Assembly: GCA_019058445.1 (NCBI GenBank)
Contig: JAHPZA010000009.1
Coordinates: 96,001 to 160,000 of the forward strand
Length of the DNA: 64,000 nt
From: Promethearchaeota archaeon
GTDB taxonomy: Archaea; Asgardarchaeota; Lokiarchaeia; Sigyniarchaeales; SOKP01
Direction: 5' to 3'
Part shown: piece by piece, positions 1 through 64,000 of the stretch
Numbering within the stretch: the stretch's first letter is position 1
How the letters are laid out: each line of letters starts with the position of its first letter
Made by a program: the position numbers and the translations under genes
The notes under the pieces: generated by a model
Seen by the model: the letters and a program-made list of their open reading frames with translations, nothing else
Database searches by the model: none
What the model was told of the DNA's origin: nothing

Positions 1-2
1 GA

Positions 3-629
3 CATGAGGAATTTTTCTTTGATAGAAGTCCAGCAAATCTCAAAAGTTTAGAGACCAATGTAATTGTAATGGGTGCCAGTGTTGGAGGTCCAAGGACGAT
101 AAAAGCAATAATTGAAAAAATTCCTGAAGATTTTCCAAGTCCAATACTCATTGTCCAACATATGAATCATTTTTTTATGAGACAGTTTGCCGTAAACTTA
201 CGAGATAGGAGTGCTCTAAAAATAAAAATAGGAAAAAATGGTGAATTTATAGAACCGGGAATCATCTATCTTGCTCAAGGAGATAAACACATGCAAATTA
301 TTGGGAAAGCTGGAAAACCATGTATAAGAATTTTTGATGGTGAACCCGTAAATTTCTGTAGACCTTCTGTAGATGTATTGTTTTATTCAGCTGCTCGTGT
401 ATATAAAGATAAAACTATTGGGATTTTATTAACAGGAATGGGAAATGATGGAGTTGCGGGGCTTAAATCTATTAAACAAATGGGGGGCAAAACAATTTCT
501 GAATCAGTTGAGACTGCAGTTCTCTATGGAATGCCAAAGGTAGCTGCCGAAAGTGGGGTATCTGATTTTATTGTGCCAAATTATTTAATTTCAAATTATA
601 TGGTCAAATTTGCTAAGAAACTCACTTGA
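3..629 (+). CDS. cheB: CheB-type protein-glutamate methylesterase, C-terminal catalytic domain (5'-truncated by window edge)
   Basis: Frame is open from position 3. GASVGGP (catalytic Ser), VQHM (His), RPSVDVLF and LTGMGNDG (Asp) motifs, then YGMPK. Confidence 0.9.
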   Translation, partial: HEEFFFDRSPANLKSLETNVIVMGASVGGPRTIKAIIEKIPEDFPSPILIVQHMNHFFMRQFAVNLRDRSALKIKIGKNGEFIEPGIIYLAQGDKHMQIIGKAGKPCIRIFDGEPVNFCRPSVDVLFYSAARVYKDKTIGILLTGMGNDGVAGLKSIKQMGGKTISESVETAVLYGMPKVAAESGVSDFIVPNYLISNYMVKFAKKLT

Positions 630-855
630 AATAAAGCTTATCTAATCTGAAATTATACACATATAAAGTCCATTAATGAGTTGAGGGCTTAAAATTTTCA
701 ATATAAAAAATTACCTATAATTTAAAATTCGATTTAAGCAGACAAAATTTTTACTTTATAAAAAAAACTTTTAAAAACTCTCCAATAAGTCTATACTTAA
801 GATTTAATCATTTATAGTGAAATCTAAAAATTAAATAATTTAGTGTGATAAAAAA

Positions 856-1446
856 ATGAAAGAAACTCCAAAAAAATTATATACCGCCTATGTAGGTGAA
901 TCGCAAGCCAGAAATCGTTATACATTCTGGGCTAAAATTGCAAAAAAAGAAGGATACGTCTTAGTAAACAAAATCTTTTTAGAAACAGCTGATCAAGAAC
1001 AACAACACGGAAGTTGGTTTTACAAAATGCTCCAAGACTTCAAAAAAGAAGAACCATTCGATGAGATGCACGTTCTGCCAGATGCAATGTTCCCTACAAC
1101 TTATGGGAATACCCTTGAAAATTTAAAATCGGCTATGGCAGGAGAAGATATGGAATGGCAAACTCTTTATCCTGATATTGCTGAGACAGCGGAGAAAGAA
1201 GGATATCCTGCTATCGCAGCCCGTGTTCGTGCGATTATAAAAGCAGAAAAGCATCATTCTGAGAGGTATGGAAAACTCATAAAATTAGTAGGGGACGATG
1301 CTTTCTTTAAACGCGGAGAGAAGATCGTATGGATCTGCATGGAATGCGGGTATGAAGTAGAAATGGACAGTTTACCTGATAACTGGAAATGTCCCTCGTG
1401 TGATCATTCACGTGATTATTTCAGAAAAAAATGCGAAGATTTCTAA
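856..1446 (+). CDS. rbr: Rubrerythrin
   Basis: GESQARNRY, EQQH and EKHH diiron motifs; C-terminal rubredoxin-like CMECG...CPSC. Confidence 0.92.
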   Translation: MKETPKKLYTAYVGESQARNRYTFWAKIAKKEGYVLVNKIFLETADQEQQHGSWFYKMLQDFKKEEPFDEMHVLPDAMFPTTYGNTLENLKSAMAGEDMEWQTLYPDIAETAEKEGYPAIAARVRAIIKAEKHHSERYGKLIKLVGDDAFFKRGEKIVWICMECGYEVEMDSLPDNWKCPSCDHSRDYFRKKCEDF

Positions 1447-1555
1447 ATAGCAATGAAACTTTAAAATTATAAAAATAACTATTAAATACGAGAGAAATCA
1501 ATATAAATCCAAACAAAACGAAATTTTGTGATAACCAAAATAGAGTGAATATTTA

Positions 1556-1948
1556 ATGAAGCGTAAAGAGATTTATAAGTGTAATGTGTGCGGAAAGGTT
1601 ATTGAAATTCTCAACCCTGGAGTGCCTGAGACTATATGTTGTGGACAGCCAATGCAATTGATGGAAGAACAAACTGCTGAATGGAAAGGAGAAAAACATG
1701 TTCCGAAAATCACAATTGATGGTAATAAAGTCACTGTTGATGTTGGTATTTCAATGGGTACTCCACACCCAATGACTGATGAACATTGGATTATGTGGAT
1801 TGAGTTAATTTGCAAAGATGATTGCTATAAAAGAAAATTCTTGAATCCTGGTGATGAGCCAAAGGCAACCTTTGTTGTAGCAGATACATCTGGTCTTAAA
1901 GCCCGAGAATACTGTAATATACATTTTCTATGGGCGGGTACTGAATAG
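1556..1948 (+). CDS. dfx: Desulfoferrodoxin (2Fe superoxide reductase)
   Basis: N-terminal CNVCG...CCG desulforedoxin domain; EKHVP, HPMTDEHWI and EYCNIH active-site motifs. Confidence 0.93.
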   Translation: MKRKEIYKCNVCGKVIEILNPGVPETICCGQPMQLMEEQTAEWKGEKHVPKITIDGNKVTVDVGISMGTPHPMTDEHWIMWIELICKDDCYKRKFLNPGDEPKATFVVADTSGLKAREYCNIHFLWAGTE

Positions 1949-2152
1949 GGGTCAATAACTACTGAAAAACAACAATTAGGTTTATCTGAATAATATAAAT
2001 TAGTCATTTATTTATAAAACCAAACAAATTCTTTTTTTATTTTTTCATTAATTTTCCTACTTTTTGATTTTAAATTATTAGTGTCGTCTATCTTTAATTT
2101 ATTATAAATTAAAACTACATTTTTTATGAAGAATTATTTTTAATTTATTAAT

Positions 2153-2626
2153 ATGAAAGAAATAGCAACTTTTGGTGCGGGATGTTTTTGGGGAGTAGAG
2201 TCTGCCTTTCGAAAAGTGAAGGGGGTCATCTCGACTAGAGTAGGATATACGGGAGGGCATTTTGAAAACCCTACATATGAAGATGTATGCTCCCATAAAA
2301 CAGGTCATGCTGAAGCTGTTGAAATTACCTATGATCCTTCAATTATATCTTATGAAGAATTATTAGATATATTTTGGAAAATCCATGACCCAACAACTTT
2401 AAATCGGCAGGGTTGGGATGTTGGAACCCAATATAGGTCAGCAATATTTTATCATAATGATGAGCAGAAAGTAGCAGCATTAGCATCAAAGGAAAAAATG
2501 GAAAAAAGTGGAATTCATAAAAGAGATATAATTACTGAAATCATACCCACTACAACATTTTACCAAGCGGAAGAATATCATCAGCAATATAACGAGAAAA
2601 ATAAGCATAGGTATCTTTTTATTTAA
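2153..2626 (+). CDS. msrA: Peptide-methionine (S)-S-oxide reductase
   Basis: [26 protein letters not shown] and AEEYHQQY motifs. Confidence 0.96.
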
Positions 2627-2716
2627 TCTTTATAGATTAAAAGATTAAAATTTTAAAGGGTATAATGTATTATTTTAAGTATTCTACTAAAACTAGCTTA
2701 ATTCACTTTTTGAAAT

Positions 2717-4072
2717 ATGTCAGCATATTTGCAGATCATAGTGATTGCTTGTTTTGCGATGGTAATCGTTGCTCTCTTTCGTGAAAAAACGGATTTTTTA
2801 ACGTATAGCATAGCTGCAATGTTCATAGCAGTTATAGCAACTTTTTACTTTTTACCAGCCGTAATAACTGTAGATGGTTTGATTTTAGCAATTGAATGGG
2901 AAGTCATATTCTTTTTAATAGCAATTTTCACTATAGTTGAAGTTTTGGATGACAAACGAATTTTTCAAGAATTAGCTCTCAGAATTACCCGAAAATTTGA
3001 AACTAATACCAGAAAGTTTTTCTGGGTTATGTGTTTAACTTCAACCTTGAGTGCGGCTTTTATAGAAGATGTTTCAGTGGCTATAATATTTATACCCTTA
3101 ATTATTAAAACTTCCGAGAAATTGCATATAAATCCTACTCCCTTTCTTTTAGGTGTAACAATATGCATCAACTTAGCAGCTACATTGACCCCTTTTGGCT
3201 CATCACAAAACATATTGATTGCGGCAAAATTTGATCTCTCAACCACATGGTTTATCCTTAATTTAGGATTATATTTCATAATTTCAACATTATTTACATT
3301 AATTCTTTTAGACCACTTCATTTTGAAGAATTCATTAAAACAAATTTGGCTTCCTCATTGTACTATCAATGAAGAACCTTTTGAAGCACATCATATTCAA
3401 AGCCATGAGTTATACATAATGGAAAAACCAATAGATAAAAAGGTTTTCAATAAAAACATGATAGCACTATTAATCTTTATAGCGTTATTGTTTATCATTC
3501 CCAACATACTATTTGTAGGAATTTTAGGTGCATTAATGTTTGTGATAATTAATCCGAGACCTTATGGCAAAAATAAACGTCCTGATATTTCTTATTACTT
3601 CTCCAAAATTGATTATAAATTAGTTTTTTTCTTCATGTGTCTCTTCATTTTAGTTTATTGTATGGAACTTAATGGAACAATTTTGATAATCGAACACCTC
3701 GTAATGGATTTAGCAATTGAGAATTTATTTTTATTGTGTATAGTAATTTTAATTATGACCTCCCTGCTTTCTGCTTTATTAGATAATGTGCCAGTAACCG
3801 TAATTTTCATACCTGTTATTCAAGTCCTTGTAATTCAAGCAGGCTTTGCTGCTACTCCATTGCTTATAGCATTTATATTAGGCATAAATGTAGGAGGAAA
3901 TCTTCTCCCACAAGGTAGTGCATGTGATATGTTGACGTTAGAATTTGCTAAAAAAAGCCATATTCATGAAATGAATTATAATAAACTCTTAAAAGTAGGT
4001 GGCATCTTTGCGATATTTCATACATTAATAGGAATCGCATATTTATGGTTTTATATTTATTTTTTACTTTAA
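2717..4072 (+). CDS. ArsB/NhaD/SLC13 (IT superfamily) ion permease
   Basis: About 11 TM helices; LTPFGSSQN, SALLDNVP and NVGGNLLPQGSA repeats typical of the IT superfamily. Confidence 0.8.
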   Translation: MSAYLQIIVIACFAMVIVALFREKTDFLTYSIAAMFIAVIATFYFLPAVITVDGLILAIEWEVIFFLIAIFTIVEVLDDKRIFQELALRITRKFETNTRKFFWVMCLTSTLSAAFIEDVSVAIIFIPLIIKTSEKLHINPTPFLLGVTICINLAATLTPFGSSQNILIAAKFDLSTTWFILNLGLYFIISTLFTLILLDHFILKNSLKQIWLPHCTINEEPFEAHHIQSHELYIMEKPIDKKVFNKNMIALLIFIALLFIIPNILFVGILGALMFVIINPRPYGKNKRPDISYYFSKIDYKLVFFFMCLFILVYCMELNGTILIIEHLVMDLAIENLFLLCIVILIMTSLLSALLDNVPVTVIFIPVIQVLVIQAGFAATPLLIAFILGINVGGNLLPQGSACDMLTLEFAKKSHIHEMNYNKLLKVGGIFAIFHTLIGIAYLWFYIYFLL

Positions 4073-4087
4073 AGAATCGAATTAGAA

Positions 4088-4636
4088 ATGAATGAAAACA
4101 AAGCAATATTTTTAGACAGAGATGGAACATTAAATAAAGATTCTGGATATGTCCATAAAACTGAGGATTTCGAACTTTTGCCTGGAGTTATAGAGGGGCT
4201 CAAATTACTCCAAGATGAGTTTATATTTATAATAATTACTAACCAATCTGGAATTGGACGCGGTTATTATACAATCGATGATTTCCTAGTGTTTAACAGT
4301 TTACTCGTTACAACCCTAGCAAAAGAAGGAATTGAAATTAAAACTACATATTTTTGCCCTCACCTTAAAGAAGATGGATGTGATTGTAGGAAACCAAATA
4401 CGAAATATATTAAGCAAGCAGTCTCAGAATTTAATATTGACATAAAAAAATCTTGGATGATGGGAGACCACCCCTCTGATGTCAATCTTGGAACAAATGC
4501 GGGGTGCAATACTGTTTTTATGCTAACTGGGCATGGTATGGAACATTATCATGAGATTGAAGAGGGAAAGTTTAAACCTACCTTAATAGCTGAAGATTTT
4601 CTCACAGCAGCAAAAAAGATAAAAGAATTTATTTAA
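4088..4636 (+). CDS. gmhB: GmhB/histidinol-phosphatase-like HAD phosphatase
   Basis: FLDRDGTLN, ITNQSGIGRG, CPH...CDCRKP and GDHPSD motifs. Confidence 0.85.
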   Translation: MNENKAIFLDRDGTLNKDSGYVHKTEDFELLPGVIEGLKLLQDEFIFIIITNQSGIGRGYYTIDDFLVFNSLLVTTLAKEGIEIKTTYFCPHLKEDGCDCRKPNTKYIKQAVSEFNIDIKKSWMMGDHPSDVNLGTNAGCNTVFMLTGHGMEHYHEIEEGKFKPTLIAEDFLTAAKKIKEFI

Positions 4637-4763
4637 GAGAGATTTTCCTCATTATTTTGAAATATAAATATTTACTTATCAAAAATTAAGAGTTTAATAT
4701 ATATAGCTTAATTAACTCTAATCATTAAGAGTATTATATAAAGGATTAAGAGAGGTATTTTCA

Positions 4764-5225
4764 CTGTCATATTTTCAGAAAATAAACAACGCAGAGCTAT
4801 GGAAAAAAATCCAAAAACTCAGAGAATACATCAAGATTTTAAATGAGCATAAACAATTCAAACAAAGAACTTGTTGGGCATGTAATAAGAGTCTAAATAT
4901 ATTCGATTTCCTTTCTGATAATTTAGAGTTTACTCCGGAATACATATTAAAATTATGGCAAACTCCTATTATAGAGTTACACTGCTGCGAATGTTTTAAG
5001 AATCTGAAATTACACGAGCTCTCATTAATTAAAAATATGGGTTTGGAGACTCGAAATTGTCATAACTGTGGAAGTTCTATGGATATTTATAGATTCTCTA
5101 AGATTTACAATTTCCTTAAAATAAAGGAGCTAAAAGAGATATGGTTAAATGAAAATGCTCTAATATTCTGTAGCGGATATTGTGAAAAGTATTATTATAA
5201 AATAAAAAAAAGAAAAAAAAATTAG
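4764..5225 (+). CDS. Hypothetical ~153-aa protein with two tandem Cys4-type Zn-binding repeats; probable CTG start (the ORF track shows only 5037-5225)
   Basis: Frame is open from the TAA at 4719 to 5225, with a GAGGT SD at 4752-4756 before CTG 4764. Repeat 1 is RTCWAC..F..W..HCCEC and repeat 2 is RNCHNC..F..W..FCSGYC. Confidence 0.75.
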   Translation: MSYFQKINNAELWKKIQKLREYIKILNEHKQFKQRTCWACNKSLNIFDFLSDNLEFTPEYILKLWQTPIIELHCCECFKNLKLHELSLIKNMGLETRNCHNCGSSMDIYRFSKIYNFLKIKELKEIWLNENALIFCSGYCEKYYYKIKKRKKN

Positions 5226-5233
5226 AGGATTAT

Positions 5234-6421
5234 TTACTCGGATTTTCTAACTTTGCCTAATTTTGGCATTGCGTGTTCATAGCGATTCATAACGAATCTT
5301 GAGATGACAATTCTTTGTATTTCAGAAGTTCCCTCATAGATTTGATATAACTTTGCATCTCTGAATAATTTTTCCACGGGGTATGTCCTAAGATATCCAT
5401 AACCCCCAAAAATTTGTACTGCTTCAGTTGTGACTTTCATTGCTACGTCAGAAGCAAACGCTTTCGCGATTGAGGAACTTAAATTATTATCTTTACCTTG
5501 ATCTGCCTCCCATGCTGCCTTATATGTTAAGAGTCGAGCAGCTTCAATGTCTTTATACATTTCAGCAATTTTAAATTGAATCGCTTGATAATGATCGATA
5601 GTTCGTCCAAAAACTTCTCTTTTTTGAGCATAATCAATGGAATATTCCATAGCTGAGCGAGCACACCCGACTGCGAAAGCTCCAATAGCAGGTCGAGTAT
5701 GAGCAAAAGTTTGCATTCCTAAAACAAATCCCCTTCCTGGTTTGGCTAGTACATTTTCTTTTCCGATCCGTACATCTTTTAAAACTACAGAAACGGTATT
5801 TGATGATCTTTGACCTAATTTGGGAATATGTTTTCCTAATTTGACTCCTTCAGTGTCAGTGGGGACAATAAACGTTGCAATACCTTTATGTTTTTTTTCG
5901 GGATCTATTGTAGCGAAAACAGTTACATAATCAGCATACCCGCCATTTGTTATCCAAAATTTTGAGCCATTTAAAATATAATCATCACCATCTGGCTCAG
6001 CCCTACATTTTATACCAGCAACATCAGAACCCATGGTAGGCTCAGAGGTTGCGAAAGCGATTAGTTTAAAGTTTTTTGCAATATCTGTTAAGACCCTTTC
6101 TTTTTGCTCTTCACTTCCCCCTATAATAATAGGTTCTGCTCCTAAGTTATTATCAAACACAGATGTAGCAATTCCAGGACAAGCAGAGGATATTTCTTCT
6201 ACTACAATGCATGAATCTAATAAGCCACGCCCGGCTCCACCATACTTTTTTGGAATGCCTAAATTTAATAAGCCTTCATTATAAGCTGCTTTAATAACAT
6301 CTATTGGGAATTCTTCTTCCTCATCATACTTTCTTGCTACAGGCAATACTTCTCTAATGGCAAATTCTCTTGCTTTTTTTTGCAAGGCTAATTGATCTTC
6401 CGTTAAACTAAAGTCAATCAT
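5234..6421 (-). CDS. Acyl-CoA dehydrogenase
   Basis: FATSEPTMGSD, LNGSKFWITNG, QIFGGYGY and YQIYEGTSEIQR motifs. Confidence 0.95.
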   Translation of the reverse strand: MIDFSLTEDQLALQKKAREFAIREVLPVARKYDEEEEFPIDVIKAAYNEGLLNLGIPKKYGGAGRGLLDSCIVVEEISSACPGIATSVFDNNLGAEPIIIGGSEEQKERVLTDIAKNFKLIAFATSEPTMGSDVAGIKCRAEPDGDDYILNGSKFWITNGGYADYVTVFATIDPEKKHKGIATFIVPTDTEGVKLGKHIPKLGQRSSNTVSVVLKDVRIGKENVLAKPGRGFVLGMQTFAHTRPAIGAFAVGCARSAMEYSIDYAQKREVFGRTIDHYQAIQFKIAEMYKDIEAARLLTYKAAWEADQGKDNNLSSSIAKAFASDVAMKVTTEAVQIFGGYGYLRTYPVEKLFRDAKLYQIYEGTSEIQRIVISRFVMNRYEHAMPKLGKVRKSE

Positions 6422-6423
6422 AG

Positions 6424-7632
6424 TTAACTTCCCTCCATTTTTGCCATTAACTTGTCAACTACTTCCTTAAAATTCAAATCTTCTGGTCTAGGTACAAATT
6501 TTATTTCGATTGTTTCTATCACTTCTATTTTCGTTGCTTCCATTTGTTCGACAATTTCTTTTACAGCTCCTTTACTCCAGCCATAGCTTCCGAAAGCAAT
6601 TCCAATTTTATTTATTGGTTTAAGCCCTTTTTGATAACATACATACTCAGCGACTGAAGGAAACATTCCCAAATTCAATGTTGGACTTCCTATTAAAATA
6701 GCCTTGGCTTTCATTGCTTCCGTAATCACATCTGAATAATCAGCATGTGTCAATCTAAATCTTTTAACAAGAATCCCTCGACTTTTAATTTCCTTATAGA
6801 GTGCCTTAGCAATTTTTTCAGTACTATTCCACATTGTATCATATACAATTAAAACACTATTTTCTTCAATTTCACCACTGGACCATTTAACATACTTTTC
6901 TAAAATATCTGGTATATGTGATCTCCAACAAACTCCATGAGACGGACACATAATTTCAATTGGTAGAGGAGCGACTTTGGGAATCGTTTTTGCAATTAAA
7001 CCAGAGAGATGAAGTAAAATATTTGCATAGTATTTTTCAGCTTCTTGCATTATAACAGATAAATCATTTTCATCATCCCAGATCCTTGAAGTTGCTAAAT
7101 GTTGTCCAAACGCGTCATTAGAAAACAATATATTTTTGCCATTCTCATCAGTCATAAATGATACCATGGAATCCGACCAATGAATCATAGGAATTGGAAC
7201 AAATGTAAATATTTTACCATTACCAACATCTAAGGTGTCCCCTTCTTTCACAGCTCTAATTTGCTTGAATCTTCCGGCCTCAACCTCTTGGTGGTAATGT
7301 TGTTCCAAGATCTCAACACCTTTAGTTGATGCCACTATTTCAGCATTAGGGAGATATTTTTCTATCAATGGAAATGAACCAGAATGGTCAGGCTCTACGT
7401 GGTTTACGATAAAATATTTAATATCTTTTAGATCACATACAGATTTGATGTTTGCTAAATAATACTCGAAATAAGGGCGTTTAACCGTGTCTATTAATGT
7501 GTAAGCATCTCCACTTTTTACTAAGTAGGCATTATAGCTGCTTCCTCTATTAGTTGAGTAACCATGAAAATTACGCACTTCCCAATCTACATATCCAATA
7601 AAAAATACGTCTTTTAAAATCTCTTGCGCCAT
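6424..7632 (-). CDS. fprA: FprA-type flavodiiron protein (O2/NO reductase)
   Basis: NHVEPDHSG metallo-beta-lactamase diiron motif, HWSDS, SNDAFGQH, then a flavodoxin domain (TMWNSTE, FGSYGWS). Confidence 0.92.
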   Translation of the reverse strand: MAQEILKDVFFIGYVDWEVRNFHGYSTNRGSSYNAYLVKSGDAYTLIDTVKRPYFEYYLANIKSVCDLKDIKYFIVNHVEPDHSGSFPLIEKYLPNAEIVASTKGVEILEQHYHQEVEAGRFKQIRAVKEGDTLDVGNGKIFTFVPIPMIHWSDSMVSFMTDENGKNILFSNDAFGQHLATSRIWDDENDLSVIMQEAEKYYANILLHLSGLIAKTIPKVAPLPIEIMCPSHGVCWRSHIPDILEKYVKWSSGEIEENSVLIVYDTMWNSTEKIAKALYKEIKSRGILVKRFRLTHADYSDVITEAMKAKAILIGSPTLNLGMFPSVAEYVCYQKGLKPINKIGIAFGSYGWSKGAVKEIVEQMEATKIEVIETIEIKFVPRPEDLNFKEVVDKLMAKMEGS

Positions 7633-7882
7633 AATTTTTCACTTTTTTATTTAGGATTTTAATATCAATTTATAATACATTGGGAGTAATTATAAAGTTA
7701 TTTTCTATGAATTATAAAAATTTCTGGGGTATAGTATTAAAAAACGGGACTTTTCAACCTCACTGATTTTTAGTTTAAAAACTAAATAATTATTACTTCT
7801 TAATATTTGAGGTGATATTCTAAATTCTAAGTAATGAGAAAATAGATTTAAAATTCTATTCACACAGGTTCTAATTCACAGA

Positions 7883-8797
7883 TTATAAGCCTCGTAAATA
7901 GTCGGGTCGACGCACATTTGGATTTTTAATAGCTAGCTCAATTCTTTTAAGAAATTCTTTTTTATCTTTTGCTAAGCTTCCTTTTAAATTCAAATAATTT
8001 GAGGCATGGTTTGTGTTAAATATACAATTTTGCAAATCATCAGAGGTGTACTCTATCATTGTATATAATTCTTCTAAAATCTGAGTACTAGAGCACGGTT
8101 GGAATTCTCCTTTTGATTTTTGCGTCCATAACTCGGTTCCCGGAGTTACCCTTAAAGTTAAAGGTGAAATATACCACTTAATGGGTGTTGGGGGGGCCAT
8201 TCTATTAATTAATTTAGCAGATTCAATCGCATGTTTTTTACTTTTTTCAGGATTGTTTCCCGCAAGTCCCAAAAGAAAAATACCTGACCATGCTATTCCT
8301 GCTTTGTGACATTTTTGAGCCGCAAGAGTAATCTCATCTTGATTAGTACCTTTATGACACGCTTCAAGAACCTCATCATCCCCACTTTCAATACCCACGT
8401 ATACCATTGTAAATCCGCTTTCTGCCAGTCTTTTCAAATCCTCATCAGATTTGCTGACAATGTCTTTAGCATGAGCATATGCACTCACCTTTTTGAGATT
8501 TGGAAGAATTTTATAACAATATTTGGTTAAATCAATAAGAATCTCAGGTTTTACTACAAAAGCGTTTCCATCTTCGAAAAATACTTTGCGTACTTGATTT
8601 CCATAAAAATTCGCTGCTATTTTTATATCTTGTTTGATTTCTTCAATATCTTTACGAACAGAGAATTTTTTAGTTCTATACATAGCACAGAATGTACATT
8701 TGCGAGTACATCCATTTGTTACTGCTATTAATAACGCATTCCACTCAGAAGGAGGTCTAAATACTGGATCAGTTAAATTTCCCACAACGTAATTCAT
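7883..8797 (-). CDS. Radical SAM protein (~300-aa RPPSE family, function unknown)
   Basis: FRPPSE, CTRKCTFC (CxxxCxxC), GIESGDD and NHASNY motifs; no SPASM or RRE domain visible. Confidence 0.9.
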   Translation of the reverse strand: MNYVVGNLTDPVFRPPSEWNALLIAVTNGCTRKCTFCAMYRTKKFSVRKDIEEIKQDIKIAANFYGNQVRKVFFEDGNAFVVKPEILIDLTKYCYKILPNLKKVSAYAHAKDIVSKSDEDLKRLAESGFTMVYVGIESGDDEVLEACHKGTNQDEITLAAQKCHKAGIAWSGIFLLGLAGNNPEKSKKHAIESAKLINRMAPPTPIKWYISPLTLRVTPGTELWTQKSKGEFQPCSSTQILEELYTMIEYTSDDLQNCIFNTNHASNYLNLKGSLAKDKKEFLKRIELAIKNPNVRRPDYLRGL

Positions 8798-8928
8798 GAT
8801 AGTTTTAATTCTTATCGTGATTTTTTTAAACTTTTACCTTTATAAAAAACTAAATGTGTGATAATTTCTCATTTTTTACCCTTTAAGGATAATAAAATTT
8901 AGGTTTTTTTTGAAAAAGAGACAAAATT

Positions 8929-9294
8929 TTATTTCATAAAATTAATCGTAACTTTTTCTAAATTAAGTTTCCAAACTTTCTCAGGAGCTCTACCCGACTC
9001 GCTTGGTCTATATTCTTCCAAATCGATAATTCCAACAGAATTTAATTCCCTTAAATGATAATAAAGTTTAGCTTTATGTTTTTTCAAATCTTTAGGATGT
9101 CCAGCTTCACATTGACCTTCACATATATTATCGTTTGAATGATCTTTAGTTTCAATAATCTTTTGAAAAATTTCATCAGAACTTTTTGGTCCGCTCTTTA
9201 GGACTTCAATGATATCCCATCGAATAGGACAATGCAACACTCGCATAACATCTTTAAAGGACTCTATGTCTGATATCTTAAATTCTTTAGTCAT
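8929..9294 (-). CDS. ArsR-family winged-helix regulator with a Cys/His-containing insert
   Basis: LHCPIRWDIIEVL, LYYHLRELNSVGII and GRAPEKVW; insert NICEGQCEAGH. Confidence 0.8.
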   Translation of the reverse strand: MTKEFKISDIESFKDVMRVLHCPIRWDIIEVLKSGPKSSDEIFQKIIETKDHSNDNICEGQCEAGHPKDLKKHKAKLYYHLRELNSVGIIDLEEYRPSESGRAPEKVWKLNLEKVTINFMK

Positions 9295-9407
9295 ATTTTT
9301 TTCGTATTATAAGTCTTTTTTCTTATTATTTAATAAAGAATCAAAATATTTATATATTAGGTAATAATTGTTAAATATAATACTTTATTATTTCAATCTA
9401 TGGTCAA

Positions 9408-9473
9408 ACTAATGAAAAATGTAAAAATGAAACTTGAATGTATGAAATTCAGAGATTTCTTTTTTTCATTAGT
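9408..9473. promoter_or_regulatory. Long imperfect inverted repeat between arsR and the Cys-peptide/ABC operon
   Basis: ACTAATGAAAAA (9408-9419) is the exact reverse complement of TTTTTCATTAGT (9462-9473). Further pairing inside (GAAA/TTTC, TTGAAT/ATTCAG). Confidence 0.5.
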
Positions 9474-9529
9474 CTTCAAAAATAATGATAAAATTTTAAA
9501 AAAAAATTAAAAAAAAACGAGGTAATAAA

Positions 9530-9688
9530 ATGAAATTAAAAGAAGTTGAAGAATGTGATTGTACAAAACCAGAAATAAAGGAGAAGTTCCCAACTGGCTG
9601 TTCTTTGAACCAAATAATAAAATGTCATGGAGATCAACCTATTGGAGAACTTTTGAAACATTTTGAGTTAGAAAAAGAAGAAGAATAA
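9530..9688 (+). CDS. Small Cys/His-rich 52-aa protein (not in ORF track)
   Basis: GAGGT SD at 9519-9523, ATG 9530, TAA 9686-9688. MKLKEVEECDCTKPEIKEKFPTGCSLNQIIKCHGDQPIGELLKHFELEKEEE. Confidence 0.8.
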   Translation: MKLKEVEECDCTKPEIKEKFPTGCSLNQIIKCHGDQPIGELLKHFELEKEEE

Positions 9689-9728
9689 TTCAAAACTAAA
9701 TTTTTTTTTTTAATTATTAATAAAAGAG

Positions 9729-10736
9729 ATGATGAAAATAGAAGCTATTGAAGTAAAGAATTTATCTAAACATTTCTTTCCGTCAATGAAGGAGAGAAAA
9801 AGAATAAGAATGCAACAAGAAGGATCAGAAAAAGGTACTAAGAATAACATAATTCAAGCTGTTAACAACATCAACTTCAGTGTAAAACAGGGTGAAATTT
9901 TCGGTTTTTTGGGTCCAAATGGTGCTGGAAAGACGACGACCATTCGGATGTTAACTGGAGTGCTCAAGCCTACTAATGGGAGTATTTCTATTTATGGGGG
10001 AAACATTTGGAAACATCCAATTGAGGTGAAACAAATATTAGGACATGTTCCTGAGGAGGCAAATGTCTATATGGATCTTACAGGAATGCAAAATCTATAT
10101 CTAATTGGCAAACTTTATGGACTTTCGAAAAGCGAACGTGTTAATCGAGCTGAACAATTATTAAAACAGTTTGAATTGTTCGAAAAAGGGAATTTAAAAG
10201 CCAAGAAATATTCCAAGGGAATGAAACAAAGATTATTGCTATGTATGGCGCTTATGAGTAATCCCAAAATTTTATTTCTTGATGAGCCAACATCGGGTTT
10301 AGATGTTAAATCAAGTAGAATAATCAAGAAATTGATAAAAGAATATAATGAGAATGGAATGACCATTTTTATAACGACTCATGACATGGATGTAGCAAAT
10401 GAACTGTGTCATCGAATTGCCATTATTAATCAAGGAAAAATTATTAGTCTGGATACTCCCGATAATCTTAAAAAATTGACTCAAGAATATCTGGCTATCG
10501 ACTGTCATTTTATTGATACTGTCAATGTGAATGAAATTAAAGAATTGCATAGCATAATTGAAGTCCAACAAAACAATAGCCTATATCATATAATTGTGAA
10601 AGATATCAATGTGGCATTAATCGAACTCGTAGATTTTATCAAAACCAATGATTTGAATGTGAAGCAAGTATCTACAAATGAACCAAAATTAGAGGATGCA
10701 TTTTTAAAAATAATAGAAAGAGGTGTTGAGAATTAG
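9729..10736 (+). CDS. ABC-2/DrrA-type exporter ATP-binding subunit (copy 1)
   Basis: GPNGAGKTT Walker A, YSKGM signature, LFLDEPTSGLD Walker B/D-loop, C-terminal LEDAF motif. Confidence 0.93.
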   Translation: MMKIEAIEVKNLSKHFFPSMKERKRIRMQQEGSEKGTKNNIIQAVNNINFSVKQGEIFGFLGPNGAGKTTTIRMLTGVLKPTNGSISIYGGNIWKHPIEVKQILGHVPEEANVYMDLTGMQNLYLIGKLYGLSKSERVNRAEQLLKQFELFEKGNLKAKKYSKGMKQRLLLCMALMSNPKILFLDEPTSGLDVKSSRIIKKLIKEYNENGMTIFITTHDMDVANELCHRIAIINQGKIISLDTPDNLKKLTQEYLAIDCHFIDTVNVNEIKELHSIIEVQQNNSLYHIIVKDINVALIELVDFIKTNDLNVKQVSTNEPKLEDAFLKIIERGVEN

Positions 10737-11520
10737 TAAAGAAGTATTTGGTGTAAAAGGCTCAAAAAAATTAGGCTTAACTGTCCAATTAAGAAGGGCA
10801 GCTGCAATTGCTCAAAAAGATTTAAGGATTTACTATAATAAACCCCCGGTAATAGTTCAAGGTATAATTTTTCCAGTAATACTTTTTTTTACATTCACGA
10901 TCGGAAGAAAGATCCCTACGCCGCTATTAATCTCAGGATTAATGGCAATGGTAATTTTCTTAACTGCCACATCTATAGGTCCATTTGTTTTTCCATGGGA
11001 AACTATGCGAAAAACATTTGAACGTTTAATTACTTGCCCAGTTTCAGTAAAAACAATATTATTTGGGAGTATGTTAAGTTCCTTCTTATTTGGAGTTATT
11101 TTTTCTCTGGTGCCTCTCGTCTTAGGGATAATATTTTTTTCACTCCAGATAACTATAAATTTCCTTATAATACTTATAGCCATGTTTCTCGCAGCTTTTG
11201 TGTTTTCAAGTTTCAGCCTTATTTTATCTGCCCCGCCCACGGATATGCCTGGAAATATCATGATTTTTACACTTCTTCTAAAGTTTACAATATTATTCTT
11301 AAGTCCGCTGTTTATGCCAATAAGAGATCACCCTCTAGCATGGATTTCTCCACTTACATATTTCGTAGATATCGTGAACGTTAGTTTGGGACTTGAAAGT
11401 GCTTTCGGACATTACGGAATTCTTATCGATTTTGCAATTCTAAGCTTTTTCGGAGTTTTCTTTTTATTTCTGGCTTTTATGTTGCATAAAAAAACGCTAC
11501 AGAAGAGATTTCGAAATTAA
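10723..11520 (+). CDS. ABC-2 exporter permease (copy 1)
   Basis: About 6 TM helices, ERLITCPVS and SPLTY motifs; overlaps the ATPase stop. Confidence 0.88.
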   Translation: MLRISKEVFGVKGSKKLGLTVQLRRAAAIAQKDLRIYYNKPPVIVQGIIFPVILFFTFTIGRKIPTPLLISGLMAMVIFLTATSIGPFVFPWETMRKTFERLITCPVSVKTILFGSMLSSFLFGVIFSLVPLVLGIIFFSLQITINFLIILIAMFLAAFVFSSFSLILSAPPTDMPGNIMIFTLLLKFTILFLSPLFMPIRDHPLAWISPLTYFVDIVNVSLGLESAFGHYGILIDFAILSFFGVFFLFLAFMLHKKTLQKRFRN

Positions 11521-11655
11521 TCTAAATAATTATCTAATCATATTTTATTTTTTATATTATAACCAAAAAAGAAAAATCTTTCATAAATAGGAAAAAAAGA
11601 ATAAATCAATTATAAATTAAAAGGAATACTTCATATTTTTTATTAAGATGGAGAT

Positions 11656-12669
11656 TTGATTAAAATGAATGCAATTGTTGTTAGGAATTTAACTAAATAT
11701 TTTACTCCCTCCAAAAAGGAGAAAAAAAAAGGAAGAGCTAGGAATCCATCATTAGAATCAAGAAAACAAGGGAATAATAGTATTATTCGCGCTGTAGATC
11801 ATATTGATTTTGAAGTAAAAAATGGTGAGATTTTTGGCTTTTTAGGTCCAAATGGTGCTGGAAAGACCACCACTATACGTATGCTGACCGGAATTTTAAA
11901 ACCAACAAATGGAGAGATTTTAATATTTGGGCAAAACTTTTGGAATAATCCTATTAAAGCAAAACAGATTATGGGACATGTTCCCGAAGAAGCAAACGTC
12001 TATATGGATCTTACGGGTTTAGAAAATTTATCATTTATAGGAGAATTATATGGTATATCCAAAAAAGAACGTATTAGTCGAGCCGAGCAATTACTAAAGA
12101 AGTTTGAACTGTTTGAGAAGCGTCATCTCAAGTCTAAGAAATATTCAAAAGGCATGAAACAGCGACTCTTATTATGTATGGCATTAATGAGCAATCCTAA
12201 AATTTTATTTCTTGATGAGCCAACATCGGGTTTAGATGTTCAAAGTAGTATTATTATCAAGAAGTTGATTAAAGATTATAATAAAAACGGGATGACTATT
12301 TTCATGACGACGCATGATATGGACGTTGCAAATGAGATGTGTGATCGCATTGCAATAATTAACAGAGGGAAATTAATTGGATTAGATACCCCTGAAAATT
12401 TAAAAAAATTAAAACAAGAATATCAAGCAGTTGATTTTTATTTCACTAAAGAGGCAAAAGAGAGTGAATTAGAAAACTTGAGTTCTGTGAAGGAAGTTAG
12501 AAAGATAAGGGACTATTATCATATTATTGTTCATGACTTAAACGATGGGATTTGCGAAATAATAGAGTATATAAAATCCAAAAATCTAAAAGTTAAGAAA
12601 ATAAACACTTACGAACCTCATTTAGAGGAGGTATTCTTAAAAATGGTTAATGGAGGCGATGATTATTAA
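11656..12669 (+). CDS. ABC-2/DrrA-type exporter ATP-binding subunit (copy 2)
   Basis: Same motifs as copy 1 and clearly paralogous to it. Confidence 0.93.
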   Translation: MIKMNAIVVRNLTKYFTPSKKEKKKGRARNPSLESRKQGNNSIIRAVDHIDFEVKNGEIFGFLGPNGAGKTTTIRMLTGILKPTNGEILIFGQNFWNNPIKAKQIMGHVPEEANVYMDLTGLENLSFIGELYGISKKERISRAEQLLKKFELFEKRHLKSKKYSKGMKQRLLLCMALMSNPKILFLDEPTSGLDVQSSIIIKKLIKDYNKNGMTIFMTTHDMDVANEMCDRIAIINRGKLIGLDTPENLKKLKQEYQAVDFYFTKEAKESELENLSSVKEVRKIRDYYHIIVHDLNDGICEIIEYIKSKNLKVKKINTYEPHLEEVFLKMVNGGDDY

Positions 12670-13456
12670 AGATAATGAAGAAATATTTTCTGAAGAGTTA
12701 AAATCTGAAAGATTTTTTATTCAAGTAAAAAGGTCATTCGCAATCGCTAAGAAAGATTTAAAAATCTACTATAATAAAGGTCCTGTAGTGATACAAGGCT
12801 TTCTTTTTCCACTTATCTTATTCTTTGCCTTTACTGTAGGCAGAAACATTATCCCAATATATTTAATTTCAGGATTAATGGCCATGGTCATGTTCATGAC
12901 ATCAACATCTATTGGTCCTGTGGTTTTTCCTTGGGAAACACGATCGAAAACGTTAGAAAGATTAATTGCTTGTCCAATCTCAATTAAAACAATCTTATTA
13001 GGAAATATTTGGAGTTCATTCATTTTTGGCTGTGTATTTTCGATAGTTCCTTTATTGTTAGGCATACTTTTCTTTGGACTATGGGCTTCAATAAATATTC
13101 TAATTATAATATTAGGGATTATTGTAGCATCCTTAGCATTCTCAAGTTTTAGTCTTATACTTTCAGTTCCACCGACAGATATGCCTGCTAATACTATGAT
13201 TTTAACAATATTGATAAAATTTCCGATACTACTTCTAACTCCTATCTTTATGCCTATACATGCAGCGCCTTATGGGATTGTCTCTCCACTCACATATTAT
13301 ACTGATATCATTAACGTTGGATTAGGTGAAAGTAGTGCTTTTGGCCCTCATGGTCTTTTGCTTGACTTTTGCATTTTAATACTTTTTGGACTTGGTTTTA
13401 CCTTTTTAGCTTTCGTTTTGCATGGAAAGACGCTTCAAAAAAGATTTCGAGGCTAA
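12650..13456 (+). CDS. ABC-2 exporter permease (copy 2)
   Basis: Paralogue of 10723-11520 (KDLKIYYNK, FPWET, PPTDMP, SPLTY, KTLQKRFR). Confidence 0.88.
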   Translation: MEAMIIKDNEEIFSEELKSERFFIQVKRSFAIAKKDLKIYYNKGPVVIQGFLFPLILFFAFTVGRNIIPIYLISGLMAMVMFMTSTSIGPVVFPWETRSKTLERLIACPISIKTILLGNIWSSFIFGCVFSIVPLLLGILFFGLWASINILIIILGIIVASLAFSSFSLILSVPPTDMPANTMILTILIKFPILLLTPIFMPIHAAPYGIVSPLTYYTDIINVGLGESSAFGPHGLLLDFCILILFGLGFTFLAFVLHGKTLQKRFRG

Positions 13457-13600
13457 TTGATATTTACCTTTTTTACTTTTTTTTTTAATGAATTTTATAG
13501 TTTTCTAGGCATACCTAAATAATCAAAATAATTAATCAATATTAATGGTATTCTTTGAAAAAGAAAGGAAATTTCGAATTATTTCGTTATATTTTTAAGA

Positions 13601-13666
13601 TTTTATGTATGTAATATAAGTTTTATGTATGAAAATTGCATAATATTTAAAAATTAATTTTCATAC
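13601..13666. promoter_or_regulatory. Putative operator: 11-bp direct repeat plus 11-bp inverted repeat around a TATA-like element
   Basis: TTTTATGTATG at 13601 and 13621. GTATGAAAATT (13627-13637) and AATTTTCATAC (13656-13666) flank ATATTTAAAAA. Confidence 0.4.
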
Positions 13667-13825
13667 TATCTAATTAGTCTTACCTAATAAGGCTAAAAGA
13701 ATAATGGATTAAATATTCAATTAAGAATAAACTTCCAAATATATTATTTTATTTGAAGAACTTATAATAAATTTAAATAGAAACTAATGAATAAAACAAA
13801 AATATAAAATTTAGGTTAAAAAAAG

Positions 13826-14440
13826 ATGATTGAATTAAGTTTTATAAAAATATATCTAATAAGCGTAATTATTGTACATTTAATTTCATTTATAGCACCT
13901 TTAATCATAATTAGGAAGAAAGGAAACGATCCACATGGTATTCATCAGGGAAATTCAATCTTAGCAAGATTAACTCCAGTTTCATATTTTTTGTTAATAA
14001 TTTTCCTTGTGTTATATATATTTTTTGACACTATAATAGAGGGATTCCGGACATTTCAATGGTTAGCCATTGATAGCATATCGATAATTGGAATTATTAT
14101 GGTTGCCATTGGGTCTTTCATTGAAATAGTTGCCACTATAAGGCTCGGTATTAACTTTAGAATTGAGCTTCCAAAAGAGCAAACAGAGTTGGTTGTCAGT
14201 GGAATATATAGACTTATGAGAAATCCCATAGCTTTCTCTCTTTATTTATTCGTATTTGGAATTTTTCTCATGATTCCAAATCTAATCACATTAATAATAT
14301 TCATAATGAATATCATAACTTTTAATGCTAAAATTAGAAATGAAGAAAAATTTCTGTCAGAGAGATTTGGGAAGGATTATGAAGCATATAAAATGAAAGT
14401 TGGGCGATATTTTCCTATTAAGGTTAAGAACAGGAAATAA
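13826..14440 (+). CDS. ICMT/PEMT (Ste14-like) membrane methyltransferase
   Basis: TM helices; LVVSGIYRLMRNP and EEKFLSERFGKDYEAY...VGRY motifs. Confidence 0.85.
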   Translation: MIELSFIKIYLISVIIVHLISFIAPLIIIRKKGNDPHGIHQGNSILARLTPVSYFLLIIFLVLYIFFDTIIEGFRTFQWLAIDSISIIGIIMVAIGSFIEIVATIRLGINFRIELPKEQTELVVSGIYRLMRNPIAFSLYLFVFGIFLMIPNLITLIIFIMNIITFNAKIRNEEKFLSERFGKDYEAYKMKVGRYFPIKVKNRK

Positions 14441-14464
14441 ACAAAGAATGAGGATTTAATTTTA

Positions 14465-15103
14465 ATGAAAATCTTAGCTATTATTGGGAGTCCTCGGAAA
14501 AATGGGACAGTAAGTAAGCTTGCACAGAATATTTTAGATGCAGCTCAAGTCAATGGTCATATAACTGAATTAATTAATCTATATGATTATGAAATAAAAC
14601 CATGTATAGGAGATTGGGCATGTGTTAAATTAGGCAAATGTCATATTCAAGACGATTTTGAAATAATTTTTCATAAATTATACGAGGCCGACATAGTAAT
14701 TTTGGGGAGTCCTGTTTATTGGGCAAATATTTCAGGTGTTATGAAAAATTTTATTGACCGCCACACAGGGTATGCTATGTTTAAACCCCCTAATGCACAA
14801 AATTTTTACAAACTTTCAAGATGGCAAAAGCTAAAAACAATTTTAAGACTAATGAAGGAATTTGGACCATTTGATCCTCGGTTTAAAGAAAAAAAATATA
14901 TTCTAATAACAGCAGCAACTGTTCCATTTAAAAGAATTATGGGAGAAGTATCTCCAACAATCAATGCAATGAGGAAATATGTAAAAAAACTTAAGGGAAA
15001 AATCATTAGTACCTTGATATACACCGATACACTTTTTAGATTTAAAAAAAATAAAGAAAAGATTATGTTAAATAAAGCCTACAGTCTCGGAAGAAAGCTT
15101 TAA
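14465..15103 (+). CDS. Iron-sulfur flavoprotein / NADPH-dependent FMN reductase (flavodoxin-like) family
   Basis: GSPRKNGT, CIGDWAC...C..DD and GSPVYWANISGVMKNFIDR motifs. Confidence 0.85.
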   Translation: MKILAIIGSPRKNGTVSKLAQNILDAAQVNGHITELINLYDYEIKPCIGDWACVKLGKCHIQDDFEIIFHKLYEADIVILGSPVYWANISGVMKNFIDRHTGYAMFKPPNAQNFYKLSRWQKLKTILRLMKEFGPFDPRFKEKKYILITAATVPFKRIMGEVSPTINAMRKYVKKLKGKIISTLIYTDTLFRFKKNKEKIMLNKAYSLGRKL

Positions 15104-15145
15104 GGTTTTTTTAATAATTAAAAATTGAGAATTTGGTGATCTTAA

Positions 15146-15925
15146 ATTTTCAAGCAAAAGACTGCACAAAAAGTTGATTACGGAAATTGGGTGCCTAAGA
15201 ATCTATTAGGATTTCTATTATTATTGTCTATAATTCCGGCATTGATTACGCTATTTCCTTTGATATTAATAATAGAGATAATTTTATGGGTTCTTGCTGG
15301 CTTATTTTTTTTATTATTTCTTTTCATACTTTATGTTTATTTTGTTTTTGCTAAAAATGATAATAAACTACAAAATCTTTTGTGGGATATCGTTTTGGAA
15401 AAATTATCTTGGAAAGGAAATGGGAAAGTTATTGATATTGGAACTGGAGCTGGAGCAATTGCTATAAAATTAGCGAAAAGATTTCCTAACTCTGAAGTAT
15501 GGGGGGTTGATAATTGGGGAAAGGGATGGAATTATTCTAAAAATTTATGTGAGAAAAATGCCAGCATAGAAGGAGTATCAGATAATGCTATTTTTCAAAA
15601 AGCTAGTGCGTCTAATCTTCCTTTTAAAGACAATGAATTTGACGCGATTGTTAGTAATTTTGTATATCATGAAGTGGGCGATGTTAAGGAGAAAACAGAT
15701 GCAATTGAGGAATCCTTAAGAATTCTTAAAAAGGATGGTAAATTTGCGCTTCAGGATTTGTTTTTACATGAAAAAAAATTTGGTAAATTTAAAAATTTGA
15801 CTAGTAAATTTAAAGAATGGGGCGTAAGAGAAATTAATTCATTTAACCCTTTAGTTGAAATTAAAATGAATTGGATTTTACGCCTTATGTTTAGAAATAG
15901 CTTAATATTATATGGTAAAAAATAA
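15146..15925 (+). CDS. Class I SAM-dependent methyltransferase with N-terminal TM anchor (start uncertain: ATT 15146 or GTG 15191)
   Basis: IDIGTGAG motif I, LPFKDNEFD and SNFVYHEV. The upstream in-frame DYGNWVP and a GGTGA SD at 15135-15139 favour the longer start. Confidence 0.82.
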   Translation: MFKQKTAQKVDYGNWVPKNLLGFLLLLSIIPALITLFPLILIIEIILWVLAGLFFLLFLFILYVYFVFAKNDNKLQNLLWDIVLEKLSWKGNGKVIDIGTGAGAIAIKLAKRFPNSEVWGVDNWGKGWNYSKNLCEKNASIEGVSDNAIFQKASASNLPFKDNEFDAIVSNFVYHEVGDVKEKTDAIEESLRILKKDGKFALQDLFLHEKKFGKFKNLTSKFKEWGVREINSFNPLVEIKMNWILRLMFRNSLILYGKK

Positions 15926-15942
15926 TTCTAATAGAAGAGATT

Positions 15943-16341
15943 ATGGTTTCTGAGCGAATATGGAAAACAATATGGTTAATTTTAGGGATTACTTTTATGT
16001 TTATATCAATTTTTATGCTATTTTTTGGACCCTTGCTTGCTTCAATAGCAGGAACAAAGCCCTTTTCAGATCGTGCTCGAGCAATGATAAGTTTCTTCTG
16101 GATTTGGATGTTTATATATAATGGATTAGGATATATTCTCCTTTATAGGGATATTGAAAAATATAAAATTTTATTAATCTTGGCCATTCCAGCTGGAGTT
16201 CTATTCACAATCCTTCAAATATTTTACATTCTTATGGGATATTTTGAATTTGTTTTATCTGAAGTAATTTGGGCAACAAGTTCCTTAATATGGTCAATAA
16301 TATCTATTCTATATTTTGTTGATAAAAAAAAGAATTCTTAA
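15943..16341 (+). CDS. Hypothetical 4-TM membrane protein
   Basis: Four hydrophobic segments; operon-like spacing after the methyltransferase. Confidence 0.65.
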   Translation: MVSERIWKTIWLILGITFMFISIFMLFFGPLLASIAGTKPFSDRARAMISFFWIWMFIYNGLGYILLYRDIEKYKILLILAIPAGVLFTILQIFYILMGYFEFVLSEVIWATSSLIWSIISILYFVDKKKNS

Positions 16342-16555
16342 TGGTATTAATGATAATGATTGACTTAGTAGATCCCTTAACTAAAGAATTTTATAAGAAA
16401 GAAGGCATATACGAATTAAATTTGGAATGTAGCAATAATTCCTAATAAAAACATGCATCTATGATAAATAAAAATTGGACTACTCAACATTAATAAGAAA
16501 CGGAATGATAAAAATTAATGACACAACATATTTACTAAAATATGGTGAATAATAG

Positions 16556-17059
16556 TTGGAAACTCAAAAGATGTCTGCACATGAGAGAGAAGTACCACAT
16601 TCTCATTTAATCCAAGGACTTTCTCCTGTGATTTTTCTGATAATTTGGATTTTGGATTCGGATGTTTTATTCCTATCGGTTTATTTTAATACCCTTATCC
16701 CTTACCTTGTACGGCTAGTATTATTTTTATGTTCATTAATTTTTGCGTTACTTCTGATTTTCTTATCTCATCGAACTCTCTTCAATAAAAATAAACCATC
16801 TGACACGTTAATAACCAACGGAATTTTAAAATACGTCAGAAATCCTCTTTATCTGGGCGTTTTATTGATATATATTGCTTTTCTCTTTTATTCAATTTCG
16901 TTGATTTCGATTGCTGCTTTTATAGTAATTTTTTTAATATATAATCGAATGGTAAATTATGAAGAAAGAATACTTGAGAACCTATTTGGTGAAGATTATT
17001 TGGAATATAGAAATTCAGTCTCAAAGTGGATTCCTAATCCTTTTAAAAAATCCAATTAG
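16556..17059 (+). CDS. ICMT/PEMT (Ste14-like) membrane methyltransferase
   Basis: LITNGILKYVRNPLYLG and YEERILENLFGEDYLEYR..V.KWIP motifs; GGTGA SD before TTG. Confidence 0.85.
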   Translation: METQKMSAHEREVPHSHLIQGLSPVIFLIIWILDSDVLFLSVYFNTLIPYLVRLVLFLCSLIFALLLIFLSHRTLFNKNKPSDTLITNGILKYVRNPLYLGVLLIYIAFLFYSISLISIAAFIVIFLIYNRMVNYEERILENLFGEDYLEYRNSVSKWIPNPFKKSN

Positions 17060-17241
17060 GATAAAAACAAAAAAAATTAAATCTTTTTTTTAATACTTAA
17101 TTTCTTTAGCTTAAGAGTACTATTATTTCTTAAATATTTAAATAAAATAAGAAATATGATTAAAAAATATAATAAACAGAAAAGATTTATAAACCAACTT
17201 AACAATTTTTATAAATATTAAATACAATGAGGTCTCTTTAA

Positions 17242-18168
17242 ATGGAAGAATACAAATGTGAAGTACTAATCATAGGTGCTGGACCCGCAGGACTAACCGC
17301 AGGAGTATATTGCGGGAGAGCAAATAGAGATACGATTATCCTTCAGGGAAAAGAGCAATCTGCCTTAGAAAAAACCAAAGAGATACAAAACTGGCTTGGA
17401 GTCCCAAATATTGAGGGGCCTAAGCTCTTAGAGAAATTTAGAATGCACGCGGAAAGTCATGAAACTGTTAAGATTGTTAAGGGGGATGTCATTAGTCTCA
17501 TGATGGGAATGGGAATGAATATGATTTCAACGAGATCAGCGAATATATCTTCTGATGTTGTCATTATTGCTACTGGATCGGGGCAGCGAAAAGAAGTTAT
17601 TAAGGGAGAAAGTAATTTAGTCGGCTATGGAGTATCTTATTGTGCTTTATGTGATGGTCCTTTATATAAAGAGAAGGTTGTTTTCTTATATGGAACTGAC
17701 GAGGAAGTTATAGAAGATGCTTTAGTTTTACACCAAATGGGGTGTATTGTAAATATAATCACTACAGTTGGAATTAATGAATTACCTGGTAAAGTTAATA
17801 AAGTTAAAGAGAGCAAAATTAATATTATAGACAAAACTGAAATTTTGGAAGTGATTTCAAAGTCTGATGGCCTTGTTGAAAAAATTATATGTAAATCACT
17901 AGATACTGAAGAAATAAAAGAATATGAATTGGATTGCTTATTCATCTTTTCTCATGTTCCATCTAATTCTATATTTAAAAAAGCTGGTGTGGAATTAGAT
18001 GATAAAGGTAATATTAAAGTAGATGAAAACCAGCAAACTAATCTTAAAAGCGTGTATGCTGCAGGTGATGTTACGGGAGGTACTTTTCAAGTTGTATTTG
18101 CTGCTGCGGAAGGTGCTCAAGCAGCATTACATGCTTTAAAATATCTTAGATCGATAAAGAAAGATTAG
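17242..18168 (+). CDS. trxB: Thioredoxin reductase-like FAD oxidoreductase
   Basis: IIGAGPAGLTAG, GVSYCALCDG (CxxC) and TNLKSVYAAGDV. The NADPH motif is degenerate (YGTDEEVIE instead of GGGxxA). Confidence 0.85.
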   Translation: MEEYKCEVLIIGAGPAGLTAGVYCGRANRDTIILQGKEQSALEKTKEIQNWLGVPNIEGPKLLEKFRMHAESHETVKIVKGDVISLMMGMGMNMISTRSANISSDVVIIATGSGQRKEVIKGESNLVGYGVSYCALCDGPLYKEKVVFLYGTDEEVIEDALVLHQMGCIVNIITTVGINELPGKVNKVKESKINIIDKTEILEVISKSDGLVEKIICKSLDTEEIKEYELDCLFIFSHVPSNSIFKKAGVELDDKGNIKVDENQQTNLKSVYAAGDVTGGTFQVVFAAAEGAQAALHALKYLRSIKKD

Positions 18169-18212
18169 AATTTATCACCTAGATATTATACTATATTAAT
18201 TTTGTAATATTC

Positions 18213-19151
18213 GTGAAATATTACCATATTATGGTTGATTATAAAATTTCTGATTTTATTGATGATTACTTAATTGCGAAGGAAATTGAAGAAGGTTGTG
18301 CATCATCAACGATAAAAGCATATAGATATGACCTTCAAAAATTTATCAATATTGTGGGCGACCTCGAGGTTAATTCACCATTTGTTCGTCAAAAAATTAG
18401 ACTCTTTTTGAAAAAGCTTAAGGAAAAAAATTACACTAAAAAAGCTGTTGCTCGGAAAATCGCTTCTTTACGTTCTTTTTTTAAATTCTTAACATTAAAT
18501 GAATTCGTTGAGAAGAACCCTATGAGTACTATCAAAACACCCAAAGTAAAACTCGAAGAAAGTCTGCCTAAGTTTTTATCACTTCCAGACATAGAAGTTA
18601 TTTTTAACAAGTTAAAAGATAGGAAACTCTTTAATACAAGAAAAAGCGAGCGTTATTATTTAGTGGTTAGGTTATTTTATTCTACAATGGCAAGAGTAAG
18701 TGAATTATGCAATATAAAAATACGAGACGTTGATTTTGAGAGAGGATATATTCGATTACGAGGAAAGGGAAATAAAGAAAGAATCGTGCCCGTGGATCGA
18801 AAAACAATTGAGATTATAGAAGAATCCCTGAAGAACAGAATTTATTACAATTCAGAAGATTATTTAATAGTAAATACGAGAAATGAAAAATTAAACCCAA
18901 GAGTAGTCCAGGCAGATATTAAAACAATTAAAGAAAAATGCGGATTCCAAGCTAGTAAAATCATTACACCCCATGTTTTTCGGCATACCGGTGCGACACA
19001 TCTAAGACGCTCAGGAATGGATATTAGTGAATTACAAGATATTCTGGGTCATAGCAGTCCGAACACAACAAGAATTTACGCAAAAAACGATATAACTAAA
19101 TTAAAACAATCCTATAGTCAAATGCATCCATTAAATAATAAGAGTTTTTAA
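18213..19151 (+). CDS. xerA: XerA/XerC-D-like tyrosine recombinase (true start possibly ATG 18231)
   Basis: SAM-like N-domain (STIKAYRYDL, RKIASLRSFFKFL); catalytic ARVSEL, GKGNKER, HVFRH, LGH and TRIY. Confidence 0.88.
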   Translation: MKYYHIMVDYKISDFIDDYLIAKEIEEGCASSTIKAYRYDLQKFINIVGDLEVNSPFVRQKIRLFLKKLKEKNYTKKAVARKIASLRSFFKFLTLNEFVEKNPMSTIKTPKVKLEESLPKFLSLPDIEVIFNKLKDRKLFNTRKSERYYLVVRLFYSTMARVSELCNIKIRDVDFERGYIRLRGKGNKERIVPVDRKTIEIIEESLKNRIYYNSEDYLIVNTRNEKLNPRVVQADIKTIKEKCGFQASKIITPHVFRHTGATHLRRSGMDISELQDILGHSSPNTTRIYAKNDITKLKQSYSQMHPLNNKSF

Positions 19152-19165
19152 AACAAAATATACCA

Positions 19166-20134
19166 TCAAAAGAGCCATAACCCAAGGAAAATAAATATTG
19201 GTACATACATAATTGCCATTATTGTAATAGTAAATACACAGAAGCCTGAAAATTCATAGTCTAGTTCAAAATATTCCGCAAAGGCTACATTAGATACCGC
19301 AGGAGGATCGACAAATAGAAGCATCAGAATGATCAGAACAATTTGACTATTTTCTGGAGGGAATTTTATAAGTTGGGCAAGTATAAAAAAAAGAATAAAG
19401 GAAAATCCTACTCTGATGAGTAAAACCTTAATAAAATCTATATCTCCAATAAATTCACGAAATTTACTAAAATCAAATTTGACAAGTAATACACCAATAA
19501 TTATCGCTCCTAAGAGTGAAGTTGCTCTTGAAAGTAATTCATTTATAGATATAAAAATTTCTTGAGTAAATCGTACGCCAAGAAGATTTAATATTAAACT
19601 TATAACTAAAGCTATAGTTGGTGGAAAAGTAAGCATTTCTTTTAAGTTATCTAAATAACTTTTTGTATTTTTACCGTAAAGAATACATTCATAGGTTAAT
19701 AATGTACTTCTAAATATTTGAGCTGATAAAGAAAATATTATTAATACTGCGATATATTCGGAACCAAATAAACTCAAAACTATAGGTAATGGAAAAAGAA
19801 ATGCATTTGGAAAAGAAACAACACTTAAAATTGACCCTTTTCTTTGATTATCCTCTTTCCCTTTATTCCTAATGATAAGAATGTATGCTAAAATTTGCGT
19901 TGCGGATATCAAAATGATTTGAAATATGATAATATTGATTATTATCGATTCATTTAGAGCTTGATTTGGCAAAAGAAACGCAAATAACACCAATGGAGGA
20001 GCAAGGATAAACAAAAGAATAAACGACAGATATTTTCCTATTTCTTCATTTTTATTCTTAAAAATTCTTCCAAAAATATAGCCAATAGCTATAACTAAAT
20101 AGAAAGTTAATAAGGCAATAAATAGATCATTCAT
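19166..20134 (-). CDS. AEC (auxin efflux carrier) family transporter
   Basis: About 10 TM helices with two related halves (FPNAFLFPLP..., DPPAVSN...). Confidence 0.7.
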   Translation of the reverse strand: MNDLFIALLTFYLVIAIGYIFGRIFKNKNEEIGKYLSFILLFILAPPLVLFAFLLPNQALNESIIINIIIFQIILISATQILAYILIIRNKGKEDNQRKGSILSVVSFPNAFLFPLPIVLSLFGSEYIAVLIIFSLSAQIFRSTLLTYECILYGKNTKSYLDNLKEMLTFPPTIALVISLILNLLGVRFTQEIFISINELLSRATSLLGAIIIGVLLVKFDFSKFREFIGDIDFIKVLLIRVGFSFILFFILAQLIKFPPENSQIVLIILMLLFVDPPAVSNVAFAEYFELDYEFSGFCVFTITIMAIMYVPIFIFLGLWLF

Positions 20135-20379
20135 GAAAAAGAAAATTCTTATAATTTCAAATAGCTGAGTTAATAAGTAAAAATTTGTTAACTTTTTGAA
20201 CTTTTCGAAAAATTATCTTTAATCCAGACGATTATCTAAACTTTTTATTCAATAATTCTTTCCCTAATTATAGATCAATAACAAATTTCCATATTTATAA
20301 GAAAGTTTAAACTATAAATGATCTATATTTTATTATAAATTGAGAAAAAAATAATTAAGATCCTCAAGGATGGACGAAA

Positions 20380-21570
20380 ATGGATGAAGATGCATTTAGA
20401 AAGGAATTTGGACAGCAGAGTGTCTTTAGACAGGCAGCCTCACTCGATTTGAGTTATGTTCCTCCTAAATTATATTGTCGTGATGAGGTAATTAAATCCT
20501 TAATCTATAATTATAGAAGAATTTTAGAAGAAAAAGAGCCTCCATCAATTAACTGCTTATTGCTAGGGAAAGGAGGAGTTGGAAAAACAGTTACAGCAAA
20601 ATATTTTGGAAAAAATTTCAGGAGTATTGCTCTCGAAAAGGATGTGAATCTTTTCATTGAATACTATAACTGCATTAATTTTAGGAGCAAATCAAAAATA
20701 ATTAGAGAACTTTTGGCTAAATATACTCACGGCTCTGGCAGGGGTTTTTCTGATGATGAGGCGTTAAAGCTTATTTTAACCAAACTGATTAATGATGATG
20801 CTTATATGTTTCTGGTAATTGATGAAGTCCAGATTTTAAAATCTGAAGATGTATTAGCCTTTCTGGATATTGCAGAGACTTTTGGACATCATAATGCAAA
20901 ATTATCTATTTTATTAGTTTCAAGAATTAAAGACTGGATGAAAATAGAGACAGAAAGAATTCTCAGCCGATTAAACGAGAAAATAAAATTAAAACCGTAT
21001 GATTTTGATGATTCCAATCTAATTTTACAATATCGAAGTGAAATAGCGTTTAAGGAAAACGTAATTAATGATGATATTTTGGCCATGATAAGCCAAATAG
21101 TTGTAGAAAATAAGAATATGAGACACGGAATTGAAATATTAAGAAAAAGCGGTTTGTATGCAGATAAAGAAGGATTCAATCGTATATCGGCAGATATGGT
21201 AAGAGAAGCTTCAAATGAAGTATATCCCACTTTTCGAGGGGATGTTATTGATAAATTAAATGAGCAAGAACTTCTTGCACTTTATGGAATTGTAAGAACC
21301 CTCATCAATAACGATGAGCCATATGCTTTAGTCGATGATGCATTTGAAGAATATAATGCCGTATGTGAAAGTTATTCAATTGAACCTCACGTAAAAATGA
21401 GCTATAGAAAATATGTCCGCCAATTGAGAGACTTAAAAATAATAGCTTCTAAAACTGTTCGAATTGAAGATGCCCAGCGAGGAAGGCATCTTAAAATTAC
21501 ATTATTAGATATCCCTCCAAGAAAATTAGAAGAACTACTTGAAGATCTATTCGAAAAGAAATTCAAATAG
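20380..21570 (+). CDS. cdc6: Cdc6/Orc1 replication initiator (AAA+ plus winged helix)
   Basis: LDLSYVPPKLYCRD, GKGGVGKT Walker A, VIDEVQ Walker B, RILSRL, KPY, C-terminal winged helix (LRDLKII...RGR). Confidence 0.92.
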   Translation: MDEDAFRKEFGQQSVFRQAASLDLSYVPPKLYCRDEVIKSLIYNYRRILEEKEPPSINCLLLGKGGVGKTVTAKYFGKNFRSIALEKDVNLFIEYYNCINFRSKSKIIRELLAKYTHGSGRGFSDDEALKLILTKLINDDAYMFLVIDEVQILKSEDVLAFLDIAETFGHHNAKLSILLVSRIKDWMKIETERILSRLNEKIKLKPYDFDDSNLILQYRSEIAFKENVINDDILAMISQIVVENKNMRHGIEILRKSGLYADKEGFNRISADMVREASNEVYPTFRGDVIDKLNEQELLALYGIVRTLINNDEPYALVDDAFEEYNAVCESYSIEPHVKMSYRKYVRQLRDLKIIASKTVRIEDAQRGRHLKITLLDIPPRKLEELLEDLFEKKFK

Positions 21571-21730
21571 TGTTCATAAAAAAGAAGAATATAATAAACA
21601 TCAATAGTTCTAATACTACTGATTTTTTCTATTAAATTTGTATACATTAATGTAAAATTTATATTAATGGGAGTAATTATTATCTATACTACAATTTAGT
21701 ATAAATTACAATAATGGGTGAATTATCAAA

Positions 21731-22045
21731 ATGTTGTTTGTAATGTATTTTGAGTTAAATCCAGAGAAAGATCCATCGGAAATTTTAGATGCATTTCAAA
21801 AAATCGAAGATGCTAAAATTCGTGACATGCATGAAAAATGGGACGCTAAAGGATGGTATATTACTCCAGATTATTGGGGCGTAGCAATAGTTGAGAGCGA
21901 CAGCGTAGAGGATCATTTAAGAAATGCCAACGCCTGGAGGATAGCACTCCCAGGCATATTTACAGTTTTTAAAACTGGTTTGGCTGCGGAAGTTGAGCAA
22001 TATGCTCCGACATTACTTAAATTAGTCAGAAAACTTAAGAAATAA
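21731..22045 (+). CDS. Small hypothetical protein (DUF3303-like alpha+beta fold)
   Basis: GGTGA SD; GWY...WGVAIVESDS pattern. Confidence 0.55.
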   Translation: MLFVMYFELNPEKDPSEILDAFQKIEDAKIRDMHEKWDAKGWYITPDYWGVAIVESDSVEDHLRNANAWRIALPGIFTVFKTGLAAEVEQYAPTLLKLVRKLKK

Positions 22046-22255
22046 TTAATATGTTCTAAGAGATTCAATTTGTTTTCCAAAATTTTATTTTATTAAAACA
22101 TTAAATCTTCTTTTTTTTTATCTTACTTAAAAAATAGCAAACAATAGGTTTCATCGTAAAAATTGGAGGATAAATTAACAAGTAGCTTCTTTATTATTTT
22201 ATTTGGAAGAATATTGACTAATCTCACATACCATTTGAAAGTGTAAATAATGATC

Positions 22256-22486
22256 CTAATATTTCTCCTTTTCGGCTTTACTTTTTGAGTACCACTCTAG
22301 CCATTCTTTACGCCTACTCTTTTTTTGCTGATACTCATCATCGCCATCAATGTTTTGTCTTTTTATCTTTTTCCAGTAGTCATCTAATTCTGATCGTTTC
22401 AAGGACAATCCGCAAGAACTGCAAATCAAGGATTTTGTAGCACTTTCATATTCCATTTTTCCGGCACACTCTGGACAACGGGCCAT
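22256..22486 (-). CDS. Small Zn-ribbon protein
   Basis: CPEC-x14-CSSCG followed by a basic/aromatic helix. Confidence 0.75.
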   Translation of the reverse strand: MARCPECAGKMEYESATKSLICSSCGLSLKRSELDDYWKKIKRQNIDGDDEYQQKKSRRKEWLEWYSKSKAEKEKY

Positions 22487-22649
22487 ATGCTTTCTAATCC
22501 AATTTTTTGATATTCATTAGATCTATTTTATTAATAGAATAAATTAAAGCTAAAATAATTATTGAAAAAATAAATTTACAATATTAACTATTATAAAAAA
22601 ACATTCTACATGGATATTTCAAAATTATAAATTTATTAAGTGAAAGAAA

Positions 22650-23882
22650 TTGAAATCTAAAGTATATTTTTTTACAGCTCGAACTCATACCCATCAAGAG
22701 AGTATGAGTAAGGTCAAGGGTCCCTTGGCACTTAAGCAGTTAGGCATTGAAGAAAAGCTAAAAGCTAACGATAAAATAGTAATTAAAACTCATTTTGGAG
22801 CATTGGAAAATACACGGTATATCCGTCCATCTTATATCCGATTTTTATGTGATTACATTAAACACTTAGGTGCTACTCCCATTGTTGCTGAATCTTGTGG
22901 ATGGGGGGCACCTGAAGAATTTACTGGTGCCCATACCGAATATAGTGGTCGAGCAACTGAGAAAGAATATTTGGAGGTGGCCTTAATGCATGGCTATACT
23001 GAAGAAACCATGGGAGCTCCAATCATTATGTTAGATGGTCCAAAGGGAATTGATGTGGAAAGACAAAAAATACAAGGAAAAAAATTTAATGAAGTTGCTG
23101 TAGCTGGACGTTTAAGAGAATTTGATAAATTGGTGTTAGCATCTCATTTTAAGGGACATATTAGTGCAGGATTTGGAGGCGCTATTAAGAATCTTGGTAT
23201 TGGTTGTGTATCTAAAGGAGGGAAAGTAGAAGCTCACACGGGTAAAACATTTAAATTCAACACAGAGGCACCTATTTCGGATTATGAAGTATGCCTAAAG
23301 ATCTGTCCAACTCATGCGTTAAGTGAAGATAAAAATGGTAAAATAATTAGAGATGAAAAAAAGTGCCGGCTTTGCTATATGTGTCAATCAGTCTGCAAAA
23401 ATAATGCTATTGAGATTGGAGAATCAACCACTGAAGAATTTATCATACAAATGATTGACAACGCCATTGGGGTCGTTGATTTTTTTGGGAGAGAAAATAT
23501 TTTCTATCTTAATTATGCAATTGATATTACTTGGCAATGCGATTGCACAGGGGGTAGCGATATCAACTTATTTCCAGATATAGGCATCTTATCATCTTTG
23601 GATCCTGTTGCCCTTGATCAAGCATGCATTGATTTGGCTCACCTTTCAAAAATCAATCCCTATTCAGTACTAGGAGATATTAAAAATCTTCCAAAAGGAA
23701 ATAATACTGACTGGTTTTCTTATATTCCTCGCTATAATAGAGAAACGAAGAAAATTAATATGAATCTCGAAGGAATAGCATCAAAACAATGGGAGCTTCA
23801 GTTAGAGGCTGCAGAAGAAATAGGGTTAGGATATAGAGATTATGAATTAATTGAAGTTAAGATTGAGCAAAAAGATGAGTAA
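22650..23882 (+). CDS. DUF362 Fe-S protein with ferredoxin insert
   Basis: IKTHFG, SHFKGH..AGFGGAIKNLGIGC, CRLCYMCQSVC, CDC and DPVALDQAC motifs. Confidence 0.88.
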   Translation: MKSKVYFFTARTHTHQESMSKVKGPLALKQLGIEEKLKANDKIVIKTHFGALENTRYIRPSYIRFLCDYIKHLGATPIVAESCGWGAPEEFTGAHTEYSGRATEKEYLEVALMHGYTEETMGAPIIMLDGPKGIDVERQKIQGKKFNEVAVAGRLREFDKLVLASHFKGHISAGFGGAIKNLGIGCVSKGGKVEAHTGKTFKFNTEAPISDYEVCLKICPTHALSEDKNGKIIRDEKKCRLCYMCQSVCKNNAIEIGESTTEEFIIQMIDNAIGVVDFFGRENIFYLNYAIDITWQCDCTGGSDINLFPDIGILSSLDPVALDQACIDLAHLSKINPYSVLGDIKNLPKGNNTDWFSYIPRYNRETKKINMNLEGIASKQWELQLEAAEEIGLGYRDYELIEVKIEQKDE

Positions 23883-24012
23883 AGAATTGTATTAATGATT
23901 AAAAAAAGTTAAATAATCTAAGATAAAGTAATACTATCAATTATGAAAAAATTCTAATAAAAAAATAGGAAAAGTTATTCTGTTAGAATTTGAATAAAAG
24001 AAGTGACAATAA

Positions 24013-26280
24013 ATGGATAAAGAAGAACCGTTTAAGGGTTTAATCAGGCGCACCTATGATAAGTCAATCCCATGGTGGCCTGATCCAAAGTGGTCAGAAA
24101 AAGATAAGCCGAATGTAGTGATTATCCTCTTAGATGATACAGGTTTCGCTCATTTAGGTTGCTATGGTTCTAGCATCGAGACCCCAAATATTGATCGATT
24201 AGCTGAAGGAGGCTTACGTTACACAAATTTCCATACAACTGCTTTATGTTCACCGACGCGAGCGTGTTTACTAACTGGTCGTAATCACCATACCGTTGGT
24301 ATGAGAGCAATTGCTAATTTTGATTCCGGCTTTCCTCATATGAGGGGATACATTACACCTCACGCAGCTACTATTGCAGAAATTTTGAGTGAAGAAGGAT
24401 ACGCAACCTTTGCTGTGGGTAAGTGGCATCTTACTCCAATGATGGAGGCATCACCTGCCGGACCATTTGACAATTGGCCTCTTCAGCGGGGCTTCAATCG
24501 CTTCTATGGTTTTATGCAGGGTGAGACAGACCAGTTTTATCCTGAGCTGACCTGTGATAATCATCCAATCGACCCTCCCTATAGTCCCGAAGAGGGATAT
24601 CATATTAGTGAGGATCTTGTTGATCAAGCAATGGCACTCATCCGTGACCAGAAGTCAATATATCCCAATCAACCTTTTTTCCTTTATTTAGCATTCGGTG
24701 CGACTCATGCACCACACCAAGCCCCACGTAAATTTATTGAGAAGTATCGTGGTCGTTTTGATGCAGGTTGGGATGCTACTCGCGAGGAATGGTATCAAAG
24801 GCAGCTTGAGATGGGCATCATACCGTCCGGCACTAAATTAGCTCCTCGGAATAAAGGTGTTCGTGCCTGGGATAGATTGTCCGAGAACCAGAAAAAATTC
24901 GCACTATGTTTGCAGGAAGTTTTTGCTGGCTTTTTAGATCACACGGACCAACAGATTGGGAGATTAACTTCTTTTCTGGAGCAGCTAGGTGAACTTGATA
25001 ACACAATTTTAATTTTACTTTCAGATAATGGAGCTAGTCAGGAGGGAAGCTCCACTGGGGTCATGGATGAGTTTAAGTTCTTTAATGGAGTGATGGAAGA
25101 TATTAATGCCATCCAAGATCGTCTTGACGAGATTGGTGGACCGCACAGCCATTCTAATATTCCTTGGGGTTGGGCACAAGTAGGAAACACCCCGCTTAAG
25201 TGGTATAAACAAAATACTTTCGGGGGAGGAGTTCGTGATCCACTAATCATCCATTGGCCAAAACGGATACGAGATCGAGGAGGAATCCGTAACCAGTTCC
25301 ATTTTGTCTCCGACATTGTACCTACTATTCTTGAGGTTCTTGATATCGAACCTCCCTCGAATTATAAAGGGATTTATCAGATCCCCATTTCCGGTACATC
25401 AATGGTTTATACTTTTGATAGCCCAAACGTAGCCACTCAGAAAAATGTACAATATTTTGAGATGTTTGGTCATAGAGGTATTTGGATCGATGGCTGGAAA
25501 GCGGTTACTTATCATACAAAAGGAGAACCCTATAAGGATGAAGAGTGGGAACTATATCACTTGGATGAGGACTTTTCGGAATGTAATAATCTAGCATCTG
25601 AAAATCCTAAAAAATTGCGTGAGTTAATTGATTTATGGTGGATAGAAGCTGGGCGGTATGGCGTTCTTCCGCTTGATGATAGAAATATTGAGCTTTTTAG
25701 AGCTGTATTTCGACCAGGAACGCCTCATGCTACACGTAACTATACCTATCATCCCCCAATTAGCCATTTACCCGCAGAAGTTGCACCAGCACTCGGAAAT
25801 CGCACGTGGGTGATGACCACTGAGATAGAGCGCCCAAATAACAGTACTGAGGGAGTTTTAGTTGCTCAAGGCACTCAAAATGGAGGATACAGTTGGTATA
25901 TTAAGGATAATCAATTGGTATTTGATTATAATGTGTTTACAGAACATCATGTGGTACATTCCGATCAGAGTGTGCCCACTGGGAAATGTACGCTTGGAGT
26001 GAAATTTGTAAGAGAAGGGAGAACTGGCACAATTATCCTTTCAATGGATGGTAAGGAGTGTGGTTCAATCTCAGTTCCATATATTTTACGAATGATTTCG
26101 TCAACAGGATTAGATATCGGAAGAGATGGGCTCTCTCCAGTCACTAATGATTATAAAGCACCATTCAAATTTACCGGTACAATTAAAAGAGTCCATATAG
26201 AGCTGCCTCGCTACAGACCGCCTTCAGAAGAGCGTGAGGATAAGGAGGTTAGATATCGTACTGAGATGTCTAAACAATAA
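24013..26280 (+). CDS. Arylsulfatase (Cys-type, AtsA-like) with C-terminal beta-sandwich
   Basis: PNVVIILLDD, CSPTR (formylglycine motif), LLTGRNHH, GKWHL and SDNG. Confidence 0.93.
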   Translation: MDKEEPFKGLIRRTYDKSIPWWPDPKWSEKDKPNVVIILLDDTGFAHLGCYGSSIETPNIDRLAEGGLRYTNFHTTALCSPTRACLLTGRNHHTVGMRAIANFDSGFPHMRGYITPHAATIAEILSEEGYATFAVGKWHLTPMMEASPAGPFDNWPLQRGFNRFYGFMQGETDQFYPELTCDNHPIDPPYSPEEGYHISEDLVDQAMALIRDQKSIYPNQPFFLYLAFGATHAPHQAPRKFIEKYRGRFDAGWDATREEWYQRQLEMGIIPSGTKLAPRNKGVRAWDRLSENQKKFALCLQEVFAGFLDHTDQQIGRLTSFLEQLGELDNTILILLSDNGASQEGSSTGVMDEFKFFNGVMEDINAIQDRLDEIGGPHSHSNIPWGWAQVGNTPLKWYKQNTFGGGVRDPLIIHWPKRIRDRGGIRNQFHFVSDIVPTILEVLDIEPPSNYKGIYQIPISGTSMVYTFDSPNVATQKNVQYFEMFGHRGIWIDGWKAVTYHTKGEPYKDEEWELYHLDEDFSECNNLASENPKKLRELIDLWWIEAGRYGVLPLDDRNIELFRAVFRPGTPHATRNYTYHPPISHLPAEVAPALGNRTWVMTTEIERPNNSTEGVLVAQGTQNGGYSWYIKDNQLVFDYNVFTEHHVVHSDQSVPTGKCTLGVKFVREGRTGTIILSMDGKECGSISVPYILRMISSTGLDIGRDGLSPVTNDYKAPFKFTGTIKRVHIELPRYRPPSEEREDKEVRYRTEMSKQ

Positions 26281-26493
26281 TTACCATTTAAAAATTTAGA
26301 TCTCTATTTTTTTCTTATTTTAATAAATATCTAATTTAAAATGATTTTAAATACAATCATACTCTTATTTAAAAAGGAAATTTACTATTTGATATTATAG
26401 TATACCTTTTTTCAATTAGAAAAGGCGATTCTCATCCCCGAAAGTAGCAGTATATTAAATGATATAAATAAGGTATTCATTCCATGCAGGACC

Positions 26494-27408
26494 GTGCTAG
26501 AAATGGAAGCAATAATTTCTCTCTATTTATTAAATTCTAATTATGATAGAATTAAAGAAATTCCAGAGTCTCGACCTTCTAGTGATCGGCTTGTTGACAT
26601 ATTAGGTGTTAGAGATCAAAGACTTTTTGTAGATATTATAGATTATTTTATCAATCGAGCAATCCCGAAAGTAAAACCCGTAGTTATGTATGCTCGTGAA
26701 CATCATGAAAGGTATAGAATGGGAAACGTTGCTCCTTACGCAAAAACGCGAGTATGTGTTTATCTCGCACTACATAGATTAAAATTGAAATTTTTAATTA
26801 TTAAAAATTTTTTAGATAAATTCAAATCGGCGAATAACAGCTTAGAATTTGTTTCTGATGAGGAAGCGGAAGAGGATATGACTTTTCTGACCACCTTAGC
26901 CAAGGATTATTATAAAAAAAATAAAATGAATCTGAGACTCATGATTCAGAAGAGAAGAGTTTCAGAAAGAGTTCAAAAATTACTAAATGATAAAGATGCT
27001 ATCACCAGCGACAAATTATTTAAAATGGCAACATTCAAGGTATATCTTGAAAGAGCTAATATAATAAAATTTATTATGCGAGAAATCAAAGCTTCAATTT
27101 TTGTTTGTAGATTAATGTTTGCCAAAATGGACCTTCATAATCCTTTTTCTTTTACAGAAGAAACTGCTTTGGATTTAGAAGAAATTATGATTAGTAATGA
27201 CTTTATTCCTGAGTTATTACCTGCCATATCAAAAGGTTTACAGGATAATAATATATCCCAACTTGAAGATTGTATTAACGCATTTGAATTTTTTATGGAT
27301 AAGGTTTTAAATGGTATTAATAAAGCTATAGAAATAACTTCTGGGGGACAACTCCAAATTGGGTTATACGATGCGATTTATGATATTGGCAATATTTTTG
27401 CATTTTAG
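26494..27408 (+). CDS. Hypothetical all-helical protein (start uncertain; frame open from 26401)
   Basis: 304-aa ORF with host-like composition and no motif I recognise. Its last 102 nt are duplicated at 28217-28318. Confidence 0.75.
   Translation: MLEMEAIISLYLLNSNYDRIKEIPESRPSSDRLVDILGVRDQRLFVDIIDYFINRAIPKVKPVVMYAREHHERYRMGNVAPYAKTRVCVYLALHRLKLKFLIIKNFLDKFKSANNSLEFVSDEEAEEDMTFLTTLAKDYYKKNKMNLRLMIQKRRVSERVQKLLNDKDAITSDKLFKMATFKVYLERANIIKFIMREIKASIFVCRLMFAKMDLHNPFSFTEETALDLEEIMISNDFIPELLPAISKGLQDNNISQLEDCINAFEFFMDKVLNGINKAIEITSGGQLQIGLYDAIYDIGNIFAF
27307..27408 (+). repeat. 102-bp degenerate direct repeat, copy 1 (3' end of the upstream CDS)
   Basis: Encodes LNGINKAIEITSGGQLQIGLYDAIYDIGNIFAF*; ungapped match to 28217-28318 with 21 mismatches by hand count. 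Confidence 0.92.
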
Positions 27409-27509
27409 CAAGATTCTTTAGATTAAAAATTTCATTTTAAATTCCCACTAAAGAAATATATTAAAATAAAAAAATATCATAGTTAATATTATAATTAAAA
27501 AGTATTTTT

Positions 27510-28211
27510 ATGGCTAATTATAAAGCAATTGTTAAAGATCTACAAAAAAAATACACTGATGCAACTGAGGTAGTTATCGTAAGCAAAGATGGAAAAGTCC
27601 TTTTTACAACTGATAACTGGGATGTTAATCGTGATATAAAGGGTGTATTATCCAATTGGGCAAGTGGCAATGCACAATTCGTATCTATAAATGAGATTCG
27701 GTATTCTATCCTACAGATGGAGCCAGAACGGTTTATTGCTACAAATCGTCATAAAAAGGGGCATTTGATAGGCGCAACCACACCAGATGGATCTATATGT
27801 ATTTTGGCTCATATTAAACCAAAAGCAAAAGCTTGGTATCATTCTGCCTATCCATTTGTCGCTAGAGCCGCCGCGATGATGGTAAAAGGTTCAAAATCAA
27901 AGAATTTAAAATCTAAGAAGAGTAAAAAAAGACAAAAGACCAAGAAGCAAAAAAAGGAAACAAAAGTAGTGCTAATGGATGATAAGAAGGAAAAATTGAA
28001 TACGTATGAAACCACGTATGGTGTATTAAAAGAGGAACCTCAGATTGATCCCTATCTTAAATTAGAAATTGAAAATTTTCTCCAGTGGATAAACGATCCT
28101 AATGGTTTATCATCTTATATCTCTTATTATTTAGGTCAGAATGATCATCAGAAAATTCATGCTTTGGCCATGATTTATAAAATGCTCCATAGAATATTTT
28201 CAAATGAATAA
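27510..28211 (+). CDS. Asgard-type profilin with polybasic linker and extra C-terminal helical domain
   Basis: Residues 1-125 follow the Loki-profilin pattern (IVSKDGKVLFTTDNWDV, RYSILQMEPER..ATN..KKGHLIG). Then a Lys-rich tract and a ~60-aa helical tail. Confidence 0.78.
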   Translation: MANYKAIVKDLQKKYTDATEVVIVSKDGKVLFTTDNWDVNRDIKGVLSNWASGNAQFVSINEIRYSILQMEPERFIATNRHKKGHLIGATTPDGSICILAHIKPKAKAWYHSAYPFVARAAAMMVKGSKSKNLKSKKSKKRQKTKKQKKETKVVLMDDKKEKLNTYETTYGVLKEEPQIDPYLKLEIENFLQWINDPNGLSSYISYYLGQNDHQKIHALAMIYKMLHRIFSNE

Positions 28212-28216
28212 TTTGA

Positions 28217-28318
28217 TTGAATGGCATTATTAAAACTAAAGAAATAAGTTCTGGTGGACAAATACAAATCGGATTATATGATACCATATATGGTACTGGA
28301 AACATTTTTGCGTTTTAA
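28217..28318 (+). repeat. 102-bp degenerate direct repeat, copy 2 (intact 33-codon mini-ORF or gene remnant)
   Basis: TTG...TAA reading LNGIIKTKEISSGGQIQIGLYDTIYGTGNIFAF*. Confidence 0.92.
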
Positions 28319-28526
28319 CTAAGTTGTATCAAAAAAAGAAAACAATACTAACTAATCTTTAAATATAAAATAGGATCTATATTTCTACTAAAGCATTTAG
28401 AAATTTACATCTAAATTAAAATAATAAAGGATTGATTATACTATTTCTGAGGTTCTTCCAATAATTCCTATTGATATTGTATTTACAATAATCTTTACAT
28501 TAATATCTCTAATTTTAGGGATAATT

Positions 28527-29165
28527 ATGATCCTAAAATATTTTAAATATAAAATTAAAGAACTAATTTTTGCCGGGATAACATGGTGTATTATTACAAG
28601 CCCTTTTTGGGCAGATATTATCTCTTATTTGTGGTACCTAACATTTAACACACACCTAAGCGATTTGCTTTATTTTTTGCTCTGCATCGGATTTATCCCA
28701 TTAGCACATATAACATGGATGATCTTTTTTACTTCTTTCTTTCTCCAAAAATATCAGAAAGGAATTATCTCAATATTTTTGATTGAAGCAATTATATTCG
28801 AGATAGTGTTTATATATTTCCTTATAGTAGATCCTTCGAAAATTGCTACAAGAATACCATTAACTAGCGTTGTGTGGACACCATTCATTATAATTTATTT
28901 GCTTCTTTCCATAGTGCTTTTTCTACTTACTGGCCTTGCTTTTACCCTAAAAAGCTTTAAGTCAGATAAAGAGGATACCCGATTAAAAGGTAAATTTCTT
29001 CTTATCGCATTTATTTCTTTCATAATAGGTGTCATCATTGAAATAATTCCTATTTTCTTTGAATTTAAATACGTACTTAGTAGATTAATTATTCTCACAG
29101 CTGCAATAGAATTTTATATCGGATTTATCTTACCGAGTCAGATAAAAAAAGTTTTATTAAAATAA
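28527..29165 (+). CDS. Multi-pass (6-7 TM) membrane protein; first TM helix probably encoded upstream of the ATG
   Basis: Frame is open from 28428 and encodes a further TM helix (IVFTIIFTLISLILGII) with no ATG/GTG/TTG. RLKGKFL and FYIGFILP motifs. Confidence 0.75.
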   Translation: MILKYFKYKIKELIFAGITWCIITSPFWADIISYLWYLTFNTHLSDLLYFLLCIGFIPLAHITWMIFFTSFFLQKYQKGIISIFLIEAIIFEIVFIYFLIVDPSKIATRIPLTSVVWTPFIIIYLLLSIVLFLLTGLAFTLKSFKSDKEDTRLKGKFLLIAFISFIIGVIIEIIPIFFEFKYVLSRLIILTAAIEFYIGFILPSQIKKVLLK

Positions 29166-29178
29166 GAATTAGAATATA

Positions 29179-29673
29179 ATGGTGATAGAAATGTCCAATA
29201 ATAAAACCCTTGATTTAAGGAATTTGAAAATTGATCAACTGGGTTATGTGTATAAAGATATTGAAAAACAAGCTAAGATTATGGAAAATATGTCAGGAGT
29301 TTCCAAATTCGTTGTATTTGATCCCGTGGATGTGAAAGTTAATTATCGTGGAGTTAATAAAACTATTAAGATGAAAGCTGGATTTGGAACCTTATATGAT
29401 GATACTCAAATTGAACTTCTTCAACCTGTAGAAGGAGAATCTATCTATAATGAATTTCTCAATCAAGGGAGAGAAGGATTTCATCATATTTTATATATAG
29501 TTGAAGATTTACAAGCAGTTATTAATAAATATAAGGAGGCGGGCGTAGAAGTTATTCAATCTGGTAAAGTTATGACCTCTTCGTATGCATATATGGGCAC
29601 TGAGGAATTTCTAGGTATAATCGTTGAATTTGCTCAAGAAGGAAGAAGGAGCAGAAGGAAAAAAAAGGAATAA
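29179..29673 (+). CDS. VOC (glyoxalase / methylmalonyl-CoA epimerase-like) protein
   Basis: QLGYVYKDIE, QIELLQP..G.SIY.EFL...REGFHHI and IVEF motifs. Confidence 0.85.
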   Translation: MVIEMSNNKTLDLRNLKIDQLGYVYKDIEKQAKIMENMSGVSKFVVFDPVDVKVNYRGVNKTIKMKAGFGTLYDDTQIELLQPVEGESIYNEFLNQGREGFHHILYIVEDLQAVINKYKEAGVEVIQSGKVMTSSYAYMGTEEFLGIIVEFAQEGRRSRRKKKE

Positions 29674-29758
29674 TTATATTACAAAAATTTTTATAATGAT
29701 TAAGTAATTCCAAAAATGATTTAGTTTATTAGAAAAATCAATTAGTGGCGAAAAAATT

Positions 29759-30229
29759 ATGAAAAAACGATTGAATATTGATATTAGTAATTTAAAAATC
29801 GCACAGTATGGTTATGTTTTTAAGGATGTTGAGAAACAGGCCGAAATAATGGAATCTATATACGGGATTCCTAAATTTGCAGTGTTAATAGATGAAGATT
29901 ATCCCATAGAATATCGGGGAAAAGAATCAAAAATCTCAACTAAGATTGCCATAAGTCGATTTTTTAACACTCAAATTGAACTTATTGAATTAATTAAAGG
30001 AAATTGTATATATAAGGAGTTTTTAGAGGCAGGGAAGGAAGGTTTTCAGCATGTTAGCTTCTTTATCGAGAATTTAGACTCATATATTGATACATTTAAA
30101 AAAAGCGGTTTTGAAGTCATACACTACGGTCAAATAGGGAAACAAAGATTTGCTTACTTTGATACTGAAGAGACTTTTGGACTTCTTTTAGAATTTCAAG
30201 AGACTGTAAAAAGAAAAAGAAAGAAATAA
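29759..30229 (+). CDS. VOC (glyoxalase / methylmalonyl-CoA epimerase-like) protein, tandem paralogue
   Basis: QYGYVFKDVE, QIELIE, EGFQHVSF and FAYFDT...LLEF motifs. Confidence 0.85.
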   Translation: MKKRLNIDISNLKIAQYGYVFKDVEKQAEIMESIYGIPKFAVLIDEDYPIEYRGKESKISTKIAISRFFNTQIELIELIKGNCIYKEFLEAGKEGFQHVSFFIENLDSYIDTFKKSGFEVIHYGQIGKQRFAYFDTEETFGLLLEFQETVKRKRKK

Positions 30230-30301
30230 TCAATTGAATATTATCTTCGTTCATTTGAAGTTATTTTTTCTAAAATCCTTTCCTTCAAATCTTTTTCATT
30301 T

Positions 30302-31639
30302 TTAAGATGAGATACTTAAATTTTTGAAAGCGATATATGGAAATAGCGAATTTAAAGAAAATTCACGTTCCTTAGAGATAAATTGACTATTTTTTATCAT
30401 TTCTAATACATTTCCGCTTATATTTCCTCCTTTTATTGGATACTCAATTTGACCATTTTTAATGAAATAGCCATTTCTAATTTCTGTTCCAAAAGAACCT
30501 GAAAATCTATCAGGATTTAACCAAGAACATTTTTCAATTAGATAACCATCTTTTATGCTCGTAATTATTTCTTCTTTAGCGATATCACCTGGTAAAATCT
30601 CGAGATTAGAAATGGAATTTATCACTGAACCATCATCGATTCTAATACCATTACCTGTAGATTCTGTATTTCCCATAATTGCAAACTTTTGATCATAGAG
30701 GCGATTTTTAAAAATCCCATTCTTGATAACTTCAATTAGCTTATGCGGATTTCCTTCTCCATCCCATGAATTACACCTCAATCCCCCTTCAAGTAATCCA
30801 TCATCACGTAAGCTAAAAGTATCTGAAGCAACTTTAGCATCAACATTTAGAGCAGAAATTTTCTCATGATATGCTTTTCCTAATGCATGAAATCCAATAA
30901 CTGGATTAATCGCATTTTTTAGCACATTTGGTGGAAAAATTACGATTGCTTGTCTATTTGGTTTTGGGATTTTTGCTTTTAATGTATCTACAGCAATCCT
31001 TGCCCATTTATTTACACGCCTTTCAATATTTAATTCTTCTTTTTCTTTAATATATTCAATTTCCCATGCTTCAGATAATTTGCCATTACTCTGAGCCTTC
31101 AATGCCATTTCAATATAAAAAAAGGTTTTTGATGCTTCTAAATTCAAACCAGTACTATTTTTAAGAGTTTTATTTTGAATATGAATTCTAAATCGGCTAA
31201 ATGTTGGAGTAATTTCCTTGTGTTCACTAATTTCTTCTAAAATCTTCTCACTCATATCGCTTTTAAAACCAATAGGGTCTTTTACAATGCTTTGATCTGC
31301 GGTTTTAATTGGTTTTTGAGGTTTTTGTTCTGGAAAATTATATTTTGAGCCACTATTTTCTTTTGATAATAACTGACAGATCTCAATATTTTTTTCGATT
31401 TGTGGTAAACTCAGTGAATTTCCTTTTACGATTCCAATACCCGTTTCATCCCCTTTCTGAGTTAGAATTCTAACAACGTACTCTATGTCCTTAACTTCTC
31501 TTACAGTATCAATTTTATATTTCAAGAATTCCGTTTCATAGATATCTTGTTCAACAAAAAAAATCTCGTATTCTCGAATTTTTTTTGATTTCAAACTTTT
31601 TTCAATTACCTCAATAGCTTCTACACTCACTTTTTTCAC
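30302..31639 (-). CDS. pmbA: TldE/PmbA subunit
   Basis: DGEG, NG.FKN.LYD, STGNG and GSFG...GY.I.NG motifs; no HExxxH; overlaps tldD by 4 nt. Confidence 0.85.
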   Translation of the reverse strand: MKKVSVEAIEVIEKSLKSKKIREYEIFFVEQDIYETEFLKYKIDTVREVKDIEYVVRILTQKGDETGIGIVKGNSLSLPQIEKNIEICQLLSKENSGSKYNFPEQKPQKPIKTADQSIVKDPIGFKSDMSEKILEEISEHKEITPTFSRFRIHIQNKTLKNSTGLNLEASKTFFYIEMALKAQSNGKLSEAWEIEYIKEKEELNIERRVNKWARIAVDTLKAKIPKPNRQAIVIFPPNVLKNAINPVIGFHALGKAYHEKISALNVDAKVASDTFSLRDDGLLEGGLRCNSWDGEGNPHKLIEVIKNGIFKNRLYDQKFAIMGNTESTGNGIRIDDGSVINSISNLEILPGDIAKEEIITSIKDGYLIEKCSWLNPDRFSGSFGTEIRNGYFIKNGQIEYPIKGGNISGNVLEMIKNSQFISKEREFSLNSLFPYIAFKNLSISS

Positions 31640-33018
31640 CCCGGGCTTATTAAGGCACTTTTAGTTCTTACATAACTTCCCCCTGATGTAACAGGAACAA
31701 AATCTTCTTCTCCTTTTCCGCAGGTACCCGGACGTAACATTAATTCATCGTCACTAACAGCATCGATATTCTGTAATAGCTGTAATACTGAACCGCTTAA
31801 AGTAATAGTCTTGAGTAGTTTTGTTTTTTCCCCGTTTTCTATTAAATACCCCTTCTTAGATGAAATCTGCATTCCGCCCCCTAATACATCTTCCATTCCG
31901 AAATATCCACGGATTAGCATTACTCCATGTTGTATTTCAGAAATCATTTCTTCGATCTTATAATCACCCGGTTCAAAATAAGTATTTGTCATTCTGACGA
32001 ATACTGGATGTGCAAAAGTTTCCCGACGTCCATTTCCCTTTGGCACAGAATTTAAGATCGAAGCTGTTCTCCGATTATGAATAAAATTCTTTAAGATTCC
32101 ATTTTTAACTAAGATATTTTTCCCTGCTTTGATGCCTTCATCATCAAAGAAATGCGATCCATACTGGCCTTCAATATTGGGAGCATCACATATCACACAG
32201 ATCTCAGAAGCTACTTTTTTGCCCAAACGTTCTTTTAAGTAACTTCTGTCCCGTAGCACTTGATCGGCTTCCAGACCATGACCAAAACTTTCATGTGCGA
32301 TTAAGCCACTCATATCTGGACCCAGTATAATTGGAAGTTTCCCAGATGGTGGACTGTCAGCAGTAAGCATATCTAATGAATTCTGGATTATTTGATCCAA
32401 ATTTTTATTGGAGACCTCATCAACAAGCTCATAACCTTGTTCGGCACCAATTGAAAAATAATCGAAATCAATCTTAGAACCTTCTTTAGCAACAGGTTGG
32501 ATAAATAATCTAATCCGTGGCAGCACTTGTCGTAATTGACAACCCTCATTATTTACAAATATGCGCGTTATTAAACCCTCGCCATAACCTATAATTGGAT
32601 TTATGATTCTTTTATCAAAATTTTTTATGTAATCAAAAAGCTCTCTGATTTTTTTGATTTTATCATTAATAGGAATTTTAGAGGGATCGACTTTTGTTTT
32701 GATCTCTTTATCTATTTTCCATCCATCATATTCTGTTATTGCATCTCCATTATTTTTTCTAGCTGGAAGTTTTTTGGGAATGTTTTTTAAGTCTATCTCA
32801 TCCTGGATTGCTACTTCATGCCAAGAATCTAATAGAGTCCTGGCTACGACTCCAGTTTTTTTGGAATTTACGGAAATAGATTCTTCAGAACGAGATTTTG
32901 TTATTCTTAAGATTGAAGTTGCATCATATAATATATCAAAATACTGATTGGATCGTTTAAAATTATTAGAAATTTCTTCAAATATTGATATAATTTCATC
33001 ATCAGATTTGTCTATCAT
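31636..33018 (-). CDS. tldD: TldD metalloprotease subunit
   Basis: HESFGHGLEAD zinc motif, FDDEG, RMTNT and CGKG. Confidence 0.92.
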   Translation of the reverse strand: MIDKSDDEIISIFEEISNNFKRSNQYFDILYDATSILRITKSRSEESISVNSKKTGVVARTLLDSWHEVAIQDEIDLKNIPKKLPARKNNGDAITEYDGWKIDKEIKTKVDPSKIPINDKIKKIRELFDYIKNFDKRIINPIIGYGEGLITRIFVNNEGCQLRQVLPRIRLFIQPVAKEGSKIDFDYFSIGAEQGYELVDEVSNKNLDQIIQNSLDMLTADSPPSGKLPIILGPDMSGLIAHESFGHGLEADQVLRDRSYLKERLGKKVASEICVICDAPNIEGQYGSHFFDDEGIKAGKNILVKNGILKNFIHNRRTASILNSVPKGNGRRETFAHPVFVRMTNTYFEPGDYKIEEMISEIQHGVMLIRGYFGMEDVLGGGMQISSKKGYLIENGEKTKLLKTITLSGSVLQLLQNIDAVSDDELMLRPGTCGKGEEDFVPVTSGGSYVRTKSALISPG

Positions 33019-33099
33019 AATAACATCAAAGTTCGTGAACTTTTTTATTAAATATTTCTATAGTTAAGAATATTTTTGTAATTAAGGTTGCAGTTTTAT

Positions 33100-34545
33100 T
33101 TATTCAATATCCAGAATATCTTTAATCAATTGTTTTTTCTTTTCCAAGTTAGCTTGACGAGCTATCATAATTCTTTGTGCTTGTGGCGAACCTGCTCCAT
33201 GCATAGATTCAACCTTGTAACTAACAGCAGCTACCCCCATGCTTAAGTTTTCGATGAATCTTAATAATTTATATCTATTCTCAATTGAAATCCCTTCACA
33301 TGTAGCTAGATATTTTTTTAAAAGCGGCCCAACTTCTTCAGACTTAAGATCTGTTTCAGATGGGAGAGTACATATGATACCTCCGACAAGATCATCTGCT
33401 AGTCGTGCAATCTCGTAAGGAAAACGAGTAACATTTTGCTTGCATACGTTTGCCAATAACATGTCCATTTCATAATTTCCTGCATCTCTTTGAAATCCTT
33501 CAGAACTACATGCAATTCCACAACAATACAGAGATTCATTTAAATGAATCATTTCTACTAATTTGTCTTTAATATGGGAAGTATTATTGACACCATGATA
33601 TTCCGTAATGAGTGCGGTTGCCCCGATCAATACATCTCCTACACCTACTTTACAGCCACCATAACTTTGCCTGTGGAATCCCGCAAATCTATTAACTAAA
33701 TCACCTGCGAATTTAACCTCTCCCCTCATAAACACATCTTCATTAGGGATAAACACATCATCAAAAATAACGAATATTTCCTGACCACCATATTTATAAT
33801 TTCCAACCTCAAATTTGTTTTGCTCCATTTTGCGAGTGTCACTGGCTTGTCGTCCGTATATCATTATTATTCCCTTTGCATCAATATCAACTCCAAAGCT
33901 TACAGCGTATTCTTCTTCCCCAGGGCGTAATGATAGCGTCGGCATGATAATTGCGCGATGTGAATTTACCCAACCAGTCTGATGGACTTTGGCACCTCTA
34001 ACGACAATTCCATCATCAGACTCATCAACTATATGTAAAAATTGATCTGGGTCGGTTTGTGCACTTGGTCTTTTTCCGCGGTCTCCTTTAGTATCAGTCA
34101 TCGCCCCATCGACCATTAGATCTTGATTTTGAACTTCAATCCAATAATTTTTAAATCTCTCGTGATAATTTGTATTAAATTCCTTATCCATCTCATAGGT
34201 TACAGAATATAATGCATTAGCGGCATCAAATCCTACACATCTTTGGAAACAGCATGCGACTTTCTGTCCTACCAGTCTTTGCATTTGAACTTTTTTTATT
34301 AAATCTTCGACTGATTGATGGATATGGGTAAATCGATTAATAGTGTTGCCAGTCAAATGAGATTTCGCTAACATTAAGTGCTGATATTCGGGAATTTGCG
34401 CTAACTCATAAATTTTCTTGACAGTGTTAATTGAAGGTTTTATGATGGGATGTTTCCAGAATTCCTTAACTCTTTCACCAAACATATAGAGATTGATATC
34501 TTTTTTAATGCTTGCTTCATATTCTTCTGGAGTTTTTATTGTCAT
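33100..34545 (-). CDS. abfD: 4-hydroxybutyryl-CoA dehydratase / vinylacetyl-CoA delta-isomerase
   Basis: CFQRC and HRQSYGGCK Fe-S ligands, TDTKGDR and ESMHGAGSPQAQ. Confidence 0.9.
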   Translation of the reverse strand: MTIKTPEEYEASIKKDINLYMFGERVKEFWKHPIIKPSINTVKKIYELAQIPEYQHLMLAKSHLTGNTINRFTHIHQSVEDLIKKVQMQRLVGQKVACCFQRCVGFDAANALYSVTYEMDKEFNTNYHERFKNYWIEVQNQDLMVDGAMTDTKGDRGKRPSAQTDPDQFLHIVDESDDGIVVRGAKVHQTGWVNSHRAIIMPTLSLRPGEEEYAVSFGVDIDAKGIIMIYGRQASDTRKMEQNKFEVGNYKYGGQEIFVIFDDVFIPNEDVFMRGEVKFAGDLVNRFAGFHRQSYGGCKVGVGDVLIGATALITEYHGVNNTSHIKDKLVEMIHLNESLYCCGIACSSEGFQRDAGNYEMDMLLANVCKQNVTRFPYEIARLADDLVGGIICTLPSETDLKSEEVGPLLKKYLATCEGISIENRYKLLRFIENLSMGVAAVSYKVESMHGAGSPQAQRIMIARQANLEKKKQLIKDILDIE

Positions 34546-34676
34546 TTTCTTAAATCACTCTTTTTTTTTTAATCATAATTTAATTTCCTATATTAAGTTG
34601 GTTTTTATGGAAGGTAGTAACGAATTAGAGAATAGATGAAATTTAAAAGAAGCCAAGCTATTATTTGTTTTTTGGG

Positions 34677-35585
34677 CTAGATTGAGATTATTTTCTTTTC
34701 AGATCTTTGTTTTTCAGGGTTCTCTTCTAAAGCACTTATTCTTTTTTCTAACACAGTGCTGGTCTCGATTAGATTAGAAATTTTGTTATTGATTTCTTTA
34801 ATTTCATTTTGAAGACCCCCTAATTGATTTAGGAGCCACCCTAAAACATCTTGCTTTTTAACAGGTTTTAAAAACCAATTGAAAATATTTACTATAAATT
34901 TGCGGTTATCTAAACGATTTAAACCTATGTTTAAATCATTCGAAAAAATGTCTATATCCCCTAATGCGACCAGCTTTCCGCGTCCGTATTCAGTAGAAGC
35001 TGCCATGATTTGTTGTTGATGGTCTTCTTCTTTTGACCACTTATTTTCTAAATCGTTATAGACTTCTGTCCAAGATTCCTTTGAGAAAAATAATGGTTCT
35101 GCATTTTTATTAATTAATAGAGAACAACTTCCTCCAAGGATAATATCTCTTAATTGAGTAGTTGCTAAATGATCTTTGAAATCTTGAATTGTAAGTATAG
35201 TATCACAATTTTGATTAATTTTGTTTGATTTTTTAACGATATTTTTCTGGAAAGAGATACCAAAATATTTCCTTGAGATATCATTGAGGTTAGTTTTTTG
35301 TAGATAGTCTGCTCCATATTCACTAATTAATAGGAGATTGCCTCCCTCTCTTACAAAATCAACAATGCTTTTGATTTCTATACTTGAAAAATAATTATCA
35401 ATTGGATTTCCAATTATGAGGATGTCTATATTTTGTAATTGTTTTTCTGTAATATTTTTGTTTTCATTAATTTTTATTTTCAGATTTAGAGATTTCATTA
35501 ACTCAAAAAAGTCAGAAAACTCTTCTTCTTGAATATTTAGCATTTCATTATGACTAAGATCAAGTAGCACTGTTTTTTTAGGCAT
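34677..35585 (-). CDS. GIFT (IFT52/GldG-like) domain protein with C-terminal coiled coil
   Basis: VLLDLSHNE, DILIIGNP...FS..EI..I.DFV..GG.LL, NLN, G.G.L.ALGD.DIF and N..F..N...W; heptad-rich tail. Confidence 0.7.
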   Translation of the reverse strand: MPKKTVLLDLSHNEMLNIQEEEFSDFFELMKSLNLKIKINENKNITEKQLQNIDILIIGNPIDNYFSSIEIKSIVDFVREGGNLLLISEYGADYLQKTNLNDISRKYFGISFQKNIVKKSNKINQNCDTILTIQDFKDHLATTQLRDIILGGSCSLLINKNAEPLFFSKESWTEVYNDLENKWSKEEDHQQQIMAASTEYGRGKLVALGDIDIFSNDLNIGLNRLDNRKFIVNIFNWFLKPVKKQDVLGWLLNQLGGLQNEIKEINNKISNLIETSTVLEKRISALEENPEKQRSEKKIISI

Positions 35586-35812
35586 TGTTCCCCAAAAATT
35601 AAATTTTGTTCATAAAAAAGGTCTAAAGCTCTAAAGTAAATTCACCTATAAAAATCATTCTATGTCATCATCTAATACTAAAAAATTTTATAAATTTTAA
35701 AGAATATTCAATGTTGGAACATTTTTTTGATATAAATATCAAATAATTATTGCCTATCAAAAAGTAATAGTAATTTTAAAACTAAAAAATATCTTAATTT
35801 GATGGATTGTAA

Positions 35813-38115
<2,303 letters not shown>

Positions 38116-38297
38116 ATTTTACACCTTAATTTGTCAAGAATTTATAAAAAAAAAAATTTTACTTACCAACCTAATATCTTAGTAAACATCAAGAGTGGTA
38201 CGATTATAAATAAAAGACGAATAAATTAAATAGTAATCTAAAGATTAAATTGTCATATCAAATCTCAATAAAATAATGTAATAATAGGTTGGAAAAG

Positions 38298-38693
38298 TTG
38301 ATAAATATCTTGGCTATTATTGTAATAGCAGTAATATATTGGATTTTGAGAGCATTATGGTATTCGAAAGTGCTCTTCTGAAATCTATGGATGGAATCAA
38401 TTGGAAAAACAGAAGATCAATTAGAGATGAAAGCTTCTAGTTTCATTGGAACTGCTATAATCTCGTTTATTATACCACTCTTCTTTGCTATATTATTAGA
38501 ACTTATTGGAACCATAAATCTGGTTAATGGAATTTTAGTAGCCTTAATAGTTTGGGTTGGATTTGATGTTAGTATTGGATTATACGACGTTTTATATTTG
38601 GAAAAGAACATTAAAACGTATTTAATAGATAGTCTATATCATTTAGCGGGATTTTTAATCGCAGGAATTATATTAGGTCTTTGGGTCTTATAA
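38298..38693 (+). pseudogene. DUF1761-family membrane protein interrupted by an in-frame TGA (38379-38381)
   Basis: TTG 38298 reads MINILAII...LRALWYSKVLF*NLWMESIG. This matches the DUF1761 N-terminus (LGALWYS..LFG..WM) with the stop at the conserved Gly. Confidence 0.72.
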
Positions 38694-38894
38694 TGAATCT
38701 TTATTTTTTCTTTTTTTTTTAATAATTTCATAAGGTTTATAATTTCAAAGTATATTTCCCTTTTCAATTTTGAGGATCAATCAAGTTACTATGAAATATC
38801 TTTAATTTATAAAGAAATAACTAAAAAATATTCTCAGACTTTTTCTAAATATGTCCAATTTAATAAAAATTTAAGAATAAAAGATAGAAAAAAA

Positions 38895-39545
38895 ATGCAT
38901 CCATTATATAATGAATTCTTAGAATATATAGATAAAGAAGATAAGGAGAAATGTGTAGAATTCGTCCTTAGTAAGCTTGACAATAAAGAAATTGACGTTC
39001 CGACGCTTTATAAAGAAATTCTGGAACCTAGTTTAAATAAGTTTTACTGTGACGCAGAAGAAGAGAACCTTTGTATATGGAAGGAGCATGTAAGATCGTC
39101 GATAATTAGAACCATAATAGAATTATGCTATCCCTATATTCTTAAGGAGAGGAGGGAAAGAGGCATTAAGAACTTAAATAAAAAAGTATTCATTGGCTGC
39201 CCTGCCGAAGAATATCATGAAATTGGAGCTAGAATGATTGCAGATATTTTCACATTAAATGGGTATGAAGCAATTTTTGTAGGAGCAAATACACCAAAAG
39301 AAGAGATCAGAGACGCGATTAATACTTTACAACCGATTTATATCGGAATGTGTGTGACTAATTATTTTACACTTATTGAAGCTGAAAAAGCAATTTCACT
39401 AATAAAAGAACACACAGAGTTTACAGGTAAAATTATAGTAGGTGGACAGGCATTTCTATCCAATCCTGATAATTATAAAAAAATCGGGGCAGATATTTTG
39501 ATTCAAAATTACGGAGATATTGAAAAATTGGCTAAAGAGGGATAA
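38895..39545 (+). CDS. Stand-alone cobalamin (B12)-binding domain protein
   Basis: Helical cap with WKEH, EYHEIG (D/ExHxxG), FVGANTP, IVGG and GAD motifs. Confidence 0.85.
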   Translation: MHPLYNEFLEYIDKEDKEKCVEFVLSKLDNKEIDVPTLYKEILEPSLNKFYCDAEEENLCIWKEHVRSSIIRTIIELCYPYILKERRERGIKNLNKKVFIGCPAEEYHEIGARMIADIFTLNGYEAIFVGANTPKEEIRDAINTLQPIYIGMCVTNYFTLIEAEKAISLIKEHTEFTGKIIVGGQAFLSNPDNYKKIGADILIQNYGDIEKLAKEG

Positions 39546-39549
39546 AAAA

Positions 39550-40728
39550 ATGAGCTTACCATTAAGAATTGCGTTAAGATTTTTAAAGAGAGGTAAATGG
39601 CAAACACTTCTAATAATATTAGGCATATCAATAGGCGTTTCAGTACAAATTTTTGTTGGTATTCTGCTGAATAGTTTACAATCAAGCTTATTAAACAATT
39701 TTATTGGAAATTCCTCTCAAATTACAATCGTCTCAGATACCGATGATCCTCTTATTGATGATTATGAGGATATTGTTGAGGATCTCGAAGAGTTTGATGA
39801 ATTAACAGTAATTTCAGTAGCAAATGATCAAGTTGGCACAATAACCATTGGTACAGAATCTGAAAGTGTATTACTGCGAGGTTTTGAATTTGAAGACGCA
39901 GATAAAATTTATAACATAGCAGATAGAATATATGGTGGTGAGGAACCTGATGATGATTTTGAAGCTATTATTGGAAAAGATTTGAATGATGAATTGGAAC
40001 TTGATGAGGGAGATAAATTGACGATTTTCGGATTTATTACAGTTGGTAATAAAACTGTACCGGTGAATGGCACTTTTGAAATTGTCGGATTTTTTGATTT
40101 AGAGATCAGTTCCATAAACTCACAATGGGTAATAACAACATTAGATTCTGTTCAAATTATGTATAATACCAGTGATACTATTACCTCTATAGAAATGCAG
40201 GTTCCCGAAGAATTACTCTATGAAGCTGACGAAATTGCTGATGAGATAGATGACGAATTAGACTTAGAAGACGATGATCTAAAAATTACAAATTGGATAG
40301 ATGAAAATCAAAATTTATTGAATGGCCTTCAGAGCCAAAGTCTATCCAGTTATTTCATTCAATCTTTTGTATTGATATCAGTGGTGATTGGAATTGATTC
40401 TGTTTTAGCCATTTCTGTTATTCAAAAACAGCGCCAACTAGGTATCCTAAAAGCAATGGGAATAAACAATAGAACTGCAAGCTTAGTATTCATATTTCAA
40501 GGATTGTTTTTAGGGATTGGAGGAGCAATTGGAGGGATTAGCTTAGGTATCTTTCTTCTATGGGGTTTTACACAGGCATCAGCAAGTGATTTTATTATTA
40601 TTAATTACGATCCAATTTTCATATCAATCTCAGCAGCTATAATCATAATTTCTTCAGTGATCGCAGCACTTAGTCCAGCAATCAAATCATCGAAATTAGA
40701 TCCAATTGATATAATTAGAGGTGAATAA
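39550..40728 (+). CDS. MacB/LolC-E/FtsX-type ABC permease with very acidic extracellular domain
   Basis: 1+3 TM layout, RQLGILKAMG, PA..SS.LDPIDII. ATG 39550 after a GAGGG SD is preferred over 39520. Confidence 0.88.
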   Translation: MSLPLRIALRFLKRGKWQTLLIILGISIGVSVQIFVGILLNSLQSSLLNNFIGNSSQITIVSDTDDPLIDDYEDIVEDLEEFDELTVISVANDQVGTITIGTESESVLLRGFEFEDADKIYNIADRIYGGEEPDDDFEAIIGKDLNDELELDEGDKLTIFGFITVGNKTVPVNGTFEIVGFFDLEISSINSQWVITTLDSVQIMYNTSDTITSIEMQVPEELLYEADEIADEIDDELDLEDDDLKITNWIDENQNLLNGLQSQSLSSYFIQSFVLISVVIGIDSVLAISVIQKQRQLGILKAMGINNRTASLVFIFQGLFLGIGGAIGGISLGIFLLWGFTQASASDFIIINYDPIFISISAAIIIISSVIAALSPAIKSSKLDPIDIIRGE

Positions 40729-40730
40729 AT

Positions 40731-41474
40731 TTGTCGAAAAGCGCAGTGAAAATAAAAAATGAAGAGTCAATTAAGGAAAAAGAAGATTACGAATACATAG
40801 TTGACCTTAAACATATTGATAAGTTCTATTACACTGGAGTCGCAACTCAAGTATTATTTGATATTAATCTCCAATTTAAAGCGGGATCCGTTAATTCTAT
40901 AGTAGGTCCATCGGGCAGCGGTAAATCAACACTCATGAATATATTAGGCACCTTAGATAAACCCACAAAGGGAGAAGTATATATCGCTGGAAAAAGAACA
41001 GACCAGATGTCCAAAAATGAATTAGCAATATTAAGAAACCAAACAATAGGATTTGTCTTTCAATTTCATTATTTATTGCCTGAATATACCGCCTTAGAAA
41101 ATGTGTTAATGCCCTTCGAGATTAGTAGACAAAAAGTGACGAGTAAAGTAAAAGAAAAAGCAATAAATTTAATGAAATTCATAGGTATTGAAGATGTTAA
41201 GGACAATTTAGCTACTAAAATGAGCGGAGGTCAACAACAAAGAACAGCAATCGCTAGATCACTTATGAATAATCCAAAAATATTACTTGCTGATGAACCT
41301 ACGGGTAATTTAGATACAGAAGCAACTGATAAAGTATATAATTTATTTAGAGAGATAAATGAAAAATTTGGCACCACACTCATAGTTATAACCCATGAAC
41401 GAAGAATTGCTGAAAAAACAGACAGGATCATAGAAATTAGAGATGGTAAAATACACTTAGATTTATATAAATAA
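40731..41474 (+). CDS. LolD/MacB-type ABC ATPase
   Basis: GPSGSGKST, GFVFQFHYL, MSGGQQQR and ADEPTGNLD motifs. Confidence 0.93.
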   Translation: MSKSAVKIKNEESIKEKEDYEYIVDLKHIDKFYYTGVATQVLFDINLQFKAGSVNSIVGPSGSGKSTLMNILGTLDKPTKGEVYIAGKRTDQMSKNELAILRNQTIGFVFQFHYLLPEYTALENVLMPFEISRQKVTSKVKEKAINLMKFIGIEDVKDNLATKMSGGQQQRTAIARSLMNNPKILLADEPTGNLDTEATDKVYNLFREINEKFGTTLIVITHERRIAEKTDRIIEIRDGKIHLDLYK

Positions 41475-41564
41475 ATATAATCATTTTTTTTAATTTTAAC
41501 TTAAAGAAAGAATATTTCGAGAATTCTTGTAAAAATAGAATGAAAAAAAAGGAAAAAAATTAAT

Positions 41565-42065
41565 TTAGCTTTCAGCACTTACCAATTTATCAAGCTTTTT
41601 TCCGCAATAAGAACAATAGACATATCCATCCTTATTTAGTTGAATTTTCATTATACTTGTAAATTCAACTCCACATTCAGGACAATATCTAACAGTTTCG
41701 GATTCAGCTTCTTCAGTAATGTCTTGTATTGTTGTCTTCGGTATTTGTTGAACTACAATCGGTTGGGCAATTTCAGATTCTTCTTCTTCGGATTTAGGTT
41801 TTCCTACGAGTAAATAGTAAAACCATTTCAATACTCGGTATATTCCTATCGAAATGCCTTTAATAACATAGTAAACTCCTTTCAAAATGTAGTAAATTAA
41901 GTACGCAATGCCTTTGAGCAAATAATATACTCCGATTATAATGAGTATTACTATTGTAGCTATTCCTACACCTACAATTATCTGGTAAGACAATGGTAAG
42001 CTCAAAAACCACGCAACAAATTCTTGCCAATAAATATTATTCGATTGAGCAATCATCTCTATCAT
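41565..42065 (-). CDS. Membrane-anchored protein with YYxxKG repeats and C-terminal Zn ribbon
   Basis: TM helix, repeated YYLLKG/YYILKG/YYVIKG, CPEC...CSYC. Confidence 0.7.
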   Translation of the reverse strand: MIEMIAQSNNIYWQEFVAWFLSLPLSYQIIVGVGIATIVILIIIGVYYLLKGIAYLIYYILKGVYYVIKGISIGIYRVLKWFYYLLVGKPKSEEEESEIAQPIVVQQIPKTTIQDITEEAESETVRYCPECGVEFTSIMKIQLNKDGYVYCSYCGKKLDKLVSAES

Positions 42066-42180
42066 CTTGTTTAATTTTTAACTTGTTTATTCTTAAATAA
42101 AAAGTGTAAAGATCCAATAAAAAATAATTTGGAGTCCAGTTTTTACCGTTTATGAAATTTCTTATTCTCAGAAAAAAAAA

Positions 42181-42732
42181 TTATTTAAAACATACTAACC
42201 CAAATCTATAGGCATTGTGAACGGGGGGCCATTCCATTTCAAAATTGGTATTTCTTACGGTTTGATCTACATTTATCCCTACTGCTTCCATGGAATAGCG
42301 TGGTTCGTATCTACATGGTTCCCCACTATCATAAGTACAGGATTTCTTTTCCTTAGAACAGATCCGACAGAATCCGTCCCAGAGAACAAGCTTCTCTTCA
42401 AATTTCCCATCAAATTTAATTAAAAACTCATTTATCTCTTCTTCTAAATGATCTCGTAAGATATCTTTGTGATAAAATGAGTTAAGTATTTTTTCAGTAC
42501 TTCGTTTTGAATATTTTGATTTTTCATCATTTATGTATCTATCCAAATCAAATTTATAGTATATAAGATAGAAATCTTTGTAGCTTGAGACTTCCTCCTC
42601 TAAATATGGCGCTATTGGAGGACATGCATGAGAATGCCCATAATTGGGGCATTTAAACTCAGGATTATTACAAAAGGTTTGAACTATTGGATCAAACATA
42701 ATTTGTTTAAATGATATTTTAACGTAGGGCAT
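42181..42732 (-). CDS. DUF2284 metal-binding protein
   Basis: C...CPNYG.S.ACPP, CRIC...C...PC, RYSMEAVGI.V motifs. Confidence 0.82.
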   Translation of the reverse strand: MPYVKISFKQIMFDPIVQTFCNNPEFKCPNYGHSHACPPIAPYLEEEVSSYKDFYLIYYKFDLDRYINDEKSKYSKRSTEKILNSFYHKDILRDHLEEEINEFLIKFDGKFEEKLVLWDGFCRICSKEKKSCTYDSGEPCRYEPRYSMEAVGINVDQTVRNTNFEMEWPPVHNAYRFGLVCFK

Positions 42733-42792
42733 TTAAAAGAGTTAGTTTTTAATTTTTTTTGATAAATACTAAAATCTAATTAAGTTTTACTC

Positions 42793-43734
42793 TTAAATTC
42801 TAAATGTTTCTCTTCCAGAATATTTTAACACAATGATGTTAGCGATTACAATTAAAGCCCCGCCAATAATAGTAAATACTGAAAGGGAGTTATAAACCAG
42901 CACTGTTAGAATTGTAGCAACTACCGGCTCGATATATGATAAGATTATAATATTTCCTCCTTTATCGTTTTTAACTCCTGTGTTATATAAACTAAAGGCT
43001 AATGCTGTTGGAATTAAACCTAAAAGCATCGCGATTAGCAAATCGATTAGAGTTAATCTCAGAAGTTCTATAGTTCCAAATAGTAAAAAAGGAAATATTA
43101 AAAAAAGGAGATGCCACCACGCAAGAAAAACATCGAAATCTCCTTTAGCCTTTAGATTGTGAAAATTCTTGTTTCTTTGTTTATAAATTATCTTTTTATA
43201 AAAAACAAAAATTCCTAAAGCTAAACCAGAAAGAAGTCCTGTATATAAACCTAGAGAAAATATATGGTCATTCCAGAATTCCATAATAATCGCTACTCCA
43301 ATTAGTGCCACTATAAAACTCAGCATGCTAATTTTCGACACATGATCCATTTTTGTTATTATAATAAAAATAAGAACAAAAATTCCACTAGTATATAATA
43401 AAAACGCAGCAATTGCATAACCATGAATAGTAATGGTAAAAAAATAAAAATATATTACAACAGGATATACTAATCCACTGATTATAAGAGGCTTCCAATG
43501 TAGTTGAAAAGATTCATTTAAAAATTCACGAGAGAATGAATGAGTTTTAATCATGAAAAACGTAAGAAAGAATACTCCAAATATCCCTCTTAATAATACA
43601 ATGGTATAAACTTGGTAACTTCCGAGAAGTGTGACAAATAAGCCAACGGAACCCATACATGTCGCTGACATTAACATACAAATTTTAGAGATTGTTGGAT
43701 TGACTTTTGTTTCTTCAGATTCAGTATTAGCCAT
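42793..43734 (-). CDS. EamA/DMT transporter
   Basis: 10 TM helices in two repeats; SYIEPVVA and IIGG.LI motifs. Confidence 0.85.
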   Translation of the reverse strand: MANTESEETKVNPTISKICMLMSATCMGSVGLFVTLLGSYQVYTIVLLRGIFGVFFLTFFMIKTHSFSREFLNESFQLHWKPLIISGLVYPVVIYFYFFTITIHGYAIAAFLLYTSGIFVLIFIIITKMDHVSKISMLSFIVALIGVAIIMEFWNDHIFSLGLYTGLLSGLALGIFVFYKKIIYKQRNKNFHNLKAKGDFDVFLAWWHLLFLIFPFLLFGTIELLRLTLIDLLIAMLLGLIPTALAFSLYNTGVKNDKGGNIIILSYIEPVVATILTVLVYNSLSVFTIIGGALIVIANIIVLKYSGRETFRI

Positions 43735-43924
43735 AAATCGAAATAGAGTAATGTAATTTTATTTAAACTGTAAATTATTGTTAATTTTAAATAACTAATT
43801 TTAATTATTAACAAAAATATTCCATAAAAAATATCTTTAATTAGAATTGAATTTAAAATAATATCAAAGTTAAATTATTTTTCAATTAAAATTTATACTA
43901 TAAGGAAAAATAGGGGAAAATTTA

Positions 43925-45313
43925 ATGAGTTATGATATGGAAATAGATTCTGAAAGCGAATTTTCAACATGGGATCATCTCTCATTTAATCTCGTCATGT
44001 TTATGCTTCCCGCTACATATGCTATGTTTGCCACTCATTTATTTTGGTTTTATGAAACAGAAGTATTATTACCAGTTTTATTTTTAGGTGTTGCAGTTAT
44101 AATTTTTGGAGTATGGGATGCTTTTAATGATCCACTCATAGGTTTTATATCAGATAAACCTAATCGTTTTACAAAACGTTATGGAAGGCGTTTTCCTTAT
44201 ATAATTTTATTCGGTATTCCAACAATGGTAACTCTAGTTCTTCTTTTTACACCTCCCATGACAAATGCTAAAGTAAATCCTTGGCCGGTATTTCTCTGGT
44301 TGGTTATCATTTTACTTATTCATGAATTAAGTTATACCGGTGTAAGTTTGACAAGAGCATTATATCCTGAAAAGTTCCGAACTGATAAAGATCGTAGAAA
44401 AAATTCAGCAATTGGGATTGTCACTAATAATCTTGGTTTTTTCGTAGGATTTATAATTCCCATGTTGCTTGTCTGGGAAGGTGACATAAATTCATACTGG
44501 ATCGCTGCAGTTATACTTATGATACCGTGTTTTATCTTCTTCTTCTTAGGTATACATGGAATACGTGAAGATAAAGTAATGATTGAGAGAGCACTCACCG
44601 CTAAAAGAGAACCCTTTTTCGCAACGTTGAAAAAAGCAGTAAAAAGAAAAAACTTCATGACACTTGTTTTTATCAGTATATCAACACAAGTGTTTGGTGC
44701 TTGTATAATGGCATCTATTTATTATTATGTAAAATTCATCCTAATTTTGCCTCCTGAACGTCAAGCCGATGTATTGATTATGGTCGTTTGGTTTTTAGCG
44801 GGATTAATTTCGATTCCTTTATGGATGAAAGTCACTCCAAAAATAGGTCATAAAAAAATGCAAATAATTGGAATTATAATTACATTATTAGCTTTAATAC
44901 CGCCTCTATTTATAAGATCTTTAATACTAGCATTAATTTTTGTAGGATTCTTAGGTTTTGCTATGGGAGCAACAGCATTAATAAGGTTTCCAATTTTTGC
45001 TGACGTTATTGATGAAGTTTCTTTGCTCGATGAAAAACGCCAAGAAGGAGTTTATCAAGGGGTATTTGTTTTTTTCGATCGTCTTGGTATTATTCTTCAA
45101 CCAATCATCTTTACGGTTGTACACATTTTAACTCGATTTGATCCTGAGAGTGATACTCAGTCATTAATTGCCCAACAAGGGATCCTTGCTGCTATGTTAT
45201 GGATTCCTGGATTAATAATGTTAGCCGCATGTTTGATTTTTTGGAAATATTATGATTTAACACCTAAAAGAACTCTAATCATCAAAGATAAGTTAAAGCA
45301 GATAAATCTTTAA
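43925..45313 (+). CDS. MFS GPH-family (MelB-like) sugar:cation symporter
   Basis: WDAFNDPLIGFISD, GRRFPY and ADVIDE...RQEG.Y motifs. Confidence 0.9.
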   Translation: MSYDMEIDSESEFSTWDHLSFNLVMFMLPATYAMFATHLFWFYETEVLLPVLFLGVAVIIFGVWDAFNDPLIGFISDKPNRFTKRYGRRFPYIILFGIPTMVTLVLLFTPPMTNAKVNPWPVFLWLVIILLIHELSYTGVSLTRALYPEKFRTDKDRRKNSAIGIVTNNLGFFVGFIIPMLLVWEGDINSYWIAAVILMIPCFIFFFLGIHGIREDKVMIERALTAKREPFFATLKKAVKRKNFMTLVFISISTQVFGACIMASIYYYVKFILILPPERQADVLIMVVWFLAGLISIPLWMKVTPKIGHKKMQIIGIIITLLALIPPLFIRSLILALIFVGFLGFAMGATALIRFPIFADVIDEVSLLDEKRQEGVYQGVFVFFDRLGIILQPIIFTVVHILTRFDPESDTQSLIAQQGILAAMLWIPGLIMLAACLIFWKYYDLTPKRTLIIKDKLKQINL

Positions 45314-45341
45314 ATTAAAATTATATATATTATATTCATTT

Positions 45342-46721
45342 TTATTTTCTTTTATGAAATACCCATCTATTTACTTTCAGATCAATTATTCCTCCATCTT
45401 CTTTAATAAAAAATTGACCTTTCATTTCAAGTCCAGGTATAGCAAATGGAATGTAAAATTTAAGCTCTTCCATATTGTTAATCACAACCGGGAAAGATAT
45501 AATATTCGAAGATCCGGGATATCTTACCTTTCCAGTGATAATCCCATTTTCTAATGAAATGTCAAGTTTCATTACACCTCTATAGGTTTCATAATGACCT
45601 AGTAATAAATTGAGTGTTTTTTGTACCTCCAAAAAAGGCACAGCTTCTTTTAAATCAATCCCGAGTAGGATTGCTAGAATTGAGCGACCAATCATTTCAG
45701 GACTAAAAAAGGCACAATTTTGTCCAATCACTATTCCCATTTTTAATTCAGGAATTATTCCTAAGTATCCCATATAAACCAAGAGATCTCCACTATGAGA
45801 CACGAGTCTATGCCCAAAAAAATCTTTTTCAATTGCCCAACCATATCCATATTCCTTCCCTTTCTGATCGGTTTTAATAAAAGGTGTCCAGATCCTTTCT
45901 AGGATTACACTATCTATGATTTGGTTTCCATTGAATTTACCTGCGTTTATCAATGCTCTCATATAGTTCAATAAATCATTTACACAACTTAACATACCAC
46001 CAGCGGGAGCTTGAAGATCTGCTATTGGAGGATCTTTTGGTATTAACTTTCCATCCTTTCCCGTTAAGTAACCAATTGAAGCGTCTGTATCGTTCTTATA
46101 ATCCTCCAATGAGTAAGTAGTTCTTTTCATTTCTAATGGATTTAAAATATTTTCTTGAATATAATCTAAAAAGCTCATTTCTGAAACTTTTTCAATAATT
46201 AATCCTAATAAATCATACATATCATTGTTATAAATATAAGACTTACCAGTATCGTCAAATTTTTCCATAATCGCGCCATTAATGAAGGTTAAAAGATCTT
46301 CAGAACTGCTCATGGGTATAAAGGAGTCAAAGACACCTAAGAATCTTTCAGCTGCGACAAAGTTGCCCTCTAAAGCATTAATCCCAGAGCTGTGAGTGAG
46401 AAAATGATGAATAGTAATGGGATCTTTTCGCGTTCCAAGGTTAAAATTGATATATTTCCTAACTGGATCGTGTAAATTTAGTTTACCTTGATCCGCTAAA
46501 AGATTTATAGCTAATGCCGCAAACATCTTAGATATTGAACCAATTCCAAATAACGTATTTGTTGTCATAGGGAAATTAGAGTCTAAATTACGTGCTCCAA
46601 ATCCCCTAGTATATTCCACTTCTCCATCCTTTATAATCCCAATACTTAACCCCGGTATATTAATCTCTTGCATGAGTTCTACAATCATTTGCTCTAACAT
46701 TTCAATTAATTTTTTTCTCAT
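45342..46721 (-). CDS. Serine hydrolase of the beta-lactamase class C / D-aminopeptidase family
   Basis: FGIGSISK (SxxK), LTHSSG, YIYNN (YxN) and HSG motifs; C-terminal beta domain. Confidence 0.88.
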   Translation of the reverse strand: MRKKLIEMLEQMIVELMQEINIPGLSIGIIKDGEVEYTRGFGARNLDSNFPMTTNTLFGIGSISKMFAALAINLLADQGKLNLHDPVRKYINFNLGTRKDPITIHHFLTHSSGINALEGNFVAAERFLGVFDSFIPMSSSEDLLTFINGAIMEKFDDTGKSYIYNNDMYDLLGLIIEKVSEMSFLDYIQENILNPLEMKRTTYSLEDYKNDTDASIGYLTGKDGKLIPKDPPIADLQAPAGGMLSCVNDLLNYMRALINAGKFNGNQIIDSVILERIWTPFIKTDQKGKEYGYGWAIEKDFFGHRLVSHSGDLLVYMGYLGIIPELKMGIVIGQNCAFFSPEMIGRSILAILLGIDLKEAVPFLEVQKTLNLLLGHYETYRGVMKLDISLENGIITGKVRYPGSSNIISFPVVINNMEELKFYIPFAIPGLEMKGQFFIKEDGGIIDLKVNRWVFHKRK

Positions 46722-46741
46722 TTGGTATCACATCTTAGTTT

Positions 46742-47809
46742 TTAAATAAAAACCTTTGAGATAAACGGGCTTGTCATAGCCCCTAATAATGCTTCGTAAT
46801 TCACGTTAAACCTCAGCTCATCACCCAATTTAAAATCATTTTTTTTTAGATCAACGATTATATAATCACTCGAAGCACTCAATATTTCAACATCATCTTT
46901 AGGAAATAATCCTTTTTCTTGAATATCTTGACGACCTGCATTAAGAAGTGCGTGGATCCTATATCCCTCTTTAGACTTCTTTCTATTTTGAAATATAGAA
47001 GGTTCTCCAAACGCATTGGTAGTTACTGTTCCTTTAGGAAAAAGAGGCTTTTTCTTTAGTTCTACAATTTCTGCCACGAACGTAAATGTATCTTGATAAT
47101 ATTTTAGAATTGGATCTTCTTTAATTCCATCAACTCCAAGTAATATGACGGTTCCAATTCTTAGGTTATTAATTGAACCTATTTCATTAGTAGACATAAC
47201 CCAATCATAATTTGCAGAATTCCCTCCTGATATAAATTGAAATTGGATATCATATTTTTTTTGAATATCTTGTGCAATTTCAGAGAATTCGGTCATATTA
47301 TTTTCATCGGGTATTACCCCAGCAAAACATTTAAGATTTGTTCCAATACCTAATAAATCAATATTTTGTAACTTGAGTACTTCTCCTACCATATTTTCAA
47401 GGTCATTTGGCATTATCCCTTCGCGTAGATCTCCCATTTCCACCATTAAGATCACTCCATGCTTTTTATTTTGCTGGAGCGCTTCTTCTGATAGTTTCTT
47501 TATTGTAATAAGTTCAGAATTTAAACTGATATCCGTATGTCTAATAATAAGAGGGATTTCGCTATGAGAGGGATTTCTAATTAATACGAATTTCGCGTTT
47601 ACTCCTGCTTCTTTCATTCGAATAATATTTCCTATTCTTGAATCTCCCAAGTAATTTATTCCCGCTTCTACTAATGTTTTTGCGATTGTGGGATTTCCTA
47701 AAGTGACTTTAGTAATACCAATGATAGAAATGCCTTTAGAACTTAGGATTTCATTCAATAGTTTTGCGTTATGAAAAATTTTCTCAAGGTTTATTTCAAT
47801 ATAAGGCAT
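46742..47809 (-). CDS. PLP-dependent alanine/ornithine racemase-family protein (Orr/YhfX-like)
   Basis: GITK (PLP Lys), GDSR, MGDLREG, SGGNS, LRIG and SSDY motifs. Confidence 0.88.
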   Translation of the reverse strand: MPYIEINLEKIFHNAKLLNEILSSKGISIIGITKVTLGNPTIAKTLVEAGINYLGDSRIGNIIRMKEAGVNAKFVLIRNPSHSEIPLIIRHTDISLNSELITIKKLSEEALQQNKKHGVILMVEMGDLREGIMPNDLENMVGEVLKLQNIDLLGIGTNLKCFAGVIPDENNMTEFSEIAQDIQKKYDIQFQFISGGNSANYDWVMSTNEIGSINNLRIGTVILLGVDGIKEDPILKYYQDTFTFVAEIVELKKKPLFPKGTVTTNAFGEPSIFQNRKKSKEGYRIHALLNAGRQDIQEKGLFPKDDVEILSASSDYIIVDLKKNDFKLGDELRFNVNYEALLGAMTSPFISKVFI

Positions 47810-47863
47810 GTCAAGACATAGCTCTTTATGTGTAAGATATTTTAAAAAGTGAATGACAAAATT

Positions 47864-48949
47864 TCAATCTTTTATTTTTACCAGTTGTTTAGTTTCAAAA
47901 CTCTTATAGGCAGCGTGTAATACTTTTAATGCATTTAATCCATCTAAACCATTTACTTCAGGATCCTCATCATTCATAACAGCGTTTGCAAAAGATTCTA
48001 TTTGCATAGCAAAATTACCTGGCATTGGTCTATCTATAACGTTTATCGGTTGTCTTTTATTATCTGAGATAAAGAAAAGTTTATTTGCGTAATAAAAAAC
48101 CCTTAAAGCCCCTTTTTCACCATGAATTCTAATATTTCCGGGGTGTGCTTCCCATCTTCCTTCTAAGGAAAGATTTCCTTCCAAATCCCAACTTCCTCCC
48201 CATGAAAAAATTCCCTCATAGGGCAGATCCGAAGAGAATGTTGCTTCATTGTAGACAAGTTGACCTACGGCATCATTTTCAAATATCATGGTTAAAAATT
48301 CTGTATGAGGGGCTTGTCCCGAAATGTTCCCTCTTCCAATAACATATTCTACTTTACTATTTGTGAGCCATAGAAATGCATCAATGAGATGAATTCCATG
48401 GTCTACAAGCCCCATCATCCCTCCACCAGGACCTCCTCTGGGATAATGATGTTCACCAGCGTCTTTAAAAATTTCAACGCCTCCACCTCCAATAGATGTT
48501 TCCATAAGTAACTGAATTTTACCTAACAATCCCTCGCTAATTAATTTTTTAGCTTTCATACATGCGGGTAGCCATCTGTAAGAAGCACCATAACATAGCT
48601 TTACTCCTTCTGATTTACAAGTGTCAATCATCTTCTTTGCATCTTTAATAGTAATGGCGAGCGGTTTTTCACAGAAAACATGTATGTTTGATTTCGCAAC
48701 ATTCTCAGTAATTTCCCTGTGCAACCGAGCTGGAACTAAAACACATGCAATATCCAAATCTTCCTTCTCTAACATCTCTTTATAGTCAATATAACCTCTA
48801 AAGTTCCATTTTTTAACCATCTGATTGAGTCTATCTTTTTCTATTTCAGCTCCAGCGATGACTTCGATTTGATTTACATTCTTATAAGCTTCAAGATGTA
48901 CTTCTGAAACATTTCCTAAACCTATCAATCCAACTTTAAGCTTTGTCAT
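47864..48949 (-). CDS. Gfo/Idh/MocA oxidoreductase
   Basis: IGLGNVS, HVFCEKPLA and DHGIHLID motifs. Confidence 0.9.
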   Translation of the reverse strand: MTKLKVGLIGLGNVSEVHLEAYKNVNQIEVIAGAEIEKDRLNQMVKKWNFRGYIDYKEMLEKEDLDIACVLVPARLHREITENVAKSNIHVFCEKPLAITIKDAKKMIDTCKSEGVKLCYGASYRWLPACMKAKKLISEGLLGKIQLLMETSIGGGGVEIFKDAGEHHYPRGGPGGGMMGLVDHGIHLIDAFLWLTNSKVEYVIGRGNISGQAPHTEFLTMIFENDAVGQLVYNEATFSSDLPYEGIFSWGGSWDLEGNLSLEGRWEAHPGNIRIHGEKGALRVFYYANKLFFISDNKRQPINVIDRPMPGNFAMQIESFANAVMNDEDPEVNGLDGLNALKVLHAAYKSFETKQLVKIKD

Positions 48950-49017
48950 ATCATATATTCCCTCAGTTTAATATTTCTATTGAAGAAGACTATAATTTTC
49001 AGTTAAAATACATAAAT

Positions 49018-49572
49018 TTAATCTAAATAAACTAAATCAACGGCGAATGGAATCTTACGCCTGTAAAAATAAAGATGTTCTAAGGATGTGAAGAAAATAT
49101 GATTAAAAAAAACCTCTTTCAAATGTTTCAGGTTCAAATTTTCTATGTTTGTATCTGGTAATGAATGGTCAAAGCATTGTATCCCTAATTTTTTAATTCT
49201 TCTAATAAGTACTTCTCTACAGGTAAAAGGATCAATTCTCGCTAAAAATTCAATTAAATCAATTAAGAATTGATCTTTCTCTCTTTTAATCGCATATTTA
49301 ACCGGATTAATCGCTTTTAACGTAAAAATTTTTATTGCTTCAAAGGCAGCGATTCTAATTGACTCATTCAGGTCTGAGATTAAGAGACTTTCTAATAAGG
49401 TAAAAACTTTAGGATCTGTATCTCCAATTCCACGTAATAACTCCATACACTTCATTCTTAATAAGTCATCATTACTATTTTCTATTATGGAAATTAAGAG
49501 ATCTGAAGCAGAACGTTTATCTAATGCTTTATTCCTATAATTCTTATAAATTGATTCAGGAGTTATATGCAT
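49018..49572 (-). CDS. HEAT-repeat-like hypothetical protein
   Basis: LLISIIENS.DD..R..C.ELL and LLESLLISD.NE.IR.AA paired-helix repeats. Confidence 0.65.
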   Translation of the reverse strand: MHITPESIYKNYRNKALDKRSASDLLISIIENSNDDLLRMKCMELLRGIGDTDPKVFTLLESLLISDLNESIRIAAFEAIKIFTLKAINPVKYAIKREKDQFLIDLIEFLARIDPFTCREVLIRRIKKLGIQCFDHSLPDTNIENLNLKHLKEVFFNHIFFTSLEHLYFYRRKIPFAVDLVYLD

Positions 49573-49718
49573 TATTTTAAATAATAATTGAGGTTTTTAC
49601 TTAATAATATTATTTATGTATGTAATAATTAAACTATTGTTTTAACCACTTTAAAGTCTTTTTTCACAATAGAAATGTAGGTATAACTCTAATATTGAGC
49701 TTAGGTATAAAAATTGTC

Positions 49719-49988
49719 TTACTCTTTCTCGTTATTATCATTAATGATATCTATGGAATCTCCCTTTCGGATATCTTCATCAAAATATACATAAACGAGT
49801 ACTATTCCAATAATAATCAGCAGAACAAATAAATTAATACCTATCATGGCAAGTATACTAATTGTTATTGCCACAGCTACTATTGCAGAATATAAAATAG
49901 CTTTTTTCTTAGTCAATTCATTTGCCAGATTTTCTGGTTTATGGTTTTGACTATTTTTAATATCTTGATTTTTCTTATCACTCATCAT
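49719..49988 (-). CDS. Small 2-TM hypothetical protein
   Basis: Two hydrophobic segments with charged ends. Confidence 0.6.
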   Translation of the reverse strand: MMSDKKNQDIKNSQNHKPENLANELTKKKAILYSAIVAVAITISILAMIGINLFVLLIIIGIVLVYVYFDEDIRKGDSIDIINDNNEKE

Positions 49989-50075
49989 ATTAGGTAAATA
50001 CTTTTTTATTTTTAATTGTTCTTTAAAAAAGTAATAAAGGATAGATTCTCATCTCTAAAGGAGAAAAAATATCAG

Positions 50076-51524
50076 TTAGTTAATTTTCGCCCCACAATTA
50101 GGACAGATAATTACGTTTGAAACAGTGCAGCCACATATAACACACATCTTTATAGTTGTTCTTTTTTTCGGGGGTTTTAATTCAGTTATTGATTTTTTTT
50201 CTACTGAAGTTTTAGTTTCTGAAAACTCCTTAATTTTCATTTTACTATTTTTTAGTTTCTCATCTACAATAATTTCTTGTCCAAAATATCCTCCAACTCT
50301 AACTTTTTTCATTTTTGGAGGACTTGGTGGTGGTGGCTTAGTTTTTAGTTTTGGTGGACTTGGGGGTGTAGGACTAACTTCAATTTTTTCTATTTTTTCT
50401 TCAATTTCATCCACTTGTTGATATTCTTTATTTACTTCATAATCTTGAGCAGGTTGCTCCTTGGTATATTGCTCTTCTTCGATTTCATGTACAACTTCTT
50501 CAACTCCCTGCGGTATTTGCTCAAGTTCACCAGTAAGAGTCTCAGTTTCAGGTGGCTCTCCTAACGACGCCTCTTGAATTTCTAAAATTGATACTTCCCC
50601 AAATTCTTCTTCATAGACTAAATCTACATATTCTTCATCCAACTTTAAGAGAGTTTCACATTGAGGGCATCTAAATATATGGTTATATCCAAAATTATTA
50701 GAAATTGCATATTTCGCAATTTCACATCCATGAAATTTAGCTCCACAATTATAGCATTTCTTAATTTCGTCAGAATACGCTCCGCACATCGGACATACCT
50801 CTAACGAACATATTGAGCAAATTTCCTCATCTTCAGGTGATAGACTTATTAAATCTGCTGCCAGTTTCTCGTAAAAAATCTTATCTTCCTTTAAATATTG
50901 TCTTTGTCGCGCATCTGGACGAATAATATTGAATTCTCTCTTGCTTTTAATTAAGGAACTAAGAACATCCTTAAATTGCGGTATATTATTACAAAAAAAA
51001 GTTCCACCTTGTGTTTCACTAGTAATAACTTTTATTTTAACCTCGTCAATATAATTTGTTCTCTCTCCTACCCGAATAATGTCAATTATTGTTAAAAAGT
51101 CCAAAATCTTCGATTTAACGATTAAATCATATAGAACATTATGATATTCTTCGGGTTTTACACTTGGGGTATCGGAAATAACAATCACACGATAAACTTT
51201 TTTAATTTCCCGACTTTTTCTAAATATATATGATAAAATCTCAAACAAGGCATTTTCAATATAACTACTAGTCTTTGGTCTTGTATCCCATTTATCATCA
51301 ATGATTTTTAAAAGTGAATTAGCGTCCTTCTCATCATATAACGATATCGGATTATCTTCTTCTTGAAAAATAACAACCCCAAAACTAGAATCGACTAAAT
51401 TAAGCTTTTCATCAATAAACTCTTTAATTGTACTAGTAAGTGTCTCTTTTTCAATAAATTCAGTAGTTAAATCTATAAAAAAGATTATTTCTTCTAAATT
51501 AATTAAATTTCCAATATTCGTCAT
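50076..51524 (-). CDS. vWA-like domain + CxxC/C4HC3-like finger + acidic/polyproline linker + C-terminal Zn ribbon (paralogue A)
   Basis: IFFIDLT, VIVISDTPS, IDIIRVG and ETQGG.F (vWA strands); CSIC..CPMC..CYNC..HGC..CPQC; PTPPSPP..PPPPSPP; CVIC..CPNC. Confidence 0.75.
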   Translation of the reverse strand: MTNIGNLINLEEIIFFIDLTTEFIEKETLTSTIKEFIDEKLNLVDSSFGVVIFQEEDNPISLYDEKDANSLLKIIDDKWDTRPKTSSYIENALFEILSYIFRKSREIKKVYRVIVISDTPSVKPEEYHNVLYDLIVKSKILDFLTIIDIIRVGERTNYIDEVKIKVITSETQGGTFFCNNIPQFKDVLSSLIKSKREFNIIRPDARQRQYLKEDKIFYEKLAADLISLSPEDEEICSICSLEVCPMCGAYSDEIKKCYNCGAKFHGCEIAKYAISNNFGYNHIFRCPQCETLLKLDEEYVDLVYEEEFGEVSILEIQEASLGEPPETETLTGELEQIPQGVEEVVHEIEEEQYTKEQPAQDYEVNKEYQQVDEIEEKIEKIEVSPTPPSPPKLKTKPPPPSPPKMKKVRVGGYFGQEIIVDEKLKNSKMKIKEFSETKTSVEKKSITELKPPKKRTTIKMCVICGCTVSNVIICPNCGAKIN

Positions 51525-51694
51525 TTTTTTATGATTGTTAAATTGTTTCAGTGTGCTTATCTAAAAATTATTCTAGTTTTTACATTTATAATATAAAAAG
51601 AAATCTTATTTAATATTATTTTAAAAAATTACACTAAGATTTTGTGGATAACTGAATTATTTAGAAGTAAATAAAATGAGTGATTATAAAATAA

Positions 51695-53038
51695 TTAGAA
51701 ATCATGCCCGCATTTTAGGCATTTCTTCTCATCTACATTTACTTGATTACCACAAAGGGGACAAATCTTTATTCTATACTTTTCTTTTGCTATTTGTTTT
51801 TTTGTTGGTTTCCAAAATTTAGGTTTCTCCTTCTTTTCTTCTATTTCTTCTTGCAGAGAAATCGAGGTTTTGGCAATTCTTTCGTATACTAACTTATCTC
51901 CGACTTTTTTTACAGTAAAAGTTTTCCCGAAATATCCCCCAACTCTTATATGCTTAGTTTCATTCTTAGAAAGTCCTTTTATATTTGAATCTTCAGGTCT
52001 TATCCCTTCTAATGGTTTTTTGGGCTCTTCTAAGTCGATAACTTCAACAATTTTAGGGGACATTTCTAGCTCTGAAATTTCTTCTTCAAGATATGCTTTA
52101 ACTGATGTTACTTCTGGATCCTCTATTGATACCTCAGGAGCAACCTCAAGTATCTCATCCTCATCTATTTTAAGAAGGATATCGCATTTTGGACATCTAA
52201 AAATATGCGGAATGCCTATGTGCTGAGTAGTAACATAATTGATAACACAGCAATTATGAAAAGCGGCTCCACATTCTTCACATAAATGTGGAACATCATA
52301 AACATCAGTACAGACTGGACATATTGTTTCTTCACAGAAATAACATTTTAAATCTTCCCAAGATTGTGGGGCCTTTAAAGGCTTTGCCAAGTTACTATAA
52401 AACGCATAATCATCACTACTAATTTTTAACTCGTCTGGTTTATCTGTAAACGTAGATACAAGTTGCTTGTTTTTTACTAATTTTCCAATTATATCTTGAA
52501 ATTGTTTTTTATTTTGGGTATAGAACATTCCCCCTTTCGTGTCGCTTGCTAATATATTCAATTTTACATCGTCTTTAAAAAATCTCTGTCCAGGTTCAGC
52601 AACTCGAATAATATCTATAAAAGTGGGAAATATTTTAATTTTTGAAACTAGGTCCATTAGTGCTTCTTTGTAATCTTCGGCAAGATCACTGGGAGTATCA
52701 GTTATTATAATGATTCTGTTGAATTTTGATTTTTTCCTTATGGTTTCTGCTATATAAGAACATATATAAAACAATCCCGATTCCAATAAACTCTTCTTTA
52801 AACGATTTTGCCAATTTTCTTCAATTGCTTTTAAAATTATTTCTGAATCCTTTTTATCTTTTATAAATATCGGATGTTCCTCATCTTCTTGAAATATTAG
52901 AATACCATAATGTCCCTTAATATTAATTTTATTTTTCTCTTGAATATATTGTTTCAAAAATTTGATAATATCTTTTTTTTTAAGCAAATCTTTTGTCAGA
53001 TCTAAATAAAAAAACACATCCTCGTAAATAGTTCCCAT
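51695..53038 (-). CDS. vWA-like domain + CxxC/C4HC3 finger + C-terminal Zn ribbon (paralogue B)
   Basis: FFYLDLT, IIITDTPS and DTKGGMF; CYFC-x4-CPVC-x9-CEEC-x4-HNCC-x17-CPKC; RVGGYFG shared with paralogue A; CPLC..CLKC. Confidence 0.75.
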   Translation of the reverse strand: MGTIYEDVFFYLDLTKDLLKKKDIIKFLKQYIQEKNKINIKGHYGILIFQEDEEHPIFIKDKKDSEIILKAIEENWQNRLKKSLLESGLFYICSYIAETIRKKSKFNRIIIITDTPSDLAEDYKEALMDLVSKIKIFPTFIDIIRVAEPGQRFFKDDVKLNILASDTKGGMFYTQNKKQFQDIIGKLVKNKQLVSTFTDKPDELKISSDDYAFYSNLAKPLKAPQSWEDLKCYFCEETICPVCTDVYDVPHLCEECGAAFHNCCVINYVTTQHIGIPHIFRCPKCDILLKIDEDEILEVAPEVSIEDPEVTSVKAYLEEEISELEMSPKIVEVIDLEEPKKPLEGIRPEDSNIKGLSKNETKHIRVGGYFGKTFTVKKVGDKLVYERIAKTSISLQEEIEEKKEKPKFWKPTKKQIAKEKYRIKICPLCGNQVNVDEKKCLKCGHDF

Positions 53039-53162
53039 ATAATAGATACCTCGGTATGTTTTTTTTATTCTACAAAAATTAAAAAAATAATTAATATATA
53101 TAAGAATAATAAATAAAAAGAACTTATAGTATTCTTGAAGAAATCAAATAAAGTGAAATTAA

Positions 53163-55145
53163 ATGGATGAATTTTTAAAACAATTGCAACTAAGCGAAGA
53201 TGCAATCAAAGTTTATAAAGAAAGTTTAGGAAGACCTCCTTTAACTTACTATGAATTATATTCGAGTTTCGTACCTAATGTATCAACAGAGGATTTTGCA
53301 AGTATTATAAACGAATTAACTGAAATAGACTTGTTAATCCAAATCGTTCCCCAAAAACCGGAAGTTCTTTTACATTATATTGCAATTCCACCCTTTACTC
53401 CAATTTTAAACTATTATAAAAATATTCATACGAATTTAGTTAACATACAAGATGCGGTTACAGGACTATTATCGAATTCTTTAAGTCAAATTTTTCATGA
53501 AAAGGAAAATATCGAATTAGAAGCACTGTTCAATAATTTTAGTGATATTAAGAAAGATGTTATGGAAGATTCTCTACTTCAAAAGCAAGATGCCAAAGAC
53601 ATTTTTGAAGATTTTGAAGATATCAAATCCAATCTAAAAAAATCTTTATCTAATTTTAGACTAACGAAGTCTAAACTCCAAGAAAAAATTACAGATCATA
53701 CTCAAACACAATTTTCAGAGTTGATACATAATTTAACTAGGATAAAGTCTGTCTTAATTACTAATATAAAATCATTAGAACTTAAGAAAAAAGAAGAAGG
53801 AGTATTAGAGGTTATTGAAAATGTGTTTAAAGATGAAATTCAGAGATTTTTAAAGGAATTTATCTCAACAACTGATAAATTAATTAAAAAAGAATTTCAA
53901 GATTTTGAAGAATCAATAAATAATAAGGTAACTGAACCCATTACTAATTTACTAGAAAGTGCTATTCAATCTGGAAATGACCTAAATTTGCTATTCTTAA
54001 CTGCTCTTAGCAACATTGAAAAATCTATGAACCAAATTCAAAAAATTATAAAAGAAGATCAAGAAAATCTCTCAAGGGATTTAAAAAAGCTTGAAAATTC
54101 AATCCTAGAAAATACGAATGAGATTGTAAAAGATTCAATGAATCAAGTTTCAGGATTAAGTGCGCCTATAGAAAATATCATGAGACTATTTCTTGAAAAA
54201 AACCTTCTCTCATATAAGAGAGGAATAGATAATGTATGGTTAATTAATACCCATGTAAAAATCAATGAAGAAATTGTTAACTTACTTTCTAATTCTAAAG
54301 AAAATCTCATAATTATTGTTCCTAAGATTGAAAATTATCTAAATTTAGACCAACTTCAAAATATCCCTAAAGACTTGAAAGTAAAGATTGTGTCCTCTGA
54401 TCCCCATACGAACAGTGTTGTGAAGAGTTTCAAGACAATGAGTAATTTAGAATATAGGACTCTGAAAAATGAGAATATTGTTGCATTAAGTGGAGATGAC
54501 AATCATATTAATATTAGTGTGCTTAATACAGAGTCGAAAGATGTTTTAAATAATATTGTAGGTATTGGAAGTAATTATAAACCGTTAATTAGTGTATTAT
54601 CCAGAATAATTAATGCAATTTGGATTGCTGCTGAACCTGACTATAGCCGACCTATTAAAGAGGTAAAGCCAATTCCTAGTCCAGTAAAAAAACAATTGCC
54701 CCCCGAGACGATTCCCTCCTCAACACCAGTGAAAGAACAAATAAAAACAGAAATTCAACAAGTGACAGCAATTAAAGAACCGCATATGAGTGTAACAGAA
54801 AATAGAACCGTTAGCCAGGAAAAAGTTGAACCTGCTATCCAACCTCAGACAAGTAGTGATTTTACATCAAAAATTAACCCTAATGCAGGCGATCAAGCAG
54901 GAATGATAATAAATACAGCATTTAATATGCTAATTTCAAAATTAAATGTAATAACGGGTGAAGCATTTAGTAACGAGTTACAAGATATCTCAGATATAAT
55001 CTTAGAACGAAAGGGATTCTCAGTAACCCTCCACAGCGTAAGAAGTATGATTAATAAATATAAAGAACTCGAAACTCTGTTAAATGAAAAAGAAAAAATG
55101 GAAATTTTCGAAGCAATTGAGGATTGGAAACAGAGATTATTTTAA
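53163..55145 (+). CDS. TrmB-like protein: N-terminal winged helix, long coiled coil, PLD-fold-like effector domain, Pro-rich linker, C-terminal helical domain
   Basis: L.LSEDAIKVY...L..I.LL...Y.AIPP TrmB-HTH pattern; ~270-aa heptad region; VWLI...LIIIVP...W TrmB-type domain. Confidence 0.6.
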   Translation: MDEFLKQLQLSEDAIKVYKESLGRPPLTYYELYSSFVPNVSTEDFASIINELTEIDLLIQIVPQKPEVLLHYIAIPPFTPILNYYKNIHTNLVNIQDAVTGLLSNSLSQIFHEKENIELEALFNNFSDIKKDVMEDSLLQKQDAKDIFEDFEDIKSNLKKSLSNFRLTKSKLQEKITDHTQTQFSELIHNLTRIKSVLITNIKSLELKKKEEGVLEVIENVFKDEIQRFLKEFISTTDKLIKKEFQDFEESINNKVTEPITNLLESAIQSGNDLNLLFLTALSNIEKSMNQIQKIIKEDQENLSRDLKKLENSILENTNEIVKDSMNQVSGLSAPIENIMRLFLEKNLLSYKRGIDNVWLINTHVKINEEIVNLLSNSKENLIIIVPKIENYLNLDQLQNIPKDLKVKIVSSDPHTNSVVKSFKTMSNLEYRTLKNENIVALSGDDNHINISVLNTESKDVLNNIVGIGSNYKPLISVLSRIINAIWIAAEPDYSRPIKEVKPIPSPVKKQLPPETIPSSTPVKEQIKTEIQQVTAIKEPHMSVTENRTVSQEKVEPAIQPQTSSDFTSKINPNAGDQAGMIINTAFNMLISKLNVITGEAFSNELQDISDIILERKGFSVTLHSVRSMINKYKELETLLNEKEKMEIFEAIEDWKQRLF

Positions 55146-55210
55146 GGAAAAAAAGAATAAATTTAGTGTTATAAATTTAATTTACCACTTTTCTTAACAA
55201 ATTTTTAAGA

Positions 55211-55975
55211 TTATTCTTTAATTTTTTCAGATTTATGAAAAAATCCAGATATTATAAAGATCAGCAATAATAAGAAACCACCAAAGAATATTAAACTAAT
55301 AATTATTGAAACTGTAAAATCGGGATTCATTGCTCCAATTATGGCAAAAATAGGGCCAAGAGGAGCAATTATAAGCACGATAATATACACTTTTTTGTCC
55401 TTTTCGCCGAAACTAATATGGGTTGTAATGTTAAACCATCCTATTAAGATCATTAGAAAAGGAACAATATAAAGAGATACTTCGGGAAATGGATGTTCTA
55501 TCCCGCCTAAAGCGAAAGCATAAAAATAGTTGGCGCAATAGAAGCTTATTAATAATAAAGCAGAAAGTGGAGTTGGAACCCCTACATACCCGGGTGTCTC
55601 TTCAGTTGTTATATTAAATCTCGCTAATCTAAGCATTGCGCCTAAAGCAAAACAAATACATCCAATAATGAGAATAATATCATAAAATCCCCCTGTTTTA
55701 AAAGCTTGAAATGCTAAAACCGAAGGGGCAATCCCAAAGGTTAATGAATCGCTTAGAGAATCCATTTCTATCCCAAATTTGTTGACAGTACCCGTTTTAC
55801 GAGCAACATACCCATCCAGTAAATCAGTACCGAGTGAAATTGCTACAAAAAAAAATCCTAAAGATAGAAAGTAGCGTGTACCAATTACAGCACAAATTAG
55901 CGCGAGTATTCCCATGGTCGTTCCAGAAAGTGTAATATAATCTTTTAATTTTAAAAGTTTTGGTATGCTTGTCAT
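55211..55975 (-). CDS. pssA: CDP-alcohol phosphatidyltransferase, archaetidylserine/phosphatidylserine-synthase-like
   Basis: DLLDGYVAR...FG.EMDSLSD..TFG.AP motif, RLARFN and GVPTP. Confidence 0.82.
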   Translation of the reverse strand: MTSIPKLLKLKDYITLSGTTMGILALICAVIGTRYFLSLGFFFVAISLGTDLLDGYVARKTGTVNKFGIEMDSLSDSLTFGIAPSVLAFQAFKTGGFYDIILIIGCICFALGAMLRLARFNITTEETPGYVGVPTPLSALLLISFYCANYFYAFALGGIEHPFPEVSLYIVPFLMILIGWFNITTHISFGEKDKKVYIIVLIIAPLGPIFAIIGAMNPDFTVSIIISLIFFGGFLLLLIFIISGFFHKSEKIKE

Positions 55976-56120
55976 TTTAAAGTCGATATTTTAGATTTTA
56001 TGTATTTATAAAAATAAGCATTTTTCGTATTATAACTTTTTTCGTATTCCTCAAAATTTAAAATCTAATAATATTATCATAAGATTAAAAAAATACTAAA
56101 AAATAATTCATTACAAAAAA

Positions 56121-56825
56121 GTGATATTGTTGAAATATTGTCCAAGTTGTGGAGTCGAATTAGAGGATAAAGAACAAAATTTTTGCGAGAAATGTGGTGC
56201 TAATTTAGACGATTATAAAAAGGAAGGTAAGACAGAATCTCAGGTGGTTTCACAATCTTCAAAAATCACTCAAGTATCAAGTAAATTATTTGATCTCAAT
56301 CGTAATTACTATATTTTGAAGGAAAAGTATTGGGATTGGGGTTCAGGAGAAATCCTTGATAATCAAGGCCAAGTCATTGGAAAAATGCATAGAAAAATAT
56401 TAAGTATTAGGAAAAAAGTTGAGCTTATGGAGTTAGATGGTACTGTTTCAGCTAGCATAAATGCAAAGTTAATATCTGCACGAGCTGCGCAAGATTTAAA
56501 AGATGCGCAGGGGAACTTGATTGCTAGGATAAAAAAAAAGATAATGACATTATTAAAACCAAAATTCTTTTTGGAGGATCCAGAAGGTACACGATTATAT
56601 GAGGCACAGGGTAATTTTATGGGTTTTTCTTTTAAAGTCAAAGATTTAACTTCAAATAAGATTATTGCGGAAATCGAGAAAGCACAAAAATGGCGTGATG
56701 TTTTTCTAGGTGGAGTATTTGATTTTAAAGACACTTATGCTTTAAAAATTCTTGATAATAAAACAGATAGAAGGATTCTTTTAGGGTTCGTGCTAAGTAT
56801 CGATAATGTCCTCCATGATCAATAA
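56121..56825 (+). CDS. Zn-ribbon + LURP-one-related / scramblase (Tubby-C) fold protein
   Basis: CPSC...FCEKCG, then the LOR pattern (ILKEK, ARIKKKI...PKF, AQGNFMGFSF, DTYAL.I, LGFVLSID). Confidence 0.78.
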   Translation: MILLKYCPSCGVELEDKEQNFCEKCGANLDDYKKEGKTESQVVSQSSKITQVSSKLFDLNRNYYILKEKYWDWGSGEILDNQGQVIGKMHRKILSIRKKVELMELDGTVSASINAKLISARAAQDLKDAQGNLIARIKKKIMTLLKPKFFLEDPEGTRLYEAQGNFMGFSFKVKDLTSNKIIAEIEKAQKWRDVFLGGVFDFKDTYALKILDNKTDRRILLGFVLSIDNVLHDQ

Positions 56826-56976
56826 TCTTGAGGATAGCTTGTGATATATTTTTTTTTATTTTAAAAATTTTTCTCTTAAAATCATTCACATTTATCGAAG
56901 AATAAAAGTTTTTAAATAAAATGTGTTTTAATTATTACAAAATTGTATCTTTTATAATCAATCATTTGTAATTTTT

Positions 56977-58167
56977 ATGACTGAAGCTTACGATTATTTC
57001 ATGATTTATGAGTTGGATGATTCCGGCGAGAGAATTCGAATCCCTGCTACTGAAGAAGAATTTAAAGCCAATAATGGTTTGAATTTCTTAAATCCTGACC
57101 AAGTTTTAGTAATTGTTAAGGAATCTATAAGAAGGATATACATTTGGAAAGGGGCTAAATCGCATGTGAGAAAGCGGTTTATAAGCTCGAGAATTGCAGG
57201 GGCACTTCAAGAGGAATTAGTTAAAAATGCTGCGTTCCATAGATGTAAAATCGTGTCTGTTGATCAAGGAGACGAGGTTATAGAGTTTTTAAATGCCTTT
57301 AGATTTGAATCCATGCCTGTAGAGGAAAAACTGGCAGATATGCATTATGTACGAAATATTGATAGAGATAAAATGTATGATCGTGGGGAAATACCCGATA
57401 CAGGCCCTCAGTATGTAAAGATTGAACCAAAATCAGAGCCACATGTCTCACCAGCAATAGAGGAACTTGAAAAAGAAAAACTAGTACCATTACCTAAGGG
57501 TAGTAAAGAAAAAGCTAGAAAGATAGCACCAGTTCCTAAACAACCTATTCAAACTGCACCCGCAAGAACTTCAACGTCCACTCGACCTTCACATACGCGA
57601 GCATCTTCAGCAAACCGACCTTCATCAGGAATATCAGAAGATCAGAAAAATAAAATCATGGACAAAATTATTAAGACTGAAGTTCCAGAGGGTTATAAAA
57701 GGCAAAATCTAATTTTAGGCCATATGCTCTATGGTACTGTTTTAAAAAAAGTGAACGTTTTAGGAAAAACTATTGAAGAAACTGAATGGGAACAAGTAAA
57801 AACCTTACCAAAAGAAACAATTGAACTAGAGGATCGCATTTTAAGAGTTTATTTTGATGCTAAAGGGGAAATAGTGGAAGCCTTAGAGGTATTAGAAAAA
57901 ACTGATGGAAGTATTAAGGTATCTAAGAAATCAAAATCGGATGAAAAAAAATCTACTACTGAGGAGAAACTTGAGAAAGTGGATGCCCCAGAAGAAGATA
58001 TTGATTCGATGACTGTGAAAGAACTTAAAACTTATGCTGATGAGCATAATATAGAATTAGCTTCAGGCGCTCGAAAAGCAGACATTATTAAAACTATAAA
58101 GGATTCATTAAATAACGGAGCTGGAACTTCAAAAAGAAGAAAACTACCTGAAATTCCCAAAGCTTAA
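56977..58167 (+). CDS. Asgard gelsolin-domain protein: gelsolin domain, linker, unknown beta-rich domain, Rho-N/HeH (LEM/SAP-like) domain
   Basis: LNPDQVLVIV...IYIWKGAKS.VRKRF...VDQGDE..EFL is a gelsolin repeat pattern. DSMTVKELKTYADEHNIEL...ARKADII is an HeH/Rho_N pattern. Confidence 0.8.
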   Translation: MTEAYDYFMIYELDDSGERIRIPATEEEFKANNGLNFLNPDQVLVIVKESIRRIYIWKGAKSHVRKRFISSRIAGALQEELVKNAAFHRCKIVSVDQGDEVIEFLNAFRFESMPVEEKLADMHYVRNIDRDKMYDRGEIPDTGPQYVKIEPKSEPHVSPAIEELEKEKLVPLPKGSKEKARKIAPVPKQPIQTAPARTSTSTRPSHTRASSANRPSSGISEDQKNKIMDKIIKTEVPEGYKRQNLILGHMLYGTVLKKVNVLGKTIEETEWEQVKTLPKETIELEDRILRVYFDAKGEIVEALEVLEKTDGSIKVSKKSKSDEKKSTTEEKLEKVDAPEEDIDSMTVKELKTYADEHNIELASGARKADIIKTIKDSLNNGAGTSKRRKLPEIPKA

Positions 58168-58257
58168 TGTATCACTAGTACTTTTTGTTTTCAAATTCGA
58201 ACTTTTATTTTTTGTAATAAAAAGAGAAAAGTGAAAAATAAATAGATTTATTTTTAT

Positions 58258-58746
58258 TTAAAAGCCCTCTTCTTGAGAATCATCTTCAATGCCTCTTTCT
58301 TCAGGCTTACCTTTTTTTTGTTCTTTTTCTTTGGTATGTTCTTTGATTTTTTTCAATCCTTCGATCGCTTCCTTTCTAACTTCGGGATCCTTATCTTGTA
58401 ATGCCTTAGCAAGAGCTTCAAGAGAGTATGAGTGATGAAGATCACCCAGCTCGTCTGCTGCTTCTTTCCGGCAACGAGGATCTGGATCATTAAAGAGAAC
58501 ATAAGTTAATAATCCTAAAGCTTTCTTATCCTTGAAACCGCCAATCGTATCAAGAGCTTCTTTCCTTACATCCGCATCAGTATCACTTACTGCAGTCATC
58601 GCTAATGGTCTTAAGATACTATCGTTTCCAATAGGCTTGATATCCGAAAGATCTACTCCACAGTACTTGCAAAAATTATGGTCAATTTTGATGGTTTTTC
58701 CACATGCTGGACAAACTCTCTGTGTATTAAAATCAATAAATCCCAT
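58258..58746 (-). CDS. Zn-ribbon + HEAT (PBS-lyase-like) repeat protein
   Basis: CPAC..FCKYCG, then three D.D..VR.EA...LG repeats. Confidence 0.82.
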   Translation of the reverse strand: MGFIDFNTQRVCPACGKTIKIDHNFCKYCGVDLSDIKPIGNDSILRPLAMTAVSDTDADVRKEALDTIGGFKDKKALGLLTYVLFNDPDPRCRKEAADELGDLHHSYSLEALAKALQDKDPEVRKEAIEGLKKIKEHTKEKEQKKGKPEERGIEDDSQEEGF

Positions 58747-58897
58747 TTACACCATCTTAATATTTTTTATTTCCTTAAGTTCAATTTTTTATAATATATA
58801 AATAAATAAGTTCTTTTAAAATATTATTAGTCCAATCTTCGATTTTTTTTTTATTAATCCTTAATTATGAATAATAAATTAGATATAATAGAAAAGA

Positions 58898-60250
58898 ATG
58901 AAAAAGCCCAATATTGTTTTTATATTATCTGACCAGCAGAGACATGATACTTGTGGATGTTTCGGTCAAGAATTAAATGTCACCCCTAATCTTGATAAGA
59001 TGGCTGAAGAAGGTGTACTTTTCACTAACGCTTTTACTTGCCAACCTGTATGTGGTCCAGCCAGATCTTGTTTACAAACTGGTAAATATGCCACTGAAAC
59101 AATGTGTTATCGAAATGGGATTGCTCTTCCAATAAGCAATGAAAACATCGCCAATTATTTTTCAAAAAATGGTTATGAAACCGCTTATATTGGTAAATGG
59201 CATTTAGCAAGTACAGTTATGCGTTCCAAGGAGAATATTGGAAAAAAATGTAATTATACTATGAGTCCTATTCCACAAGAACGGAGAGGAGGGTATAAAG
59301 ATTATTGGTTGGCTGCCGATTTGCTTGAATATACATCTCATCCATATGAAGGTCATTTCTTTGATGGAGATATGAAAAAAGTGGATTTCGATGGATATCG
59401 TGTGGACTGTATGACTGATTTTGTTCTCGAGTATTTACACTCTCGAAGTAGAGCAAAACCATTTTTTCTATTCATATCATACCTTGAACCTCACCAGCAG
59501 AATAATGAACAGAGATTTGTAGGGCCAAATGACTCCAGTGAAGTTTTTAAAGATTTTAAAATTCCGGGAGATTTGAAAGGTACAGAAGGAGACTGGCGTG
59601 AATTCTTTCCGGAATTTCTTGGATGTTGTCATAGTATTGATAAAAATCTAAAAAGGATTCAAGATGAGTTAGAAAATTTGGAAATGATGGAGGATACAAT
59701 TTTTTTATATACGAGTGATCATGGGTGCCATTTTAAAACCCGAAATGCAGAATATAAAAGGTCTTGCCATGATTCATCAGTTCATATTCCGCTTATAGTT
59801 AAAGGTCGAGGATTTTTAGGCGGAAAAAAGATTTCAGAGCTTGTGAGTTTGATTGATATCCCGCCAACCTTATTACGCTGTGCAGGAATAACTCCTCCAA
59901 AACACATGAGAGGCCGACCATTACAGGATTTAGTCAATGGCACAGCGAAAAATTGGCCACAAGAAGTATTTATTCAAATAAGTGAAACTCAAGTGGGCAG
60001 GGCTATCCGCACGAAGAAGTGGAAATATTCGGTAAAGGCACCTAAAATAGACGGGTGGTTATATGCTAAAAGCGATACTTATATGGAGGATTTTTTATAT
60101 GACCTTGAGAACGATAAGCATGAAAGAAAGAATCTAGTTGGCGATCTTGATTATATTGACATAAGAGATGAGTTAGCAGAAATATTAAAGAGAAGAATGG
60201 TCGAAGCTGGGGAGAAAATTCCAAAGATTTTTCCAAAAGCTTTCGAATAA
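58898..60250 (+). CDS. Sulfatase-family hydrolase (Cys-type)
   Basis: PNIVFILSDQQR, CGPAR, GKWHL, EPH and TSDHG motifs. Confidence 0.92.
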   Translation: MKKPNIVFILSDQQRHDTCGCFGQELNVTPNLDKMAEEGVLFTNAFTCQPVCGPARSCLQTGKYATETMCYRNGIALPISNENIANYFSKNGYETAYIGKWHLASTVMRSKENIGKKCNYTMSPIPQERRGGYKDYWLAADLLEYTSHPYEGHFFDGDMKKVDFDGYRVDCMTDFVLEYLHSRSRAKPFFLFISYLEPHQQNNEQRFVGPNDSSEVFKDFKIPGDLKGTEGDWREFFPEFLGCCHSIDKNLKRIQDELENLEMMEDTIFLYTSDHGCHFKTRNAEYKRSCHDSSVHIPLIVKGRGFLGGKKISELVSLIDIPPTLLRCAGITPPKHMRGRPLQDLVNGTAKNWPQEVFIQISETQVGRAIRTKKWKYSVKAPKIDGWLYAKSDTYMEDFLYDLENDKHERKNLVGDLDYIDIRDELAEILKRRMVEAGEKIPKIFPKAFE

Positions 60251-60341
60251 CCTCTATCTATATAATAAACACAAATTTATTTTTAGAGAAAAAATTTCAT
60301 TTATCATAATTTTTAAGACTAATCAATTTTATTTAGAAAAA

Positions 60342-62318
60342 ATGAATAATAGCGACATCCCTTCATATTACGATTATAGAGAGGTAATTGAAGATGAGGA
60401 TAATATTGAAATTAATGTTGATTCTGAAGTAGTGGTAAATAGCAGAACTCATATAAAAATAATATTTACGGCAAAAAAAGAATATCCTGTAAGAACCCAA
60501 TTCCGTTTTATTATACCATATGGATGGAGAGCAATCAATCTTCAAAATGATTTCTGCACTGTGGACTCTTCGGTTGAGGGAACCGTGAAAGCTTCAAATT
60601 CTCAGATTGAACTATTATATGTGTTAAAAGAACATATAAATAAAGGGGATGTCATCGAGTTTAATTATAATAAGTCTAAAACACAACACAGTGCGGGTGA
60701 ACTTGCATATTTTGATACGGTTTTTTGTGCTTTCGATGTCAAATATCCAAAAGATAAGTTATTTACTAGAATTAGTAAGAAAGAAATTAAAATGATTTCA
60801 GAAAAAGCTTCATTTTTTTTGGTAAAATTGCCCACTATTTACCATGGAGTTCCTGTTGACATTCAGATTGTTGCATTAGATAATTTTGGAAATAGAGATT
60901 ATAATTTCAATAGTGAAATTAATATTGAAGGAAATGATTGTCTTTCCTTCCCATATACTGCTGAAATGGAGCATGGTTATGCTAAACTCGAAGAATCATT
61001 AACTTTTAAAAACATTTGTGACAAACATACTAAAGTTAAAAATCTTTTAAGAGATAATAAAGGATATGAGGATTTTCCGGTTGTAAAAGAATTAAGATCT
61101 AATATAGGAAAACTTTATGTGTCTTGTGGAGATTTGAATGGAACATCTAATCCTATAGTATGGGATAACGATTATGCAAAGCAATCACTTCAAGTCTATT
61201 GGGGAGATACTCATATTCATACCAGAGAATTTTCAGATGGAATAGGGACTGGCAGAGATGGATTTCATTATGCTAAAAAAGAAATTCTTCATGATTTTGC
61301 AGCATTAGGAGATCATTTGAATCAAAGATTTAATCGGTGGATGGAAGGTAAAAAGACTGGTCTTTTTCCTTATACTCAACAAGTGTGGAGATCATTAGTA
61401 AATTTATGTAAGGAATTTACTGATGATAAGTTTTCAGCCATCCCGGCTTATGAATGGTCTGGACGTGTGATATATGCAAAACTACTTTTAAATTTAGATT
61501 GTCCCTACGATATGATTAGTGATAAAGTCATTCTTTTTCCTCTTAATTCGGCGAAAAATGCTCCTTTAATAGATTATGCCTCAAAAGAAGGCTGCTACCA
61601 AGATCAATTATATGAATCATTAAAAGGTATGGAATGCGCGATTATATCTCATACTCCGATTAGTTGGTCAATGGGAACGTCATGGTCCGAAGTCAATAAT
61701 GATTATGAAAAGGTAGTAGAAATTTATTCGCAACACGGTTCAAGTGAAGAATATGGAGGAGGGTATCGTCCTTTAATAACAAATAGAAAAGGATCTAGTG
61801 TTCAAGCAGCATTAAATAAAGGTTTTAAATTAGCATTCATAGGAGGTGGTGATGATCATTATACACATCCTGGACGATCTGTAAAACAGTATAAATTACG
61901 GAAAGTTGCCGCATCACTACGTTACAAACCAGGAATTGCTGGAATTTTCTCTGATCAATTGAATTCAATTAGCTTGATAAAAAGTCTCAATGAACGTAAA
62001 TGTTATGCTACGACGGGAAATAGGATGTGGATAAAAATAAAAATAAATTCAACTTTAATGGGGCAGCAAACTATCGTATCAGAGCCTCCTATAATTATCA
62101 TTACTGTCTGTGGGACAACTCAAGTAGAAAGCGTGGAATTAATAAAAAACGGAAAAGTAATTGCCGTGAGAGCTCCGGCAGATGATCGAATTAAATTTGC
62201 TTATAAAGATGATGAATTAAAATCTGGAGAAGAAGCATATTACTATATCCGAGTAACTCAATTTGATGGAGAGAGGGGTTGGAGTTCACCCATTTGGGTA
62301 AGAGCAAATTTTAATTAA
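60342..62318 (+). CDS. DUF3604 / CehA-McbA-like PHP-fold metallohydrolase
   Basis: YWGDTHIHT..FSDG, DFAALGDH, YEWS, EIYSQHG, GGDDH, YATTG.R and YYY.RV.Q.DG..WSSPIW. Confidence 0.82.
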   Translation: MNNSDIPSYYDYREVIEDEDNIEINVDSEVVVNSRTHIKIIFTAKKEYPVRTQFRFIIPYGWRAINLQNDFCTVDSSVEGTVKASNSQIELLYVLKEHINKGDVIEFNYNKSKTQHSAGELAYFDTVFCAFDVKYPKDKLFTRISKKEIKMISEKASFFLVKLPTIYHGVPVDIQIVALDNFGNRDYNFNSEINIEGNDCLSFPYTAEMEHGYAKLEESLTFKNICDKHTKVKNLLRDNKGYEDFPVVKELRSNIGKLYVSCGDLNGTSNPIVWDNDYAKQSLQVYWGDTHIHTREFSDGIGTGRDGFHYAKKEILHDFAALGDHLNQRFNRWMEGKKTGLFPYTQQVWRSLVNLCKEFTDDKFSAIPAYEWSGRVIYAKLLLNLDCPYDMISDKVILFPLNSAKNAPLIDYASKEGCYQDQLYESLKGMECAIISHTPISWSMGTSWSEVNNDYEKVVEIYSQHGSSEEYGGGYRPLITNRKGSSVQAALNKGFKLAFIGGGDDHYTHPGRSVKQYKLRKVAASLRYKPGIAGIFSDQLNSISLIKSLNERKCYATTGNRMWIKIKINSTLMGQQTIVSEPPIIIITVCGTTQVESVELIKNGKVIAVRAPADDRIKFAYKDDELKSGEEAYYYIRVTQFDGERGWSSPIWVRANFN

Positions 62319-62335
62319 GAAAAAAAATAGAAATA

Positions 62336-63190
62336 TTAAACTTCAATTTTTTCAGCATTATAAATATCTAAGGCTTGATCTACACTTTTTCCCTCAAATA
62401 TAGCTTTATAACCAAGAGCTTTATTAATCGGTTTAGGATCTTGAAAAATGTTCCTTCCAATTGCCATGCCATCTAAAATATGGATGATCTCGTAAGCTGT
62501 ATTATATGCAATTTGTACTGTATTTGCTTTTGCTCCTCCAGCTATTAAACAGAAAATATCTGGTGCATATTCCTTTACTTTTTTAAGCCCTTCGGTATTT
62601 TCCGGATAATATAACTTTACCATATCTGCTCCATTTTCGAAGGCCACCCTTGCAGCATATCTTACATTTTCCCATTTTCCCTCCTCTTCTTTTAATCGAG
62701 GATTATGCTGCCTTACATATGCCCACACTATTACCGGAAGTTGAAAGTTTCTTGCTTCTCTAACGATCTCAGCTAATTCTGTTAGTTGTTCAGTTTCTTT
62801 TTGACCTCCCACATATAAGCTGTAACCTACAGCAACTAAACTTGGACAAATTCCAAGGGCTTCTTGGACTGTACAATCTATTCCGCCATGCGGGGCCCTA
62901 TTATCATAAAATAATTCGGTTTTTCCATTGAGTTTAAGTACCATTGGGACATCGGGATGCCTATCAGCATACCGTATATAAGTCCCTTTATGTAATATTA
63001 ATGGAATGCCTGCTTTTTCTGCTATCGCCATTATATAATCTGGATTAGCAGCTTCAGGTATAGTGAAATCAGCCCGATGTTCAAATCCTTGATCGCAAGC
63101 AAGAAATAAAGCCTTATCACCAAGCTCTCCTTGAATTAGTATTTTTTCCATCCTAACTTTAAAACCAGTATAGGGATTCTTTAGCGACAT
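62336..63190 (-). CDS. Class I (DhnA/FbaB-type) aldolase
   Basis: LACDQGFEH, LKLNGKT, VWAY.R, GADMVK (Schiff-base Lys), AGG and GRNIFQ motifs. Confidence 0.88.
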   Translation of the reverse strand: MSLKNPYTGFKVRMEKILIQGELGDKALFLACDQGFEHRADFTIPEAANPDYIMAIAEKAGIPLILHKGTYIRYADRHPDVPMVLKLNGKTELFYDNRAPHGGIDCTVQEALGICPSLVAVGYSLYVGGQKETEQLTELAEIVREARNFQLPVIVWAYVRQHNPRLKEEEGKWENVRYAARVAFENGADMVKLYYPENTEGLKKVKEYAPDIFCLIAGGAKANTVQIAYNTAYEIIHILDGMAIGRNIFQDPKPINKALGYKAIFEGKSVDQALDIYNAEKIEV

Positions 63191-63312
63191 TTTTTTTAGA
63201 ACTTGTTTTAATTTGGATTATATTTTAATTATAACACTAATGAATTTAATTTTTAGCCATTATAATTATAAGCTTTGGACACTAATTGAAAAATAGTCTT
63301 TCGGAGAGAAAT

Positions 63313-64000
63313 ATGGTAGCCTATGATTTTGATAAGGATGTTCAAAAGGTATTTGATACATCATTTTCAGATATTCCATTTATAGATTGGAAAGAATGGT
63401 TAAATATTTCTTCTAAGGATGAATTCGAAACTTTAGCACTGAACCTTTCAGGTTTAGATAAAGTAAATGATTTATTAAATAGAATTAAAAAAGTAAAAAC
63501 AAACAGCAGAAGCTTCTCAGTAAACCTAGATCCCTATATTGAAGATTACGATGGTCTTGATCCTTTAATTTTGGTTCACACTTCAGGAACAACTGATAGT
63601 AGTTTGGCGGGGATTAAATGGTTTCATATGACAAAATCCACGATAGAAAGATTATGGGCACCGGGAATGCGCGCAATATTCGAATCTAGCGGCTTAACCT
63701 CAAAAGATTCTGCTGTAATATTTGTTCCTTCAAGATTAAAGCTTGATGGAATTAATGAATCTAACAATAGTCAATATATTTCTTTATATTCTTCTGAATT
63801 TTCTCAAAGAGTTATGCTCACTGCAATTAAACCTATTTCATATTTACTGTATGAATACAAGAATTCGAAAAATTTAGCAATTATAGCAAAAATATTATCT
63901 CTTGAAAACTTGTCAGTTATTTCAGCTCCCGCAGCTACTATTCTGGGATGGGCAAATATCGATAAATTCCGTGAGGGATTAAAAAAATCTATAGAAAATA
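63313..64000 (+). CDS. Adenylate-forming enzyme-like protein (PaaK/GH3-type), 3'-truncated by window edge
   Basis: ATG 63313 after a GGAG SD; frame open to the window end; LVHTSGTT...K P-loop-like motif. Confidence 0.6.
   Translation, partial: MVAYDFDKDVQKVFDTSFSDIPFIDWKEWLNISSKDEFETLALNLSGLDKVNDLLNRIKKVKTNSRSFSVNLDPYIEDYDGLDPLILVHTSGTTDSSLAGIKWFHMTKSTIERLWAPGMRAIFESSGLTSKDSAVIFVPSRLKLDGINESNNSQYISLYSSEFSQRVMLTAIKPISYLLYEYKNSKNLAIIAKILSLENLSVISAPAATILGWANIDKFREGLKKSIEN

Follow-up and report, generated by a model that had tools for sequence, protein, structure and literature searches.

A gene in the window (the 64,000-nucleotide stretch of DNA that was analysed, on whose forward strand all positions are given) encodes a 396-residue protein, denoted here as GelX-HeH, which is made of five parts: a gelsolin-homology (Gel) domain, a linker, a beta-rich domain, an HeH motif and a tail with the sequence R-x-L-P-x-I-P. 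The assignment of these parts is far above chance, and the protein very probably belongs to the GelX (1DGelX) class of Asgard gelsolins. While the combination of gelsolin and domain X was already known (Akil 2020, PMC7444086; 10.1101/2025.11.30.690169), literature searches returned no paper describing HeH on GelX. The explanation that best integrates the observations, to which we assign as a whole a probability of roughly 45%, is that GelX-HeH would be a GelX-class regulator of Lokiactin, paired through domain X and addressed to DNA by its HeH motif. In this model, the N-terminal Gel domain and the conserved segment behind it would bind actin, and domain X would pair two chains, leading to a working molecule with two actin-binding heads. 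The C-terminus would serve as an exchangeable address, consisting in this clade of the HeH/SAP-type motif plus the basic R-x-L-P-x-I-P peptide. The HeH would bring the dimer to the DNA or nucleoid, or else DNA to the filaments, so that actin would be severed or nucleated beside the chromosome.

The gene spans positions 56977..58167 (+), including the stop codon, and starts with an ATG, exactly matching the open reading frame reported in the initial annotation; the N-terminus of its product is collinear with that of its homologues in the alignment. A sequence search recovered 530 homologues at E ≤ 1e-3, with all of the best 120 below 1e-90. A TATA-like element, TTTTATAA (56950..56957, +), can be read directly from the sequence, some 20–27 nt before the ATG; the stop codon of the preceding gene is followed by T-runs, and GelX itself is flanked by such runs. 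The element and the upstream T-runs suggest that GelX-HeH probably has its own promoter. No RNA dataset was listed as carrying the locus, and its DNA occurs in sediment metagenome runs, probably including the run from which the sequence originates.

The Gel domain (residues 1–110; 56977..57306, +) presents the signatures W57-x-G59 and D96-x-G98-x-E100...F104. Compared with Pfam Gelsolin, the single GelX-HeH sequence scored 15.9 bits, below the cut-off of 21. A profile of 29 family members, searched against solved structures, matched villin (5.8e-13), the Loki 2DGel 7whg (1.1e-11), Thor 2DGel3 (7e-11) and ProGel 7c2f (~1e-9), as well as many gelsolin chains. The AF2 model of the domain (pLDDT 85–91) found its best PDB match by Foldseek in the Thor ProGel/actin structure (7c2f_B; E 2.5e-6, TM by target 0.78), and 42 PDB matches were obtained at E ≤ 1e-3, those listed in the top 50 being gelsolin-family chains. 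Both the profile match and the gelsolin fold (a central sheet with one long and one short helix) thus place the domain in the gelsolin/cofilin superfamily, as anticipated when a gelsolin repeat was first proposed at the N-terminus. Thor ProGel and the Asgard 2DGel proteins (7c2f, 7c2g, 7c2h, 7whf, 7whg) share this gelsolin-homology fold, ProGel being the best structural match. However, ProGel is a bare domain and 2DGel consists of two Ca-regulated gelsolin domains, and neither carries X, HeH or the tail.

The closest known relatives are the Asgard 1DGelX/GelX proteins, in which a single gelsolin-homology domain is likewise connected through long disordered linkers to a domain X at the C-terminus. 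The L. ossiferum protein UYP44381.1 shares 35% identity with GelX-HeH (E 5e-48) and is collinear with it from Gel through the post-gelsolin segment and the SP motif to X; it is also matched by the X profile and likewise ends in R-x-L-x-x-I-P. GelX-HeH differs from published GelX in having an HeH/SAP motif between X and the tail, and in an X that is well folded and beta-rich. It has been reported that L. ossiferum B35_GelX clusters with Thor_GelX (10.1101/2025.11.30.690169), and the putative kinship to the X of Thor 1DGelX (SMTZ1-83) rests on this preprint clustering and on weak X matches in other Asgard classes. Thor 1DGelX binds actin with a Kd of 7.7 µM and displays Ca-independent severing and nucleation (PMC7444086, Akil 2020), and five gelsolin homologues are reported to co-precipitate with Lokiactin (PMC13716822). 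From its relationship to Thor 1DGelX and ProGel, GelX-HeH would be expected to bind actin and, like the former, to sever and nucleate it independently of Ca. At least two Lokiactin-grade actins, at 441 and 424 bits, are encoded in the same genome.

Behind the Gel domain lies a segment (residues 111–135; 57307..57381, +) in which M113, V115, D121, Y124, R126 and N127 are invariant. Its family consensus reads ...LADMRYIRN, and it is conserved also in the paralogue L002 and in L. ossiferum UYP44381.1; it is a candidate for an additional actin contact. It is followed by a disordered linker (residues 136–215; 57382..57621, +) with a pLDDT below 50 except for a helix at residues 159–166, its Pro/Ser/Thr/basic composition being that described from the start. 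This helix corresponds to the motif S-P-A-[IL]-x-E-L (residues 158–165; 57448–57471, +), in which S158 and P159 each show a conservation of 90% or more. A second disordered spacer, rich in Lys, Ser and Glu (residues 313–340; 57913..57996, +; pLDDT below 50), is variable in the alignment and separates domain X from the HeH motif.

Domain X (residues 216–312; 57622..57912, +) is composed of one helix and five long antiparallel strands, is predicted to homodimerise and, when folded alone, reached a pLDDT of 90.9. This is the beta-rich domain of about 90 residues that the initial annotation had detected but left without a name. The fold is a confident one, with no relative in Pfam or the PDB, but a name does exist, that of the domain X of published 1DGelX/GelX. 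No Pfam family was found for it at E ≤ 10 with the GelX-HeH sequence, and 52 family members gave only scattered, chance-level Pfam matches; the PDB yielded nothing better than E 0.25 by sequence, and a best E of 0.14 (TM 0.2) by Foldseek. A wide VIA-align comparison gave a best Z of 4.0 (a sensor domain; rmsd 3.6 Å over 75 residues), with PAS/Cache/GAF and roadblock-like chains at Z ~3, within background. The failure of these searches to name the domain does not prove that its fold is novel. The possibility of a cryptic second gelsolin domain was considered and rejected, hhalign giving a probability of 0.2 for Gel versus X. When the ESM Atlas was queried with X, both by shape and by features, solely Asgard GelX clusters were returned. 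Among 1.84 billion sequences, the X profile matched 115 representatives, nearly all of the full-length ones also containing Gel, and X is present in 279 of 400 Asgard genomes; the domain is Asgard-specific and is found almost only behind gelsolin domains. Matches in other Asgard classes are weak (E 1e-8 to 1e-11) and every strong one falls in the window's own family, so no inter-class distribution is claimed for the HeH form; the Hermod-, Hod-, Thor- and Odinarchaeota labels on some orthologue records are given as deposited. The beta-rich fold corrects published accounts, in which the X of Thor 1DGelX was described as a "predicted coiled coil" (PMC7444086) and that of L. ossiferum GelX as "disordered" (10.1101/2025.11.30.690169). 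The mismatch with the Thor description nevertheless counts against our preferred explanation.

The prediction that X pairs with X was derived from complex modelling, which gave an ipSAE of 0.58 (0.56, 0.58 and 0.60 in individual runs) compared with 0.00 for the best of three controls, with at least 96% of the contacts in agreement between runs and a partner pLDDT of at least 86. Among proteins of solved structure, 20 of 30 homo-pairs and one of 23 single chains attained the ipSAE mark, counts that calibrate it only roughly because our own alignment was used. As a matter of model confidence, the homodimer is thus supported, and a clade with tandem X–X exists among the relatives of GelX-HeH. If the dimer is functional, it would offer a simple explanation of the nucleating, severing and bundling activities that have been published for Thor 1DGelX, a one-domain gelsolin, since the pairing of X would provide two heads.

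The HeH/Rho_N/SAP-type motif (residues 341–380; 57997..58116, +) was assigned on the basis of profile matches, the model and conservation, and we are highly confident that it is a genuine HeH. Its initial placement at 57997–58107, equivalent to residues 341–377, proved correct. Pfam Rho_N scored 28.1 bits over residues 344–378 of the whole protein and 32.6 with the isolated segment, above the cut-off of 24.9, while HeH (26.0 versus 28.9) and SAP (19.1 versus 23.9) fell below theirs with the GelX-HeH sequence; among 39 orthologue segments, 36 matched HeH, 34 Rho_N and 27 SAP at E < 0.01. The model contains helices at residues 347–356 and 367–379 joined by an extended loop (pLDDT 83–86), and its fold matches, although weak, were to phage Rho_N, HeH and LEM-like models. 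T346, V347, K348 and I359 are found in at least 90% of the sequences, L350 and K367 are invariant, and K351 and R366 reach the 90% level only when counted as K/R. The motif thus corresponds to the two-helix module of about 35 residues (T-V-K-x-L-K ... A-R-K-x-x-I-I) of the HeH, SAP and Rho_N families (PF12949, PF02037, PF07498) and of LEM, as represented by FluMu gp35 (2out), the Tho1 SAP (1h1j) and the Rho N-terminus. Unlike these modules elsewhere, that of GelX-HeH is attached to an actin regulator. Full-text searches found no paper on HeH in Asgard gelsolins, and a term search of PMC9433394 did not return "HeH". These searches agree with the earlier remark that no described Asgard gelsolin with HeH was known, as far as the motif is concerned, but the combination of gelsolin and beta-rich domain is that of published 1DGelX/GelX.

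Key information on the possible target of the motif came from its other carriers in the same genome. The HeH of GelX shares 56% identity with the one at the N-terminus of RadA, and the same type is present on topoisomerase VI-B and on an ScpA-like kleisin located next to SMC, a 312-residue protein being the fifth carrier. Because the motif sits on RadA, topoisomerase VI-B and the kleisin, its address, if it is one, is most likely the DNA or nucleoid, and this sequence context supports the prediction. Even so, that the HeH targets nucleic acid or chromatin is held tentatively, at slightly less than even odds, and the full proposal of a dimeric adaptor coupling Lokiactin filaments to the chromosome, with a role in nucleoid positioning, is regarded as unlikely on present evidence. 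If true, GelX-HeH would represent actin-based DNA handling independent of ParM-type plasmid segregation, and a coupling that predates the eukaryotic nucleus and its nucleoskeleton. Asgard cells are reported to keep DNA and ribosomes apart (PMC8776820).

The same profile matches raise the question of RNA. A function as transcription termination factor Rho was rejected, since Pfam detects the 35-residue Rho_N motif alone, with neither the cold-shock-like RNA-binding domain nor the RecA-type ATPase; the label "Rho termination factor N-terminal domain-containing protein", given in databases, fits the motif alone. Alternatively, the HeH could bind RNA instead of DNA, tethering transcripts or ribosome-associated RNA to actin filaments. 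This would agree with the fact that only Rho_N exceeds its cut-off on the GelX-HeH sequence, and with an L20/unknown-domain fusion in NCBIfam that matches the HeH region weakly. However, what is shared with Rho_N is the short helix-extended-helix part, matches to HeH and SAP are no rarer among the orthologues than those to Rho_N, and the HeH carriers of the genome act on DNA. We consider an RNA target very unlikely.

A survey of HeH retention among orthologues, as suggested in the initial annotation, showed the motif at 48 of 80 species-level loci and its absence at 32, and L. ossiferum GelX also lacks it. At the corresponding position, relatives present two HeH (P0138; SAP 38.9 bits), a second X, a helix-hairpin-helix (P0159; HHH_5 27 bits, equal to the cut-off) or nothing, while in genomes of genus g12, where the best X matches lie in open frames of about 280–320 residues, a separate Gel-X-HeH-HeH paralogue is often found. 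The HeH is thus a clade-specific accessory: it occurs in a single family-level clade of Lokiarchaeia, where it is often lost or replaced. The best tree requires nine changes of state, two of them forced by well-supported branches. The sequences tentatively suggest that HeH was ancestral and later lost, a polarity that depends on a rooting made uncertain by the Ca. Harpocratesius outgroup row, which has a mis-cut Gel segment and a long branch.

The dispensability of the motif weighs against our preferred explanation, as does its charge: the net charge of the HeH core averages only +0.9 over 39 orthologues (from −4 to +5) and is 0 in GelX-HeH, so that the core is hardly basic, and an acidic stretch precedes it. 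In addition, proteins too can be bound by HeH, SAP and LEM folds, as in the case of LEM-type HeH with BAF, a protein not known in archaea. GelX-HeH could accordingly be an ordinary GelX actin regulator with purely cytoskeletal action, the HeH being a protein–protein or regulatory adaptor or a near-neutral add-on with no role in nucleic-acid binding, and the HeH and tail serving to dock the regulator onto protein partners. This alternative, which we judge somewhat unlikely, would account for the frequent loss or replacement of a near-neutral motif, without which L. ossiferum GelX works, and for a tail that resembles a peptide ligand and is more widely conserved than the HeH. It does not fit so well with the observation that the other nameable carriers are DNA enzymes or a kleisin, that an unrelated HhH of DNA-binding type occupies the same position in a relative, that one clade has a duplicated HeH, that a paralogue retains the motif in cases where it is missing from the main copy, and that K348, K351, R366 and K367 are kept.

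The tail itself (residues 385–396; 58129..58164, +) was singled out early as KRRKLPEIPKA, and its R-x-L-P-x-I-P motif is indeed kept, with R388, L390, P391, I393 and P394 each being either invariant or shared by at least 90% of 55 homologues. As the end of an ORF, the strict motif occurs once in the genome, in GelX, compared with 0.3 expected from shuffles. Five loose matches equalled the shuffle expectation, and the one inspected was a spurious 77-residue ORF, so the idea of a motif common to other proteins of the genome was rejected. Class I SH3 ligands conform to +xPhiPxPhiP, whereas in WH2 motifs of the LKKV type an amphipathic helix is followed by L-[KR]-[KR]-[VIT]. The tail is retained as R-x-L-x-x-I-P in L. 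ossiferum and in GelX that are more distant, the latter having K, Q or H in place of the first Pro (e.g., ...LKKIP or ...LKPIP). This variation weakens the reading as an SH3 ligand and fits an LKKV-like one, although no helix evidently precedes the tail.

Among prokaryotes, a regulated actin cytoskeleton of eukaryotic kind is known only from Asgard archaea. The family plan of GelX is modular, with a head expected to bind actin, a domain that probably pairs chains and, at the C-terminus, an address that can be exchanged. In several clades this address is of DNA-binding type (HeH, tandem HeH or HhH), which provides a concrete hypothesis of how actin and the chromosome might be linked. Eukaryotic gelsolin, villin and supervillin follow the same design, a gelsolin core with a C-terminal address module such as the villin headpiece, the added module setting the site or mode of actin action. 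GelX-HeH differs in having a single Gel domain, where those proteins have three to six, in X and HeH being unrelated to the villin headpiece, and in a multivalency that would be achieved through X pairing and not by domain duplication.

The genes around GelX-HeH include those for a CDP-alcohol phosphatidyltransferase (PssA-like) and for a Zn-ribbon protein of LOR/scramblase fold. It could be argued that GelX-HeH forms with its neighbours a module for membrane-lipid and actin remodelling, in which the basic C-terminus, including the HeH, would address anionic membrane. The block made of vWA/Zn-finger, a 660-residue protein, PssA-like, Zn-ribbon-LOR, GelX and Zn-HEAT is present in 53–67 of 80 loci, the LOR gene lies about 900 nt upstream of GelX on the same strand, distant GelX end in amphipathic plus polybasic tails, and Thor 1DGelX-GFP was concentrated at nuclear-envelope/ER-like regions in human cells (PMC7444086). 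However, the genes of the block face different ways, GelX has an apparent promoter of its own and is flanked by T-runs, and the conserved order may be mere inheritance because all strong matches belong to one taxonomic family; a membrane address is, in our opinion, highly doubtful. The conserved neighbourhood was treated as weak functional evidence, since the order differs in L. ossiferum and Ca. Harpocratesius, where the neighbours are others and a macro-domain gene is found upstream.

The gene for GelX-HeH (positions 56977-58167, + strand) encodes a 396-residue protein in which a gelsolin domain (Gel) is followed by a linker, a domain called X, a helix-extended-helix motif (HeH) and a C-terminal tail. 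A TATA-like sequence read 20-27 nt upstream of the ATG, TTTTATAA, is a candidate promoter element and, together with the T-runs behind both the upstream gene and the GelX-HeH stop codon, suggests that the gene is probably transcribed on its own. The AlphaFold2 model, built from an alignment of 55 homologues, has three confident parts, spanning residues 1-110 (pLDDT 85-91), 221-310 (83-88) and 345-380 (83-86), with disordered linkers between them; alignment and model also reveal a short, conserved linker helix, S-P-A-L-x-E-L (residues 158-165).

The initial annotation had recognized a gelsolin repeat at the N-terminus. When GelX-HeH was searched alone, Pfam Gelsolin scored 15.9 bits, below its 21-bit cut-off, and phmmer reached Thor ProGel (7c2f_B) with an E of 6.5e-4. 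The doubt over this sub-threshold call was removed by a 29-member family profile, which matches villin (5.8e-13), the Lokiarchaeota 2DGel 7whg (1.1e-11), Thor 2DGel3 (7e-11) and ProGel (1.1e-9), and thereafter adseverin, CapG and gelsolin. In the PDB, the fold of the ProGel/actin complex comes closest, with an E of 2.5e-6 and a TM by target of 0.78, and among the matches listed from the 42 counted at E<=1e-3, all are gelsolin-family chains, so that the repeat is confirmed by both profile and fold. The gelsolin signatures W57-x-G59 and D96-x-G98-x-E100, followed by F104, are invariant, and the segment behind Gel (residues 111-127, consensus ...ESM.V.EKLADMRYIRN) is as conserved as Gel itself, being kept also in the paralogue on contig C6 of the same genome and in L. 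ossiferum.

The domain of about 90 residues that the annotation had described as beta-rich and could not name is indeed beta-rich in the model, and it does have a name: it is domain X of the published Asgard class 1DGelX/GelX. An X profile (residues 216-312, 52 sequences) finds the L. ossiferum GelX UYP44381.1 (346 residues), which at 35% identity (E 5e-48) is collinear with GelX-HeH from Gel through the post-Gel segment and the SP motif to X; judged by this alignment, the base architecture is already known. The Thor 1DGelX binds rabbit actin with a Kd of 7.7 uM and shows Ca2+-free severing and nucleation (Akil et al., PMC7444086), Loki genomes carry two or three 1DGelX proteins each (PMC9433394), the name B35_GelX was given in work on L. 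ossiferum (10.1101/2025.11.30.690169), and five gelsolin homologues are reported to co-precipitate with Lokiactin (PMC13716822). Against 1.84 billion representatives, the X profile found 115 proteins only, and Gel precedes X in almost all full-length matches. X occurs in 279 of 400 Asgard genomes, including 129 of the 134 in the window's family, and is absent from some other families. No sequence relative of X is present in Pfam or the PDB, and its fold matches are unconvincing, the best reaching E 0.14 in Foldseek and Z 4.0 in VIA-align (75 residues at an rmsd of 3.6 A); in the ESM Atlas it resembles Asgard GelX clusters only. That X might be a hidden gelsolin repeat was rejected (hhalign probability 0.2). 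Folded alone, X is predicted to form one helix and five long antiparallel strands (pLDDT 90.9), a model that contradicts the published descriptions of X as a "predicted coiled coil" (PMC7444086) or as "disordered" (papers on GelX).

Modelling further suggests that X probably forms pairs. The X + X complex reached an ipSAE of 0.58 (runs 0.56, 0.58 and 0.60), and the highest-scoring of three controls gave 0.00; contact agreement between runs was at least 96% and partner pLDDT at least 86. Of proteins solved as homo-pairs, 20 of 30 attain the same ipSAE mark, as does 1 of 23 solved as single chains, a rough gauge, since our own alignment was used. The modelled interface is symmetric and comprises residues 246-251, 276-285 and 287-305. 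Such pairing would fit the presence of tandem X-X in one clade, as well as the report that Thor 1DGelX nucleates and bundles with a single actin-binding domain (PMC7444086).

The HeH motif, whose clan also holds SAP, LEM and Rho_N, was likewise called correctly from the outset: Rho_N scores 28.1 bits (curated cut-off 24.9) over residues 344-378, HeH and SAP fall slightly under their cut-offs, and the profiles of HeH, Rho_N and SAP recognize 36, 34 and 27, respectively, of 39 orthologue segments. Among solved structures the HeH of FluMu gp35 is closest, with Tho1 SAP and Rho weakly behind, and the weak fold matches include models of phage Rho_N, HeH and LEM-like type. Two positions, L350 and K367, show no variation; T346, V347, K348 and I359 are conserved in at least 90%, and K351 and R366 are K/R only. 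The identification of the protein as a Rho factor was rejected because only the 35-residue motif is present. Our literature search found no paper describing an Asgard gelsolin that carries HeH, SAP or Rho_N; the annotation, likewise, knew of no described architecture of this kind with HeH. The tail shows little or no variation at R388, L390, P391, I393 and P394; the strict motif was found at one ORF end in the genome, that of GelX-HeH (0.3 expected). In the window's clade the tail fits what we take to be the class I SH3-ligand pattern. L. ossiferum and more distant GelX have another residue in place of the first Pro (...LKAIP, ...LKKIP, ...LKPIP), and these tails look more like what is presumably an LKKV-type actin motif.

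How often orthologues keep the HeH, a survey proposed in the initial annotation, was tallied over 80 species-level loci. The motif is kept in the forms Gel-X-HeH-tail (42 loci, one with a split Gel match), Gel-X-HeH-HeH (4) and Gel-X-HeH (2), and is missing from Gel-X-tail (19), Gel-X-X-tail (8) and Gel-X (5). In a tree from the Gel and X columns, weakly rooted on the family holding L. ossiferum, the architectures are strongly clustered, X-X and HeH-HeH each forming one clade with 99% support; the best tree has 9 changes of HeH state, only 2 of them forced by well-supported branches. Since HeH-bearing forms branch first under this weak root, the tree suggests an early gain of HeH followed by losses. 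In a genus coded g12, the best X matches lie mostly within open frames of ~280-320 residues, and 13 genomes have a separate frame, mostly of 370-400 residues, matching both HeH of P0138, a relative with two such motifs; the four sampled Gel-X-HeH-HeH loci equal these separate frames in size. HeH may therefore be retained at the genome level in this genus. Behind X, the relative P0159 has a helix-hairpin-helix (HhH; HHH_5, 27 bits, equal to the cut-off), L. ossiferum and Ca. Harpocratesius have a bare R-x-L-x-x-I-P tail, and other distant GelX have amphipathic and polybasic endings. Because different modules or tails occupy this position, the C-terminus of GelX is, on comparative grounds, an exchangeable address. 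Many distant Gel-X proteins of other Asgard lineages (P0190-P0229) end in L-[ST]-[DE]-L-[VI]-x-F-F-K or A-F-G-F-[RK], then polybasic runs; such endings may direct these proteins elsewhere, to membrane or actin.

What the HeH addresses is best approached through four other proteins of the window's genome (G000) that carry the same type of motif, three of which work on DNA. A 442-residue RadA/Rad51 (L091:337-1665, contig C10 ~96.9-98.2 kb, - strand) has an N-terminal HeH, 56% identical to that of GelX, then an acidic linker and HhH + ATPase. An unusually long topoisomerase VI subunit B (1148 residues; L098:1925-5371, -), followed by subunit A (L098:723-1940, -) with an overlap of a few bases (both genes at C6 ~1.179-1.184 Mb), bears HeH and further basic and helical sequence in a C-terminal extension. 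A ScpA-like kleisin adjoining an SMC gene (frame of ~334 residues; L100:1081-2085, C6 ~1.208-1.209 Mb, -) has an N-terminal HeH that the first ATG/GTG/TTG would exclude, so that translation may begin at an unusual codon or the start may have been miscalled; HeH-bearing ScpA-like frames of equal length recur across the window's family. The fourth, of 312 residues (L099:2157-3095, C6 ~242.2-243.1 kb, +), combines an N-terminal Rho_N/HeH (29 bits) with a SWIM-like CxC...CxH and no further Pfam family. The DNA-acting carriers, the replacement by HhH and the tandem HeH form the best available argument that the motif addresses nucleic acid, DNA or chromatin, a reading to which we give slightly less than an even chance (about 0.45). 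HeH-class folds can also bind proteins, and this, the frequent dispensability of the motif and its near-neutral core (mean charge +0.9 in orthologues, 0 in GelX-HeH, with an acidic stretch in front) count against a DNA address. With a nucleic-acid address, GelX-HeH would be a testable candidate link between actin and DNA.

A six-gene block recurs in 53-67 of the 80 loci, its window copy spanning 50076-58746: vWA/Zn-finger (two paralogues in the window), a 660-residue protein that no Pfam family matches at E<=0.01, CDP-alcohol phosphatidyltransferase, Zn-ribbon LOR/scramblase-fold, GelX and Zn-ribbon HEAT. We treat it as probable inherited gene order, because strong X matches all fall within one family, the genes are not all in one orientation, and the GelX neighbours differ in L. 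ossiferum, where the block is absent, and in Ca. Harpocratesius. An ORF that looks macro-like by eye (ADP-ribose-binding type) lies directly upstream of GelX on the same strand in L. ossiferum (L101:142-756, +) and Ca. Harpocratesius repetitus (L103:2537-3109, -).

G000, a sediment-metagenome assembly of 4.6 Mb (92.6% complete), holds at least two actins of Lokiactin grade and eight gelsolin-domain regions. Among these are a 286-residue Gel-X (G000:C9:580325-581089, +) and a tandem pair of a 121-residue ProGel-like protein and a 243-residue Gel-X (G000:C9:410582-411786, +), both Gel-X being paralogues shorter than GelX-HeH. A 315-residue gelsolin-domain protein (G000:C6:314216-314584, -) is 45% identical to GelX-HeH over Gel and the post-Gel segment and has a different, unnamed C-terminal domain. 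Two further actin-family matches, at G000:C10:653495-654577 (-; 321 bits) and G000:C9:593898-595019 (+; 175 bits), contain in-frame TAA stops; each may be a pseudogene, a split gene or an artefact of assembly. Finally, G+C rises to 0.43 at window positions 24001-26000, compared with ~0.30 in the rest of the window, as is typical of an rRNA/tRNA gene or a foreign insert.
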